Source: Cystobasidiomycetes sp. EMM_F5 (Eukaryota). Taken from it: a stretch of 64,000 nt of DNA. Location of the stretch: NCBI GenBank assembly GCA_051047955.1, contig JBPGPT010000011.1:1-64000 (forward strand), in the 5' to 3' direction. The notes beneath the pieces were generated by a model. The model searched no databases, was not told the DNA's origin, and saw only the letters and a list, made by a program, of their open reading frames with translations. This document shows positions 1 to 64,000 of this stretch, in pieces. Numbering within the stretch: position 1 is the stretch's first letter; the number at the start of each line of letters is the position of its first letter. A program made the translations under genes and the position numbers.

Positions 1-899
1 CTTATCCTTAGTAGTACGAAGGTAAAGTACGAAGGACTCCAATCGTGCTTGACTCACTAAATACTTGAATGGCGACACGGGGACTCGGGGGGCTTCGAGT
101 ATAAGTCTTGATGGGGCGATAGTTACGACGGAGTGGGGGGTATCGGCCTTCGTAGTATCTTTGTACTATCCTTAGTAGTACTAAGCCTTCGTAGTAGAAG
201 TACGAAGGTCAAGTACGATGACCAAAGATGTTGATACGAGTTAGATACCAAGAAGAGTGTATCGAAGTGGATTCGAAGTGGTGCCTGTTGTACATATAGG
301 GTCCAGGGCCAAGGTCTTAGGTACGAAAGGGCTTAGTAGTTTGAAAGTACGAAGCTCTTCGTACTTGATACTTAACTCCGGAGGGGGTATAAACTTGATG
401 AGATGGGTCCCAGGCTCACATCGAGTGTAGGGTGCTTGGAGGTCGGCAAAGTCGGAAGCACTCTAGTTCGGGCCTGTTCCGAGTGTAGCTCGGGCGGAGA
501 CCCGACTCGAGGTTCGAGGTTCGAGCTGCGTCTCGAGGCTTACTCGAGGTTAACTTGGGGTCACTCGAGGTCGAGTCGTAGTTGAGGGTCGTCTGCCAAC
601 TCGAAGTTCGAAGCACGACTCGGACATGTCTCGAAGTGAACTCGAGGTCGAGTCACCGGCGAGTCTTGAGGGGAGGCCGGATGCCGTCTCACGTCGACAT
701 GGACATTGTCAATGGTACGAGACAATCACTACAAGCTTGTCGGGGAGTGTACTCGACTCTTCGGAGTCTCGATAAGTTCTCGAGGTTCGAGTCTTGTGTC
801 TCGAGGTCGAGTACTTTTACTCGAGGTCGAGATGCTCCAAAAGTAGACCGTTTACTGTGAAGTTCTGATCCTAGTAGGTCAAGACTCTGCCGTCTCACA
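1..899. mobile_element. Degenerate repeat region, probable decayed transposon/LTR remnant, truncated by window start
   Basis: No credible ORF. AGTACGAAGG and its reverse complement recur in 1-400. About 20 TCGA sites lie in 421-830. TGCCGTCTCAC is directly repeated at 682 and 888. The region ends in ...TCACA at 899, where coding sequence abruptly begins. Confidence 0.45.
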
Positions 900-2032
900 C
901 CTGGAGCTGCTTCGGATGCCGCGCCTTTTCATAAACATCGAAAGCAATGTCGGCCGGCGCCAATATATCATCATGTGCCACAGTCATCAAAAGCGGCGTC
1001 GGTGACAGCAGATGAATGAAGAGACCAGGCTCGTAGGCTGACAAAATCTCGACACTGCAGAAATTCGAGGTCAAGACTAGCGCCCAGCGATGGTCATCGT
1101 AATGTGTGCATAAACCAACCTGCGGACGGTGCATCTGTTCTGCCATTTTCCTGCTCCTGGGCCCTGAATTCCGGCTCTGTTAAAATACTCCCAGCTGTCA
1201 GCCGTCGGTAGAGCGACGGGAGCCATGGGCTAAAGAGTGCAGACGTTACTTCAGATGAGCGCTGCGACAATGGTGCGTAAAGATAACGTACGTCTGGATC
1301 CGTGATGGCTACATAGGTCGGGTCTTCCCCTTTGAATCTGGCCATGCGATCCTGTGCCCACTTGCTTCGCGCCTCTGGCACGAAATCTTGGCGGCAAAGT
1401 CTTCTGAAGGTGCCGCTGCCCGACAGGAAAGCGACCTGGCAGGCAACAGCTTTAACGCGTCTGTCGTTGACACCGACCATGATGGAATGGCCTCCTGCAA
1501 AGCTTGAGCCCTGTCGACAATCGTACTCAGTCACATCATCATCGCCGACCTCGTGCCAGCGTACCCATATGCCAATGCGGTCAGGATCGGTCTCGGGAAG
1601 AGTCAGAGCGAAGGTGATTGCATCGGACCAGTCCGAGACTTGCTGATACGGTACGATTTCTTGTCGATGCGAGCCAGGACCAGTATCCGAAGCGCCGCAA
1701 TTGCGATGATCATACGTGAGCGTATTGAAGCCACCCTTTTGGAAAAATTCCATAAAGTAGTCCAGATCCATTTCTTTCACTCCTCCGAAGCCGTATCCCA
1801 TTACAATGGTCGGAGCCTGTAGACAACAATTGTGTAAGAAAGGTGCTTGTCGACAGAGGAAGTGAACATGTGGGCACCTTTGCGTTCTTGGCATCTGCAG
1901 CAGCGTAGAACCAGCCACGAAGAACCGTACCCTGTTATGATGGGGAGGAGCCTCAGTATTGAAGGCTTGTAGGGTATCTCACTGCTTACTCACATCAGAG
2001 GCCTTGAATTCGATGTCTCTTCTGGATGCCAT
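895..2032 (-). CDS. Alpha/beta hydrolase (peptidase S15/AidA-like), spliced, apparently 3'-truncated
   Basis: Spliced translation MASRRDIEFKASD-GTVLRGWFY...APTIVMGYGFGGVKEM...YDHRNCGAS...RIGIWGSSFAGGH (GxSxxG nucleophile elbow)...PLLMTVAHDD...PKQLQV*. The expected final catalytic-His segment was not found. Confidence 0.8.
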
Positions 2033-3138
2033 CGTACCAAACCGTCAGGCAGAAGCTGGAAGATGCGTTGGAGTGTTGGTGCGAGCAGCTCAGGGAAAGA
2101 AGCCTGAGGGCGTGGAGTTCGTTGACGAGGTTCGGAAGCGCAGCAAAGCAAGCCAACGACCTTTCAAGTTGTATACGCTCGCGATTCCGGAATACTGTAT
2201 TCCGTCCTGGAGGCCCGCACGGTCGTTTGGCATACCATCGGATTTGCAGTGATGAGGATATTGCTTGTAGCTGCAGCTGCAATATTTTACGGATTTGCTT
2301 TATCCGATAGCCCCGCGGACTCGCCATGTTGACTGTAGTGTACGTGAGATGACGCTGCCCAGTGCTGTGTACTGCCAGCGCAGCTGCAATTGACATACAC
2401 GTATGCAGTATTAGTTTCATAGTCTGTGCATCGCTCAACATGCATTATGCGGTGAAGCCGGCAAAACACCCACAGTGTAAGCCTACCGATTCAAGGCGCA
2501 TCCGCTTGCCAGAGAACAGAACAAAACGCTTGGGGACAGTGTGCGCCTTTGGAGCGAGCAGGTGTCCAAGTTTCTCCTGGAACCTTTATCTTGTTGCAAT
2601 GATCTGGGATTAGCATTGCCGGCCGGCAACAGTCGCGAAAACGGAATTGTCGAGTGCTACTAGTACCACGGATAATTGCGACACCGCGCATGCATCGCTG
2701 AAGGAGCCAGTCCACGCAGATTTCTATTGCCGTGTGCGCAAGAAGTCCGGACAACGCAGGACATGGAGGTAGTCGACACGCACGATCTACCATACATTGT
2801 ATAGGTATGAACTGAGGACACAGGACAATTGCAACGTCGTCCGATACTATTGTTCGAATGGTTGTGGCATCTCCACAACCAGCTGTCCACATTTGATGGA
2901 AAAAGAGGTCATCGAAAGAAAGAAGACGTAAACGACACCCAACCTGCCCATGCATTGAAAGAGCGAATTAGTTGACAGCGTCGTTGTCTGCATCGGTTGC
3001 CCAGCGGTACCTCCAGATTCCAATGAATTTATAGCACGTCGCAAGTGTAGCTGCTCGGCAGCGAGCTAGTCATGAAGTAACCACCATTCTGCTCTCGCCG
3101 CAAGATTTCTGCGGAACAGAGCGACAATGGCATCTAGA

Positions 3139-6100
3139 TCAAAGGAAAGACAGCAGTCTCGCTTGATTGTCTTTCAAGGAGTATAGCCACAACCACTTGC
3201 ACTTATACCTGTTGTGCTGCGAGTATGGACGTTATTTGACCGCTTTCGTCGTCACATGCAGCTAGCTTACATATGCTTGAATTTCCGTGCGGATTTGCTG
3301 GAGGTAGTCTTTACCGACCGATGGGGCGACCTCCAGTATTTTGCGTATAGTAGCCGGCTCTTCTGAGAGTAGCCAAGATGTAGACTGCGCACAGATCGAG
3401 AAAGCGACACCTCCGATGTTTATCGCGACTTGTGTAAGTTTCAGCTTTAACTACGGTGGACCATTCACGACTCTCTTACAAAGAGGAATCTTGTCGAGTG
3501 CCGACATATCAGCGGTAATCGTGTCAACAGCCTTATCGAGTAAGAATTGCTTCTGCTTAAGTTTGACGCGCTTGCCATCGTTAGAAAGTAGCAAATGAGC
3601 ATCGATTCCTTCTACCAATGGACCAAGAGAGCGCATTGAATGGCTAATAGCTGGCTGTAGCGAGCCTCCAGCGAGATTCTCTTCGATATGACTAAGCAGT
3701 CCTCGAATATGGACTGCAAGTCACTCTCTCGTCAGTTGCTGGACTAGAGGATCGTGGCTGGTGCATTACTGACTTTCTTTCTCCACATGAGTAAGCAGAT
3801 CGGTAATTCGGATGGTGCTATTGGGATCGCTGAACAGAGGGGAAGCCTTCACGACAATCAAGAATTGCACGCCCTCGCGGCCGAGGGTAGCGGCGATGCG
3901 ATCTGGTGTCATTTTTGCAAAGTCGTCTAGTGACATCATGCCTGTCAGTGGTGTGGTGTCGCGAGCAGCAGTATGCCTGCTGACCTTCGTACATCTGCGA
4001 CCAGATTTCGTCAGCATTCGTAAGACTGTTATAGCGCCGGAAAGCGGAAAGTACCAAATCGGCCCTAATGCCTCCCCGCCAGCAAAGACGTGCAACTAGC
4101 AGGCGTTCCTCGATCAGGTCGGGAGAGTAGGAAACGATATATGCTATGCAACGTGAACGAAAGCTTTCCGCGTTGAGGTGTGCATGTTTAATAGCGATGC
4201 TGGACCGCTGCACGGCTTTACCAAGTTTGGATACCGCTACTGTGACGCCGACAAGACTTCGTCTCAGCTTTCGTGTGGTAGCCGAAGCCATTGATTGTAG
4301 GAGCTCGTCGTATCTGTTGGCATTGCCATGGGTATATACGAGCGGCGATGGAAACAGAGGGACGCACCTCCCACCGCTAGCGTAAACATCGTCCGATCGC
4401 TTGCCTTTCCGACGGCACTGGAACGATATACCGCTACACCGCATTTCCGGCTTAGAACTCATCAGAGGCGAGATGATAACCCGGTGTTTTAAATCAAGCC
4501 TCCGACATAGGTTCGTCAACTGGCGGATGGTCAACAACGATGAACAAATAGTGCATCAGTATGCATAAACGCACATATTGCAGATCTTTGCTTGCAGCCG
4601 CGAGATCCTTGAGCCCGTCATTACTTCCAGGTAGTCTGCTTGTCCAAGGCATCGCTGGATTGCTGAAATCTTTTGGGTGAGCATCAGAACATTTACACTG
4701 CCGACGTGACTAGATTTGACTTAAGTACCTGAGGTTTCCAAAGTGATGACTGTCTCGAGAAAGGTTCGCGGTATGCCAAGCCGCGTCAATTCTGTTGACG
4801 CCTGTTGCCGGCTAATCCCGCGGTTCTCATAGCGCTCAACAATTTCACGCGACAAGGTGCGTAGAGGCTGTGGCAAGTTTTGATACAACCATGACGTGAT
4901 GGCCGAATGTCCCAGAACATGGACAAAATCATCATCCCCCGGCAGAATGGCACACAAAATATCGTCTGATGGGTCAGGGTAGTCAGTCATTTTTGATGCG
5001 AGACCACGATGTAAGTATTACCCACCTATTGTTTGAATCACTTCCGCCTCTGCAACCAGAGTAGAATGGGTAGATACGATATCGTATGAAGCACTGAGGT
5101 ATGCTCTAGGATGCTGTGAAGTCCGCAAGTCGAAACAATTACCGACAACAGCCGTTGGGTAAGTCATGAGCTCACCCCCTCTAGGCCTTGGTCGCGATAT
5201 ACGTGCGATATATGAAATCGCTTCAGACGCATTATCTGATCTCCTCTAGCTACGCATCGCGCGAATGGCAGAGTCTGGTTGTAAGGTAGTCTACGTGTTC
5301 CGTCAGAAGAAATCAAAAATATCCGACACCATTGATACTGACTGAACAGGGACACCGCGACGGTCGAGCAATATGGCCGGCTTCGAAAGCGTACTCGAGC
5401 TGGGGGCGAAGCTATCAGATGCCGGCATGAGGAGCGGTGGCGCGAAATCAACTGCTCCCCGCATTCGAAAGATGGCTTCAAGCTGATAGCGCACGATGGC
5501 GTCGCTAGGATGACTATCCACATCACTCTGAGATTCTTCATCAAATGCCAGCTCGTCCAAGTAATTGTTGCTGGACTGGCGGTTGAAAAGAACTGACATC
5601 AAATTGTGTACATAGGGCGAGTCTCGCTGTGCTGCAAGTAGGATCGTTAGGATTGAACTTCGCTCAAGCATCTTTCGTTTCAATGTACTCAGTAAAGCTA
5701 TTGCTTCGACTACAGTGTCGTCCATAGGCGCTGCTGGCAGAAGGTCGCTGCGGAGAAGGTCTGCAGCACCAGCTCGTAAATTCGGGTCCGTTACTAGACA
5801 CCAGCGTATAACCTTGCCCTGTCGCGCCCGTACAGCTTCGGTGTCATGCCATCCGTGTGGAAATTTAGGCGGTGAAGCACGCAACGCTTTCAGTACTTCC
5901 ACCCTTTCCATGCGAGTGCTCACTGGCCAGCACCTTTTACCCAATTTCAGTCGCAACAAATGAGACACCGCTAGGAATGGGACTTACATTTCGAACAAAA
6001 CCACTCCAAGCGCGTAGACATCGATCTAGCCCGGAGTATTCAGGGCTCAACGGTACTGAAGGGTGCTGTAAGCGGACCAGGCGTACTTTTTCTGAGAGCC

Positions 6101-9100
6101 TGTGTTTGACTTTCTCCTGATTGCGATTTAGACTTTCCGGGGCAACGTATAGGGAAGTGCCAACGCCTGTGAATTGTGCGGTCTTCAGGGAATATCGAAC
6201 ATCTGACTCAATCGGCTGCTCTCACCAGAAGTCATGTCTGACGTTAGATTACTGTCCCTCTCGTTTGCGTCTCGGGAGGATAAATCTCCCGGCAGCGCTT
6301 TCTCTACAGCAAGTCCAAAGTCGGCCTTGCAACAGAGCAAGTCAATGCCGTATACAGATTGTGATTTCCGGTCGTGATCATACGCACAATTCGCACGTTG
6401 CGATAGGTGTCCAAAAGTATATTCGAACTGTCTCAATTCACTCAGCGGAGGATCCGGCATGGTTGCGAATTGTGTCCCATTGCAGCTTACGGTTTGAGAT
6501 CACGATGTATAATGCCAAAGTTGGAGTAATACTTGATTGCTAGGAGAATCTGACGCACAATCCTCCATCTGTTGTGCTATACGTTAGCTCGCTATAAACC
6601 AGCAGACTTCGGTGCTGACATTTCCCCTTCAGGCATGCCTTCGTCGATATACTGTCTCGATTCACCGTGTAAGCTTGCGCCAGGATCGCAGGCGCGGGCG
6701 CGCACGCACCTCTCGTAAGGTCTGTCCACTGACAAACTACGGTAGCCATTAGCTATCCTTGACATATGTCACATAACGTTGTGTATATAATACCTCCATC
6801 TGGATGTAAAGCGTGTGTAATTGTTTAGGCAGTTGACGTAGTGTTTCCGCCTTATGATCGGTCGCAGGACTCTCAGCGCGACTACGATAGGGCGAACCGC
6901 GGGAGCTTGGATCGTTTTCATCCCCGAAATGAATAGCAAACGAGTTCTTTGCCATAGCACGGCCTTCATGGCCCTTGCTGACAAAGTCCATGTCTTCAAG
7001 GCCATACGAGAAATCTACTATCTGACCGTTTGAGCTATTCGTACGATCAGATACGTCCTCGTTGCTAGCGTCCTCCTCTTGCGTCGCATCATTGGATGCC
7101 GAACGAGTATGTGATTCGCTTGTAAGCAGATCTATAGCGGTGCTGACATTCGTTGTCAGGCTGTCTGCCTCCACCCAGCTGGTGTGATATCGTACGATGT
7201 TTGGGTGAGAAAGCCTGCCCCATATAGTGACTTCTCGCAGAATTTTGGCGGCAACTGCAGGATCTGTTGACAGCTTGACTTTCTTCACAGCACTGCATGC
7301 TGAATGAGCATAACATTCTTGACGAGCATGAAGATCACTCACTAGAAATTGTTATCTAGCCGATTCAGTGCCTTGAAGACTTTGCCAAATCCACCAGAGC
7401 CCAACTCCTCCACTTCCTCAAATTCGTTGCGATATCGAGAGGACGACGCTGCTATTTTTGGCTGGAAAAACGTTCCAACAGACGGGATCTTGTTCTGAAC
7501 ATTGATAGCATCTTTCAATGCTGTAGGAGGCGTGCTCGTGTGCGCTTGAATACTGGTGTTAGCTCGTTGATGCGCACCTGCAATTGTTTCCGTTGCTGAT
7601 ACTTCTTGCACCACAAGGTTTCCCAGGCGCGACACAAGATTCAGCGCTGTACAGGGACGCTGCCGAAACACGCCGTGTAACACATCCGCTATAGGTGCAC
7701 CTTGATCTGCGTATAAAAATCAGTGTCTAGGAAGTGTCGTGTCGGCCTTGTCTTCTTACACATGGATGTATAGTAATCTGGGGTGAAAGCATCGCTACGC
7801 GGATCCACCCCGTTTATGACTTCAAGCATGACACAACCAAGATCCCAAACGTCTATGCTATCAGCGTTGGCTAATGGATCTGCGCGAAGCAAAGGACTTC
7901 GCCTGCAAGAGGTTCATTTCTATCAGAGCTTGCCGACCTATCGTCGAGGCTGTCCCCTTACCACTCTTCCGGGAGACTCACTACGGTCTCGGAAAGAAAA
8001 CGGTCTGCCCGGTTCATATCCAACAGCTTTTGGTGCCAGAGTGCACCAACTACTTTGATTTGTACGAGTCCGTCTTCGCAAGGCTCCACGTATACTTGAT
8101 CAGTACATATACCTTTCGGCGTGGTCAGCCAAATTGCAGATCTGGGCGTTCAGTCGTTGACTTACATCGGTGAAGTATATCCAAATTATGGAGGTAAGCC
8201 AATAATTCTGCACATTGACTGAACAATGGTATGGCTTTCTCCATGCTCAATTTCCCGGACACTTGCAAAATCTGCCGAAGGCGGAGCACAGGCAGAGGCT
8301 CCGTGACTATGAACAATTGCCAGCCATCAGACTGGCCATTGTTGACTGGCTTGCGCATATAGCCGTAGACGGCCACAGAGTTGTCGTGATGGATCTGCAT
8401 AGCCTGTCGCATATCACCATCAAATCTATCCAATTTTCGTTGCCCTGCCAAGGAAACGAAATAGGGCACGATAATGTCCACGACGAATACCGCAACCGCA
8501 ATGTTTTGCGAGTATTGCGAGGAAACGGCAGCTTCAGCATCGTACCAAGTGCCCAACGAGTCTAAGCATTCCCCAAGATTAGCATATCCATTGAATCAAG
8601 CTGAGTGTATTGTGACTGACTAGACGCTAAAAGCCGTCCACGTCTTAGCGTATGAGAGGTCAAGCTGTTCGGCAACTTGATGGCGTTTGAGAAGTGTTCG
8701 GTCATGTCTGCAGCCGCGGATTTGCTGCCCAAAGATTTCTGTGCCACTGCATCCAACTTATTACGTTCTTCGCGAAGCTTGGCTCGGTACGTCTCCTCGG
8801 CCTCAGCTTGATCCTGCAGCTTTTTCTCTAATTCTTGTTCAGAAGCGATTGCCTCAGCTTTTGCAAGCGCACTCTTGACAGCGATATCATTGTCGGCTTC
8901 GAGCTTGCGAGCATCTTCGAGCGATAGATTGTTGCCAAAACGAACAATAGCGTTATTGTCTGTAATGTAGCTCGACGCAGTGTTTGCAAGCTCAAATACT
9001 ACCTCCTGATCCGTCATCTCTCTAATCAATTTTTCCAGCATGTTTTGCAAGCTTTCTACGTGTTGACTCGATAGACCGTGATATTGCTCTAGCTTGAGAT

Positions 9101-9504
9101 TTATAGGCGATTTGGGGTAGGTCTTCGGCATCCTTAGACGTTGTCCCTCACATCAGTAATATGCCTCAGCGAGTCTTACGGTTAGTGGTAAGCTGACTTG
9201 AAGTGAAGGACTATAGTAACGGCGTCCCGCATAGTCGCCTCTTCGGAACGGACACACAACTCGAACTCGTAGACTGCGTTGACAGACTTGAACGAGTCGG
9301 GACAATCAGACTGCAGACGAGCCGACTGCCTTGCGAATTGCGTAGCGTACCCGCCATACTGTGCGGCTCTCGACTTGCTTGAAGTCGTCCCCAAAGATAG
9401 CTAGCACACGCTCAGTATATTTAATCGCCTAACAGTATGCTAAGGTATTCACCTTTCACTGCTTCAATCTCCGCATCCTGCCGTTCCTTAAGGGCACCAT
9501 CCAT
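3139..9504 (-). CDS. GCN2: eIF2-alpha kinase GCN2 (RWD, pseudokinase, kinase, HisRS-like and C-terminal domains), multi-exon
   Basis: Start MDGALKERQDAEIEAVK. RWD segment PKTYPK...VFELA. Kinase motifs EELGSGGFGKVFK, HPNIVRY, LYIQME, HRDLKP, DFGLA. HisRS-like motifs LPYNQTLPFAR, ASGGRYD, GIRADL. Ends ...QARLLSFL*. Confidence 0.95.
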
Positions 9505-9680
9505 TTTTTGAGTCGGTCATGGCCCACAGGCATAGATGGAATGGAGAATACGGGTCGCCCAAGCAGGAATCTTATTTTCTGTAGACTATTGTCAGAGCGT
9601 TGTCGACCAACACCAAGCTGTGTAGCGACAAGTTGCAGCAAACTGATCAACGTCGCTCTATCTACGCCTTCCCTCAACAA

Positions 9681-10703
9681 ATGCATGGCAGGTCCGGCAG
9701 GAAGACCCTGTGGACTGCGCTGCATCTTGCTGTGGCAGTCCTCGTACTGCTAGGCTTACATCTGATACACGGATGCACTCTGCTATTCACACTCTTTGTT
9801 CACTGCGCGGCGACACTGCAACCAGGCTCGACACGTCTAAGGGCGGCATCTCTGGATGAGGACATCGCGCGATGGAGAGAAACCAGGCTTCCTCGAAATG
9901 TCGCAGTCGTATTCGTACCTGCTGCAAGAGGTCGTATACGCTGGAAGTTCCTGCATTGGACATACGAACCCTGGCCAAACGATGTAGTGCTACATGGCAT
10001 GCAAGCAGATGCCATTGAGCTGGTGCAGTGGTGCTTTCAGATGGGAATCGAATCCTTGTCGTTGTATGACGAAGAGGGTACGTGAAGTGCTCTGCTGCTT
10101 GTGCACTCTTACGGGACAGTAAACAAACAACTACAGGAATAATGAAACGTCATAACGACAAAATATTTGCTGCTCTTGTAGCATCACCGTCGGAATCTCC
10201 TCAGTGTTCGCGAGTCTCATCTAACGCTATGAAGGCATACGGCATGCGCATTACCCTGCTTTCAAAGGACGATGGCAAGCACCATCTATCTACTGTCGCC
10301 AGAGGACTTGCCAAAGCAACATGGGCGGGCATCCTGACACGAGATTGCATCGACATTGACTATGCTCAGCGTAAAGTCTTAGGTGATTTCCGAATAGAGA
10401 ATACAAACGCCCAGCGTCTGACTCAATCGTTGACAGATACGCTGTGTCCTGAACCAGATCTGATGATTGTATTGGGAGGGTTGCATTTAAGACTGAGGGG
10501 GTTTTCCCCATGGCACGCACGTCTGTGCGAAATCTAGTCCGTGTACCTCAGCCATGCCTAGGCTGCCTGCTGACAACGACTCTTTGCTTGGACTTAGTCA
10601 CGACGCTTCGCTAGGACTTCTTGGTCCTCCTCGTCTCCGCTACCGTGCTTTCCGGCGCGCAATGGATGCACATGCAGCGTGTCAACAGCGATATGGCCGA
10701 TAG
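9681..10703 (+). CDS. NUS1: Dehydrodolichyl diphosphate synthase complex subunit (Nogo-B receptor)
   Basis: N-terminal hydrophobic segment, LPRNVAVVF, WCFQMGIESLSLYDEEG, LLSKDDGK, PEPDLMIV...LRGFSPWHARLCEI, and the C-terminal RxG motif QRYGR*. The start codon is a best guess. Confidence 0.88.
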
Positions 10704-10860
10704 AAGTCTGTCTTGACAGGAAGCGCGTTCCTGTTAACGCCCAGGTCAAATGCGACGAAACTGTTGATATGGATCTCATGCCCAAGTAACGACAACCGCA
10801 AATAACTCAACTAGACCTGTTAAGATTTTGTGACCTGGCAGTGATGAGTACACACTCGCA

Positions 10861-10960
10861 ACCTGTAGTAAGCTAGCAGCCTACTTACTGCAAAGTAAGC
10901 TGCAAAAGCTGCTAAGTAAGCTGCTGCCTACTACTGCAGTAACTACAACTGCAGCTGATG
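10861..10960. repeat. Short degenerate tandem repeat (AGTAAGCT / CTACTGCA-type units)
   Basis: AGTAAGCT occurs three times, with CTACT and CTGCA variants, in about 100 bp of intergenic DNA. Confidence 0.5.
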
Positions 10961-11600
10961 TCCACATCTACGAATATTTCCGCTTGCACGTCCTACATTT
11001 CCCTACAGTATCTATAAATAGGCTAGCATGTGCGCCGACTCTGCCCGACCTGTGCCAAGGCCTTTGTCGACATTTTGTAATTTCAAATTTACCTGCTGTC
11101 AAGCTCAAGCCGGCTATGACACAGGGCGCGAGGTTTATACCGGTGTTCCGTAGCAGTTATGAGTAGATGGACACAGCTGACAAACACCCTGTATTCATAC
11201 TGCCCTTGTGCGCTAATCCTGACAGCAATGGCAGCTCGACGCCGAACATGATTGCGTGGGCGCGCGTTGTGCCTGATCAGCAAATCGGGTGAAAGCGGAG
11301 AGAAGCGGAGAAGCCGCCAAGGATTCTGGGTTGATACATGTGTTTTCTACATGTTTGGCCCCACTCAACATCAGACGTTCCATCCGGCTGTTCTCGGGCT
11401 TGAAAATGCTAAGCCCAAACGCGGAGTATCACGGACAGCTAGCTTACGCTTGGCTAAACAAGCACTGATAGATAAGGGCCCGCAAAGCTCCGGTCATGTC
11501 TTTGCGTCACACTTCGAGATATTCTTGGGCTGTAGTGCTGGTTTCCCTTACGTGACTTTGACAACCTCACGAGCACTTCGATATCACTCAACCCGCGAAA

Positions 11601-14381
11601 ATGTCCCGTTATATCAGCCGGACCGCCAGCGAGGATATAAGTGACAAAGCATCCTCCTTTGCCGATGGAGTAGAGAAGGGACAAATTATCTACAATGATC
11701 ACGTACCGCAGTTGGACACTATCACCGAGCAAGATGAGCATGGCCATGTCGGTCTCGCCGCTTACGAGCAATCCAAAAAGATGGCAGCTATAGTAAGGAA
11801 GACTGACTGTGTTGTGATCAACGCACATCTAATTTGCTGCTGTGCAGACGCCCGAACAGAACAAGCGGCTTCTCCGACGAATCGATTGGTTCTTGCTTCC
11901 ACTCTTCCTGGCAACCCAGACGTTGCAGTATTTGGATAAGGTGAGTTTAGTATATCAGAATCGGTATTAGTGCCTGATAGGTCGCCCGCGCTGATACTAC
12001 TGCATTCTAATGCAGACTGCCTTGAATTACGCCAAAGCGAGTCACCTCCGTCGATGATGTTTCTATCTGTTCTCTAAAGTTGTCATTCAGGTCTTTGGCA
12101 TGGAGCAGGAATTCGGTCTGCAGGGTGAGATTCGACCAACATACAAATTACGACAGCATCAATTAAGTAAAATGTCACCAGGCCAGCAATACGCTCTATC
12201 GGCATCGATCTTCTACATCGGCAAGTCTTCATAAACGCAACTTTTGAGTTGTGGCTGATTTTTAATTATGCTTGCACAGGCTATCTCGTCGCTCAGCCTT
12301 TTTGTCAGCCTGTCTTCATGTCCAATTCTGCCGTCCCTTATCTCGTCTGCCTTATCTTTAGGGTCGTACCTTATTGGGCGATACCACGCTGGGCGGATTC
12401 TTGGTGGATCAGCAGTCATGTAAGCACTGACGTACTGACCTGCTGTGAGTTTAAGTCGCTGAAGTATGAACGCACAGCTGGGGAATTACGGTGGGCAGCT
12501 CGCCTTACGATTGCTAAAGCGCTTCCCGACTGATTGCTTTTGTTTGATTAGGTACTCATCATTCCCTTCTCCAAGAATTTTGCAGGTGTCATGAGCACTC
12601 GTTTCTTCCTCGGAGTTTTCGAAGCAGCAGGTGGGGTTTTCTCCTTTTGCGAACGCATGCCAAACATATCAAGTCTGAATATCCCATTATCGACTGGCAG
12701 TAACTCCTGGACTTTCCTTAATGACTGGGTTTTGGTACACACGACAGGAGATGCCTCTTCGTCAGACCATATGGTATTCGGCGATTGGTTGGGGCGGCAT
12801 GATCGGTAAGATCCCGCTGTCACAGACCTGTTCGGTGATAATATTCACTAATAGTTCTCTGAAACGTTCTTGTCGTTCAGGGGCGCTCATGGCGGCGGGG
12901 ATCTCCAATGTTTGTGACCCGTCGGATCTATAAGATTGTTCAATTCTACTAACGGCTAGGTACAGCTGCAGGACACACCTCAACTGAAGCGGTATCAGCT
13001 CATTTTCTATCTTCTCGGAAGTAAGACAATATCTACACACCTGCCGCGCCCCACTTGCTGACGCTATGGTCTCCGAAAGGTATCACTATCGCTCTGGGTG
13101 TCGGTAGGGCAGGCAACATTGCATACCGGAAATTGACTAACTTATAAGCTACGCAGCACTTTACTTCTTCTTGGCCGACGGTCCATCCAATGCCTTCTTC
13201 CTAAAGAAAGAGGATCGCCCGCTGGCAGTTGCACGTGTGGCAGATAATGGTGTGGGAATCAAACAGAAGAATTTTGAATGGAAATATGGCTTTGAGGCCC
13301 TCAAGGATCTCAAGCTGTGGATGCTGGTTAGTGGCGAGCTGAAACTGTGATTTGATGTCGAAATGCTGACGGTCGTGTCTACAACAGACTTTGGCAATGT
13401 TTGGATCTTCCGTACCGAACGGTTGGTTCTGAGCAGGCGAATATCCAACTTTGGCTGAATACGTTCGCTTGTTGCACTAGGTGTCCTCACAAATTTCTCC
13501 GGTCCCATCATGTGAGCTTTGCGTGTATTGTCGCGGCGCGGCGGAGTCTGATGAACAGGACTGTATTACAGTAAAGGCCTCGGTTTCAGCACTATCAATG
13601 CTGCTCTTCTAGACTGCGCGGGTCGCTCATTCCAAGTCATATCCCTGATCATTGCTGGTTGGGCTTCGACTAGATGGCAAAACAACCGGCTCTTCATGAT
13701 GACCATTGGGAATTTGATCTGTGTCCTGGGCTCTGCCTTGATGTCCTTCCTGCCTTTTAATTCCTCGACCACCTGGCCGCGCCTTATTGGCTTTTGGCTG
13801 AGTGAGTTTGGCACACTGGCTCCGTGAAGCCCTCTGTCTTATGCTGCCCATCAGTCAACTGCCAATCCATCGGATTCACCCTTGGACTTGTCATGATCTC
13901 CTCGAACATCGGAAACTACTCGAAACGGACCGTAACGTCGTCCTTCGTCTTCTTTGCTTACTGCGCAGGTCAGTAGAACCAAGCAAAAGTAGGATTCAAG
14001 GCTGAGTGCCGCACAGGCAATGCGCTCGGACCACAATTCGCTTTCGAGTCGGAGGCCCCTCAGTATCGTTCTGCCGCGTATGCCATGCTTGGCGGCTACG
14101 TCGGTAAAACGATATGCCATCTCATTCCCTGGTTTTATGTGCATCATACTCCGCGCTTACGTACAGGATGAAGCTGACTGTGATCATTGTTAGATGTGGA
14201 AGGACAACAAGAAGCGCGATGTGGCATACGGTCCCGCTGATCCCAAGATTGCAGCCGATCTTGGCATGCAAGGGAAGAGCGAGAACGAGAATCCAAACTT
14301 CCGGTATGTGCATCTCTGTATTCGCTGCCTGGCTTTGTGCTGCTTACGTGTAATCTGCCTGTTACCAGATACGTGCTTTGA
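11601..14381 (+). CDS. MFS transporter, anion:cation symporter (allantoate permease/Dal5-like) family, many short exons
   Basis: IDWFLLPL...LQYLDK-TALNYAK-VFG, FYIGYLVAQP, RFFLGVFEA, WYTRQEMPLRQTIWY, SNIGNYSKR, and the typical end ENENPNFRYVL*. Confidence 0.9.
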
Positions 14382-14871
14382 GACTAGGATCTCGGCTGTT
14401 TACTGGCGACAGGGGCACCGGTGTGCATCACAGATGCACGTTCTGACACGGTCATCACGATCAATGTTCTTGTCTTGCCATTCAATCTGTGATTATGCTA
14501 TGTGAAGCGAGCAGACTGTGTGGACCACTAGTGCATGACAATGTAAAATGCCGACCAAACTGCTTCGCATCGTTACGTTTTGTGCTGGGCATGGTGGCAT
14601 GGTTTTCACTGTGAATTGGCTGCCTAATGATTACGAGAGCCCCGCACACCCGCACACACCCTTGCCAGCTCGCTTCCCATCACGAATCGCAATTTCAACT
14701 GTGCTCACTCTGATCGCCGGCGCGGGCAGTGACACAATTAAGTGGCTTCGAGCTCAATGTGACGATGACGATGGGATCGGCAAGTAGTATGTCGCGGTGC
14801 GGAATACAAGACGTTGACGCTTAACTTGTACGATTCTTAGAAGGGGATATATTGAGCATATACGCAACACA

Positions 14872-17800
14872 ATGCCCCCTCGCAAGTTTCATCGCCCCGA
14901 CCCCGCGACTCTGGGTCCGCATTACTTCGAGTCGCGAGATGCGTGAGTGAAAGGCTTCACCATGTACGAGGGACCGCATCTTACAAATGGCCGCATGTAG
15001 CGTAAATGACTTATATGGCGAGCGTACACCATTTACCGGCACTGGCGCGTGGCCAGTTCGAGTCGACGAGCAGACTGTCGATGTAAGATCCGCATCCAGG
15101 CGTAAGTATTCTGTGAGGCTGATGACATGACTGCTGCAACAGACCCCAGATAAATGGACGTCGTCAGCGTGTATTTCGTGCTCAATAGGCTGCGGTGTCG
15201 ACATAGGCGTTAAGAATGGCAGAAGTAGATCGCATCGACACTTGTCACTGCTCACCACTCAACACAGCTGACTTGTATTCGCTTACTCATGCAGTGGTTG
15301 GCATTCGCGGCAGGGCTAATGACAGAGTTAACAAAGGCAGGCTGGGATGCAAAGTGGGTTATATCGTTGCTGGCAGTGCTGCTGGCTAATGCGCATTTTT
15401 GCGGTCAATGTGCAGGGAATGTACACTTGGCAGTCGACGCAGTCCAATGACCGTCTGACACATCCTCTTATCCGGCAAAAGGATGGATCGTTCCGCAAAG
15501 CATCATGGGACGAGGCTATGACCCTAATCGTCGAGAATACGAAAGACGTGCAGAAGCGTTTATCATCTCATGGCATCGCATTCTATACCTCTGGACAGTT
15601 GTTTCTTGAGGAATACCTTACGCTCGCTGTCATTGGGAAAGCCGGTCTCGGCACCTTGCATATGGATGGAAACACAAGGCTATGTACAGCAACCGCAGCA
15701 GCGAGTATGCGCGAAAGCTTTGGCGCAGACGGCCAACCAGGAAGCTATAGCGATGTGGATGTATGTGACTGCCTCTTCTTGGTCGGGCATAATCCTGGTG
15801 AGACTAGTCTTTATCGTCATAGTTTGCAGTCACTCACGACGCTACCGCCAGCTGCAACTGGAACAGTTTTATGGATGCGCATGTTGGATCGGTTGGCTGA
15901 CAAGGAGAATGCACCCAAGTTGGTTGTGATAGATCCGCGACGGACTTCAGTCGGCGCAGCAGCTACAGTGTTGCTACAGCCAAAGATCGGCACAAATCTA
16001 GCAGTCCTGAACGGCATTCAGCATCTACTGATAGAAAGTGGCCAGTACGATCAGGAATATATCAACAAAGTAGATCCCGTAATTCGCTTGCTTGCCCAGA
16101 TCACGCTCTGACTACCTTTTCGGAATTTTACAGAGTGTCTGCGATTTTGACAACCTGAAGAAGGTTGTCAAGCAATACAATCCACACGAAGTGGAAAAGA
16201 TTACAGGTGTACCAGCTGCAAAATTAAGGTTGGCAGCGCAAATCATTGGAGAAAGCAAAAGGCTTCTCTCCACCGCTCTGCAAGGAGTCTATCAGTCGAA
16301 TCAGGCTACGGCTTCAGCTTGCGCCATCAACAATATCAATCTTATGAGAGGCATGATTGGTAAACCGGGATGTGGCTTGTTCCAAATGAACGGTCAGCCA
16401 ACAGCACAAAACAACCGCGAAACCGGCTGCGATGGTGAGTACCCATGCTTTCGTAACTTTCAAAATATGGATCATATGCAAAGCGTATGTTCTACCACCT
16501 TTTATCCTGTGCGAGGTTGATTACCATACTGCAGCTGGCGGATTCTTGGAATATCGACGTAGCAAAGCTGCCACATCATGCGCAGCCAACTCACATCAAT
16601 GATCTGTTGAACTACGTTAGTACATATTTGCATTTGTATCAGCTTGGAACGCTGATCAACCACTGCTCAGATGGAAGACGGCTCTATTGAATTATTGTGG
16701 ATCAGCGGTACCAATCCTGCAGTCTCTCTGCCGCAGTTGGAGAGGGTAAGAAAGATTCTCACTCAGCCAAACATGTTCGTGGTCGCGCAAGACATCTTTC
16801 CGTACGTACCCAGAGTCTCGTTCGGAGATGACTCTGATTCTTTTCTCTTCATGCCGGTAGGAACGAAACAACCGCTCTGGCGGACGTCATCCTACCCGCA
16901 GCTGGGTGAGATTTCCATCAGCGGACGGACGAGGCAATCGCTGAGATACATATGCCAGATGGGGGGAGAAAACGGGCTGTTACACGTGTGTGAAGCGGGA
17001 TCTAGACTTGAGACTGGATACTAACGATTTGCGCGACAGCAACGTTGATCGTACTGTTCATCTGTCGAGCAAGGCCGTCGACGCCCCGGGTGAATGCAGG
17101 AGCGACTTCGATGTGAGCCAATGCCGTGTCGGATACTGTTGACAAAAGTTTAAACGATTCGCAAAACAGATATGGGTTGATTACGCAACGAGAATGCAAT
17201 TTACTGACAAGTCTGGACAACCACTCGTATACTGGAAGACCCCTAAAGAGGCTTTCGAGGTATGGCGGCGAATGTCCAAGGATACGCTGTGCGATTACTC
17301 AGGGTACGAGTGCCTATGATCAAGTGACTGAATCAACACTGAAACTATGTAATCAAATTCCCAAGACTCACATACGAGTTGCTGGAATCTGCAGGGGGTA
17401 TGCAATGGCCTTGCAACGCCCTCGCGTCCCCGAAAGGTACAGAGAGGCTTTACACCAGCGGCGTCTTCCCAACGTTCTTGCACAATGTACGTTGTATCAG
17501 ACTATCTGTGATTACGGTGCGGCTGACGCTGTTAAACGTAGGTACAAACATGGACATCTGATCCTGAAACCGGGACGCCCTTGAGTCTGCAGCAATTTAA
17601 AACATTAGCTCCAGAAGGCCGTGCTATCTTTAAAGCCGCACACTACCGTGAATCGGATGAGATGCCGTCGGAGCGATATCCATTCTACCTATCAACTGGT
17701 CGTCGTGTCCATCACTTTCATACTCGGACCAAAACAGGCAGGACGGAAAAATTGCATAAGGCAATGGAAGACACGTTCGTTCAGATCAACGAGGATGATG

Positions 17801-19010
17801 CAAAGAAACTTGGCGTAACAAACGGCGAGATGGTGGTCGTCCGAAGTCCTCATGGCGAAGCACAAATGCCAGCAAAAGTTGGCGACATTGAGGTCGGCCA
17901 AACATTCAGTGAGCGCAATGCTGCGCGGCGTTGTCGCATGCAGTAGCGTTAATATGTGGTTTCTTCAGTACCTTTTCACTTCGGTACCGGAGATTCGGAC
18001 GAGGTAGGGGGACGAGCGCGAGCAGCGAACGAATTGACTCGTTCCGGCTGGGTAAGAATGTGGTGATGCTGTCAGAGTTTGCCGTACTTACAGACCGGTG
18101 CAGGATCCCATCAGCAAACAGCCTTACTTCAAAGGCGGAGCCATCAGCATTGAAGTGTGCAAGCAAGGGTAAGTATTGTGACTCGCGCCCTAGAGGGATG
18201 TCTCTGATATAGTGTCGTCAAAGCGAGGTTGTCATTTTCGAAAAGCAAACTGAGGCTGGCCATCGGGCTGACCAGCGCGTAGATGGTGGTCGACTGGCTG
18301 TCATTGAGAAGGAAGGCCGTCAAAAGCATTTGGCCGACATGATTGGTCTTGTCGATGCTGCCAGCGAACAGTTCCGAGATGCAGCTACGAAAATTATTGC
18401 TAAGCACAAGAGTACGCATGAGTATGAGGTCAGGAGCGGTTTAAACTTAATGTTGACTTTGGATCGCGGTACGCCTCAGACATGTTTGTATCGGGATTGA
18501 TGAAAGACAGGCTAACGAGTTCTGGTTGAAGACGCCATCAACATGATGAGCCCGCTTTTCACTAAGTATGGGGACAACAAAGACAAAGCCCATCTCTCAG
18601 ACATTGTAAGTCACTGCATTCTGATACGTAAGGTGTCTCTCGCTAATCTGAAGTTGCATGAAGGACGCTTTGACGGCAGCGCTGTATCCCCAGCATCGTC
18701 GGGAGCAAGTCGGGACATTTAACATAATGATGGATCTCGTTGGTCTCAATATATTAGTCGGCGCCATTCGTGCATACCTGATTCCGCTGACCGCTGCGGC
18801 ACAAGCACTACACGACACCACATTTGGCGAATCCGTAAAGAGTGCTGACAACGAGTTCGCTCGCATTGAGGCCTGGATCGTCAATCAGTAGGTTTGCTCA
18901 ATCAACGTGCACGAGACTCTATGACATTAACCATATTAATGCGTAGAATCAAGGTTCGGGGACCTCAGGTTCTCATCGTTCCGGGACTTCGGGCCTCTGG
19001 AGATTTGTAG
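14872..19010 (+). CDS. DMSO-reductase-family molybdopterin (bis-MGD) oxidoreductase, NasA/NapA/FdhF-like, with a C-terminal helical extension; about 20 predicted introns
   Basis: Spliced translation MPPRKFH...YGERTPF...WPVRVDE...SACISCSIGCG (Fe-S)...GRLGCKG...DRLTHPLIR...SWDEA...FYTSGQLFLEEY...MDGNTRLCTATA...GHN...IDPRRT...GQPTAQNNRE...GTNPAVS...WGEKTG...LSTGRRVHHFHTRTKT...DPISKQPYFK. Confidence 0.93.
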
Positions 19011-19421
19011 TGATCAGCTTGTTTAAATGTGTGCGGAGCTCGATGTCTCTTGGAATGGGACATAATCTTGGATAGTAGCCGTTCCAAAGTTACGGAGACG
19101 CTTTGCCATCGTTGCAAAGGTCAAGCAAACCATATCTGCCGTAGTGACTCTTGCACGCATGTATACTATACTGTCACGGGCAGTCTTGCGTAGAAGCCTC
19201 TTGTGCGCATTTCGCGGGTCAGCGGATGATGAGCTGGGCATTTCCCCGCGCGTATCAATTTGTCTAGAGGGTCACGACAAGCGCAGAGCATCCTTGCTTG
19301 CGTCGAAGGGATCGAAGTTGTTGCGTTTTTTGCGAGTGGTAAATATGCGGAAGTGCAGAGGGTCTCGCTTCGTCTCATTATGCGTGAGAACGATACAGTG
19401 TGATACGTGCACAAAGTAATC

Positions 19422-20238
19422 ATGCCTCAGATGTATACTGGCTTATTACTCTGCGGAGGACAGTCTTTGCGCAGTCAGCAGATGTCGACTTGTGCTATCA
19501 AAATGAAGGACATAAAACTGAAATGGATTCGGAACGCAGTGACGCAGGACAAGTCGTTCCTGAGACACCCACAATCCAACCTGCCTCTATTCCAACACAT
19601 CCTGCAAAATGTAATCCTGCCGCTGAATCTGCCTGGCAACATTGTCATTTCCTGCCGCGACAACGCCCAAGCAACCCGAATACTAGCTGTACCGGGTGTA
19701 GCTGCAATAGCCAATGTGGTTCTGGATGACATTGAGTTATTAGGAGACATTGGGCCTGCCAGAGGACTGCTTTCAGCGCACTTGCGTTACCCAGGGATAA
19801 CATACGTGGTCATCGGTGTTGATTTCCCGCAAGCTAATTCTGAAGCCCTCTACGAGCTCATGGCTGGCCACAAAGCGATGGACAAGGATAGCCCGGTAAC
19901 ATGTTTCGTTCATCCCGAAGACGGTCACCCGGAGGTCAGTCAATGTCGTTGCTCCATTTAGGAGAATATGCAAAGACAATAGAGCTGATGCTTGTGAACT
20001 CCAGCCATTGATGTCGATCTGGACGCCGGTCGCGCTGCAACGTCTGCGCAAAAACAGCGCCAAGGGGAAAAGCGGCCCTTGTTTTAGCGCAAAACAGCTC
20101 TGGAAAGACCTCCATGGAGTTGATATGGCCATTGGAGCAGGACTGATCCAGCCGAGCCAGCCGCAGTGGATCGCCGATACCGACACTCCAATTGAGTGGG
20201 AGAAAGCTTTCGGTATCAAGCCGGAGGTACACGTTTGA
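19422..20238 (+). CDS. mobA: Molybdenum cofactor guanylyltransferase (MobA-like NTP transferase)
   Basis: GLLLCGGQSLRMTQDKSFL after removing an in-frame 66-nt intron (matches the MobA LAGG.S.RMG.DK motif), DIGPARGLLSA, VIGVDFP, HPEPLMSIW, DTDTPIEW (NvNTP.d-like). Adjacent to a bis-MGD-type enzyme. Confidence 0.85.
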
Positions 20239-20333
20239 GCAACAATGCATCCGAGTCGAGCAACTACACAATTTTGATTTACTAATGTGGGGGAACACAG
20301 CGGGAGTAGAGGAGATTCGCGGGTATGACGCCT

Positions 20334-21823
20334 TCATACCCGGTGTAACGGAAAACAATCTAGCAATCGTCCTTCCTGCTCATTTTGGCCTTCCCTCAGT
20401 ACTGCCCAACAGTTGGCCTCCGATAGCTGTCTCACTAAGCCACTGCCTCTGGCGAGTAATTCAACGATCACTTCAGACGAATGCAAGTCAGGCGACATTT
20501 TGTATTGTGCGAGGAAAAAACTGGTATGCTTCGTAGCTGTCACTGATAGGTGCGCATCGATGGATTGCCTTTCCTCAATGCATGCTTTTTTGGGAAAGTT
20601 GCCCTTGCGCACAGTCGCTGGCGCTTGTAATCTAGCTCGCAGGTTCGGGACTTCTTTTCTGCGTCCAGTGAGATGTCTCAGAAATGGTATAACGATGAAG
20701 CGAAGAGACGCAGCGGCGGCGATAGGATTTCCGGGCAGCGAAAATACCGGCAGCAATCCCGTTGACGACAGAGAAGACTTCCCTGGCCCTCCTTCTGAAA
20801 ATAATGCCACCAAGACGGGGTGGCCGGGGCGTATGCGAACGCCGTGGAACAGGATATCCGCGCCCATTTCAATCAGAGAATCTGCTCATCTGTAGTGAGT
20901 ATTGGATTCCGACCGGCAGACATTGTGTAGCACTAACCGCGAACGTAGTCATGCTGTCCTTTCGACACCCCGCCTGTTGTAATCAGCACATCGTAATCGC
21001 TGCGAACATCGCGAACAGCAATCTTAAAGTCATCAGGGTCGTCGCCAACGTTTGCAATCCAAGTGACGTCTGAATATCCGCTGTCCTTCAGTGCTGCTTC
21101 AATGTAAGGTCCGTTGCTGTTGTGTATTCGCCCATCTTGAATATCGCCGCGCGAATGTTCGTCACTCGAAGGGTTTGCGACCTCCTTTCCCGTTGTCAAC
21201 ACGGCAATCTTGGGTTTGCTGTACACCCTAAGCTTCTTGATACCGTTTGAAGTAAGAGCTGCGATTTGACCTGGCCCGACTATTTCTTGCGCGTCAAGAA
21301 TGACCATATCAGGTTGGAAATCCTCGCCTGCCAATCTTCGATGCTGTGATGCGTGGACCGGCTCGGTTAGCTCTATGTAGCCCGGTCTGTCCTGTATCAT
21401 TCGGACAATCTCGACGCGTGCGCAGGCATCGTAATGCCGAGCTTCTCCATCACCATCCCTACTGCCTATAATGCGTGGAAAAGGAGCGCCGGTATTGATT
21501 CTCCAGCAGGACAAGGCTGGAACGGCATGGACGGATGGGTACGTCGGGGGAAGATCACCAGCTGCTATGCTACCCACGATGCGAAGCTGGACGGGTTTGT
21601 CGCAAGATGCCGATGTCGTCTCTTCATGCGACACAGCATAGCCATCCATCGCAGAGTTGTCGTACGGGGGTAGGAGTGTCGCAGAGACGGTACGTTCATG
21701 CGACGTATACCCTAAAGCTTGCGAGACATCAACCTCTCTTATCGTGCATTTAGTCGAGCTCGCTCTGAGTCTGTCGGCCAGATCTAATATTCGATGGAAC
21801 GCATCCTGATAAGATATCGACAT
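20334..21823 (-). CDS. moeA: Molybdopterin molybdotransferase MoeA (gephyrin E domain only), 2 exons
   Basis: PPYDNSAMDGYAV, RINTGAP, LTTGKEV, NSNGP, ITTGGVSKGQHDYV, RPGHP, FSLPGNPIAA, SEANCW. No MogA/G domain is seen at either end. Confidence 0.93.
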
Positions 21824-23245
21824 GCTGGTGGGCAAAGCCGTATACGCGCGAAGGTACAGAACCTGTCAGACGCGGTCTCAGCCTTTCGAAAATGACGTAC
21901 GCATAATTGTGGCAATCACAAATTTGGAGCATCCACCTGTAAGGATCCAACCTCTTTGCGTTACGATTGCTTAACAACGAAAATTAGATCTACGGTGCCG
22001 ACTACAGCGCCTCGTACAATCTTCCAAACACTAACGATTCTGCAATTAGAGAGGAAGAAGGTCCTCTGCGAGTTTAATGCGGTGCGGACACGATGACAGC
22101 GCTTACTGACACACTAGATACACCATAAATTCCCGAAGTCTGTCCCCCAACAGCCACACACTTTCTGCGCCTCGAAATGTCGGATTCCGCTCCGCTGATG
22201 CCAGTATGCAGATGTTCACGCCACGTGCCCTACCTTGCAATCGTGCGTGACCACTTCGCTGCCAGATGAATTGGGGAATAAGCAAATAGAACATCCTGCA
22301 TACATTTTCACGATACGATAAGCCGCTGCGAACACTACATTGACTCTGCTACGATCAGCTGCCGGGCGCATCAGCAAACCGAGCGCTGTCGAGATAGCTC
22401 TATGATCCCACCACAAATGTTACTCCGTCACTCATTACGCGATATTTACCCAGAAGATCTCGGCGCTATAAGTACGACTCCCATACAATCGACTCTGTGG
22501 TGAATCTTCTGCAAGCTTCGATTGAGGCAAATCGTCTTCCTGTCCACATCTGCCGCATGCAGCAGTATTGAGAAAGTCTCGTATACGTGTGCATTCGCGA
22601 GCGCGGGATGTCTCACATGCATTCTTTTACTAAGCGGACCCGTACCACGAGCAATTTCCCACAATTCGGGTCTACTCGACGCATCCTGGATCTCGATGGC
22701 GGTCATCTATCATCCTTTTGCCTCGTTGGATGCAATGGCTGCCTATACTCGTGCCCAACTGGAGACGCATTAGGGTCACTTTTGTGGGGTTCATAAAGCA
22801 CAGGGTTGTCGAAAGTGAGCTTGCGTGATCGGCTGCCTATCGGGCACATTCGGTGCTTGTGCGGGTTGATGAGCGCAAATGTACAGAGCACGAAGAATTG
22901 TTTACTCGGTCATGATGGTAGAATTGGGTATGCCCCGCAATGACTTCATTAGCAATAGAATAAAAGTCGGTTGGCTTGAGGTCGACATCGTAACTCTTTC
23001 GCTTCGAATTCTATATGCACATGGCCTACCGTCACTGTTTGCCCTGCCTCTGCCTTCTGGGACCTGGGCCTCCTGACTGGGCCCTTCCATGGCGGCCGTT
23101 GCGATCACGGCGAGGCGTCACAGAATTCGAAGATGTGTGATCCTAGACTTGGGTTCGCTACATTCTCCCTCATCCGCTCACTTGCTACGGCCACTTCTGC
23201 TCTACGGGCCCTCTCGGTCAATCACACTCTTTTTTGTAATTCGGG

Positions 23246-24940
23246 ATGGCTATTCGCCATTTCCTCGTTGCCTTCCTGGTCTGCACAGCGGAAGGCGGTC
23301 TGGTCGGCACTACATCATCAGGGCCGAACGTTCTGGCACTCGTCTACAATGACCAGTATCGGCCTACGGAACTGGGTCTACTGACCGACAGTATCCTCCG
23401 TTACGGTACCTTCAAGAATGCTAAGCAGTATCCCCTTTTGCGAGCACATCTCGACGTATCGGGACTGGTCCAAGATAGCGTCACCTATGTTGGCAAGAGT
23501 CTTGGCGCTCTGCTGGACAGACCACATTCGAGCAAACCAGTCGGTAAACATGCCAATTTTGGCCGCAAGCGTAGCCTCCTCGGGTCACTTTTGCATATAG
23601 AGCTCGACATGGGGTTGGACGATGATGACGGAAGTAGCCATGGCAGCGCATCCATCGGCGTCGGCGTTGGCAAGGGTCTTGCAATGGATGTTACTCTGAG
23701 CGGAAGTCGGACGAGTCTTTCAGACTCTGGTTGGCAGGGTGCAACCACCACGCGCTTGGTCAATAGCCAGAGTGATAACGCTGTCAGTCAGGATCTGCAC
23801 ACTCGTGCGGCTGAATCACCGGCGCTAACTCTTGCTTGTCCCATGCGGAATGCTAACAACGTGCGCTGTAGTGGTTTGCGCACATCTCGTTTGGCAATCC
23901 CGTGCAGACCTTGGTAATGTTCTTGGACTGCGGTTCGGCCGATACTGTGGTATACAACAGTACATGCAAGAATTGCCAGCTTAACAATCATACCGCTTTC
24001 GATAGTCGACAATCAAAATCATTCAAATCTACCTCAGTATCGTTTAGTACGCAGTACGGTGATGGAACGACACTGCGAGGTGTTCTCGGCAACGATTATG
24101 TGAACGTGACGCAGTCGTTGCGTACTCCTCCTACGCAGATCCTGGCCGTCATCGACAGCAGAACCGGAGGCAGCGATACGCACCGCTGGGATGGTATAAT
24201 GGGTATAGGACCCGATCATCTCAGCTTCGTGGAAGGCAACGTGACGCCTCTGTCAAATCTCGTCAAGAATGGTGAGTTAGCGCAACCCTTGGTTGGAATT
24301 GCCCTCGTCAAGCAAGATAAGCTTACTGGAGCACCTGGCGGCGGCGAGTACCGATGGGGCGAACTCAACCAAAACTACATTCTGGGAGATGTCGTTTACA
24401 CGCCCGTCTCGAGCTCGTACTTTTGGGGTACGCAGATGAACGGGATATTTGTCAATGGCGAACAGATGCTCTCTACTAGCGACTATCGACGTGCACTTTT
24501 CGACACGGGCACCACTCTAGTCTACACATCAGATGCTGCTGCTAAGAGGATACATGGCGAGATTGCCGGTGCCCAATTTGATGACCAGAGGGGATTTTGG
24601 TATGTTCCGTGTGATGCGACTGGCGCTCCAAACGTCTTTTTCGAAATCGGCGGAGTACGTCGAGGCGTTCCAGCCAGCGATATTGCCTTTCGACCGAGTA
24701 GTACTGGGAATGGCCTGTGCATGTCTGGTATCCAAGGCGGTTCAGACCAATACACTCTTCTCGGTGCCGTATTCATCAAGAACCAGTGTAAGCCAGTAAT
24801 CCATACAAAGACGGAGGTTCCAAGCGGTGTGACGTCCTATCTTCTACTGCACAGACCTGGTCTTGAATTACGGCAGTGCAACAAACTACAGTCTATCTGT
24901 CGGCCTGGCTGCCCGGAGAGATGTTGGTGTGATAGTGTGA
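23246..24940 (+). CDS. Secreted pepsin-like aspartic protease (family A1)
   Basis: Signal peptide MAIRHFLVAFLVCTAEG, long pro-region, FLDCGSAD, flap QYGDGT, DGIMGIG, ALFDTGTT, LLGAVFIKN. Confidence 0.9.
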
Positions 24941-25225
24941 GACTGGCCGGGAGTTTTGAGGAAGCGGTACCGCTGGGCTTAAGGTATGGAAAGCGAAATG
25001 GACTATTTGATTATCGGATTTCTCCGATGTAGTCGGACGCATTTTCGAATCTTGGGGTGGGTGATCTGAAAGCGAGGCACACTCCGCCAACAGGACACGT
25101 TGCATACTGCTGCCATGATTGGCGTATTTCCTGGTCGTTCTCAATCTGAGGATGTTGTTGTAGTCTGCTCACTTGCCCAGGCCGAACCTTGGCGGCAGCC
25201 GTCGCCGTTGTTTTGCAAAAGTGAA

Positions 25226-25672
25226 TCATGGTGCTGCACGAGTATTGGCAACCCATTTGAGTGGGAGGAGCGTACCCCATGTCCACCCGAGGACGATGTA
25301 TTTGGAGTAGACTGCATGCAGAGTCAAGGGTCAATCGCGTCGAATACAATTTCGGCGCCGTCTCCACTGCTCACTGGAGTATGCCCATCTCCTACCCAAC
25401 CACTTGCCCAGCGTTGGCAGGATCAGCACTGAGACTGCCAGCTGGAGTTGTCGTACATTTTCCTCCCACTCTTCCTGAGCTTGGAGCATCGAATAGTTGG
25501 AATCTTGCGAATCGCTGTCCGAGTCGTCTTCCTTAGCTGCACCTTGACTTGCGCTGTCGTTGCTGCCATCGATGCTGTCTGACCTATCTCGTGTCTGGTA
25601 CATGTGCTGATCCAGACTGCGGCGTGGGACTCTGTAGTTTTCAGAAAAGTAGCCCGTCACAGGGTCAGCCAT
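25226..25672 (-). CDS. MIM2: Mitochondrial outer-membrane import protein Mim2-like, 2 exons
   Basis: Acidic stretch followed by AQEEWEENVRQLQLAVSVLILPTLGKWLGRRWAY, the Mim2 signature as I recall it. Confidence 0.75.
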
Positions 25673-25868
25673 GTCGCGAAGGAGCTTGACGCAGCTGTCA
25701 CAGTACTGCGTATTGACCCAAGTTGCATAGACCAAATATTCTCCAACTTGCTGATCGGAAGTGAGGGGCACAAAACCTCAACGAGTTCATCATCGTGGCA
25801 GTGCTCTCGCACCCTGCACCACTCGAGCAGCGCATCAATATTCCAACGCTCCCCTGTGCTCCGCAGCC

Positions 25869-28160
25869 ATGTTTCCCATCGATGCTGCAGTCAGTTGCAT
25901 TGGCTCGCACGCTCTCTGCCTGATAGCGCGAACGACTGACAACTGTCCAATCAACAGACATCCTCTCAGCTGCAATGGCTGGGTACCCTCAATATCCCGC
26001 CCGTCACGCAGCAGGGTCTCAGTGCTAAAAACCTCCGCAAGGTGAGGATGTGCCAGACTTGTTTGGACCGTCGTTCTGACGTATCAATTTTCACACATTC
26101 TCCTATCGTCACTGCACGCTTTAGACGAGTATCATTGCTACGATTGGTGAGCAGACTTCATCCTGTTGTGTGCCTGTGGAGCTGCAGCCTCAGGACACTC
26201 TGGCTCATGTTCCGTTGAGATCTTATGCAACGAAGCAATCATGAGCGATTCGGTCTTGTCGGTGACTGACACACTACGAATGCACTTCTTCGCAGGTCCC
26301 AAGACCAATTCACCAGAAATGATTGGCAAGCTGCGTGACTCTGGTGTCAATGTCGGTGCGTACAATACCTCCTTGTCATGTATAGGCACGTTTCTTACAG
26401 TAGCATCTGGCAGTCCGAATGAACTTTTCGCACGGGAGGTGTGTACAGATTTCAGCGTCGACGTAAGTAAAAGACTTTTTCTGACGTATCGTCATCCTGC
26501 ACAGTTACGAATACCACCAATCCGTCATAGACAACACTCGCAAGGCTGAAGCTGCCAAAGTCGGCCGCCCGCTTGCAATTGCCCTCGATACCGTAAGCGG
26601 CCGGTGTAGACTGTTTCATCACCGTAAACCTGAGTGATGTTGGTCTTCAGAAAGGGCCAGAGATCCGAACAGGCAACATGGTCAACGATGAAGATGTCAA
26701 GATCGCTGCAGGACACGTAATGACCTTCAGCACAGACCCAAGCTATGCCACAAAGTGTGATGACAAGATTATGTATATTGACTACAAGAATATTACCAAG
26801 GTCATCAGTGTTGGCAAGGTCATCTACGTCGACGATGGTGTGCTCTCCTTTACCGTACAGCAGATTGTAGACGACCAGACCATCCAAGTCCAGGCTGTCA
26901 ATAACGGTACCCTATCCTCCAAGAAGGGCGTCAACCTTCCAGGAACCGACGTCGACCTACCCGCCATCTCGCAAAAGGACAAGGACGACCTGTCTTTTGG
27001 TGTTAAGAATGGCGTCGACATGATCTTTGCGTCCTTTATCCGCCGCGGTCAAGATGTGCGTGACATTCGCAGCCACCTCGGCGCTGCTGGCAAATCCATC
27101 AAGATTATCGTCAAGATTGAGAATCTTCAAGGTGTACAGAACTTTGACGAAATCCTTCGCGAAACAGACGGCGTCATGGTAGCTCGTGGTGATCTCGGCA
27201 TCGAGATTCCCGCTTCTCAGGTCTTCATGGCTCAAAAGATGATGATTGCAAAGTGCCAGATGGCAGGCAAGCCAAGCATCTGCGCTACTCAGATGCTCGA
27301 GTCTATGACTGTGCGTGCTCACTTGGCGAATGTCTGGCACCCGCGGCGGTCTGATGTTTTATCATTATACAAAACAGTACAACCCACGACCTACACGAGC
27401 TGAAGTTTCCGATGTCGCCAACGCCGTTTTGGACGGAGCAGACTGTGTGATGCTGTCTGGCGAGACTGCCAAGGGAGCTTATCCACTTTTGGCCGTAGAG
27501 ATGATGGCTGAGACGTGCTACCTGGCCGAATCTGCCATCTGCTACCCGCCACTGTTCAATGAGCTCCGCACCCTGACTCAACGGCCGACTGCGACGACCG
27601 AAACTGTCGCCATGGCTGCAGTAGCTGCATCACTCGAGCAAAATGCTGGAGCCATTCTCGTCATGTCGACTTCTGGCAACAGCGCTCGTCTCATCTCAAA
27701 GTACCGACCGAGCTGTCCTATCCTGACCAGTGCGTTGGATTTTGTGGTAGCACCACACTGAGGCTGATCCAAGTGACCTGCCTTGCTACTGACCTGACAC
27801 ATGTGCAGTCACCCGCAATGACGTTACAGCCAGGCAGATTCATCTGCACCGCGGTTGCTATCCGTTCCACTACACTGAGGCACGACCAAAGAGCGATGAA
27901 GGCTGGCAGACAGACGTTGACAACCGCATCAGGTTTGGCCTGCGCAAGGCACTGATTCTCGGAGTCGTTCAGAGGGGCGACACGATTATCGCTGTACAAG
28001 GCTGGAGAAGCGGTGGCAACAACACGAGTGAGTATTGGGGAAGTTTGCATGACGCAAGAGTCGTCCAATGTGATCTGACTTGTCATTTGCGCCAGACACC
28101 ATGCGCGTCTTGACGGTCCCGCAGGATGATGCAGAGTTCCAGATCCGACCAGTCGACTAG
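25869..28160 (+). CDS. PYK1: Pyruvate kinase, multi-exon
   Basis: [93 protein letters not shown]. Confidence 0.98.
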
Positions 28161-28701
28161 ACAGTACGCGATATGCGGGGCAGAAGACCGTAAGCAGACT
28201 CGACTTGTCAGACGCAAGAGAATTTTCACACTAGAGCATTTCGGATTTAATGATACGCCCTCAGGGTTGGTAAAGACATTGTTGGCTCCGCTTAGACTAG
28301 CACGGCAAGGAGTCTGATTTATCTGTTGAGCATTCATTAGGGATTTACAGAGCTGTTTTGCCGTTGCAGTCTTAAAGCCGAAGCCTATACTTCAGCCCAG
28401 GTCGTTGATCACGGGAACATTCAAGCGGCCCAGGAACGAGTAAACGCACGGGCTGAAAAGCTTTTGCGAGACTAGCAGTAAAATGCAGGCAGGTGATTGT
28501 GCATGTTGGAAGCGAGCGTGCACGTTACAAAAAACATACATAGCACAGGCGTACGCTCGTACTAGCAGCACGTTGGAAAATATATCAGTCTCGAGCTCCA
28601 CCAGTGCTCTCTTTTCCGGACTAACCCAGGCCCCCCCCTTGACAGCCGTCCGACAAACTCTGGCACACCGACACAATTAAACAACTAGACGTGGACGCCC
28701 A

Positions 28702-31488
28702 ATGACCCGACCAGCGGGCTTGGGCCAGTCTGCCATGCTGGCCGCAGCGCAGACGGCTGGGCCTTCGCCCGACCTCGACACTCCCTCACGATGGCTGACT
28801 TTCGGGGGGACGCCAAACGGAGGAGCCCTAACCCCGGGCACAGCGTTTGGGTCGCCGTTCTGGGCGTCGCTGAGCAGGCAGGCAGGGCTGGGCGACGGAC
28901 ACCACTCGCTGTCGCCGAAAGCCTACTCGCCGTCGAGGGAGTACAATCCGTTTGAAGTGTCGTTCTTTCCGACGGCGGCAGACGGGGACGGCGCCAGTGG
29001 GCAAGAGCAGCACTCGCAGCACTCGCAGCACACCGCCGCCGACCTCAACAACGCCAGCAGCACCAGGAGCAACTCTGGCAACGCTGTCCTGTTTGACAGC
29101 ACCACGAGCGTTGCAGCCGGATCGGATACTTCGATCACAGACACCGCCCATATGCATGCGGGAGCGGTCAACAGACGAGAGAATGGCAACCCGCTGTCGG
29201 CATCCCTCAAGCGGCCCTTTGAGGATGCATACGCCGCTGCCAACGACAGCCGTGGATCCTCCCGGTCTGCCAGCGGATCGTTTGATGTCCACGAGGGCGC
29301 CGCGGTCGATGCGGCAGGTGGAATGCCGGGCAATCTGCTAGCGGTTCCAGCTTGGAAGAGGCCCAAGTACCACCAAGACTTTGGCAACGACTCGTCTGCT
29401 TCAAATTCGTTTGCTTCGGGCACTGGCGGCTCGTCGTCCGACAGTCCCAGCAGCATAGGCCTCGGCTACACCAACCACAGTCCGGCCGACTCTGCCGCTT
29501 CCCCTGCTTCGTCCGTCCTGCCTACCCCAGGCTTGCAGAACGCTACTGTCTCTGCATCGTCCAATCAACAGAATGGTACTGCTGTCAATGGTCTCCCGAC
29601 AAAGCCGTTTAGCAGCCAAGAGCCGACCGCTTTTGCACATATTTCTTCATCTGCACCCCAGCATCAGCTCCCCCTCTCGCAGATGCAGCTAGGTGCTCAC
29701 GGCGCACCTCCCGTGCCACTGTATGGCTTTTCGCCGTTTCACGCTCAACCGTTTCATGCCCACCACCCGATGGCAGCGCAGGGTCCAATCGTACTGCCTC
29801 CGGTATCTCAGGCGCAAATCCATGCCCAACAGGCAGCGGCAGCGGCAGCGGCAGCTCTCAACGCTTCAACCGCTTCAGCAAGCTCGCAATCGCCGACAGA
29901 TACTACGGCTCCGTCCTCTTCTGCCGCTGGCGCAACCCAACTCAACGCTATCCCGTATGCTAACGGGAGGGCTCCATCAGCGCAGCCAATTCAGACTCGA
30001 AGGCAGAGCAAAAAGCGTACTGCTGGCTTGTCTGTAAAGGCAGAAGAGGCAGATGAGGAGGAGGAACGTGCGCAGCCCGAAGTCAAACAGCCGCACAATA
30101 CACGAAGACAGCCTCCACTTGCTCTCGTAACGCAGCACACTAATACCTACCAACCTGCGAATACGCCAAAGAGCGCAAAGCCAACGGCCAAGTCAGCAGC
30201 ATCAGCGAACGCCGTTAATTTGAATGCAGCACATCAGCGAAGAGGAAGCGCTGCGATTATCGCCATCCCTGAACCGAATTCTGCTGCAGTCGACGACCAA
30301 AAGGCCTTCGACGAGAGTCTCGAGGGCTTGGACGAGGAAGGTAAACGTCGGGCTTTCCTCGAACGGAATCGACAAGGTAAGCAGCTGTGGGCTGGCCAAT
30401 AGCGACTTTGGCACTAACGATGTATCGGGTTCATCACCAGCTGCCTGCCGTTCACGTCAAAAGAAGAAGGAGTGGATCGGCAATCTGGAAACGCATGCTG
30501 CCCATTTGCAAGCTCAAAATTCTGCACTCACCGCCGAGATTGAGGTTTTACAGAAAGAGCTGTTTGCACTGCGGCACACTCTGCAATTTCATGAACGCAG
30601 TGGATGCGCTGCTGTACGAGCCGATATTGCTCATGCTCATCCAGTCAATCTGGCTCAGTCGTACCCACCTCGACATGCTCCGCAACTGTCGCAATCACTT
30701 ATCAAAGATAGCGTTGCTGGACTAGCTCACATGCCGCCAGTCCAGCATCAGCAAGTACAACCTCAACCTTTACAGGCCAGACTACCGCACGTGCCCGTCC
30801 AAGCACTTCCCAACAGCATGGTCCAACGGGTCAGTCGCTAGTTTCCGACTTGAGGTTTGTGTTACGGCTATACCAGTTACTGATGCATTCTACACCCGAC
30901 CCTTCTCAGGCTCCGTACCAAACATCATCTCACCCATTAGCTTCCGCTCCTCAGGCAGACCGTGGAGGACCCGCTGCCTCTGGCGCGGTAATAAGTGCTA
31001 CAAACAGAGCTCACCCGGAGGCGACCCTGGCGCCGCCGTTGTTAGGCGACGATCTCAAGTCTAGCAGCCAACCGCTCGGAAAATTACAAATGGACCCTTT
31101 CGCTTCGAACCCCTTCTTTACCTCTCATGGTACCGCTACTTTAACATCCGGTCAGACTCATCGCCCAGGCTCAGCTGGCGCAACTTTTGGTCTGAATACC
31201 CCAAATTTTGCCGACTTGTTTGACGGCATGATGCAGACCATCAAGACGCCTGGCGGCATTCTACGCCAATCTCCGACTCTTCCGAATACTTTTGGCTTGT
31301 CCCTGCAAGATATACCCGTGAGACCTGCGTCCGCGCCGCCCACTCCATCTCCGATGCTTCCATTTGCTGCTGCCGCCCCTGCCGCAGATTACTTTTCCGC
31401 AAAACGGCCTGGCACGCTTGGGTTCCCATTTGGAGACCAGACTTATTCTTTGCCGACACATACATCGATACCAGCCGTCTTGGCGTAG
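28702..31488 (+). CDS. bZIP transcription factor, ATF1/Aft1-like, 3 exons
   Basis: N-terminal YNPFEVSF (resembles the Atf1 EPNPFEQSF motif). Basic region KRRAFLERNRQ-AACRSRQKKKEWIGNLE followed by a heptad leucine zipper. Low-complexity S/A/Q regions. Confidence 0.85.
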
Positions 31489-31967
31489 CCTTCTCATTAT
31501 CTCATTGTAGAACCGTGTCTTTCTTCCCCTTCTCGAGCATACACGCTAGCGCTGCAAAAATACCCTTCTCATCTACACGTCACCTGAGCAGATTCACGAC
31601 GCTCAGTATCTTCCCGGATCTCAAGCACTATTACCACATTGTACAGGCCACCCAAACAAGCCAATCCCGAACAAGACCAGCATTGTATCTCGTTACAAGC
31701 ATACACGATTGTTTCGAGCTTCAGTCGGGTTTGTTTATATCTCATCGTTGTTTTGTGCGTAATCATCGATTAGCGATACATATACACGCGCTCGCAGTCG
31801 TGATACGCAATGCAAAAGAATGCAATACATTTCCTGCCGCTACTCTACCTGCCAATGGCTTTGTTTCTGAATGCGGCTCACGGTGCTTGGCATGACCCCT
31901 GTTTCTTTAGACCATGTTACATCTGTAGGCTTCCGTAAGGAGCTTGTTACATTCGAGTACTGATCAA

Positions 31968-33489
31968 TCAAGTAACCGGATTTAAGAGTGCGATGATTTC
32001 CAAAGCCTGGGTCAGCGAACTGCGAGAAGGTTCGAGAAATCTGATGCTCAGATCTTTGTCCCAGTAAAGCTGAATATGTGATTGGTAGCTTACATTCCAC
32101 CTGCCCCTACATCTGCACCAAGGCTGCCCACTCCTACGATCGTCACGTTTTTAAGTGGATTGGTGAACATTATGGTCGAGAATCCCTGCAACGAGAAGAT
32201 CAGCATTTAATAACAATGTCAGCAGTGCAAGCATGATGCTCCCTTGCCTTAATGCCTCCATCGTGGCCGTAAAATCCGTTCAGCTGAATGTCTCCCAGAC
32301 CGTACGTTAGATTTATGCCGCCAGGAAGCGGACCATACGGTAGGTTCGGCGGACCGTACAGACGCTGGCGAGACAGGTCGGCAGAATACGAGTACCCGCG
32401 TACCATAGCTTCAACCCAAGTCTTCATATCCTGTAGTGTTGAGACCATAGCCCCCGCCGCACCAGGATTGTCGGGATTGTATAGAGTGGCATCACGTATT
32501 CCCGTTGTTGCATTGGGAGGATAGAAGGCATAGCCAGAAGGATGAGGATCAGGAAGTGTGAGGTTACCAACCGGCCATGAAGTTTGGCTAAGGTTGAGCG
32601 GGACGATGAAGTTGTTTTTGACATATTCGTGAATGGGTACGCCTGCAAGCTGTTCTACTATGATTCCGGCAAGTATGAAGTTTGTATTGGAGTAGTTGAA
32701 GTATCTGGTCTGACCTGGAAGAAAGTACGGCATTTGTTGCGAGGTGAAATTGAGTATTTGCGCCGTCGAGTATGCCATAGTGGGATCCAGGTTCGGTCCA
32801 TTGACATATTGCGGAGTTAGGCCGAACTCAAATATACCTGATGTCATACTGTGTTGTGACACGGCAGGTGCATATTAGCGCAATTTTCCTGGTTGGTACG
32901 GTATGCCGTTCACTAGATAGTTACCTGAGCATTTCACGAATGGTGATGTTGCTGGAATACGGAATCACTCCCTGCGAACCATTGTAGAATCGACTCAATG
33001 TCTGATTGAATCTGCAAGTCAGTACGAGGGCCAGCGATAGGTACCGTCAACGTGACTGACATCATTCAGCGAGAGACGCCCCTCCGAAACCAGCTTTAGT
33101 AAGGCGCTGGCTGTGAATGTCTTGGTGTTTGACGCAATCCTGAAATGGTTGTCTAGTCTGAATGGCTGCGAATTCCCTAGCCCTTGAGTTCCGAAAGATT
33201 GGCATAGAGTTCCATTGTTTGGCGTGGTAATAAGGAGAGCTCCGCCCGGCGAGCTCGTGAGATTGAGTTGATTGGCAAAGAACTGGATTATTTGTGCAGA
33301 GACATTCGTTTGCGGTAAGAGGGTATTGACCTGGCCGCTGACATTTGCATTGACAGCAGGGAATGGAACGACAGTCGAGAAAGTAGTGCTGTTGGTATAG
33401 TATACCGCGCTCTGGATGCTCGTATTTTGTGAGGTTGCAAGCTGTATCCAGCAGACAGCGAGAATGGTCAACGCCCTCAGCTCGCGCAT
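31968..33489 (-). CDS. Secreted beta-lactamase-family serine hydrolase (class C / DD-peptidase-like)
   Basis: Signal peptide, FRIASNTKTF (SxxK), YSNTNF (YxN), AAGAMVST, YGLG, YGHDGGIKGFST. The intron after GGIK starts with GC. Confidence 0.9.
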
Positions 33490-34056
33490 TGTCGGGCAAA
33501 ATGTGCCGTAGCGGTAAACCCGCTGTTAGCAGCAGTTTACAGCCTCCGAAGCGCGAAGACGCATCATGTGAGTAATGATCAGCTTGGCACACAACTTGTT
33601 GTATTATGCGCTGCCGGTGTAGCTTCCCGCGAGTCCACCATTTTGGGAAGGCGGTAGGGTCGGCGGGAGCACACAAGGAACCCCATCGCCACAACAGATT
33701 CCAATCCTAACCATACAAGCTCAAACTACACTAATCGAGACCAATGAGAGAGGTTGCACAGCGCGAGAAGAATTGTCGTGAGCCCTATGCCACATGGGCG
33801 TCGCAAACAGCGTTATACGGCACAGAGGCCAGCTGAGCGATAAAGATTTCTGTCTGCGGTATACAAATCAGTCGACAGAGTTATGATCATAAGTGCGAAG
33901 AGCTCACCATAAGATCGCCTTTAATAGGCTCCGGCACCATTGTGGATTGGAAGAAGGATATAATGATCCATCCTAAAAAATAGTAAAAGACATAAGTGAC
34001 TCATATCACAGACATATGCAAGAGCTATACTCACTTGATCTGACTACTTATTAGGG

Positions 34057-34382
34057 TGTGACGGAGTACCGAAGTGTGTGTAGGGACTGATGATGTAGAA
34101 ATGTACTATTGACACTCTGAAAATTGGAAACGATGTCAGTCCCTCTTGATAAGCACAGTAGACTAGGTTGACCTACTTCGAAGCAGATGAGGTCAGGGGA
34201 TGGAGTGGTGGTACAAAGGGTTGAGGAAGTAAAGACAGTTTAGGGTTAGGAAGAGAGAGCAGAACCAAGAAGCGAAGAGCAGAAATGGCGGATTATAAGG
34301 CAGCGCAGGAAAGGGGAGGTTTGACGCCAGACGTCACCCGATCTCGTCACCTTGGTGACGGACCTTGTTGAGCATGACGGCA
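34057..34382. mobile_element. Possible solo LTR
   Basis: Starts TG, ends CA, flanked on both sides by AGGG (34053-34056 and 34383-34386). TATA-like element and pyrimidine tract on the minus strand. No ORF. Could be a chance match. Confidence 0.25.
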
Positions 34383-34863
34383 AGGGTCGTCTGGATCGGA
34401 ACGGCGTGCGCCAGCAGCCAAACAAGCGACGTCAGCTAGCTCATGCCATATCAGCATTGTATCTTAGGCGGTCGCGTTCGTATATGTAGTAATGTCATTG
34501 AACAGTGCCTTTTATAGATGCATATGTCCTTCAAAAGTTTTCAAGCATATGTGCTCTCGCGCACCGCAGCGGACAGAGAGAAGCGGAGATGGCCAGATGA
34601 CCAAAGATTTGTACTGACAACAGAGAAGCGCATTTCATACTCGACAACGTTGCATTTATATCATTCCAGCTACCATCTGCACATTGTCCGGTACGGTCTG
34701 CGGCCTGGTGCGGGGTCACCCAAATGCAGAGTGCGCTGCGAGATCGTTCGCCAGTAGCGATACTTGAGCGGGGCTGCAGGACCTTTACAGCTTTACCAAA
34801 GGACTGCTGCCGACTGCACTGAGACTGGGTACTGCAAGATCTACACTCCATCTGTATTACCAC

Positions 34864-36295
34864 TTAAAGCTTGGCTGTTTTGTCTTCTGCGATCGTAATC
34901 ATCATCTTGCCAGTATTAGCACCCTCGAACAGCCCGTTTAGGGCTTGCGGAGCATTCTCGAGGCCGTATATAACCGTTTCCTTTCGCTGAAGTTTGCCCT
35001 CGGCTATCCAAGCTGCCATTTGATGCTCGGCTTCACGATATCGTTTCGCGTAATCGAAAACGATGAAGCCTTCTATACGGGCTCGTTGGGCGATAACGTT
35101 GAGGTACGATTGCAGGCCCTTGGGCTTTTGAACGTTGTATTGCGATATAGCTCCACACATGACGATTCTTGCATGCGGATTCAGCCTTGTGAGCGCAAAA
35201 TCCAGCATATCCCCTCCGACATTGTCGACTGCAGGCAAGTTCAGCACGACTTCAGTATAAAGCTATACATCCTACCCTACAGAAAACATCAAGGTACCCG
35301 ATCGCCTTGAACTTCTTCAGGAAATCAGGCGCCTTGTAGTCAATGGCTGTTATACCCAAGTCTTTTTCAAGCCACTGGCACTTGTCCCGCCCGCCAGCGA
35401 TGCCATAGACTTTGCACCCCTTGATTTTGGCGATTTGACATACCTGGTTATAACGATGTCAGCAAGATAATCCGCGTATTCCACGATGTCCTATACGAAC
35501 CGCGCTGCCCACTGCACCCGCAGCTCCAGACACAACAACCGTCTCCCCTGATTCAATTTGACCTAAAAAGGCCAGGTCAATACCTGTTGGATACGCAAAT
35601 ACTCCAATTTGTACGAACCGACGTCAAGAATCCCCCAATACGCAGTTTGACCTGGGTAATTCGAGCGTCAGGAATATCACAAGTGTTCTAGTGCGTACAG
35701 CACTGACCGGGCATCCCGAGGATGGCTAAAAAGTCAGTCAGTCTGGCACCTTGCGGAGGTACTCTTTTCACGACTCCCTTGGCCGGCAGTACTGCATACT
35801 CGGTCCAGCCTGTACCCTCAATATCTTAGGTCGTGCGTGTAGTATTAGTCGAAAACTTATACGTACCTACTGTCCCCTCTACCCAATCTCCAACGTTGAG
35901 CTTATCCACAGAGTTGCTTTTAGCAACAATTTTTCCCAAACCTCCAGCACGCATAACGGCTCCGATCTGCACGGGTTCAATATATGACCTAACATGTGCA
36001 TATGCTCAGTTCCAGTGTGAATGTTCTTTGCCGCGTATGTAAACGTACCGAGTGTCTCGGAGCCATCCTCTCATAGCTGGGCAAGAACGTAAGGTCAGCT
36101 GAGCATTGATTGCCTTTCCAAGTTCCAACGCACATACTCACCAGGATCAATGGAGAGATGGTAAACTTTGATGAGTACTTCGCCAGACTTTAGCGAAGAT
36201 GCATCGGGAATAGGAGCAGTTTCGAGTCTGAAAGTGTCGGCTTGAATAGGACCGACAGGCCTCTTGGCAAGAACTAAACTCTTGTACGATGTCAT
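34864..36295 (-). CDS. NADP-dependent oxidoreductase (MDR family, prostaglandin/alkenal reductase-like)
   Basis: LAKRPVG, LSIDPAMRGW, VVVSGAAGAVG, DNVGGDMLD, CGAISQYN, GFIVFDY, GANTGKM. Ends AKL*, a PTS1-like peroxisomal signal. Confidence 0.92.
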
Positions 36296-36547
36296 ATTTG
36301 GCAGCGTACAGCTGAATATTGGTTTGGGACAACACTATAGGCCATCAAATTTGTGCAGCATCGTTCCGGCTGGCCGGCAACCGGATTAGCGAGCAAAGCA
36401 AGCAGGTAATTGAATACGCGCAACAGAGCTGTTTGACTTGGCATTTGGCACGTTGCAGCGCTAATATTACAGATGTAGACTGTTTCGCAGATCAATGAAA
36501 TTCGGTCCGAAGGCCTTATGAACGACACTTCAGGCATCATGACTCCC

Positions 36548-39139
36548 TCACTTCTTGCCGTGGACCTTCTCGATGATGGTAGCAATGACGCTCTCGTCTG
36601 CGGCTGTCGACATGTCGCCAAGCTGATCTTGTTCGCCAGCCGCAATTTTGCGAAGAGCACGTCGGATAATCTTCCCGCTGCGAGTCTTGGGTAAGTCGGA
36701 AACAATGTAGATTTCTAGCAAATCACAGATAGCGTTAGCTACAGAACCGGGATGCGGGTCAAATGATCCATATGTCGCCTACTCTTCGGTGCCGCAAAAG
36801 GTCCAATATTCTTTCGCACTTGGACAGTAAGCTCCTTGATCAGTGAGGCGTCGTCGGTGCTCTTGTAATCGGGCTTCATGCAGACGAAGGAACAAATGGC
36901 TTGTCCACTCATCTCATCGTTGATTCCGACAACGGCCGTTTCGGCGACGCCGGGGTGTAAAATGAGGGCGGATTCGATCTCTGCGGTCGACATACGATGG
37001 CCTGATACGTTGATGACATCGTCAACACGACCGCGTATCTGTCATTCGGCAACGCAACATCAGCAAGCTCTCTAAACTTCACGGAGAGTGCTACACACCC
37101 AGATGTAGCCATGCTCATCGCGGGCCGCGCCATCTCCTGTGAAGTAGTAGCCCTTGTAGGGATTCATGTATGTATCGAGGTATCTGGCATGATCGCCGTA
37201 GACGGTACGAGCAAGAGACGGCCAAGGTTTACGGACAGCTAGGACGCCCTCGACATTGTTGCCTTCGAGCTCTTTGCCAGAAGTCGGATCAAGAATGACT
37301 GGGTCGATACCGAAGAACGGCATGGTCGCTGCCCCTGGTTTCGTCTTTGTCGCTCCGGGCAGAGGTGTAATGATGATGGAACCTGGAACGGAACAGTCGC
37401 TCTACTCAGCACCTTACATCTGTGAAGAGGGAAATACGACATAGATTACCAGTCTCGGTTTGCCAGTATGTATCAACAACTGCGCACTCCTTTTTGCCAA
37501 CGTGCTCATGGTACCAATTCCAGGCTTCCGGATTGATAGGTTCACCGACAGACCCGATTGTCCTCAAGGAGTCGAGGTCGTGTCCTTTAGTGTGTTCCTC
37601 GCCTAATCTTCGCAGTAAGCGGATAGCTGTCGGAGCAGTGTAGAATTGGGTAATCTTGTGTTTGGCCACCGTTTCCCAGTATCGACTTGGTGTGGGGTAG
37701 ACGGGTGTAGATTCGAAGATGACTGATGTTACTCCATTCATAAGCGGTCCGTAGATGATGTAGGTATGACCGGTAATCCAGCCGACATCGGCCATGCATC
37801 CGAAAATATCGTCAGGGTGAACATCAAAGACTGGGAACGAGATGTTAGTGCGACTTCAGGTGTGCGCCGCAGATAGCAGCGATTACACTCTGCTCATACT
37901 CACCATACTTGAGCGTCATGGCAGCGCCTAGCAGGTATCCGGCAGTCGAGTGGACAACACCCTTTGGTTTTCCCGTAGATCCGGAAGTGTACAAGATGAA
38001 TAGAGGGTGTTCGGACGGGACGTACTCTGGAGGGCAAATTGGGGGCTGCTTGGCGTTCTCTTCTTGCCACCAGACATCGCGACCCTTCTGCATGTTTACG
38101 TTGGCACCGGTCCGGCGAACGACGAGACAGTGCTCAGTGACTGGACACTCTTTCAGGGCAGCATCTGCAATGGATTTTGTTGCAATCGTTTTGCCTCCTC
38201 GTTTTGCTTCATCGGTTGTAATCAGAACGCGAGCCTTGCAGTCGTTGATTCGGTCCCGAAGAGACTCGGACGAGAACCCAGCAAAAACGACAGAGTGCAA
38301 TGCACCGAGTCTTGCACAAGCGAGAAAGGCAATAGCTGCTTCTGGCACCATTGGCAAGTAGATGGCAACGGCCTGTTGTGTGCGAAATCTGTTAGAGCAA
38401 CAATTTATGGAGCAAGCGGACCAAGCCTACATCTCCCTTCTTGACGCCCATCTCCTTGAGGACGTTGGCGACCTTGCAAGTCTCCTGCAAGAGCTGATTG
38501 TAGGTGAGTTCAACGTGGGTGCCGGGTTCATCGGCTTCCCAGATGATGGCGACCTTGTTGGGGTGCTTGTATGCCCATCTATCGAGACAATTGTATGAGG
38601 CGTTGATGGCTGTGGGAGAGCAGTATGAGCAGTCAGCTACCTGTGTGGCGAATAGCCGGAATCGCAAGGCGGAAGTGAGGAAAATGCAGACAGAGAGTGC
38701 TGCAGACTGCGGTGACATTCAACGACCACTCACTTCCTTCCGGGAACCACTGGTTGTCGCCAGTCTCGAATCCGCCGTGCTGTACCGTCTTCCACGGCGT
38801 ATTGAACGAAAGGAGCTCGTCTGCCATTCTCGCAAAGAACTTTTCCGGCTCTTGAATGCTCTCCTTGTGCATCTGAGCGTACGACTCTTCGTGTACGTGC
38901 GGCTTCTTGTACTTGCCGTCGCCGTTGGTGCGGACTGCAATTGGGTGCATGACCGTCTCCTCCTTCTGCAGCTCGGTAGCCATGGTGGATGCGGCTGTTA
39001 GAACTGGGATCAGCGGCTGTTGTGACCGAGTAGCCCAGCACTCACATTGACGTTTGTTGGGAGCTTTAACAGGTTGGCGTGTTGCGAAAGCTCTGCTGCT
39101 ATGCGACAAACTCCGAAGGGGCAACCGGCGAGCGCGCAT
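36548..39139 (-). CDS. ACS1: Acetyl-CoA synthetase; conserved start near 38983, possible upstream mitochondrial-targeting start at 39139
   Basis: [60 protein letters not shown]. Confidence 0.97.
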
Positions 39140-39274
39140 CCGCCCAAATTACCCCGCGGAGCTATGTAAAGGCTTCGCTTTCAAACGAGGGGCCGACAAC
39201 GCGTAGCGAGGGTACTTTACAGTATATTGGACACTACGAGTGCTTTGACAGACTAAGTATGCACATATGGACCC

Positions 39275-42200
39275 TCAACCCAACCTCTGCTTTGCTAGTC
39301 CTGCTTCGAGACTGTCCATTTCCCCCTGACCAGTAGCAGCATATGCTCGGAACCGGTCACGCAGTCGACTCGGTGGAATGAGGTGCCCAGACGTCTCGGC
39401 ATCGTACTCGCTCCGGACGAGGTTGAAGAGGGTGGTGTAGTGATCCAAGACATCGCCTTGTATCGGAGGGACGAGAACAGCGACCGTCTGCTCGTCATCC
39501 AGGTAGAGGCGCAGCTTTTGCAGTATTTCGTGCATGCCAGCTTCAAAGCTTCCTACCTGACCTGCGCCCTCTGCAACGAATATATCATGCAACTTGATGA
39601 CTTCCGATGGGGTAGCCCAAGATTGATCAGACAGACCATTGCCGTCAATGGCTGTGGATGCGTTATTTGGGTTTGGGCTGCTAGCCTTGGCCTGATGACT
39701 GGTCAGAAACGTCTGACAGCGGGTGAGAAAGGCACGAATACTCGACGCAATCAAAAGTGACGACTGCGTCATAAAGTCCTCGCAGACGAGCTTGAGCGTA
39801 CTGTCCAACTCCCTCTTTGCATCTCGCATCGTTTCAGTAAAAGTCGGCATGCCTTTTGTAGCAAGTTGAAAGAGGGCATTTGGATTGAAGAGAGTGCTCG
39901 TATTGCGGAGCAACGACGTAAGCGCCTCGGTAGTGCTGGTGAAGTCGACCCCTCGATCAATCTGAATAAGGTCGACACTCCGAACAGTCTCCTTTAGAAT
40001 TAGAAGGTGTCGAACCGCAAACAGCTGCCCATCTAACCGGCTAGCATTCGTACGACTAGACACCTTCTCCGCTGCTCCCGTGAGCGACTGTCGGCACAGA
40101 GTCACCGCTTCTCCGGCAAAGTCTTCGAAGACTGCCGACTGTAGTACACATATCAACTATCAAACGCGCTGAGCATGCGAGTAGTAAAACTCACATCCAC
40201 GTATGAGTGCAGTTTTGACAGAACCCACAGAGTTTTTCGCAATGAAGGATACCAGTCTTCCATGGTGCTCTCCGGAGGCAGCTTGAATGACAGCGCGCCG
40301 TCGACATCCACCAAACCCATAGATGGCATATGGCCGTGAGCTGCTTTCCATGGCAGCGATGTATTATCCTCATCATCTCTGCGTGCACTTGCCTCTGTCT
40401 CTTTGCCTTCGCGGCCCAATGAGAATATACCGCTTTGCGCGTTACTTTTTAGCTTTGCGGGATAGTCTAGATCGGTATCCTTTGGCACATAGTTGAACAC
40501 GTCGGCTTCCATTATGTACTGGGCGCGGAACACGAGCCTCGTTTGTGTGTCCTGCAGGATTGCGCGCAGCAGGTCTGCAAAGCGAAGTCCGCGTGTTGTA
40601 CTGGCTACCGCAACATCGTTCCCAACAACTGTGGAAGAGCGATCTAGATCCGCAAAAGAGACTGTAACATCTTTTGCGTTCGATACGATATCGGACGCAA
40701 GGCTCTCTTGTGGATTCTCCGCATCTTCATCGAGCGAGATGAGAGCTTGCAGGACCGTACACAGCTCGCACAGCACATCGAGCCGTGGCTCGTGCAGGAT
40801 TTTCGGACGTAGGGAGTCGTATAGATAGTCACAGATCGTTTCCAGGTATCGGTGCATGTCCCTTGCGCCAGCTATTGAAAAAAGAGAGCGAAACAGAGTC
40901 CACTCGCTTATGCACACCGTCCGCAAGTATGCGCAACCTGTCCGAGCCTCGAGTTTCTTTCAGCAAACTAGAATACTCAAACAAGTAGATGCCTACTCAC
41001 TATTCTGATGACATCGGCTGTGCCAGCTCCAGATTCCATCCTCCGGACTTCTTCAGCCATGATTGGCCCTATAAGCTGATGCCTAACAGAAATCCAGGCA
41101 TTCAAACACTCTTGCAACAGGTTTCCGTACTCTTCGTGATATAGAGCAGCACGTCTCTCCAGCTCGTATAGAAGTACACGTAAAGCCTCGCTGTTCGAGG
41201 AAAATTTAGCGTAGACGAGAGCATCACGAGCTGCGTCGGATAGATTGGCAATTGCTGGGCCGCGGCCGGTCGTGGTAGAAGCGGCGTTTAGTCGTGAAGT
41301 AACGTCTGTATTGATCGTCTGTAGCGTCGATACGAAATGCATCTTGATGAGAGTCATTGCGCGAGTCAGACATTGTTGAAACCTGATAAGGTACACCTCG
41401 GCATCGCGGTAATTTCGCTGGGGATAATCACTATCAGCTCGTCTGACTAGTCTCAACTTTGAAAGGTTCACGACTCACATTGGCCTTCATAAAATCGAGA
41501 CTCTGGTCCAGTCTCTGCAGCATTGGCAAGAAGTCATCCTGCAGGACCACAACGTCTCCAGGCTGAGACAGAGCGCGGGTAGCAGTGTCGAGCTCGCGAA
41601 AGTACTGAAGTCGGCTGTCGATAGCTTCCGTGACGGTAAGGAGATGCTTTTGCTCTATGAGCATGGCCTCGCAGGCCTGTTGTAGAGCCTTGCTATTCTC
41701 CTCGACAAAGTGATAATTCGCTTCCATCTCCTTGATCAAGCCACGCGAATCTTCGAGCACTTCAAGAGCGTCTGAGCAGCTGTCTATATACGCGTTAACC
41801 TCTGCCGAGTATCGTCGAAAGACCTGCTCCTGTTCGCTCTCCATGCTGCCTTCAACGCGACCGTACCAATCCAGAAACTGCTGCGTCGACTCGATAGGCG
41901 CATCAATGTCTAGAACATCGCTGGCGTATTCACTACCGCGATGATGGCTGTGATTGGCTTGCAGCGGTTCGGATGTCAAGCCCAGTCCGCTGCCGATTGA
42001 TACTGCCGACGTTGTCCGGCTGTGATGACGACTTGGCGCAGTCGGAGACAGAGCAGACGACGATAGCAATGATGTAGCATTGTTGCTCGAATGGGGAAGC
42101 GGCCTGCCCTTGTTGCTCGTCGCATGTTTGGCATCGTCCAGGCCGTTAGCGACAGGACTGTCCGAGCGCTGAACAAGGCCAGCTATTTCTACACGAGATG

Positions 42201-42501
42201 CGGGTCTTCGCAGGAATGAGCGGGACGGTGTGCTGGGTCGACTGCCGTTGATAGTGACGGCGGTATTGACATTGGCAGATTGCAACTTGGCGAGCTACGG
42301 TCAGCGAGTAAAGATGCCATGCAGTCAGTACTTTGTCCGTACGTGTGAGAGCTTCAATCTGCCTACTTTGGTGGGTATCGGTCTCTCGCTGCAGGCTGCA
42401 TCCAGCGCGTCGACGCTGGCTCTGGCGTTATCGCTCAGAGGCGCCAGAGTATCCCAGTCTTCGAGGCTGACGGCAGAGGTAGTCGCACGAGAGGATGCCA
42501 T
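39275..42501 (-). CDS. COG3: Conserved oligomeric Golgi complex subunit 3 (Sec34)
   Basis: QQFLDWY, YRDAEVYLIRFQQCLTRAMTLIK, LYDSLRPKILHE, DTQTRLVFRAQ, WYPSLRKTLWVLSKL, DGQLFAVRHLLILKE. Confidence 0.93.
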
Positions 42502-42674
42502 TGTTCAGGCGGGGTCATTCGGTCAGAAGGATGTCAAGAAGCGCGTCAGAATTTCGTGAGAGCCAAACCCGGTTCAAACAGGTATACCGTCAGGGACAAA
42601 AACCATCCGACAGTCGTTGCCTAGCCTACAACAACAGAAACGCGACAGGCCTAGTGTTCAGCTCGCAGGCAGAC

Positions 42675-44571
42675 TTACAAAAAGGTACGTTTCTGTCTTG
42701 AATCCAGCAATCCCGACAGCAACTGAAACAAGCCGAATCGACCTCGGTCTTCACGTTCTCGGTCGAGCTGGGCGGTACGCTCCTTTGCATCCTGCTTCTC
42801 GCTCAATCCAGGGAGGGTCAGAGCGTTATCAATAGCCGCCAGAGTTGCATTGCGCTCCTCTATTGCCTTGCTGACTTGAGCTGAACCATCTTCCTCGGCA
42901 GAAGTGTTGCCGCCATCATCATCAGATTCCCGCAAGCACATCTTGCGTCGTGCCCCATCCTTCTTCTTGACACTGTTTGTCATGCCGGTAACCGGGTGCG
43001 CCTTGATGTTTTCATTGTTTGTTGCAGCCGTGGTCGAAGCGGACGTTGCAGTAGCAGCTAGTTCAGGGAATAGCGATGCTTCGAGATCGATGGTAGGGCC
43101 TGAAGCTTGTTTACCAGAGCGCGACGCGTTCGAACCGTTCTCGTCTTTGTTGACGACAGCAGCAGTCTTACGAAGAGGTGATGAGACTGCATTCGTTGAG
43201 TTGTCCAGACCACCGGCGCCTCTATGGGTACTATGTGATGCAGCTTCAAGTCCTTCGCGATTAGAGTCCAGCTTGTAAGCTGCTTCCTGCTCTCGTTTAC
43301 GGGTTGCCAATAATCGCAAGCGCGTCTTTTCCTCTTTGGCTCTTTCTTTATACGCTACTCTATGCTCGTGCATGCTTATCTGAGCCGAACGACGTGCTTC
43401 CAGCTGTGCCTCCTTGGATGGAACGTCATACAGGTACTGGTGTGCGTAGAATCGCTCGACGCTGGCAAGATGGGCGCTGTGTAATAGACCTGGAGACATC
43501 TCAAACAGAGCGAGTACTTGGTCGCGGCCGATGGGTGTAGGAGGCCGCCGACTTGAAGTCAGGGTAGTGATACGAGAACTACCTTGTTTGTCGATGGGCT
43601 GGCTGTCTTCATGATAGCTCACTGATCGAGTTGACTCAACCAAAGCGGCCAAGATGTTCTTGAGATACGTCTGGAGGAATGTGAGTAAGCGAAGCGTATG
43701 CGAGGCAGCGCATTCATCCTTCCTTACATCTAATGCTACATTGGCAAGCATGGCCACATCGTCATCGACACCCCTTGAGACGTTCAGAGTGTAGGCCAAA
43801 CTCGACATGCGATCGTGTAAAGTAGGGACGGCTGGTAATTCTTGAGTTTCTACGCAAGTTGGAATAGCTGCGACACGCTGTATTTCCTGTTGGAAAGCTG
43901 TATTCTCGGAGATGTAGTCAGGGGACAGTCACTTTGTGTTGGCGTGCTTCACATAACGCACCCGTGTTTGGCGTCCTGATGGGTGTAGGCAAGCCCATCA
44001 CTGCCAGTCGACTTTTGTCGGTAGTGCCATCGGTAGATCCTCCCTGCTCGTTCCGAGACTGGGTCAACAGTGCTCGTATCCGCTTCTTCTCGGTTCTCGT
44101 CATTCCTCCTACTAGACGTTTTAGTCTGCGACGCTTCGTTGCGACCTCGCCTAGCGGATCTACACCATCCTCGGGACCTAGGAGTGACGTGAGACCATCG
44201 CTCCGCTTCCGCTTGCTCGACCATCCCTGGTGCGATACGCTCGTCGGCGCGAGGGTGGGGCGCGTAGTGTTGTAGAGTATGCTCAGCAACAAGCAGTTGT
44301 GCAGCGTCTCGAGCCTGGTGAGCAGTTTGTCGCCGTCGACACGCCCCTCGACTGGCTTGACAAAGTGCTCGTGCCATCCAATGTCAAATTCGAGTCGCGA
44401 GCACTTGCCCGTCAGCAGGTCGCACAGTAGCTGCCAGTAGACTTCACCCTGCTCGGCCGACAGCAAGTCTCGCAGCCTGTTTTTGAGGAGGAGGGTGTTG
44501 GCTCGTTTGGACGTTGCGGGCGGGGGGAAGGGGTACGGGTAGGCTGCGCTGAGCGGGACGAGGCTGAGCAT
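42675..44571 (-). CDS. ADA1: SAGA complex subunit Ada1/Hfi1-like
   Basis: LKNRLRDLL...YWQLLCDLLTGKCSRLEFD...LHNCLLLSILYN (SAGA-Tad1 N-terminus) and a downstream histone-fold-like segment (LPELPAVPTLHDRM...YLKNIL). Confidence 0.7.
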
Positions 44572-44684
44572 TGCTGGAGCTTTGAGTCAGTCAGTCTAGT
44601 TGCACAGTGTGGGTTGCATATCCTAGGTCAGTTTGGTATAGACTCAAGGTTGGCGCGGGATTGTTGTCCGCTAATACTATTGGC

Positions 44685-45506
44685 ATGGCACCAGTCACTC
44701 GTTCTAGAAGCACAGCAAAGATAATCAATCTGCACGATGACCCTCCACCTCGTGCTACTCTACAACACGCAGCCAGAATTAAAATCGCAAACAATATTAC
44801 ACCCTACATCGTTCCCAAAGCCCCGCGAGCGAGGAGTCCGCCTACGTCCAGCTCGTTTGGCCTCGTTCAAGAGAAGCTCACGCACAATCTGTATGCCCTC
44901 GTCGTGCAGGCTATCCTCTGGAATCAGACGACCGGAAAGACGGCGAGACCCGTCCTCGATGCCCTCTTGAGCGTGTACCCCGACCCCGCAGCGCTCGCAC
45001 AGGCTGATCTTGCCCACCTGACCGCTCTCCTGTACCCCATCGGTCTGTACAATGTACGGGCAGCGCGACTAATCAAGTTGGCCAACGCTTGGCTGGCTGC
45101 TCCCCCGACGAAAGAACGCAGATATCGCAGGGTGGACTATCCGCAGAGGGGAGACGGGCGAGATGTCGGTGCAGGCGAGGTGCTCGGTCAAGACGATGCT
45201 CGGGAAGGGTGGGAGATTGCCCATCTCCCTGGAGTCGGGCCCTATTGCCTAGACTCGTACCGCATATTCTACAGGGATACACTCAGAGAGATCGATACCG
45301 CACTCGACCAACCAGAGTGGAGGCGTGTCGTGCCAGCCGACAAGGAGCTGAGAGCCTATCTGGTGTGGAAGTGGAGGCAAGCTGGCTTCCATTACGATGT
45401 ACATACAGGCAATCGGACACTGCTCGTCCAGAGCGATCCGACAGTGGTTCAGACTACTTCGCAAATCCTACTCGCAGCAGATACCGCCAGTCATGGCAAT
45501 CCTTGA
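44685..45506 (+). CDS. HhH-GPD DNA glycosylase, MBD4-like, intronless
   Basis: LVQEKL, ILWNQTTG, PIGLYNVRA, HLPGVGPYCLDSYRIF, VVPADKELRAYLVW. Confidence 0.85.
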   Translation: MAPVTRSRSTAKIINLHDDPPPRATLQHAARIKIANNITPYIVPKAPRARSPPTSSSFGLVQEKLTHNLYALVVQAILWNQTTGKTARPVLDALLSVYPDPAALAQADLAHLTALLYPIGLYNVRAARLIKLANAWLAAPPTKERRYRRVDYPQRGDGRDVGAGEVLGQDDAREGWEIAHLPGVGPYCLDSYRIFYRDTLREIDTALDQPEWRRVVPADKELRAYLVWKWRQAGFHYDVHTGNRTLLVQSDPTVVQTTSQILLAADTASHGNP

Positions 45507-45513
45507 AACGCAA

Positions 45514-48500
45514 TCAATCGTCAAAGGCGGTGAAAGCCCGTTGCTTCAAAGGGGATCCGACTGTTGGGCAAAGGACATCGCTTCAGCGGTGTTTACGCCA
45601 ACCTGATGCCGTCACTTACTTTTCGGCGCGAATTGCAGCGTCTTGCGCCTTGCAATATCGACGTTCCCCTCAGACTGGCCGGCTGATCGAGCGCTAAGAT
45701 ACGTATTGGAGACGTCTACACAGATGCAAAAGCAGATACCACTCAGTTTTCAGGTCAAAGCGGCGCTGGCAGCGCAGAACGTACTGCTCAACGGCCTTGT
45801 TGGGACAAATGCTTCATTTCCGTGCTTCATCTTCGGCTCCATGCTCTTTCGACGCTTGTCATTCAGCTTGTTGGACAAGCCTAGCGATTGGGAGAGCATT
45901 CCATCGATAGCTTGCTGAGGTATAGCGTACTGTTCTTCTGGTACTCGCTCGTTGGCTTCTCTGCATGCGACAATCCAGCCTACACCTAGCAGATGCGGCT
46001 GGTGCGGCTGGCTGAATGCTCGAACGCGCTGTAAGGTTGCCGGACGTCCACCCTTGAAGATGATGTGCGTCACTGTAAAGGATGGCCGAGCGAGGACCTA
46101 TTGAAAACCAAATCATTTCAGCCCTTTCCTCCGATCCCTTATGCATCGCGCAAAAACGCACTCGAGCGCCTAATGAGCGAAGAATCTCGACAAAGACGTG
46201 ACCGGCTTCATCGCCTTCAGCAGTCTTGACGTCTACGAATGCTACCACGCCCTTCAAAACGGCAGCAGTGTCTGCCTGCTCTTCATGCGATACGACAAGT
46301 TGCGGCGTATCAGTTGCCATGTTCTCCTTGTCCACTGATGAGCTTGTCGCCGCTGCTGCATCTACATCCACATCCATCGACTTTGTTTCAGTCGCATGCG
46401 ATGTGGCTTTAGCAGCGCCGAGCGCATTGGCTGCCCTAGCTGCATTCGAATTACTGACGAGGGGCAGGAGGCTTCCCCGTCTTGGCTGCGGTACACCCCA
46501 CGAGGCTCTGCGATCCGAGATGGATCTGTGCAAAGTGAAAGCTTGGCGATGATTTGAGGCATCCGGCTGCTGCGACACTGGCTGCGATCCTCTCGCAATC
46601 GAAGATCTGGTAGCGGCTGCATATCGCGGCATCTGGCCCTTGTGACCTTCAGTAACAGATCTCGCAGAAGCGTGATACTGCTGTTCTAGCTCTGCCCGCT
46701 CATCCAGCAATCCCAAACTCTGTGAAGCTGGCGCGACAGGCAGCATGCTTTCTCTCCGCTTATTGGCCAATAACCCACTGCTCAGCCGAGGCAGCGACAT
46801 CTTGTTGAGCAAAGACTGTAGATTGGCAAGTGAGGTGTTGCCCGCTTCGGACATGACAGACATGTCGGCGTCGACGGAGTCTGATATCGATAGTCGACTA
46901 GCTTCAACGCGCTGAGGTGCTTCCTCCACTTGGTGTAATGTAGTAGAAGCTTCATTGGCAGGATGTTGGGTCACTGCCTCGTTGATCGGTGCTGCATCCG
47001 CAAGCCCTGACAAAAGTCCCGAAACGGAAGACGAACGAGATATTGTAGCTGCTTTAGGCTCTTCGGAGGCTGCCAATCGATGCAGGTCATTCGATAACGA
47101 CGCTCGACTTGCCAAACGCATACTAGATCGCCTGCTTGGGAAAGCTGGACGACTCTTTGCAGAGGATTGAGGAGCTGCAGACGTACGGAAGCCGAATGTA
47201 CCTTGTCTTCGTTGCGTCTTTGCATTCCTTTCTTCTACGGCGGGGCTGGCGTGAGCTGTTCGATCCGGCGACAAAGGTCTCTTGGCTCTTTCTGCTGCTT
47301 GTAATCGAAGCGCATCATACAAAACGTCTTTTGTGCCACTCTTTGATTGTCCGACTTGACAATCACTTGCTATCGATTGCGACTCGACGGTCCCAAAGAT
47401 CGATTGGCGTGACAAACGCGCTTCAAGAGCCGCAGGTGTATGTCCATGAGGCTTGGTAGGACTGATCAACGAGTCCGAAATGCTCGGCGCCTGATACAAA
47501 GGAGCATGGTCGTTTACACCTGCGTCTGATCGTCGTACAGTCTTTGGTCGTTCTAGCGTTCTCCGCATGAGATCGCTTCGCATCAAATCGTCGCGCTGCA
47601 TCTGTCTCTGTCGGTAAGTGTTTTCGACACCTGGCGTATGGGTATGACGCGGGGTCGTTGTACGGTTGTGAAGCTGGTTGTCTCTCGTTGGCGTACATTG
47701 CGGTGCCCGCATGGACGGCACGGCAGTGCTGCCGCTCGGCAGCTCGTACATCATGCTGTCGCCAGCTCGTCGGGGAGGTGGTAGGCGGGGTACATGCTCA
47801 TCCGTCCGTAGAGGGGACGCAGCGAGGCCAAAACGAGACGCAGAGGACGCTTGTCTTGCTGCTGATAGAAAATGCTCATTGTAGGTGTTTGGCGGAGAGA
47901 GTGCCGCGAAGCTAAATGTCTTGGGTACAGTCAGACTATCCCGGACGGGAGAATGGAGGATGCCTCCATCGTGAGATGGGAGTGTTGCTGCCTCCGAAGT
48001 TCGGACCGGCGCAGCAAAGATTCTCCCAGCACGCTTGCTTGAGGTCGATCCGGATGGCCGAGCGGAAAGAGATTCAATCAGTAGCTCGTCTCTTGCTGGG
48101 TCGATGAGAGGATCGGGTTGATGTGTCGCTGCGTTGGCTGCAACTTTGTTCAACTTGAAAGTCAAAGAATACCTCGGCTCTTCAAATGCCCATTTCTGTT
48201 GATTTGCCGACTGCGGCTCACCCTCTACATGCGCATGACCCAACGGCCAGTTTTCAATATTCTCAGAAATGTCGCTTTCCGCCGTGGCATTACATGTCCG
48301 CTGGTTAATCTGATTTCCGCCGAAGACACGCTTTGCAGTGAGAGAGAGTGCATGTTTTGGAGGGGAGTGTGGTGGTGTCTCGCTCGAGGCCGTCGAGAAT
48401 GTCGTGCTTGGACGGGTGGACAGCTGACGAGGTGGTATGTGACGTGAGGTCGGCATCTCCCGATGAAACAAGCTGGCCTTGTCACTTTGGGCTCTCGAAA

Positions 48501-48867
48501 GAACTTTGGTTGAGGACGAGGGTGCGCCTCTCTGTCCTGCGAGTCGTTGCTCTCCTGCGTTTATCAATGCACCTCCAGGCCTGCTGATCGACAGCCTCTG
48601 CTTCTCTTGCAGGTGCCTCTCGTACGGTCCAGGAAGACGAGTAGAATGATTCCCGCTGCTTCCATCTGTCGATCTTGCGAGATTACCGCTTGCACTCTGG
48701 ATATTTTGCACGAGCACGGACCCTGATGCCGAGTAAACATGAGCAAAGGCAGAGGGAGGGGGATGGGATACACCACGTCCAGACAGTCCCTTGCGGATGC
48801 TCGACGAGGATGAAAGACGACTCGGAGGCCGTAAAGTGCCAGCAGCGGCCTGCTCTGACGTCTCCAT
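45514..48867 (-). CDS. Large disordered protein with a C-terminal BRCT domain (microcephalin-like BRCT)
   Basis: Long Ser/Pro-rich ORF, then LKGVVAFVDVKTAEGDEAG...LGARV-...THIIFKGG...GVGWIVAC. Spliced tail ARRKTLQFAPKIGSPL...DD*. Confidence 0.8.
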
Positions 48868-49696
48868 CCTTCCTCTGACCGAGTATACAAACAAGTGCTC
48901 GTCAGCGTCTGCGTCACAGTCGACAGCTCGGCGTAGCGTTCACTCGCGTGTCCAAGGTGAAATGCTGTTGCTGTGCCCTATACCATCCTGCCGTCGATGA
49001 TTTGTTGGGCAGAGCTGAAGTCACGGCTACGCATCAAAACAAATCCCCCCTTTGAAAACTCATCACGTGATCATGCAAATTATTGCCTTGCAAAAAGTAG
49101 TCGCGCAAAAAGTGGGTACACGACGTTGTGTTCTGACAGACAGTGTGCGGGTACTATCTAGATGCACGTCGAGCTGATGGATGAATGGGCAGCGGATACA
49201 TCTGCAAAGCATTAATGGGGCCACCACTGGCACCCTCAGTCTCTCAGTCAGTAGCCGCCCATCAAACACGCCATCTCAGCTCGACAACGCAGTACTGTTT
49301 GCAATAGGTAGCTGTAGCAATGACACGTCGACGTCATTCCTGCAAGATGCTCGGTAGTGGACTTTGAAGAGCAGGCACTTTACACCTCACTTACCATGCA
49401 GTGCAGCAAGACGGTGTACCGTACACTGCAGCTGAAGATGCCAGAGTAGACAATGATTAAGCTGTTCAGAATTGAAATTCAGCATTACATGTATACTACT
49501 GTCCTTGCGTGGTGTCGTTCAAAGGCATCACAATGCCGGCATTTGCAGCAGAACGTGTGCACAGGATGGCTTGCATGATTCAAAACAGGAGGCTAGACCG
49601 ACGTGGAGGGCTGGAATGGCGACGAGTAGACTTAGTGTACTCTGTGTCAGTTTCGACTTGCATTTGCACCCACCTCTGGCAAACCTTACAATAATA

Positions 49697-51601
49697 ATGT
49701 CCACCTCGTCACTGCTGCGGCAGCCGTTCAAGGCTCTCACTCTGGCCTACGCAAACCGGCAGTCTGCCAAAACGACGACGACGACGACCATGCGCTCTCT
49801 CGGAAAGAAGATGTTTACCGCTATCGGTGCAGTCGAGGACGACTGGCCAATGTACTCTGCCAACCCAGACGACTACGTCTTTGGCGAGCCAGTAGGGTAC
49901 GGAGCGACATCGGTCGTCTACAGCGCGACCTACAAGAACCAGGTCGTTGCAGTCAAGGTCATGGAGATTGACAATATCGCAATGATGCAGAGGGAGGTAA
50001 AGTTGATGTCGCTGTCGAAACATCCAAATGTGGGTTCCGTTTATTTGCCCCTTTATCAGCATGTATGAGATCACGACTGATGCCATTGCTTCTTCAGGTG
50101 CGTGCAATTTGACGCAGCCGAGGCGTCTTCCAGGACTGACAGTATTGCATGCACTCCTCTTGTCACCTCAGGTGAGTTGTGTCAAGTTTGTTACTCTGTT
50201 TGGTCGTGGAAAGTGACGACTTGTACCTTTTGCTCTCACTCTTGCGGCCCCAATCATTGCTCTTGACCTTGCCGCTGTCTCTTGTACTTTGTCTTGTATC
50301 GTCGCAATGGTCTGCCGCTCACACCTCACAACGCTACATGATTCAGATCCTGAGAGTACGAGGAGATTGGGTTACCGGAACATCTCTGTGTATAGCAACA
50401 CGGTTGATTCCGCATGGCTCGTTGCTTGATATTAGTGAGTTCCGTACGCAGATTTGCTATGACTATGTCCTGAAACAGTTTGATCACCTGCCCTCCAGTC
50501 GAATACGGCTTTCAAGACGGGATGGATGAAGTGACGTGTGCAACAATTCTCAAACAAGCAGCCGAGGGTATGCAATACCTTCATGTCAACGGCTGGCTGC
50601 ATCGCGACATCAAGGCAGGAAATCTACTGGTCGATACAGACGGCACAGTCTTGATTTCGGATTTCGGATGCTCCTTTCAGGTGGCAGATCGGGATATGCG
50701 AAAGTCTTTTGTAGGCACTCCGTGCTGGATGGCTCCGGAGGTCGTCGAGCAAAGGCCGTATGATAGTAGAGGTAGGCTTGCTGCTTCATGGCCTCAAAAC
50801 AGCGCCATGGCTCATGTACACGTCTGCATTGCCATCAGCCGACATTTGGTCCTTTGGAATCACCGCTATTGAATTGGCAACTGGCAAAGCGCCCGGAAGC
50901 TTGTATACTCCCGCACAGATACTTTTAAAGACAGTGGCAGAGAACGCTCCGACGTTAGATATTCACGCTCAAGCTCATCCCTTCTCAAAGACCTTCAAAG
51001 ACATGATTGATGCATGCTTGCAAAAGGAGCCCAGCAGGAGGTGTGCGCTTGTAAAATGAACGAGGGCTGTACGGTTACTGATGCTTCTTGAGCTTTGCAG
51101 GCCTGCTTCGGATAAGCTCCTTAATCACGCTTTTTTCAAGCAGGCAAAGAAGAAGCAGTACCTCGTCAACACTATTCTGGCCGACCTACCACCTGTACAG
51201 ACTCGACAAACGCGAAGTTGGTCAAATTGGATATACTAGACACCACTCTTGTACTGATGCTGCTTTGCCTTGTTTCAGGAGCTCGACAACTCTCCGGCAA
51301 GCTATCGACAAGAGCCAACATGTCTGTTTGGGATTTCTCAAACTCGCCTATTGTAGATCAATTTCGCGATTTCTCCATGAATGCGCCACCTTCGACTGTC
51401 GCAACTCCTGTGCACAGTCGCTTTCCATCTGATGCGTTTGGTCCGACAGATGCCATCGACGAGGACAAGGATGCGGTCGCTCCGTTGTCGCCGAGGAATC
51501 GAAAGAGGGCGAGCTTGTCGGTATTACATCGAAGATCAGTGTCGTTCAAGGACATTCCGGAGGTTCTGCCAGAGAACGCAGACGCGAATGATCCTGCATG
51601 A
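49697..51601 (+). CDS. STE20-family Ser/Thr kinase, OSR1/SPAK/FRAY-like
   Basis: [79 protein letters not shown]. Confidence 0.92.
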
Positions 51602-51999
51602 AATAACAAAAACCCCGGCATCTGGACTGGCAAGTCGCCTGCTCTCAGTCAGATTCAGTGGCGAAGCCACCTGTGCGCCGCAAGGTAAATAAGCACCATT
51701 GCTGCCATACAAAGCCCGTGACGACCTCGCCAAGCAAGCGATGAGGAGTAAACTTGGAAGGACACACCATGCAATCACGTAGGCGAAGCTATGTTGCTGC
51801 ACTGACAGTTGCAGAGACAATGACCTGCAGCGGTTCTAAACTTTAAAGTCATTATTCGCTGTCTACTGGCTCGGACACAACGAGAGCTATGCCAGAAGCT
51901 TGCATTACCCCAGAATCATCAACAGCAGTGACCGTTGGATTAGCTATAGCGGAAGCGCCGAGACGCACTGCTTCACTGTATTATTGTCAGCGTAACCGA

Positions 52000-52731
52000 T
52001 CAAAGACATGGCAGATTCTTGACCCACGTCTGAAGTCTACGTTCGAGACGTTGAGCTTGCTCCAGAAACATTTCGGCAGGACGGTGCGGATGGAGCGTGG
52101 TTGGAGACACCGCTGCGGTTATAAGACCTAGGTTCTTGTAGCCTACAGGCGTATGAGGGTCTACGTCAAGCAAATTGATGCAGGATGGCGACCGTGGCTT
52201 TGCATCTTGCGGTACTGCTTTTGCTGGCCCGGAAGTCAGGACTGGTAAAGACGATCCGTCAGCTCCCATATACTATTGTCCAGGTCATACGGCAAAGTCG
52301 TACTATATCCGGCTGGCCTGGGTCGCTTTATGGCCTTGACAGGCACAACAGATGTCATCTTGGTGCTACCAAAAGGATGCTTACGCCTTGAGAAGCTAAA
52401 CATTCGAGAATGGCGGATCGGGCGGGAAGGAGCCGATACTTTGTCCACATTTGCACAAGCTTTGGGTACCACTGGTGCACGAAACGTCTCGTCTGCCGGG
52501 GGCATATTGGCCTTGCTTTTTACTACGTTGACGTTGCTGCTATCCACGATGTTGATCAGATGTAGCACGCTCGTTAGATCCGCTGATGCCGGCTGCCGTC
52601 TTAGCGGCGGCCTGACGGGTGTGCCCGGTGGGCATGAAGCAGCGCGTCTGAAGACATGTGTGAGTCGTTGGTGCATGCAGTCGGGCACCGAAGCCATACC
52701 TGTGCGCAGGTTGCGAAGGAGTCACTAGCAT
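52000..52731 (-). CDS. Possible hypothetical protein, exon structure unresolved
   Basis: The ATG exon MLVTPSQPAHR splices in frame (GT-AG) to the 52236-52697 ORF. No recognisable domain. Confidence 0.25.
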
Positions 52732-53034
52732 GTCACTTCGAATCGCTTGCTAATGCCTTGCACTGCGAGACAAGTACGACCGGAATATAAATGCTTAGCT
52801 TCAAAGTGACAGCAGATAAATCTCGTGCACTAAGTTGAGTGCGCCGGATCTGGCCAAACAAGAGATGGCAAGCGATTGTGCTTGTCCGGTGTGCACATAA
52901 AGGGGACCGGAAGACAAGCGATAGCGGTGTGCTCAAGACGCCGAAGGTGGCTAGCCCAATATCAAGTGCTGCATACAGGATAGCAGTAAGGGGAACCGCA
53001 GATGCGCGTGTGCGGTGAATTTTTAGCCCGTCGA

Positions 53035-56000
53035 TCAGAGTTTGACATCGCTGAGGATTTCAAAACTTGATCTGTCGCTCCTGCCAGACGTGCTGTTTCT
53101 TTTGCTCTGTTGCGCATCAAAGTCCGCCTGTGCTTTTGCCCACGCAGCATTCGCCTCGGCGAAGCCTTCAGGTAGTTCGTCAACTGATGTAGCTTGAGCT
53201 ATTGCATTACGGCCGGACGGAGGATAGGTAGAATCACTGCCTGAAGCACTCTTGTCCTGCCACGAAAGCTTAACGTCGTCGCCGGCTGATGTTACCGTGC
53301 CTTTGGGCGTTGTCAAAGCATTCGCCGATGTTCGCCGCCCCCAAAAGCTGGTGAGAATGCTCGGAGACAGGTTCGCGTTGGCAGACGTTGGTCCTGATGG
53401 CATCGGAGGTGTACGGGGATCGGACGGAGCCAAGCCAGGATTAGGGCTTGGTGACGCAACAGACTTGAACGCCGCAAAGAATGAAGACTTTTCTGGCTTG
53501 TCGGTCTCGGTAGCAGGTGAGGTAAGAGTTACACCGGTCATTTGGGATGCTGCGTTGGCCTTGCTAGAAGCAGATTTTTCAGTATCGATTGGGCTGTTGA
53601 CTGTACTTTCGGCTTTCGCCTTCCCAATTTTGGACCCTAAGAAAGACCCAAAAGAGGTCGCTAAGGATGCGGCCCTGCCACCCACTTCGGCAGCTCCGGC
53701 GATGACTGCCCAGCGAAAGATCAGTGAATGATGCCCCTGAGCAAGGTGTAACAGTCGAGGCTTACCATGGGTAGACAGTAGCTGCTGCGGATTGGTTTGT
53801 GCCAGATCCTTCGACCCATTCGCAGCAGGAGCATCCTGCTCGTCCTTTTTGGCCTGAAAATCTGCTTGGCGTCGAGCAATGTCCGTCTTGATTGATGAAT
53901 AGGCTTTCCAGAACCCTTCGGATCCGGTAGCTATGCCTTTCGTGATGGCCTCCTGAGCTGGCGCAAGTCGCTCGTCTAGGTGTAGATCGTGCAGACTGTT
54001 GGTGAGGCGAATGCCGACATCGTCGATAAGGTGCGCTTGACCTTCGCAGGGATGGCGCGGCTCCACCAGATCGAAAATGACGGGATCGGTATGAGCGTCC
54101 CACAGTTTGAAGGCAGAAGTCTGCCTGATGGCGTTTGTCCAAGCTTCGTTGAAGCTGGATAAGCCAGTAGGATCGTAATTATTGATTAGTACAGCTGCAT
54201 CCTTATTTTCGCGGAGGTAATCGATGAACTTTAACGCCGATAACGCGGAACAGACATATTCCTATAGACCATCGTCTCAGCGTATGTCAAATAAGCCGCA
54301 TCGGAACAAGCAATCTACCTCAAATTTGCTTCGCAGCCAATCATCTGAAGCCCTAAAGCCCATACCAAGCGGTCGATGCGGATCTTGCGGGTTCCAGGTC
54401 GTTTCAATAGTCCGTACAATCTACATACAGAGACAGGCTCAGTATGGCGGGCAAGCCAGGGGTACAACCAGATGTATCGTACATCGTCCATCCACTTTCT
54501 GTCCGCTGGAGTCAGATTGACGAGGCTTGCGATTTTGGGGTCGCGAAATTCGAGGTTGGCGGTGTCGACCTATCGTCATTCACGTAAGCCTGATGCATTG
54601 ATGGCGCGAGACCGGTTTTAATCGACTCACATTCACAATGACATCGATCTGGCAGTCGCGCTGTGATTGAAAGATACTATTTGACGTGCCTACCAGATAT
54701 GACTTTGACTGGAGCAGTTCCAATTGCTGAAGTGGCAGGTAGGGCTGGAAGAATGCGTCCTTCACCGTAGAGTCAGTCTTGTGGCGGTGCTTTGCTTGTT
54801 GCTGTATTGACCTACTTTGCCAAACAGATTCAGAGGCAGACCGATATAGCTCAACAAGCTTTTGCGATCACTTGTCTTGAGAGACGAAGGCTTGGATACG
54901 ACGTTCGCTCGGGTGTCGAGGACCGGAGAAGCAGCATCGTCGAGGCTGAGTAGCAAGACTATTTCATGAAGAATTGGCAATGAGCGGCCAGATCAAGAAG
55001 CGAAAGCATTACACTTACGAGGCACTAGTGATACTAGGGAGTACTGAAAGGCGCATAAGCGTTCGACCTGAGTGCCGAAGAACATGACCTGGAACAAGAC
55101 TGAGACTTGCTTGTTCATTGAGAGGGTCAAACAACCCACCTTGCGTTGCAGCAATAAGAGCTTGAAGAGAATGAGAGTCTGCAGTCGAAACTTCCATACA
55201 AGTTCTCTCAAACTCATGCCCATATAGATTGCCGCTTCGCTCGTCTGATCCTCATCCTGCATTGCGTACTCGAGACTCTTGTGAAACGAGTCGAGTATCT
55301 GTGTATCGTGAAAGTCCTTTTGCGCAAAGAATGCACGCGTGATGACGCCTAGCTTATCGCGTATCGGTCCAAATATAGGCTTGTTGGCTAGTACGACTAC
55401 TGCTTTTTGAACAGTAGACCTCGTCACGTCGGACGAGCGGCGTATCAGATCCTCTGACCGCAGTTGGCGTATACAGGATATTCCATATACTGTCTCTGTC
55501 GACACGTCTGGCAGATACAGATGAAAGCAAGAATAGTCCTCCTCGCGCTGCAAAAGACAGGACGGTCAGGATACAGACGGGCGATCGATCAGAGGGAGAT
55601 GCCGCACAAGATGAGCACCGTCGGGTAATGACAGGAAAGGAAGGTTCTTGACGACAGCATCGAGCTGGCCCAGTGATGCCGGGGATGCGTACTCGACAAT
55701 TGGACCCAGAGAATGGTTGAACCCGACTAGAACCACGCCGTGGATTACCGTAGTTTTGGGAGGCGGATTTGACGAGTCTGCCGACGACGACGTAATGCTC
55801 GTATGGCTGTTGCGGTGAACAGGCTGTATGAGTGCAGGCCTTGGCGCATCTGACGAGTATATTGCAGAGGTGACTGGCGGTCCGAGATTAGCAGACAGAC
55901 TTGATGTAGAGGTTCCAGTATACGGAGGGGAAGTAGACCCGCTTTCGAGGTTCTCGGCCTGCTTTACTTTGTTATCCGGATCATCTTCGCGTGTTGTTGA

Positions 56001-56273
56001 CGGTGCTCGAGCGGAATCTTGTGACCCCGAAGATGCAGGAAACGATATGGAAGTGGGCGACACGGATGACGGCAGTGCTGTATCGACCGCGTCGTCGAAA
56101 GATCTGCGCGATTCCTTTATCGATGTCTGGTTCATTTCGCTGCTGCGCTGTTCCTTGTTCGCGACAGCTTGCGAATCTGCAGTCGGTGCCGCTTCTTCTG
56201 CTTCTACTGGCTGTTGGTTCATTGTATGCTCATGCTCGTTATACAACTCTGCCCCATCAGCATCATCACTCAT
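53035..56273 (-). CDS. AVL9: Late secretory pathway protein Avl9 (DENN-like)
   Basis: VVLVGFNHSLGPIVEY, LPFLSLPDGAH, YGISCIRQL, VTRSTVQKAVVVLA, LGVITRAFFAQKDF, FFQPYLPLQQL. Confidence 0.93.
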
Positions 56274-56734
56274 AGTTAGATGGGGTCGATTGATATGAAG
56301 CAGACGAGTAGCTTCGTCAAATAATGTAAAGAAGATATTGCAGCTTCAGAGCCAGATTCACAGCTCTGAATGACAATGGACAGGTGCATAACAGCACCTA
56401 CGCTGACTGTAAAGTCCGTCAGGTGCGAGGCATTTCAACGTTGTTGCAATTCTGCAACTGACTCTTTCTGATTTTTGGAGCTTGCATGACTTGCATCAGC
56501 GGCCAATACCGTTCACAAGATGTCAACTAATGCTCCACCATGTGTTTGGGCGCTACTGAGTGCTGACATTATTGTTTCACCGTCTCGGCCAACGCAATGA
56601 CCGCTGTAAAGCCGCTATAATCCAGACTGTCTGACGAGTGCACAGCCCGCGAGAAGTGACAGCGACGTGGTCTTGCGAGTCATACTCCATTCCACAGCTT
56701 CTCCCTGTTCCTCTCGGTGTCCTAGTTGCGCATC

Positions 56735-57782
56735 ATGGCGTACGGCCTCATCAAGTACCACAAAGGCAGTGACGAGACTGCTCCAAGCGGGAACCCGAAT
56801 GACTACCTCGTCGAGTGGGACAAGGCGTCTGTTCTGTGGAGACGCGTCGACACCTCGTGGAAGAACCTCGCTGTCGTGAGGGGTTCACAGCTGGCGACGC
56901 GTGATAACAAGAATCACCGCTTGAGTTCTATCGTGTACAACACGGATGCGTTCGGCAGGTAAGGATGATGCTTCAAGTCTCAAGACATCTACTGTGCTGC
57001 GACTGACAAGTTTGTCACACTAGAAAAGCATACTTTGCCGTCAATGGTCATTGCTTCAATTTCCAGTCAAGGGATGGTAATCTCGAAGTTTGGGTAGGTA
57101 GTACGAATATCGATACTCAAGTACCAACACTGTACTGATGACGTGCACTCCACAGACAAGCAGACCTAATATCTCCTCTCTCGCATCGACCGCCTTGCCA
57201 CGTAAGGCTGCTACGTTTGTCAAGGTCAGCAAGACATGCGTACAATGGCAACTAGAGGACTGGGTTGCTACTACCTGTTCGACTACGGAGACAAGTGACG
57301 CTTCACTGATACACGATTCCTTTGCCACCGCCTATCTGGTCTACCGGTCTTTCGTCTTTCGGCCGTGGCCAGGGGAGCGCAATGCTTGGGCAGTCCTGTC
57401 CAAAACAGACTCTCGTTACAAAGTAGACATTGCCGAAATGCTCGAGTCCGGACGCAAAGCTCTGTCTCCCGTCGTTTCTACTTCTCTGCCGACGTCACCA
57501 GCATCTCCTACTCTCTCTTCCGCCCGCAAGAATGGATACACTAAACCGAGCTCGCCTTCCAGTCGCACCTATCGTCGCACATCCAATAGCGGCGTAGCCG
57601 ATACGTCGTATCTGTACGCCTCTAATTATGACGGAGGACATCATCATCATCATTCAAGCGGTGGCGGCCACCACCATCACTCGGGCGGCTACGACGGCGG
57701 GAGCAGTTCTTGGGGAGGAGGTGACGGAGGAGGAGGAAGCAGCGGAGGAGGGGATGGTGGTGGTGGTGGTGGTGGCTGTTGA
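56735..57782 (+). CDS. Hypothetical protein with a His/Gly-rich C-terminal tail
   Basis: The first exon MAYGLIKYHKG...AFG ends at a GTAAGG donor. The last exon ends YDGGHHHHHSSGGGHHHHSGGYDGG...GGGGGGC*. Confidence 0.6.
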
Positions 57783-58393
57783 GCCGCTTTTCTAGGCAGA
57801 TAGCCTGTCTGCTGGTCATATAGTCACCAACGAGCATCAAAGAGTATCTCAAACAAGTTTCAAACGCTCAGAGTGATTTCTCAATGCGCAGGCACTTCTC
57901 TCCTTTCCATTCTAAGTTGTGCTCAGCTAATATGCCTGACAAACAAAATTGGCGACTGGATCAAGGCTCCATCATTTGCTTATCTGGATGGAAGATCAGC
58001 TTGATTCGATGCGGTCTGTTGCGTCATCAGCAATAATGCAGGCAAGCTGCTCAACCTAAGACTATAGTCATACCCGCAGCGGACCTCGGTCAGACGGTAA
58101 ATCCTCCAGAATCCGGCCAAGAGCGCATCACTCGAAAGCATCTTCTGTCTCGCGGTCTGCTAACGCGGGAAGTACCAGACTATGTGTATATTCGTCGCAC
58201 ATCTACCACACCCACTTGCCTTTGTCCTCGTATGCGGGTGTGCACCTCATCGCCCAGGCACTGCCGCCCCGTTGGACGCTGTCATTCAAACTGATTTAAG
58301 CTGATTTAGGCGAACACATGTCTCTTCACTGATCTCATCTTCAATACCTACGATTCAACCAGTCATATATCATAACTCATCCCAACACGCGTA

Positions 58394-59932
58394 ATGGCCA
58401 AACCCCAGCGGGAGCTTCCCGAAGCTGTCACCTCTTTGCCTGTCGAGATGCAGGCAGCCATCATAGCGGCTCTGGACAGTCGTCCACATCTCAAGGCCCT
58501 CAGTCTTGCATCAAAGCAGCTCAATGTCCTGACCGCCGAGGTCTTGCACGCAAATATTAGTTTTGATGAGATGGCACCGCCGACGCGTATGCAGTCTTAT
58601 CTCCAGCACACGGCGCCCCGCTACGGCAACTTATGCAGGACGCTGTCCCTGAGCATGTCGCTCGGACCACTCAACAGCCGAGAGGATGATGTGACTCGAG
58701 CAGATCTCTTTGTTCAATTGCTTCGCGCGACAGCCGAAGGGCGATTGACGACAATACACTTCAACGCAGCTGGTTCCGACATCCGCGACTCTGCTAGCTT
58801 CCTGATGGCAATATCCGCAGGGTACGGAAGTGCAGCAACAGCTAAGAACGTTTCGCTTCGTTTATTGAGCATGGATGCAGCCGAGATGCCCGTTGTCTCG
58901 CACATGTTTGAGCGTCTGTCCAGCGGCAGAGCCTTGCCGATGCTGCAAAGGTTTTCATTAGAAGGCTACTGGAACTTGAGCAACGAGGACAAAACCTCCC
59001 GCAGCTCCATCTTGACCCACTTTATCAAGAGCCTCCAATCAGGCTCGCTGGCAAATCTGGAATCGCTCCGTCTAGCGTATATGCGAATCTCTCGCAAAGA
59101 TCTCTACGACATCCTCAAATGCGTCACCCCCGGCTGTCTGCAGAATCTGGATCTCGACGAGATACACAGCTTATCGCTGAGTGATGCGTGCAATGCACTC
59201 ACACAAACGCCCACGGCTCTGTCTCTGCGGTCCTTAAGATTTCAGCTGAACGCGAGTGAAGAAGGCAGCCTCGACATGACAATCCCAAGCCTGGACGTAA
59301 TCGGACTGCGTCTACCTAGCTTGAAGCACTTGGCTATTGGCATCACACGCTACTTTGTCGAAGTGTCGTCGTTGAGACACGCGGCACCCGACACGGGACT
59401 GATTTCATTCGTTTCGTCCTTCTGTACCGCAGCCACTAGTCAAATCTACCTCCCAGCACTTCAATCAATCACCATATCCGATGCCTTCTCACGGAACGAG
59501 CTCACATCAGCTGCTTTGGCACTTCTCCTGGTGCGTTCAAATCAGAGTATCGCGCCATCACTTGAACGCGTTTGGGGAGGCGAACAATTGACAATGGCCA
59601 CGAGTCCACTAAGCAGCCTAAACGGATTTCCTTCCGCCTCACCGTTCAAGTCTAACCCAGCACCTGCCGCATGTGTACATCATGGACAGGCTCAGATCAA
59701 TGACATCGCCAGGCGGATCTTGAGCATCGCAAATATCCGGCTTTACGATACAGCGAACGGCGAGATATGCTGTTCCGAGCGCAGACACTGCAGTCTCCTG
59801 CTCGATAAGACGCTTAGTACCAATTATTACGGGACAGACGATCCACATGAACACAAATTATGCTCTCTGCATGAGCACCTCGTTCGTCTTGCTGAGGAGT
59901 GGCATACCGAAGTGCCCGACGCGATGCCATAG
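58394..59932 (+). CDS. F-box-like / LRR (RNI-like) protein, intronless
   Basis: 512-aa ORF. LPVEMQAAIIAALD...LKALSLASKQL is F-box-like. Repeated LxxLxL segments (LESLRL, LQNLDL, LRSLRF, LKHLAI). Confidence 0.65.
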   Translation: MAKPQRELPEAVTSLPVEMQAAIIAALDSRPHLKALSLASKQLNVLTAEVLHANISFDEMAPPTRMQSYLQHTAPRYGNLCRTLSLSMSLGPLNSREDDVTRADLFVQLLRATAEGRLTTIHFNAAGSDIRDSASFLMAISAGYGSAATAKNVSLRLLSMDAAEMPVVSHMFERLSSGRALPMLQRFSLEGYWNLSNEDKTSRSSILTHFIKSLQSGSLANLESLRLAYMRISRKDLYDILKCVTPGCLQNLDLDEIHSLSLSDACNALTQTPTALSLRSLRFQLNASEEGSLDMTIPSLDVIGLRLPSLKHLAIGITRYFVEVSSLRHAAPDTGLISFVSSFCTAATSQIYLPALQSITISDAFSRNELTSAALALLLVRSNQSIAPSLERVWGGEQLTMATSPLSSLNGFPSASPFKSNPAPAACVHHGQAQINDIARRILSIANIRLYDTANGEICCSERRHCSLLLDKTLSTNYYGTDDPHEHKLCSLHEHLVRLAEEWHTEVPDAMP

Positions 59933-61061
59933 TGTCAACACACATGCTCAAAAGATGACATCCATACCATGTCAAGTACTGATCAATACGCTGTGTAGCT
60001 TTGATATGCGGTCCTTGCATTGCCATAGTAGTAGAAGACTCCCAGAAAAACAACGATTTCTGCGCTTGTCCATGCATTTAAGAATGTTCGAGAAATACTA
60101 TCTATACGTCCTATCACAGGTCATTGAAGATGACCAACATCTGCTAAATTGCCCAGCGATCTTAGAGTCGCCGGGCAACAAGGAAGAAGATAAAGGTGAT
60201 AGCGAAATTGCTCGATTTATAGGCTTTCTTCGCTTCAGTATTATAATGATGTCCGACGGGTGATATGAAGAGCTGTCGAAGCCGTCCCGCGCACACGATA
60301 AGGATAGAAGCGTGTTGAATTATGGAGGATGGTACAGACAAGCAGATGTAAATTTAGCGAGTCGGTATAGGCGAATGTTCGTTTAAGCAGCGTGAGTGGT
60401 TTGATTTGCATCATATTGACGCTGAGCACTGAAAACCGGTGAGTGTGTGAATGAGAACGTGACTTAGTTGAAACGGACGCATACAACATCAAGCGAATCT
60501 TATGAATTTCCGCTCGCTGGGTGATGCCATCAAATCCCCGACCGTTATAGTCCGCGAGGGCGTGCGACCTTTGCGTGCAGTCTGCATAAGATGTGATTAT
60601 GGGCCAAATGAAATGAAGCAGAACCACCCGAAAGCGTACTCTGCTTGCATTTGTTTATCTTTTTGACCACTCCTGCCGTATAGATGCACGTCTTAGAACG
60701 ATGCTCTAGTCTGCCAAGGCAGAGACGCCCATCGACTCGATCGAGAGAAAGAGGAGGACATCGTCTGCCAAGACGATGACTGGAGTATCAACGAACTTTG
60801 GCTAGGAATGGCTTCGAAAGGGCCAGAGTATGGATGCGCATGTGGAAGGTAAGAAGTCTGATCGTTTGGACGACAAAGCCAGCAGAATAGAAGTGCTTCT
60901 CTCTCTGTCGTGGTAGTATGGCACGTATAATGACAAATCTCATATGTGAGCGTGGAGAAATCAACTCCCTCTGTCGCACGTGCGGCGTTGGCTAAGCGAG
61001 GTGAGTTTCATTGAAACGACAAAGAGCGAGCTACGCCAACAAGGCATGCAGCAGATCATGA

Positions 61062-62772
61062 TCAATCACTAGACCCACCAGACTGCGCATCGTTGGTAGA
61101 GTCGCTGTGATAGTCTTCTTTACCTCCGTTATGGTCGGAATTATGCTCCTCGTTACGCGCGCCGACAGTTGAGACTTCCGAAACCCTGCTGTCAGATCTT
61201 GCTCTTCTAGCTTTTGGCATTTTCGATTGCGAATACACCTTTCCTCCGCGAGGACCTTTTGGAGTAGGGATCGCATGCGGAAATACATCCGAATCTTCCG
61301 TCAGAGAGGATTCTGTGCCATCGATCTGTACACTCAGTTTTCAGTGAGCCTCCTTGTTTCCACAAAGATGGTTGATAGACATGCACATACCAAGTCGAGC
61401 CACATTCGCGCTCCTCGTTCTGTTCTGCTCATGACCCTGGAGTCGCTCAGCATGGCTTCGAGCGGCGTTTGCTCTATACGCAAGTCGGCGTCTACCTCGT
61501 CGTCGTCACCGTAGTCTGCGTCAACGTGCATCTGGCTGTGTCTATCTTCATCCTTCTTGACGCTCCTTGCACGCTCGAAACGCTGATATATAGCGTCCCG
61601 CCTCGCTTCGCAAATATCAACAGCGAGCTGAAAATAGTTTCGCGCATTCACACTACCTGACGGACCACTGTTTGATTCGCGCAGAATGGTAGAAACTGCC
61701 TCCAACGATGGTAGAGGATGGCTCTGCCTTAAACTCAACGGAACATTGGAAACATTTCGATTCTGTCGCTGTGTAGACTGAGATGGAGCTCGCTGTGTTG
61801 CGTTTGACGATGACGAAGAGGATGAAGAAGAAGACGAAGAAGCACTATTCGTCCGCTGTCTTTGCGTGACGACACCAGGATCAGCTGCGGGCCCGCTGGA
61901 CGGAGGGCCAACAGAGGACTCCTCTCTGGATCTTGTGCCTACTAATCGCGACTCTCGTGCTCTTTGCTCAATGAGCTCCTTTTGAGCTACTTTGATGACT
62001 AGTAGACCGGCATAAAAGTGCAGTGATGCAGAGTCGCGAAAGGGATAGGTGGAGAGGGATCTGATGGCAGAAAGTAGCGTTTTGGTTGCATATTGTTATC
62101 AGTAGTGGCGCATAGATATGGTAAATGTAGAGTTTGACGGATCGCAATTTACAGAAGAAAGAAAATACAGGCACCGTCAACAGTGTACCCACACTCCCGC
62201 ATAAGACGTGTAACAACTCACAACTCGAGCTCTGCCAATGCCGCCGACTCTCGACCGCGTTCTGCCATCAAGAGTATCAATTCCTCCATAACCTGAACGG
62301 GTTCCCTGATGCTCTTTGAGTTTGCCTTTCTGTACCTCTTCCTCGAGTGAGTAGCGAGCATGTGACGCAGAAACGCAATCTGAGCTGATGTCTGCGCTTC
62401 CTGGTGTGCCGCGACACTGTGCGCCCTGGCCCTTTCCGCTTGCAGAATTCTCGCCTCGAGCGTGGTTGAAGTCGAGGCGGTGTTGCGAGTATCGGTACCC
62501 GTACGAGTGGGGACGACATCGACCATGCTCACTGCGTCTCGCCAGTCTAGCCCATAGTCGATGCTGCCCTTTGGATCGCGCATCAGCAGCGCCCAAGCTC
62601 TCTTTGCTCTGACGGTATCTCCCCTCTGCAGACATACGCGGTACATATCGTACAGCCTCCGGAGGTCGTTGACCCGAGCAGACTTTACAGTCTCGGGGTC
62701 AATGTGAACATACTTGGAAGCGACGCTCGGTGCGTAGATGGGGGAGTAGGGTGGGCAGGGGATGTGCGACAT
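61062..62772 (-). CDS. RRN11: RNA polymerase I core factor subunit Rrn11-like, 3 exons
   Basis: LRRLYDMYRVCLQRGDTVRAKRAWALLMR and spliced AALAELELSLSTYPFRDSASLHFYAGLL match the Rrn11-family pattern as I recall it. Confidence 0.6.
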
Positions 62773-63577
62773 GGTCAAGTGGATGAGTGAGTGAGTGAGG
62801 TTTCAGGTGTCGCACAGCATGGTGATTGCATTCGCCAGCCGAGTTGTGCGCAGATTTAGCTCATGGCGGTCGATATGCAGACTGCGACTCCGAGCTGCCG
62901 GACCAGAGCAAGCAGGGCGAGGAATATCAGAGTATGGGTTGTCCAAGTTGCTCACAAGCTGGCCATGCCCTTCGAGTCCTCGCCGTGACCTGATCGTCTC
63001 CAAGTCTTCCGAAGAAGGCCCGGCACAACACTCGGTTGCACAATACACGACTCGGGATGGCAGGAGACTTTACCGTTCATTTGTATTTACAGTCTAGAAT
63101 ATCATCTCCGCAGCTGTCCCGCAGTGCTGTGTTTGTAGACTGCTGCCCGGTCAAATCCATTGCAGTCGCAGCGGCAACTTGCGAAGAAAGGCCAGTCTTG
63201 GTCTCGATTTCACCAAGTGTACCAAGCTGCCGTGTATCACCAAGAGTATAACCATTATAAACGTCGACAACCCTCTGCTGTGCCAACAGACTGCTACTCC
63301 TTGTAAAAGGTCAGTCGGGCGCACTTTCATCTCGTCGTTTGCATGGAGAGCTGATCGGAGTCGCATTTCCCACATCTCTTGCCTCACTGGACTATTCTGG
63401 TCGTGCATACTCTGCCGCGTCGTCCCCTTTCTCTTCATCTCCGCCGTCCGCTCTGGCTTCCTCCCTTACTCTCTCGGCCTTCGGCATCTCTGGTCGCATA
63501 CATCCGTTAAAATTTCAAAATCCCCCTCGTACAATCTACCGGCGACTGTGCATCGTCATTGCTGCCATTCGCAGACC

Positions 63578-64000
63578 ATGGCTGCTGTGCAAGATACAAA
63601 AAACATGAGCAACGTCGCCGGCGAGGCAAACGGAGTCGCAAATGCAAGCCCAGCTCTGCAGTCGGCAGGTGAAGATGCGAGTGCCGGTCGCACGGCCAAC
63701 CCATCCTCTGGCAACGTAAAGTCGATGCCGACGACTCGTCGTCACTCGGGAGAGCACCCTGGCGTGAATGGCAACCAGCATCCTGCTTCTCCAGCGCCAA
63801 ACCAGAACGGCGGCAATGCAGCCAGTTCCGGTGCGCGTGGTGAAGAGTCGCTCTCTGCTACTCTGGAGCGACTGCGCATCGATGCCAAGCGTGCTGTGAG
63901 CGGGGCTCAGAATGGCGGAATGGGTCCAATCGGGCATCGTGGAGAAGGGTGGGTAGCGAGAAGGAACAGTCGATACACAAACACTGACGACTGACACTTA
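63578..64000 (+). CDS. 5' end of an unidentified gene, truncated by the window end
   Basis: ACCATGG start, low-complexity N-terminus MAAVQDTKN..., and a probable GTGGGT donor near 63949. Confidence 0.55.

Follow-up and report, generated by a model that had tools for sequence, protein, structure and literature searches.

Enzymes of the Mo-bisPGD family are called exclusive to prokaryotes in the consulted part of a 2023 review (PMC10609526), and PMC10100899 does not mention fungi (0 occurrences of 'fung'). A survey by Higgins et al. (2018; PMC6161760) reports 'napA' homologs of proteobacterial ancestry in 75 of 712 fungal genomes (about 10%). In the sections consulted, it leaves their role open ('intriguing'). 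Judged from database names, these homologs are probably the same genes as the one analyzed here. The survey treats them as NapA homologs, and its consulted sections do not mention the altered site, the loss of an FS0 ligand, the ferritin-like domain or the clustering with MobA and MoeA genes that are described below.

A bacterial protein that bears on their function, NarB of M. smegmatis (MSMEG_2837), is known from a null knock-out and from SigF dependence only. Its listing as a nitrate reductase follows annotation alone, according to the relevant passage of PMC3706326. In the portion of PMC4694148 that was consulted, narB and MSMEG_2838 expression falls 3-4 fold without SigF (narB 4.4/3.2-fold), and a GTTT-N16-GGGTA sequence lies upstream of both genes. 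Deletion of narB left nitrate use unaffected, and a strain lacking only MSMEG_4206, with narB intact, used no nitrate; narB RNA was undetected in that study (PMC7816997, consulted sections).

An intact, spliced fungal gene in a cofactor gene cluster

The window analyzed here is a stretch of 64,000 nucleotides from Cystobasidiomycetes sp. EMM_F5 (contig JBPGPT010000011.1, positions 1 to 64,000 of the forward strand). It contains the following features, given with strand and basis.

14872..19010, plus: Mo-bisPGD enzyme gene with PF04879, PF00384, PF01568 and a helical C-terminal domain (spliced model, Pfam, contig joints)
15170..15193, plus: three FS0 cysteines, C61, C64 and C68 (Pfam, spliced model, alignment)
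15345..15353, plus: Gly96 at the fourth FS0 Cys position, then Cys97 (15348-15350) and conserved Lys98 (alignment)
15662..15697, plus: Mo-ligand loop, Cys188 (15683-15685) then Thr189, which is Met in Nap/Nas and His or Gln in formate dehydrogenase (FDH) types (sequence, alignments)
15728..15730, plus: Asp203, present in all nitrate-reductase references shown and in no FDH reference (alignment)
16281..16292, plus: Gln348 and Tyr351, which are Met308 and Asn311 in D. desulfuricans NapA; P. denitrificans NasC has Gln at the first (alignment)
16389..16421, plus: funnel motif with Asn384 (Thr in Nap/Nas, Arg in FDH), Gln386, Arg393 and Glu394 (alignment)
18300..18990, plus, limits approximate: fused ferritin-like four-helix bundle (profile matches, model of a bacterial stand-alone homolog, fold searches)
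19422..20238, plus: MobA-like guanylyltransferase gene, 3 exons, 226 aa (PF12804 E 1.5e-5, spliced model)
20334..21823, minus: second, stand-alone MoeA (molybdenum insertase), 2 exons (Pfam, spliced model)

The enzyme gene is an intact, spliced, fungal gene of a bacterial-type molybdenum enzyme. Spliced alignment to a homolog profile resolves 21 exons that encode 992 residues with no internal stop. The 20 introns are 50-70 nt long and all GT..AG; intron 1 was placed by hand, and introns 1 and 2 are positioned from alignment alone. Among the joints listed in public contigs, at least 15 of the 20 predicted introns are spliced out at their predicted GT..AG sites. These contigs come from three public runs of one study that are guessed to be RNA, include three further joints beyond those listed, and bear on the enzyme gene, with no contig cover over MobA or MoeA. 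Genes near the enzyme in the window are eukaryotic (pyruvate kinase, COG3, a SAGA subunit and Mim2). Bacterial contamination is ruled out by these neighbors and the 20 spliceosomal introns, and a pseudogene is ruled out by the stop-free reading frame. The three Pfam domains and a four-domain fold place the protein in the Mo/W-bisPGD (DMSO reductase) superfamily. Inspection of its N-terminus by eye revealed no twin-arginine or hydrophobic leader, and the 520 bp upstream of the gene contain no GATA or NirA-like motif.

The MobA-like gene and MoeA lie directly downstream of the enzyme gene. On the unspliced frame, the MobA-like gene scores 25.7 bits for PF12804 against a cut-off of 27, which its homolog at metagenome locus L136 passes; a homolog search returned the protein itself and one other. 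The MoeA is a second copy, since contig C46 of the same genome holds a gephyrin-like gene with which it shares about 30% identity. This genome also carries MoaC, and the bis-MGD gene set (MoaC, molybdenum insertase and MobA) is therefore present. The housekeeping pathway supplies molybdopterin, the neighboring MoeA would load molybdenum and MobA would add GMP to yield bis-MGD, as the functions of these families suggest.

A second fungal arrangement is seen at metagenome loci L136/L137, where MoeA and MobA lie upstream of an intron-bearing relative, and one Monosporascus gene model fuses MoeA to the enzyme. We propose that fungi acquired the enzyme gene from bacteria long ago and kept it with cofactor genes of its own; the flanking genes of this second locus and the MoeA fusion favor such a linkage to cofactor supply. 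At the closest intron-bearing locus, which lacks upstream DNA, neither MobA nor MoeA occurs in the 6 kb downstream. The existence of a spliced fungal gene with a MobA and a MoeA of its own, arranged in two ways among fungi, is an argument for the assembly of bis-MGD enzymes in many fungi, and it stands against the prokaryote-only statement in the consulted part of the 2023 review (PMC10609526).

Several other genes in these settings can be recorded. MobA-like genes occur near the corresponding bacterial gene in two Gaiellaceae genomes (L040:2367-3011 and L046:5110-5775), a possible echo of the fungal cluster. Directly 5' of the window enzyme is an intron-rich MFS transporter gene (11601 to ~14310, plus strand; weak MFS_1 match in one exon, E 0.003), which may resemble allantoate permeases. 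An aspartyl protease with a long N-terminal extension (23246-25032, plus) adjoins the cluster with no sign of a link, and an exon for a beta-lactamase-fold (PF00144) protein lies at 32200-32862 on the minus strand.

Active site and family position

The first-pass annotation drew attention to two unusual motifs, and both are found where it placed them. Position 15662 begins MDGNTRLCTATA, with the TGT codon for the molybdenum-ligating Cys at 15683-15685, and position 16392 begins GQPTAQNNRE. Both lie within coding exons of one 992-aa frame. Among 8000 homologs scored, 4803 passed, and the best 120 of these were used for motif counts. Cys-Thr and GQPT[AS]QNxRE each occur in 120 of 120, so the motif is not unique to the window gene. 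The hosts of these nearest homologs are ascomycetes, basidiomycetes, a chytrid and soil bacteria. By this sequence evidence, the motifs mark a large Mo-bisPGD clade in fungi and soil bacteria. The best 80 of 331 actinobacterial loci are likewise all Cys-Thr, with Glu replacing the second Gln of the funnel motif in 58. In a Streptomyces flavalbus copy (L223), the motifs fall in two reading frames; this copy is therefore frameshifted or mis-assembled.

The boundary of the clade can be traced with representatives from an unindexed search (n=150), when rows with more than 300 aligned columns and both positions filled are counted. At identities of 38% or higher, 17 of 31 rows have Cys-Thr; below that level, none of 91 does. 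The other 14 of the closer rows consist of 3 with Cys-Met and 11 that are degenerate or misaligned, and the more distant rows are dominated by Cys-Met (53) and Cys-His (28). The Mo-Cys and the funnel Arg and Glu are invariant within the Cys-Thr clade. This clade probably accounts for thousands of database entries that are named 'nitrate reductase' or 'napA', and such entries may inflate nitrogen-cycle counts. The literature searched, whose coverage excludes most subscription journals, yielded no assay of a Cys-Thr member.

In reference sequences, the residue after the Mo-Cys is Met in 11 of 11 proteins of nitrate-reductase type and His or Gln in 8 of 8 of FDH type. D. desulfuricans NapA also has Cys-Met. 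Among all of these, structural characterization exists only for NapA and FdhF of E. coli and for NapA of D. desulfuricans. Operon context identifies P. denitrificans NasC, and annotation or nirB linkage the remainder. The CT/GQPTAQ motifs are thus foreign to the nitrate-reductase references in this sample. The Nap/Nas funnel consensus originally used for comparison (GQPS/NA.G..RE) proves too narrow, as actinobacterial NasA reads GQGNGQGGRE.

Nine site columns were compared. The window enzyme has five residues in common with Nap/Nas (Cys188, Asp203, Gln386, Arg393 and Glu394) and two with FDH. All four funnel residues of assimilatory nitrate reductases (Asp203, Gln386, Arg393 and Glu394) are present. 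Thr189, Tyr351 and Asn384 are specific to the clade, and Gln348 is also found in P. denitrificans NasC. In FdhF-type enzymes a His follows the Mo ligand and an Arg opens RGQNNVQG; the window enzyme has Thr189 and Asn384 at these positions. Cys-Met and four FS0 cysteines, the hallmarks of both NapA and NasA/NasC/NarB, are absent.

A tree of 24 rows (IQ-TREE, LG+G4; supports from the raw Newick) places the Cys-Thr clade on a branch of 0.67 with bootstrap 100, joins it to NapA and to NasA of the GQPNAMGGRE type at 100, and sets the FDHs apart at 100. This tree should be read with caution because its branches are long and its sampling is thin; a second tree has the same shape. Three fungal rows cluster at bootstrap 99. 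Identity is 51-72% within the clade versus 26-34% to sequences outside, and the nearest outgroups, P0133 and P0136 (39-41% identity), are four-Cys, Cys-Met proteins. These two, together with P0128 and P0139, are intermediates between the clade and ordinary Nas/Nap that have mixed site residues. By its place in these trees, the Cys-Thr clade branches inside the Nap/Nas nitrate-reductase lineage.

Family models do not capture this group. Six full-length homologs were scored against NCBIfam and reached no cut-off. The NapA models TIGR01706 and PRK13532 give 278-380 bits against cut-offs of 904-931, the NasC model NF047855 gives 382-431 against 1100, and NF041323 gives 351-389 against 1000. The NasC model is narrow, for even NasA genes linked to nirB fall short of its cut-off (best 784). 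Scores also stay below the FdhF/YdeP family cut-offs (TIGR01701, NF007406), with YdeP models at 65 of 1473 and 168 of 582 bits, and the DMSO/TMAO, selenate, thiosulfate and arsenate families score far lower. The top raw score, 473-505 bits against a cut-off of 666, belongs to the FDH alpha model.

A predicted structure for the full-length homolog P0050 (pLDDT 85.5) has D. desulfuricans NapA as its best fold match (PDB 2NAP, 2JIM and 2JIO; TM 0.91-0.92 over the target, 30% identity), with FDH-H almost equal. The monomeric layout and the equivalents of Mo-Cys140, Asp155, Gln346 and Arg354 are kept. The window enzyme differs from this NapA in four site residues (Met141 to Thr, Met308 to Gln, Asn311 to Tyr and Thr344 to Asn), in having neither a fourth FS0 Cys nor a nap operon, and in its extra ferritin-like domain. 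NasA/NasC/NarB proteins such as P. denitrificans NasC form a sister lineage that has the same funnel-motif length and terminal Arg-Glu and is, like the clade, apparently cytosolic. They differ in being Cys-Met proteins of 28-34% identity to the clade, encoded beside nirB and transporters where the clade never is. E. coli FdhF and YdeP have the fold class in common with the window enzyme, with 29% identity to FdhF; the YdeP sequence did not pass the alignment filter. The raw score and the fold match to FDH-H could speak for a formate dehydrogenase variant, but this reading is highly improbable in view of the missing His and Arg, the separation of FDHs at full bootstrap support, and a host genome in which no FdhD was found.

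The first-pass annotation had proposed a distinct subfamily that is neither nitrate reductase nor FDH. The subfamily stands, given its bootstrap of 100, the unreached cut-offs and the gap in identity; its placement apart from nitrate reductases does not, because the clade falls within their lineage and has more site residues in common with Nap/Nas than with FDH. The window enzyme would work like a Nap/Nas oxo-transferase, yet on the features compared it belongs to none of the NapA, NasA and FdhF groups.

The iron-sulfur site has changed along with the Mo-ligand loop. The fourth FS0 position is Gly in 107 of the best 120 of 4803 homologs (Gly-Pro-Lys in 101 and Gly-Cys-Lys in 6; 13 do not match the pattern), and loss of this Cys accompanies Cys-Thr in 12 of 12 representative rows showing both. 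A Cys one residue past the lost ligand also occurs in P0046, P0052, P0058, P0073, P0079 and P0082, which are not the closest relatives of the window gene. Most fungal and proteobacterial members retain three cysteines and the bridging Lys. FS0 cysteines are missing from most mycobacterial members, and in the alignment those of Nocardia, Streptomyces and Rhodococcus lack them entirely. The window enzyme probably holds a [3Fe-4S] cluster or one re-ligated by Cys97, which may restore four-Cys coordination.

The C-terminal ~170 residues form a ferritin-like bundle that is fused in fungi and proteobacteria and is a separate downstream gene in many actinobacteria (70 of the best 80 of 331 loci versus 0 of 29 paralog loci). 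M. smegmatis has this split form, with NarB and MSMEG_2838 in place of the fused window gene. Ferritin topology is recognized in a model of a bacterial homolog (Z 17.8, rmsd 2.7 A over 146 residues; YciE TM 0.77, E 0.003), and ESM Atlas matches to the domain, with scores under 0.9, serve as a lead only. Conserved di-iron ligands (two E-x-x-H) are absent, and no His is conserved in helix 2 or 4 across 38 rows.

The decay of FS0 ligands and the bundle without E-x-x-H pairs, together with the lack of a conserved electron-partner gene among 208 neighbor ORFs of clade genes, could mean that the protein is non-redox or weakly catalytic, with a role in cofactor binding or storage or in a hydration or transfer reaction without net electron flow. 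We consider this quite improbable: the Mo-Cys and the funnel Arg and Glu do not vary, most fungal and proteobacterial members keep three cysteines and the bridging Lys, and fungi retain two extra genes for cofactor supply.

Nitrate assimilation and stress control

Nitrite reductase and NRT2 genes are absent from the window, as reported, and the searches of the host genome agree. Run exon by exon on an assembly of unknown completeness, they found no eukaryotic nitrate reductase, nitrite reductase, NRT2, NirK, globin or FdhD. The genome has one sulfite-oxidase-like gene and one sulfite reductase, and the NRT2 search gave weak MFS matches only. A PF00174 match on contig C2 was considered as a eukaryotic nitrate reductase and rejected, as it reads as sulfite oxidase with no FAD domain after the dimerization domain. 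The best nirB match (L059) was rejected as well, since the flavin domain alone is covered.

Bacterial carriers show a similar separation. A full nirB is found in 22 of 34 carriers, and in 19 of the 22 a different nasA-like gene lies within 5 kb of nirB, as read from coordinates (8 are Kribbella). The 208 neighbor ORFs include three MFS and two NMT1-type ABC systems, and none has a nitrite/sulfite reductase domain. On a Curtobacterium plasmid (L104:3934-5613), a second molybdopterin-dependent oxidoreductase is annotated directly upstream of the clade gene. DyP-type peroxidase genes lie beside clade genes in two proteobacterial genomes (L008:9133-10122 and L017:3991-5166).

The M. smegmatis results can be brought to bear on this clade. 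A published narB primer encodes FHTRTK, which is present in 39 of 39 clade rows versus 0 of 36 outside the clade. Together with its partner primer, at a spacing of 200 bp, it matches four genomes; each of these has Cys-Thr, and M. smegmatis is not among them. By this signature, M. smegmatis NarB very probably belongs to the Cys-Thr clade. Genome content and the published M. smegmatis data support the conclusion that the window enzyme is not the assimilatory nitrate reductase.

It is accordingly very unlikely that the enzyme is an ordinary assimilatory or dissimilatory nitrate reductase with drifted motifs. Its tree position, the database names 'nitrate reductase' and 'periplasmic nitrate reductase', and the Gln that P. 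denitrificans NasC accepts at one changed position are compatible with such an enzyme. They are countered by scores far below those of NasC (~380-430 bits versus 1100) and NapA (280-380 versus 904-931), by the separate nasA-like genes of most nirB carriers, by the lack of nitrite reductase domains near clade genes and of assimilation genes in the host searches, and by a narB deletion without effect on nitrate use (PMC7816997, consulted sections).

SigF-type promoters (spacing 14-19 nt) precede 26 of 36 mycobacterial and 17 of 44 other actinobacterial loci, or 43 of the best 80 of 331. Two controls, scanned with a looser pattern, each show it at 0 of 36 and 1 of 44. The 80 loci are related and therefore do not represent 80 independent events. 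The motif is found at 3 of 13 alphaproteobacterial loci versus 1 of 13 in the control, and the evidence for stress control covers actinobacteria only. These promoters, combined with the SigF dependence of M. smegmatis narB (PMC4694148, consulted portion), suggest a stress role, and the Cys-Thr clade seems tied to stress survival rather than to nitrate feeding. A defined residue set and a stress promoter make its function directly testable.

Candidate reactions

The reading we tentatively prefer, with somewhat less than even confidence, is cytosolic oxygen-atom transfer on the nitrate/nitrite couple in general stress, outside assimilation. Within this reading, reduction is a possible though doubtful direction and oxidation a decidedly unlikely one. 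The enzyme would be a single-chain cytosolic Mo-bisPGD oxo-transferase descended from Cys-Met nitrate reductases. By alignment, Cys188 would bind molybdenum, and a small oxyanion would enter past Arg393, Glu394, Gln386 and Asp203. One oxygen would be moved in a two-electron step, most likely between nitrate and nitrite. Stressed or stationary-phase cells could use this step for nitrite handling or for dumping reductant, as opposed to assimilation or respiration.

The choice of nitrate/nitrite is favored by the joining of the clade with NapA and NasA in the tree, the retained Asp, Gln, Arg and Glu, the four-Cys, Cys-Met nearest outgroups and the fold match to D. desulfuricans NapA. Neighboring genes add a hint of nitrite. 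An HPP-family gene is present at 13 of 49 bacterial loci, which span alpha-, beta- and gammaproteobacteria and actinobacteria, and in 12 of them it is the gene directly downstream; another lies on a Halomonas plasmid. A plant HPP protein is a nitrite transporter, according to the consulted part of PMC4137279.

Other evidence counts against nitrate/nitrite. The linkage to HPP genes is patchy (1 of the best 80 of 331 actinobacterial loci in a second sample; control flanks are short), and the two HPP-family genes of the fungal genome (G000:C210:487613-488165 and C146:104996-105495) are unlinked to the enzyme. The Met after the Mo-Cys is replaced and three other site residues are changed. M. smegmatis without MSMEG_4206 used no nitrate despite an intact narB, although narB RNA was undetected there (PMC7816997, consulted sections). 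Nitrate reduction would be left with no evident importer or sink, given that the host-genome searches found none of NRT2, nitrite reductase, NirK and globin.

Some of these observations suit a site that has been retuned to another oxo substrate, such as chlorate, selenate or a similar oxyanion, or an N- or S-oxide derived from oxidative damage. The enzyme would then be a detoxifying or repair reductase of the stress phase. Biotin sulfoxide reductase takes electrons directly, and members without a cluster could do the same. Such a function is unlikely but deserves weight: four of nine site residues are unlike Nap/Nas and fixed across fungi and bacteria, Cys-Thr is coupled to loss of the fourth FS0 Cys, actinobacterial members fall in the SigF regulon, and no nitrate pathway was found in the host genome. 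Opposing it are the Asp/Arg/Glu set and tree position of nitrate reductases, the far lower scores of the DMSO/TMAO, selenate, thiosulfate and arsenate families, and the HPP neighbors that indicate nitrite.

A more specific form of the preferred nitrate/nitrite reading is that the enzyme oxidizes nitrite in the cytosol of stressed or resting cells and passes electrons on through a high-potential three-cysteine cluster. We regard this as improbable. Arsenite oxidase has a high-potential three-cysteine cluster. Such a nitrite oxidase, if it exists, would give eukaryotes a functioning Mo-bisPGD enzyme, and it could carry out the unassigned conversion of nitrite to nitrate in heterotrophic nitrification. 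The classic organisms for this process are Aspergillus flavus and Arthrobacter, and both carry the clade gene in homolog listings.

Follow-up and report, generated by a model that had tools for sequence, protein, structure and literature searches.

A 317-nt intervening sequence in a FRAY/OSR1-like kinase gene of a basidiomycete yeast is composed of three abutting intron-like units and is a candidate for recursive splicing

How is an intervening sequence removed when it is about five times as long as the local intron norm and carries, end to end, the signals of three introns? This question is raised by a FRAY/OSR1-like kinase gene of the leaf-surface yeast Cystobasidiomycetes sp. EMM_F5, in which the conserved HPN/ILRV join (a slash marks a splice boundary throughout) is split by 317 nt, i.e., positions 50030-50346 of the 64,000-nt stretch of contig JBPGPT010000011.1 that was analysed (the window), the full assembly being 18.6 Mb in size. 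All features described here lie on the forward strand unless stated otherwise. A set of 24 other putative introns in the window, chosen by ORF continuity and including four from the kinase gene itself, ranged from 50 to 80 nt with a median of 61 nt, and the unusual length reported in a first-pass annotation of this DNA was thereby confirmed.

The 317 nt are made up of units of 68, 74 and 175 nt, divided at two CAG/GT junctions, with each unit possessing its own donor, branch motif and terminal CAG. Unit 1 (50030..50097, 68 nt) begins with the donor GTGGGT and has the branch motif ACTGAT at 50076-50081, with the branch A at 50080, 17 nt before the unit end. It meets unit 2 at the first junction, CAG/GTGCGT (50095..50103). 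Unit 2 (50098..50171, 74 nt) accordingly opens with GTGCGT, has its branch A at 50139 within the motif ACTGAC (50135-50140), 32 nt before the unit end, and meets unit 3 at the second junction, CAG/GTGAGT (50169..50177). Unit 3 (50172..50346, 175 nt) has the donor GTGAGT, its branch A at 50321 within the motif GCTCAC (50317-50322), 25 nt before the unit end, and a closing CAG. Each junction is, by its sequence, a zero-nucleotide exon, as AG adjoins GT inside a sequence that is missing between the contiguous HPN and ILRV of homologues. In all three units no other AG at a usable distance intervenes between the branch motif and the acceptor. Both unit 1 and unit 2 are of ordinary size, as the 24 putative introns span 50-80 nt. 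Unit 3 is pyrimidine-rich, contains short direct repeats and includes an AG-free run of 131 nt (50214-50344) before the final acceptor. A further split of unit 3 was rejected, given that its only non-terminal AGs (50175, 50185 and 50212) are not followed by GT. The first-pass annotation had described three abutting units at 50030-50346, joined by two CAG/GT junctions without exon bases between them; its coordinates, donors, branch motifs and CAGs were exact, and no base separates the units.

Exon 1 (49790..50029) translates from M1 to LMSLSKHPN over 80 codons, ends in phase 0 and matches the homologues P0010, P0031 and P0012 in their N-terminal kinase region. Exon 2 (50347..50434), which is absent from the deposited gene model, consists of a conserved kinase-domain segment plus one base and aligns to the homologue pattern [VI]LRVRGxWxxGxxLxIAxRxMxxGSxLDI; in the homologue proteins the HPN/ILRV join is uninterrupted. 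The rest of the gene was modelled on homology, with a frame-consistent intron 2 (50435..50498, 64 nt), exon 3 with the catalytic loop and APE motifs (50499..50771), intron 3 (50772..50838, 67 nt), exon 4 (50839..51040), which matches the deposited protein P0001, intron 4 (51041..51100, 60 nt), the branch region of which, TTACTGATGC, resembles that of unit 1, exon 5 (51101..51216), intron 5 (51217..51278, 62 nt; branch region GTACTGATGC) and exon 6 (51279..51601), which runs through the stop codon and has a C-terminus identical to that of P0001. The spliced product of this model comprises 413 residues. Over exon 3, identity was 100% to P0001 and 47-72% to the other 119 matches listed, many of which are named FRAY/OSR1 or kinase-like; the matches carry PF00069/PF07714, with several named STE/STE20/FRAY or OSR1 by their source. 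By domain motif and similarity, the host gene is thus predicted to encode a STE20/FRAY (OSR1/SPAK-like) protein kinase.

The deposited ab initio model reads the locus differently, treating unit 2 as a coding exon and leaving out exon 2. Were it correct, splicing into unit 2 would start from a donor at 50002, with positions 50347-50434 being intronic. The model is in frame and yields a protein, P0001, of 399 residues, in which an odd 24-residue segment is 100% identical to the translation of unit 2. However, these 24 residues have no counterpart in homologues, and the model loses both LMSLSKHPN and ILRVRG...LLDI, which the aligned homologues keep. The donor at 50002 (GTTGAT) scored 0.6 bits with the matrices described below, i.e., under every training donor. 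In addition, according to the genome announcement only DNA was sequenced, and genes were called by BUSCO-trained funannotate 'predict' from DNA reads without RNA-seq (PMC12697161). We give the deposited model hardly any credence, and its unit-2 exon and lost kinase exon are very probably an error. The abutting structure has led an ab initio gene finder astray and left the deposited protein without a conserved part of its kinase domain; as it misled the gene finder here, abutting introns count among the causes of misannotation in fungal genomes annotated without RNA-seq.

To determine how often such an arrangement would arise by chance, we shuffled the interior of the intron 20,000 times with dinucleotide counts preserved and searched the results for YAG/GTNNGY sites. 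There were none in 19,035 shuffles, one in 948 and two in 17. Tilings complete with branch motifs were obtained as two units in 205 of the 20,000 shuffles and as three units in none, and the three-unit structure is well beyond chance. Across both strands of the window (128 kb), the narrower motif YAG/GTRNGT occurs seven times, three of these with a CTNAY 8-45 nt upstream. Two of the three are the kinase intron junctions, and the remaining one is a normal acceptor, after which the exon begins with GTATGT. Six AG/GT sites with a branch motif are present in the window besides the two junctions. No second abutting case was found in the two of these that were inspected, both being ordinary exon/intron borders; the remaining four (18891+, 39072+, 57166- and 30155-) were viewed through short flanking open frames only.

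The strength of the splice sites was scored with position weight matrices (PWMs) trained on the 24 other putative introns, for which a [CT]TNAY branch pick gave 24 branch sites. Donors at 50030, 50098 and 50172 scored 7.8, 9.2 and 10.9 bits, respectively (training median 8.2, minimum 4.0), and the last of them ranks among the best 0.03% of the window's 7,557 GT sites. Acceptor plus branch scored 14.1, 12.4 and 9.4 bits at 50097, 50171 and 50346 (training median 13.1, minimum 8.2), the final one, that of unit 3, being the weakest of the three. The internal splice sites therefore score equal to or above the outer ones, and a predicted usable branch lies upstream of each internal acceptor. Ligation to exon 1 would moreover regenerate what is, by score, a functional 5' splice site at each step, AAT/GTGCGT with 7.9 bits and AAT/GTGAGT with 9.6 bits, as against 7.8 bits for the outer donor. 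The distance from branch to acceptor in unit 2, at 32 nt, is longer than in 23 of the 24 training introns under the wider [CT]TNAY pick; with a stricter motif, 22 of 23 training introns had distances of 8-26 nt and one of 43 nt, with the 24th lacking the motif.

These scores bear directly on the simplest alternative, namely that the 317 nt are a single long intron excised in one reaction from the donor at 50030, through a branch near 50321, to the acceptor at 50346, with the internal AG/GT sites as decoys or relics of intron growth. The outer donor (7.8 bits) and the final acceptor plus branch (9.4 bits) are both over their training minima, unit 3 indicates that 175 nt can be spanned, and the 131-nt AG-free run before the final acceptor permits distant branch points. 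One-step excision must, however, bypass two acceptors, because both outscore the final one, and each of them is directly followed by a donor above the training median. Strong 3' sites left unused within an intron would be expected to do harm in a system of intron definition. The combined sites were also seen in none of the 20,000 shuffles, and the AG/GT-plus-branch combination was not otherwise met in intronic sequence among the window sites inspected. Recursive splicing is nonetheless rare, with one case reported genome-wide in Cryptococcus neoformans (10.1101/224170), and we regard a single reaction as unlikely, while according it more weight than the other alternatives considered here.

The most likely mechanism, in our judgment a probable one, is stepwise or independent removal through the two zero-nucleotide exons, which the sequence supports best because the internal sites match or beat the outer ones to a degree far beyond chance. 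The first-pass annotation had likewise proposed stepwise removal; the anatomy, the internal sites as strong as the outer ones and their departure from chance all favour it, with the splicing itself being inferred from sequence. Under intron definition, the spliceosome would match every donor to the closest good branch site and to the first AG beyond that site, and the pre-mRNA would most likely be processed in up to three reactions. If these ran in 5'-to-3' order, excision of unit 1 would bring exon 1 against GTGCGT and remake a donor (AAT/GTGCGT), excision of unit 2 would in turn remake AAT/GTGAGT, and excision of unit 3 would yield the HPN/ILRV mRNA. Given that every unit is self-contained, each could equally be excised independently of the others, whatever the order, and the final mRNA would not differ. 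Use of an internal acceptor would be harmless because a donor directly adjoins each, which is the logic of ratchet-point recursive splicing. The likely benefit would be that a 317-nt sequence is handled in pieces of 68, 74 and 175 nt. Since unit 3 is 175 nt long and has the weakest acceptor, the yeast evidently removes introns well above 80 nt, and the need for subdivision is weakened by the same fact.

Partly spliced transcripts would be expected to carry an early stop codon. We translated six partial-splicing products, all six of which stop early, 4 to 14 codons past HPN. The first-pass annotation had held that the units are all non-multiples of three, so that partial splicing would shift the frame. 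This is true of each unit taken singly (68, 74 and 175 nt) but not of units 2 and 3 together, which at 249 nt keep the frame; the product retaining both nevertheless meets an in-frame stop after 4 codons. The regulatory or NMD switch that was also proposed is a candidate idea, drawn solely from these premature stops.

The same translations are relevant to a second alternative, in which unit 2 would be a 74-nt cassette ('poison') exon between two real introns, units 1 and 3, such that its inclusion would cause a frameshift and NMD, its skipping would yield the kinase mRNA, and the rate of inclusion could set the dose of the kinase. On this view's side, the acceptor before unit 2 is strong and the donor after it very strong, its inclusion gives ...KHPNVRAI-stop, the ab initio gene finder did pick it as an exon, and NMD-coupled splicing is reported for at least one Schizosaccharomyces pombe gene (10.1101/226894). 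Exon skipping is, however, uncommon in fungi that use intron definition. Unit 2 also has full intron signals (GTGCGT, ACTGAC, CAG) and a normal intron size; because of these signals of its own, an mRNA that keeps unit 2 would simply be a still-spliceable intermediate. Overall, we consider a cassette exon distinctly less probable than a single long intron. Stepwise or independent removal of three introns remains the preferred reading.

The ratchet-point introns of animals are very long (tens of kilobases) and rely on exon-definition features. In contrast, the kinase sequence totals 317 nt, and each of its pieces is definable as an intron by itself. What it shares with the ratchet points of Drosophila and vertebrates (Duff et al., 10.1101/006163) is an AG/GT at which the first ligation remakes a 5' splice site. 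The first-pass annotation regarded such points as known mainly from long animal introns, a view that calls for revision, given that zero-nucleotide-exon splicing is documented in fungi, including in a basidiomycete coding gene (10.1101/224170, 10.1101/226894, PMC5033589). Recursive splicing through zero-nucleotide exons is not new for fungi.

The closest parallel is BOT1 (CNAG_07884) of C. neoformans, in which spliceosome profiling by Burke et al. showed that a 375-nt intron is processed as 210 + 165 nt via a zero-nucleotide exon (10.1101/224170). As here, the host is a protein-coding gene of a basidiomycete yeast with a genome of short normal introns. In BOT1, however, a single pivot point separates two units, each far over the standard intron length, whereas the three units of the kinase gene meet at two pivot points and include two of standard size; for BOT1, the proof comes from junctions, branches and 3' ends, whereas the kinase case is known from sequence. 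In S. pombe, Chen et al. described a 336-nt intron with zero-length exon(s) in SPNCRNA.445, the host of snoRNA61, the splice sites of which are conserved in related species according to the authors (10.1101/226894). This intron is likewise a fungal one of approximately 330 nt, with an acceptor adjoining a donor, in a short-intron genome, but it belongs to a non-coding snoRNA host of an ascomycete and not to a kinase-coding gene in whose intron no Rfam family was found. The snoRNA polycistrons of Candida and Debaryomyces possess zero- and one-base exons (PMC5033589). Their introns also adjoin at an exon size of zero, with recursive splicing being a feature of theirs, but these transcripts are non-coding with a snoRNA in each intron, whereas the kinase gene encodes a protein and no RNA was detected within its intron. 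An embedded snoRNA or other structured RNA gene was ruled out in the kinase intron: an Rfam search of 49600-50800 at E<=10 returned as its sole match an implausible lncRNA at 49925-50008, mostly in exon 1, with 17.2 bits against a gathering threshold of 80, and a folding z-score of +1.05 showed that the intron is not unusually stable.

Complex fungal introns are also known as stwintrons, from filamentous fungi and Lipomyces, in which an internal intron is nested in an external one, in the strict sense within its donor, branch or acceptor motif, and the external intron works only after removal of the internal one (PMC5639578, PMC7138796, PMC6616335). The kinase sequence resembles these in being a complex sequence that would be removed by consecutive standard reactions, and stwintrons, too, are often revealed by an oversized automatically annotated intron (same sources). 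A stwintron reading was nevertheless rejected, as the kinase units abut without overlap, their motifs are intact, nothing is nested and no order is imposed. Fungal twin introns, which the first-pass annotation had cited as background, do therefore exist, but in a different, nested arrangement, and the stwintron authors themselves class 'abutting U2 introns excised by recursive splicing' separately (PMC6616335).

In the parts of the literature available, BOT1 of C. neoformans was the only other protein-coding zero-nucleotide-exon case in a fungus that we found, those of S. pombe and of Candida and Debaryomyces being non-coding, and no earlier fungal coding gene with two zero-nucleotide exons was found in print. 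If confirmed by RNA, the kinase gene would be a further fungal coding-gene case, in which two pivot points fall within 317 nt and the units are as long as normal introns. It would support recursive splicing as a general consequence of intron definition rather than a speciality of giant animal introns, and would offer a compact, easily mutated test substrate. A bolder reading may be entertained, according to which intron definition sets a practical size ceiling in this yeast lineage, such that long sequences persist only when tiled into self-sufficient units of canonical size and intron DNA grows by the abutting of new complete introns; the resulting obligatory chain of steps, the failures of which would be NMD substrates, would act as a kinetic checkpoint on the dose of the FRAY/OSR1-like kinase. 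We view this as speculative and rather improbable, a shade more so than the cassette exon. Were it true, this would be the first fungal coding gene with two zero-nucleotide exons that we have found in print.

Finally, the history of the site was examined. The yeast has its nearest relatives in the Microsporomycetaceae. A metagenome scan yielded 80 loci, the best with 57-61% protein identity over exon 3; at this distance intron interiors are too diverged to be compared, and the comparison concerns intron position. Of the 80 loci, 40 matched exon 1 as far as HPN, three matched part of it and 37 lacked a match. In 39 of these 40 the sequence continues straight into kinase sequence, many of them possibly being transcripts, and in the remaining one, L024, a 76-nt intron is present at the same codon boundary. 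Judged from these sequences, the intron position itself is evidently old, and given the short intron of L024, one short intron is probably what first occupied the site. This normal-sized intron at the same position is also what favours an origin of the extra units as copies of a mobile or repeated introner-like element set beside an ancestral intron of about 70 nt, and about 5% of eukaryote species have been reported to possess introner families (PMC9860276). Against this, the best off-target match in the 64-kb window by blastn-short was 11 nt among the matches listed, all of which involved unit 1, and the units are alike only in the junction motif TCAG/GTG(C/A)GT; we consider an introner origin very improbable. 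The closest relatives are represented by short ORF fragments (P0002, P0003 and P0121-P0123), and in three of three such fragments kinase likeness is lost right after HPN.

A kinase gene on the + strand was modelled from reading-frame continuity and homology, with exons at 49790-50029, 50347-50434, 50499-50771, 50839-51040, 51101-51216 and 51279-51601 and a product of 413 residues. Exon 3 was 100% identical to a protein from a cystobasidiomycete yeast isolate, named hypothetical protein in its source database; the remaining 119 listed matches, at 47-72% identity over this exon, include many fungal proteins whose names are those of STE20/FRAY or OSR1 kinases or of kinase-like proteins. In protein alignments, homologues carried LMSLSKHPN[VI]LRVRGxW unbroken, and the 317 nt that separate HPN from ILRV here (50030-50346) must therefore be missing from functional mRNA.

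The first-pass annotation had divided this intervening sequence into three abutting intron-like units, and on re-reading of the sequence its coordinates and motifs were exact. Unit 1 (50030-50097, + strand, 68 nt) has donor GTGGGT and branch motif ACTGAT, unit 2 (50098-50171, +, 74 nt) has GTGCGT and ACTGAC, and unit 3 (50172-50346, +, 175 nt) has GTGAGT and GCTCAC. All three end in CAG, with zero bases between units 1 and 2 and between units 2 and 3. A search for an RNA gene embedded in intron 1 gave no support for one. An origin of the extra units in a mobile element, likewise without support within the 64-kb window, is very improbable. Over their initial 11 nt, intron 1 (50030-50040, GTGGGTTCCGT) and intron 2 (50435-50445, GTGAGTTCCGT) differed at a single base, a likeness that exceeds the needs of the donor consensus and may reflect chance or an extended donor context.

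The three-unit arrangement exceeded chance by three measures, i.e., shuffles, a window-wide count and site strength. When the intron interior was shuffled 20,000 times with its dinucleotides preserved, one YAG|GTNNGY site appeared in 948 shuffles and two in 17; two-unit tiling arose in 205 and three-unit tiling with branch motifs in none. YAG|GTRNGT with a CTNAY motif upstream occurred three times in the 64-kb window, counting both strands, and two of these were the sites of intron 1, which lie 74 nt apart. The third, in an oxidoreductase-like gene (35386-35510, - strand; GETVVVSGAAGAVGSAV and CQIAKIKGCKVYGIAGG around the intron), was rejected as a ratchet point: it is a mimic, an ordinary 3' splice site at which an intron ending ...ACCAG meets an exon starting GTATGT. 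A looser donor definition yielded six AG|GT sites with a branch motif in the window besides the two of intron 1, and the two of these that were inspected proved to be ordinary exon borders.

Site strength was scored in bits using a position-weight model. Its training set, small and heuristic, comprised 24 further putative introns in the window, chosen by ORF continuity (50-80 nt, median 61), in which donors scored a median of 8.2 (minimum 4.0) and acceptors with branch sites a median of 13.1 (minimum 8.2). The outer donor at 50030 scored 7.8 bits, and the internal donors at 50098 and 50172 scored 9.2 and 10.9 (7.9 and 9.6 once ligated to exon 1). With their branch sites, the internal acceptors at 50097 and 50171 reached 14.1 and 12.4 bits and the terminal acceptor at 50346 reached 9.4. 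Excision of the whole sequence in one step, with the internal sites idle, would have to pass over two acceptors better than the final one, and we consider it unlikely. In a transporter-like gene (13800-14020, +), an exon ending ...TACTGCGCAG is followed by a 48-nt intron (13969-14016, GTCAGT...CACAG), which would be slightly below the shortest of the training introns.

Introns here normally measure 50-80 nt, a regime in which fungal introns are recognised as units. The structure of intron 1 points to piecewise removal of the 317 nt as the probable pathway. From the donor at 50030, an acceptor with a near-consensus branch site would be reached after 68 nt, far ahead of the final acceptor, and ligation at an internal acceptor would place a fresh 5' splice site on the product, making the next unit removable. 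Because a strong donor adjoins each internal acceptor, use of these acceptors would be harmless; because each unit is self-contained, the three could be removed independently and in any order to yield the same final mRNA. All six partial-splicing products, when translated, met a stop 4 to 14 codons past HPN, so unfinished transcripts would be non-productive. A reading of unit 2 as a poison or cassette exon would have its intermediate in common with piecewise removal and differ solely in claiming stable, possibly regulated inclusion; we regard it as improbable. Of the first-pass interpretation, the three-unit structure stood and stepwise removal is likely, as judged from the sequence, while the regulatory switch is speculation.

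Unit 3 gives reason for caution on piecewise removal, since its 175 nt and its acceptor, the weakest of the three, show that lengths well above 80 nt can be spanned by this yeast in one step. Upstream of the final acceptor, 50214-50344 comprises 131 nt without any AG, is pyrimidine-rich (67% C+T) and contains short direct repeats (TTGCTCT..., CTNTNTCTTGTA). An AG-free run as long was found in 90 of 5,000 composition-matched shuffles; on the + strand of the window, 4 of the 4,140 intervals from one AG to the next were that long. The segment looks like an AG-exclusion zone or the outcome of slippage-driven growth of unit 3.

The deposited model of the gene, an ab initio prediction (P0001, 399 residues), treats unit 2 as coding, joining 50001 to an exon at 50098-50171 and 50171 to 50499. 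Its donor at 50002 scored 0.6 bits; it skips 50347-50434, a segment kept by aligned homologues, loses LMSLSKHPN and the 29 following residues, and adds 24 residues unrelated to homologues. The genome was annotated with funannotate 'predict' using BUSCO training and DNA reads only (PMC12697161), so the model is without transcript support. That it is correct is scarcely credible; as an immediate practical outcome, the deposited kinase protein is very probably wrong, mis-annotated on account of the abutting introns.

The three-unit arrangement fits the definition of recursive splicing at zero-nucleotide exons. The first-pass annotation had placed such ratchet points mainly in long animal introns, a background that needs amending: published reports already describe the process in fungi, namely in BOT1 of the basidiomycete C. 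neoformans, where 375 nt are processed as 210+165 (10.1101/224170), in the 336-nt intron of S. pombe SPNCRNA.445 (10.1101/226894) and in Candida/Debaryomyces snoRNA clusters (PMC5033589). A stwintron reading was rejected, since stwintrons are nested and order-dependent, whereas kinase intron 1 consists of three self-contained units end to end; the describers of stwintrons themselves set abutting introns apart as another class. Full-text searches, limited to the main text for 10.1101/224170 and 10.1101/226894, turned up no fungal coding gene described as having a pair of zero-nucleotide exons within a single intervening sequence. Kinase intron 1 is probably a further case of a process already known in fungi.

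The intron position is shared. A metagenome locus (L024) carries a 76-nt intron (137-212) at exactly the matching codon boundary, and the three short ORF fragments that represent the nearest relatives among database proteins all carry ...LMSLSKHPN and depart from kinase sequence 2 to 14 residues later. An exon-1 match reached HPN in 40 of 80 metagenome loci, of which 39, many of them possibly transcripts, run straight into kinase sequence. The site therefore probably started out as a single short intron of ordinary kind that became longer in this lineage. The announcement of the genome (PMC12697161) mentions no sister taxon that has one. The branch region of the L024 intron, GGACTGACAG, is a 10-mer that also occurs in unit 2 (50133-50142); given the protein divergence, this is most likely no more than shared consensus. 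When two of the relatives' fragments (P0122 and P0123) were compared with 49790-50029, their exon ORFs started only just before ...GFGATS..., which suggests that the relatives have an extra intron inside the counterpart of the undivided exon 1, through intron loss here or gain there.
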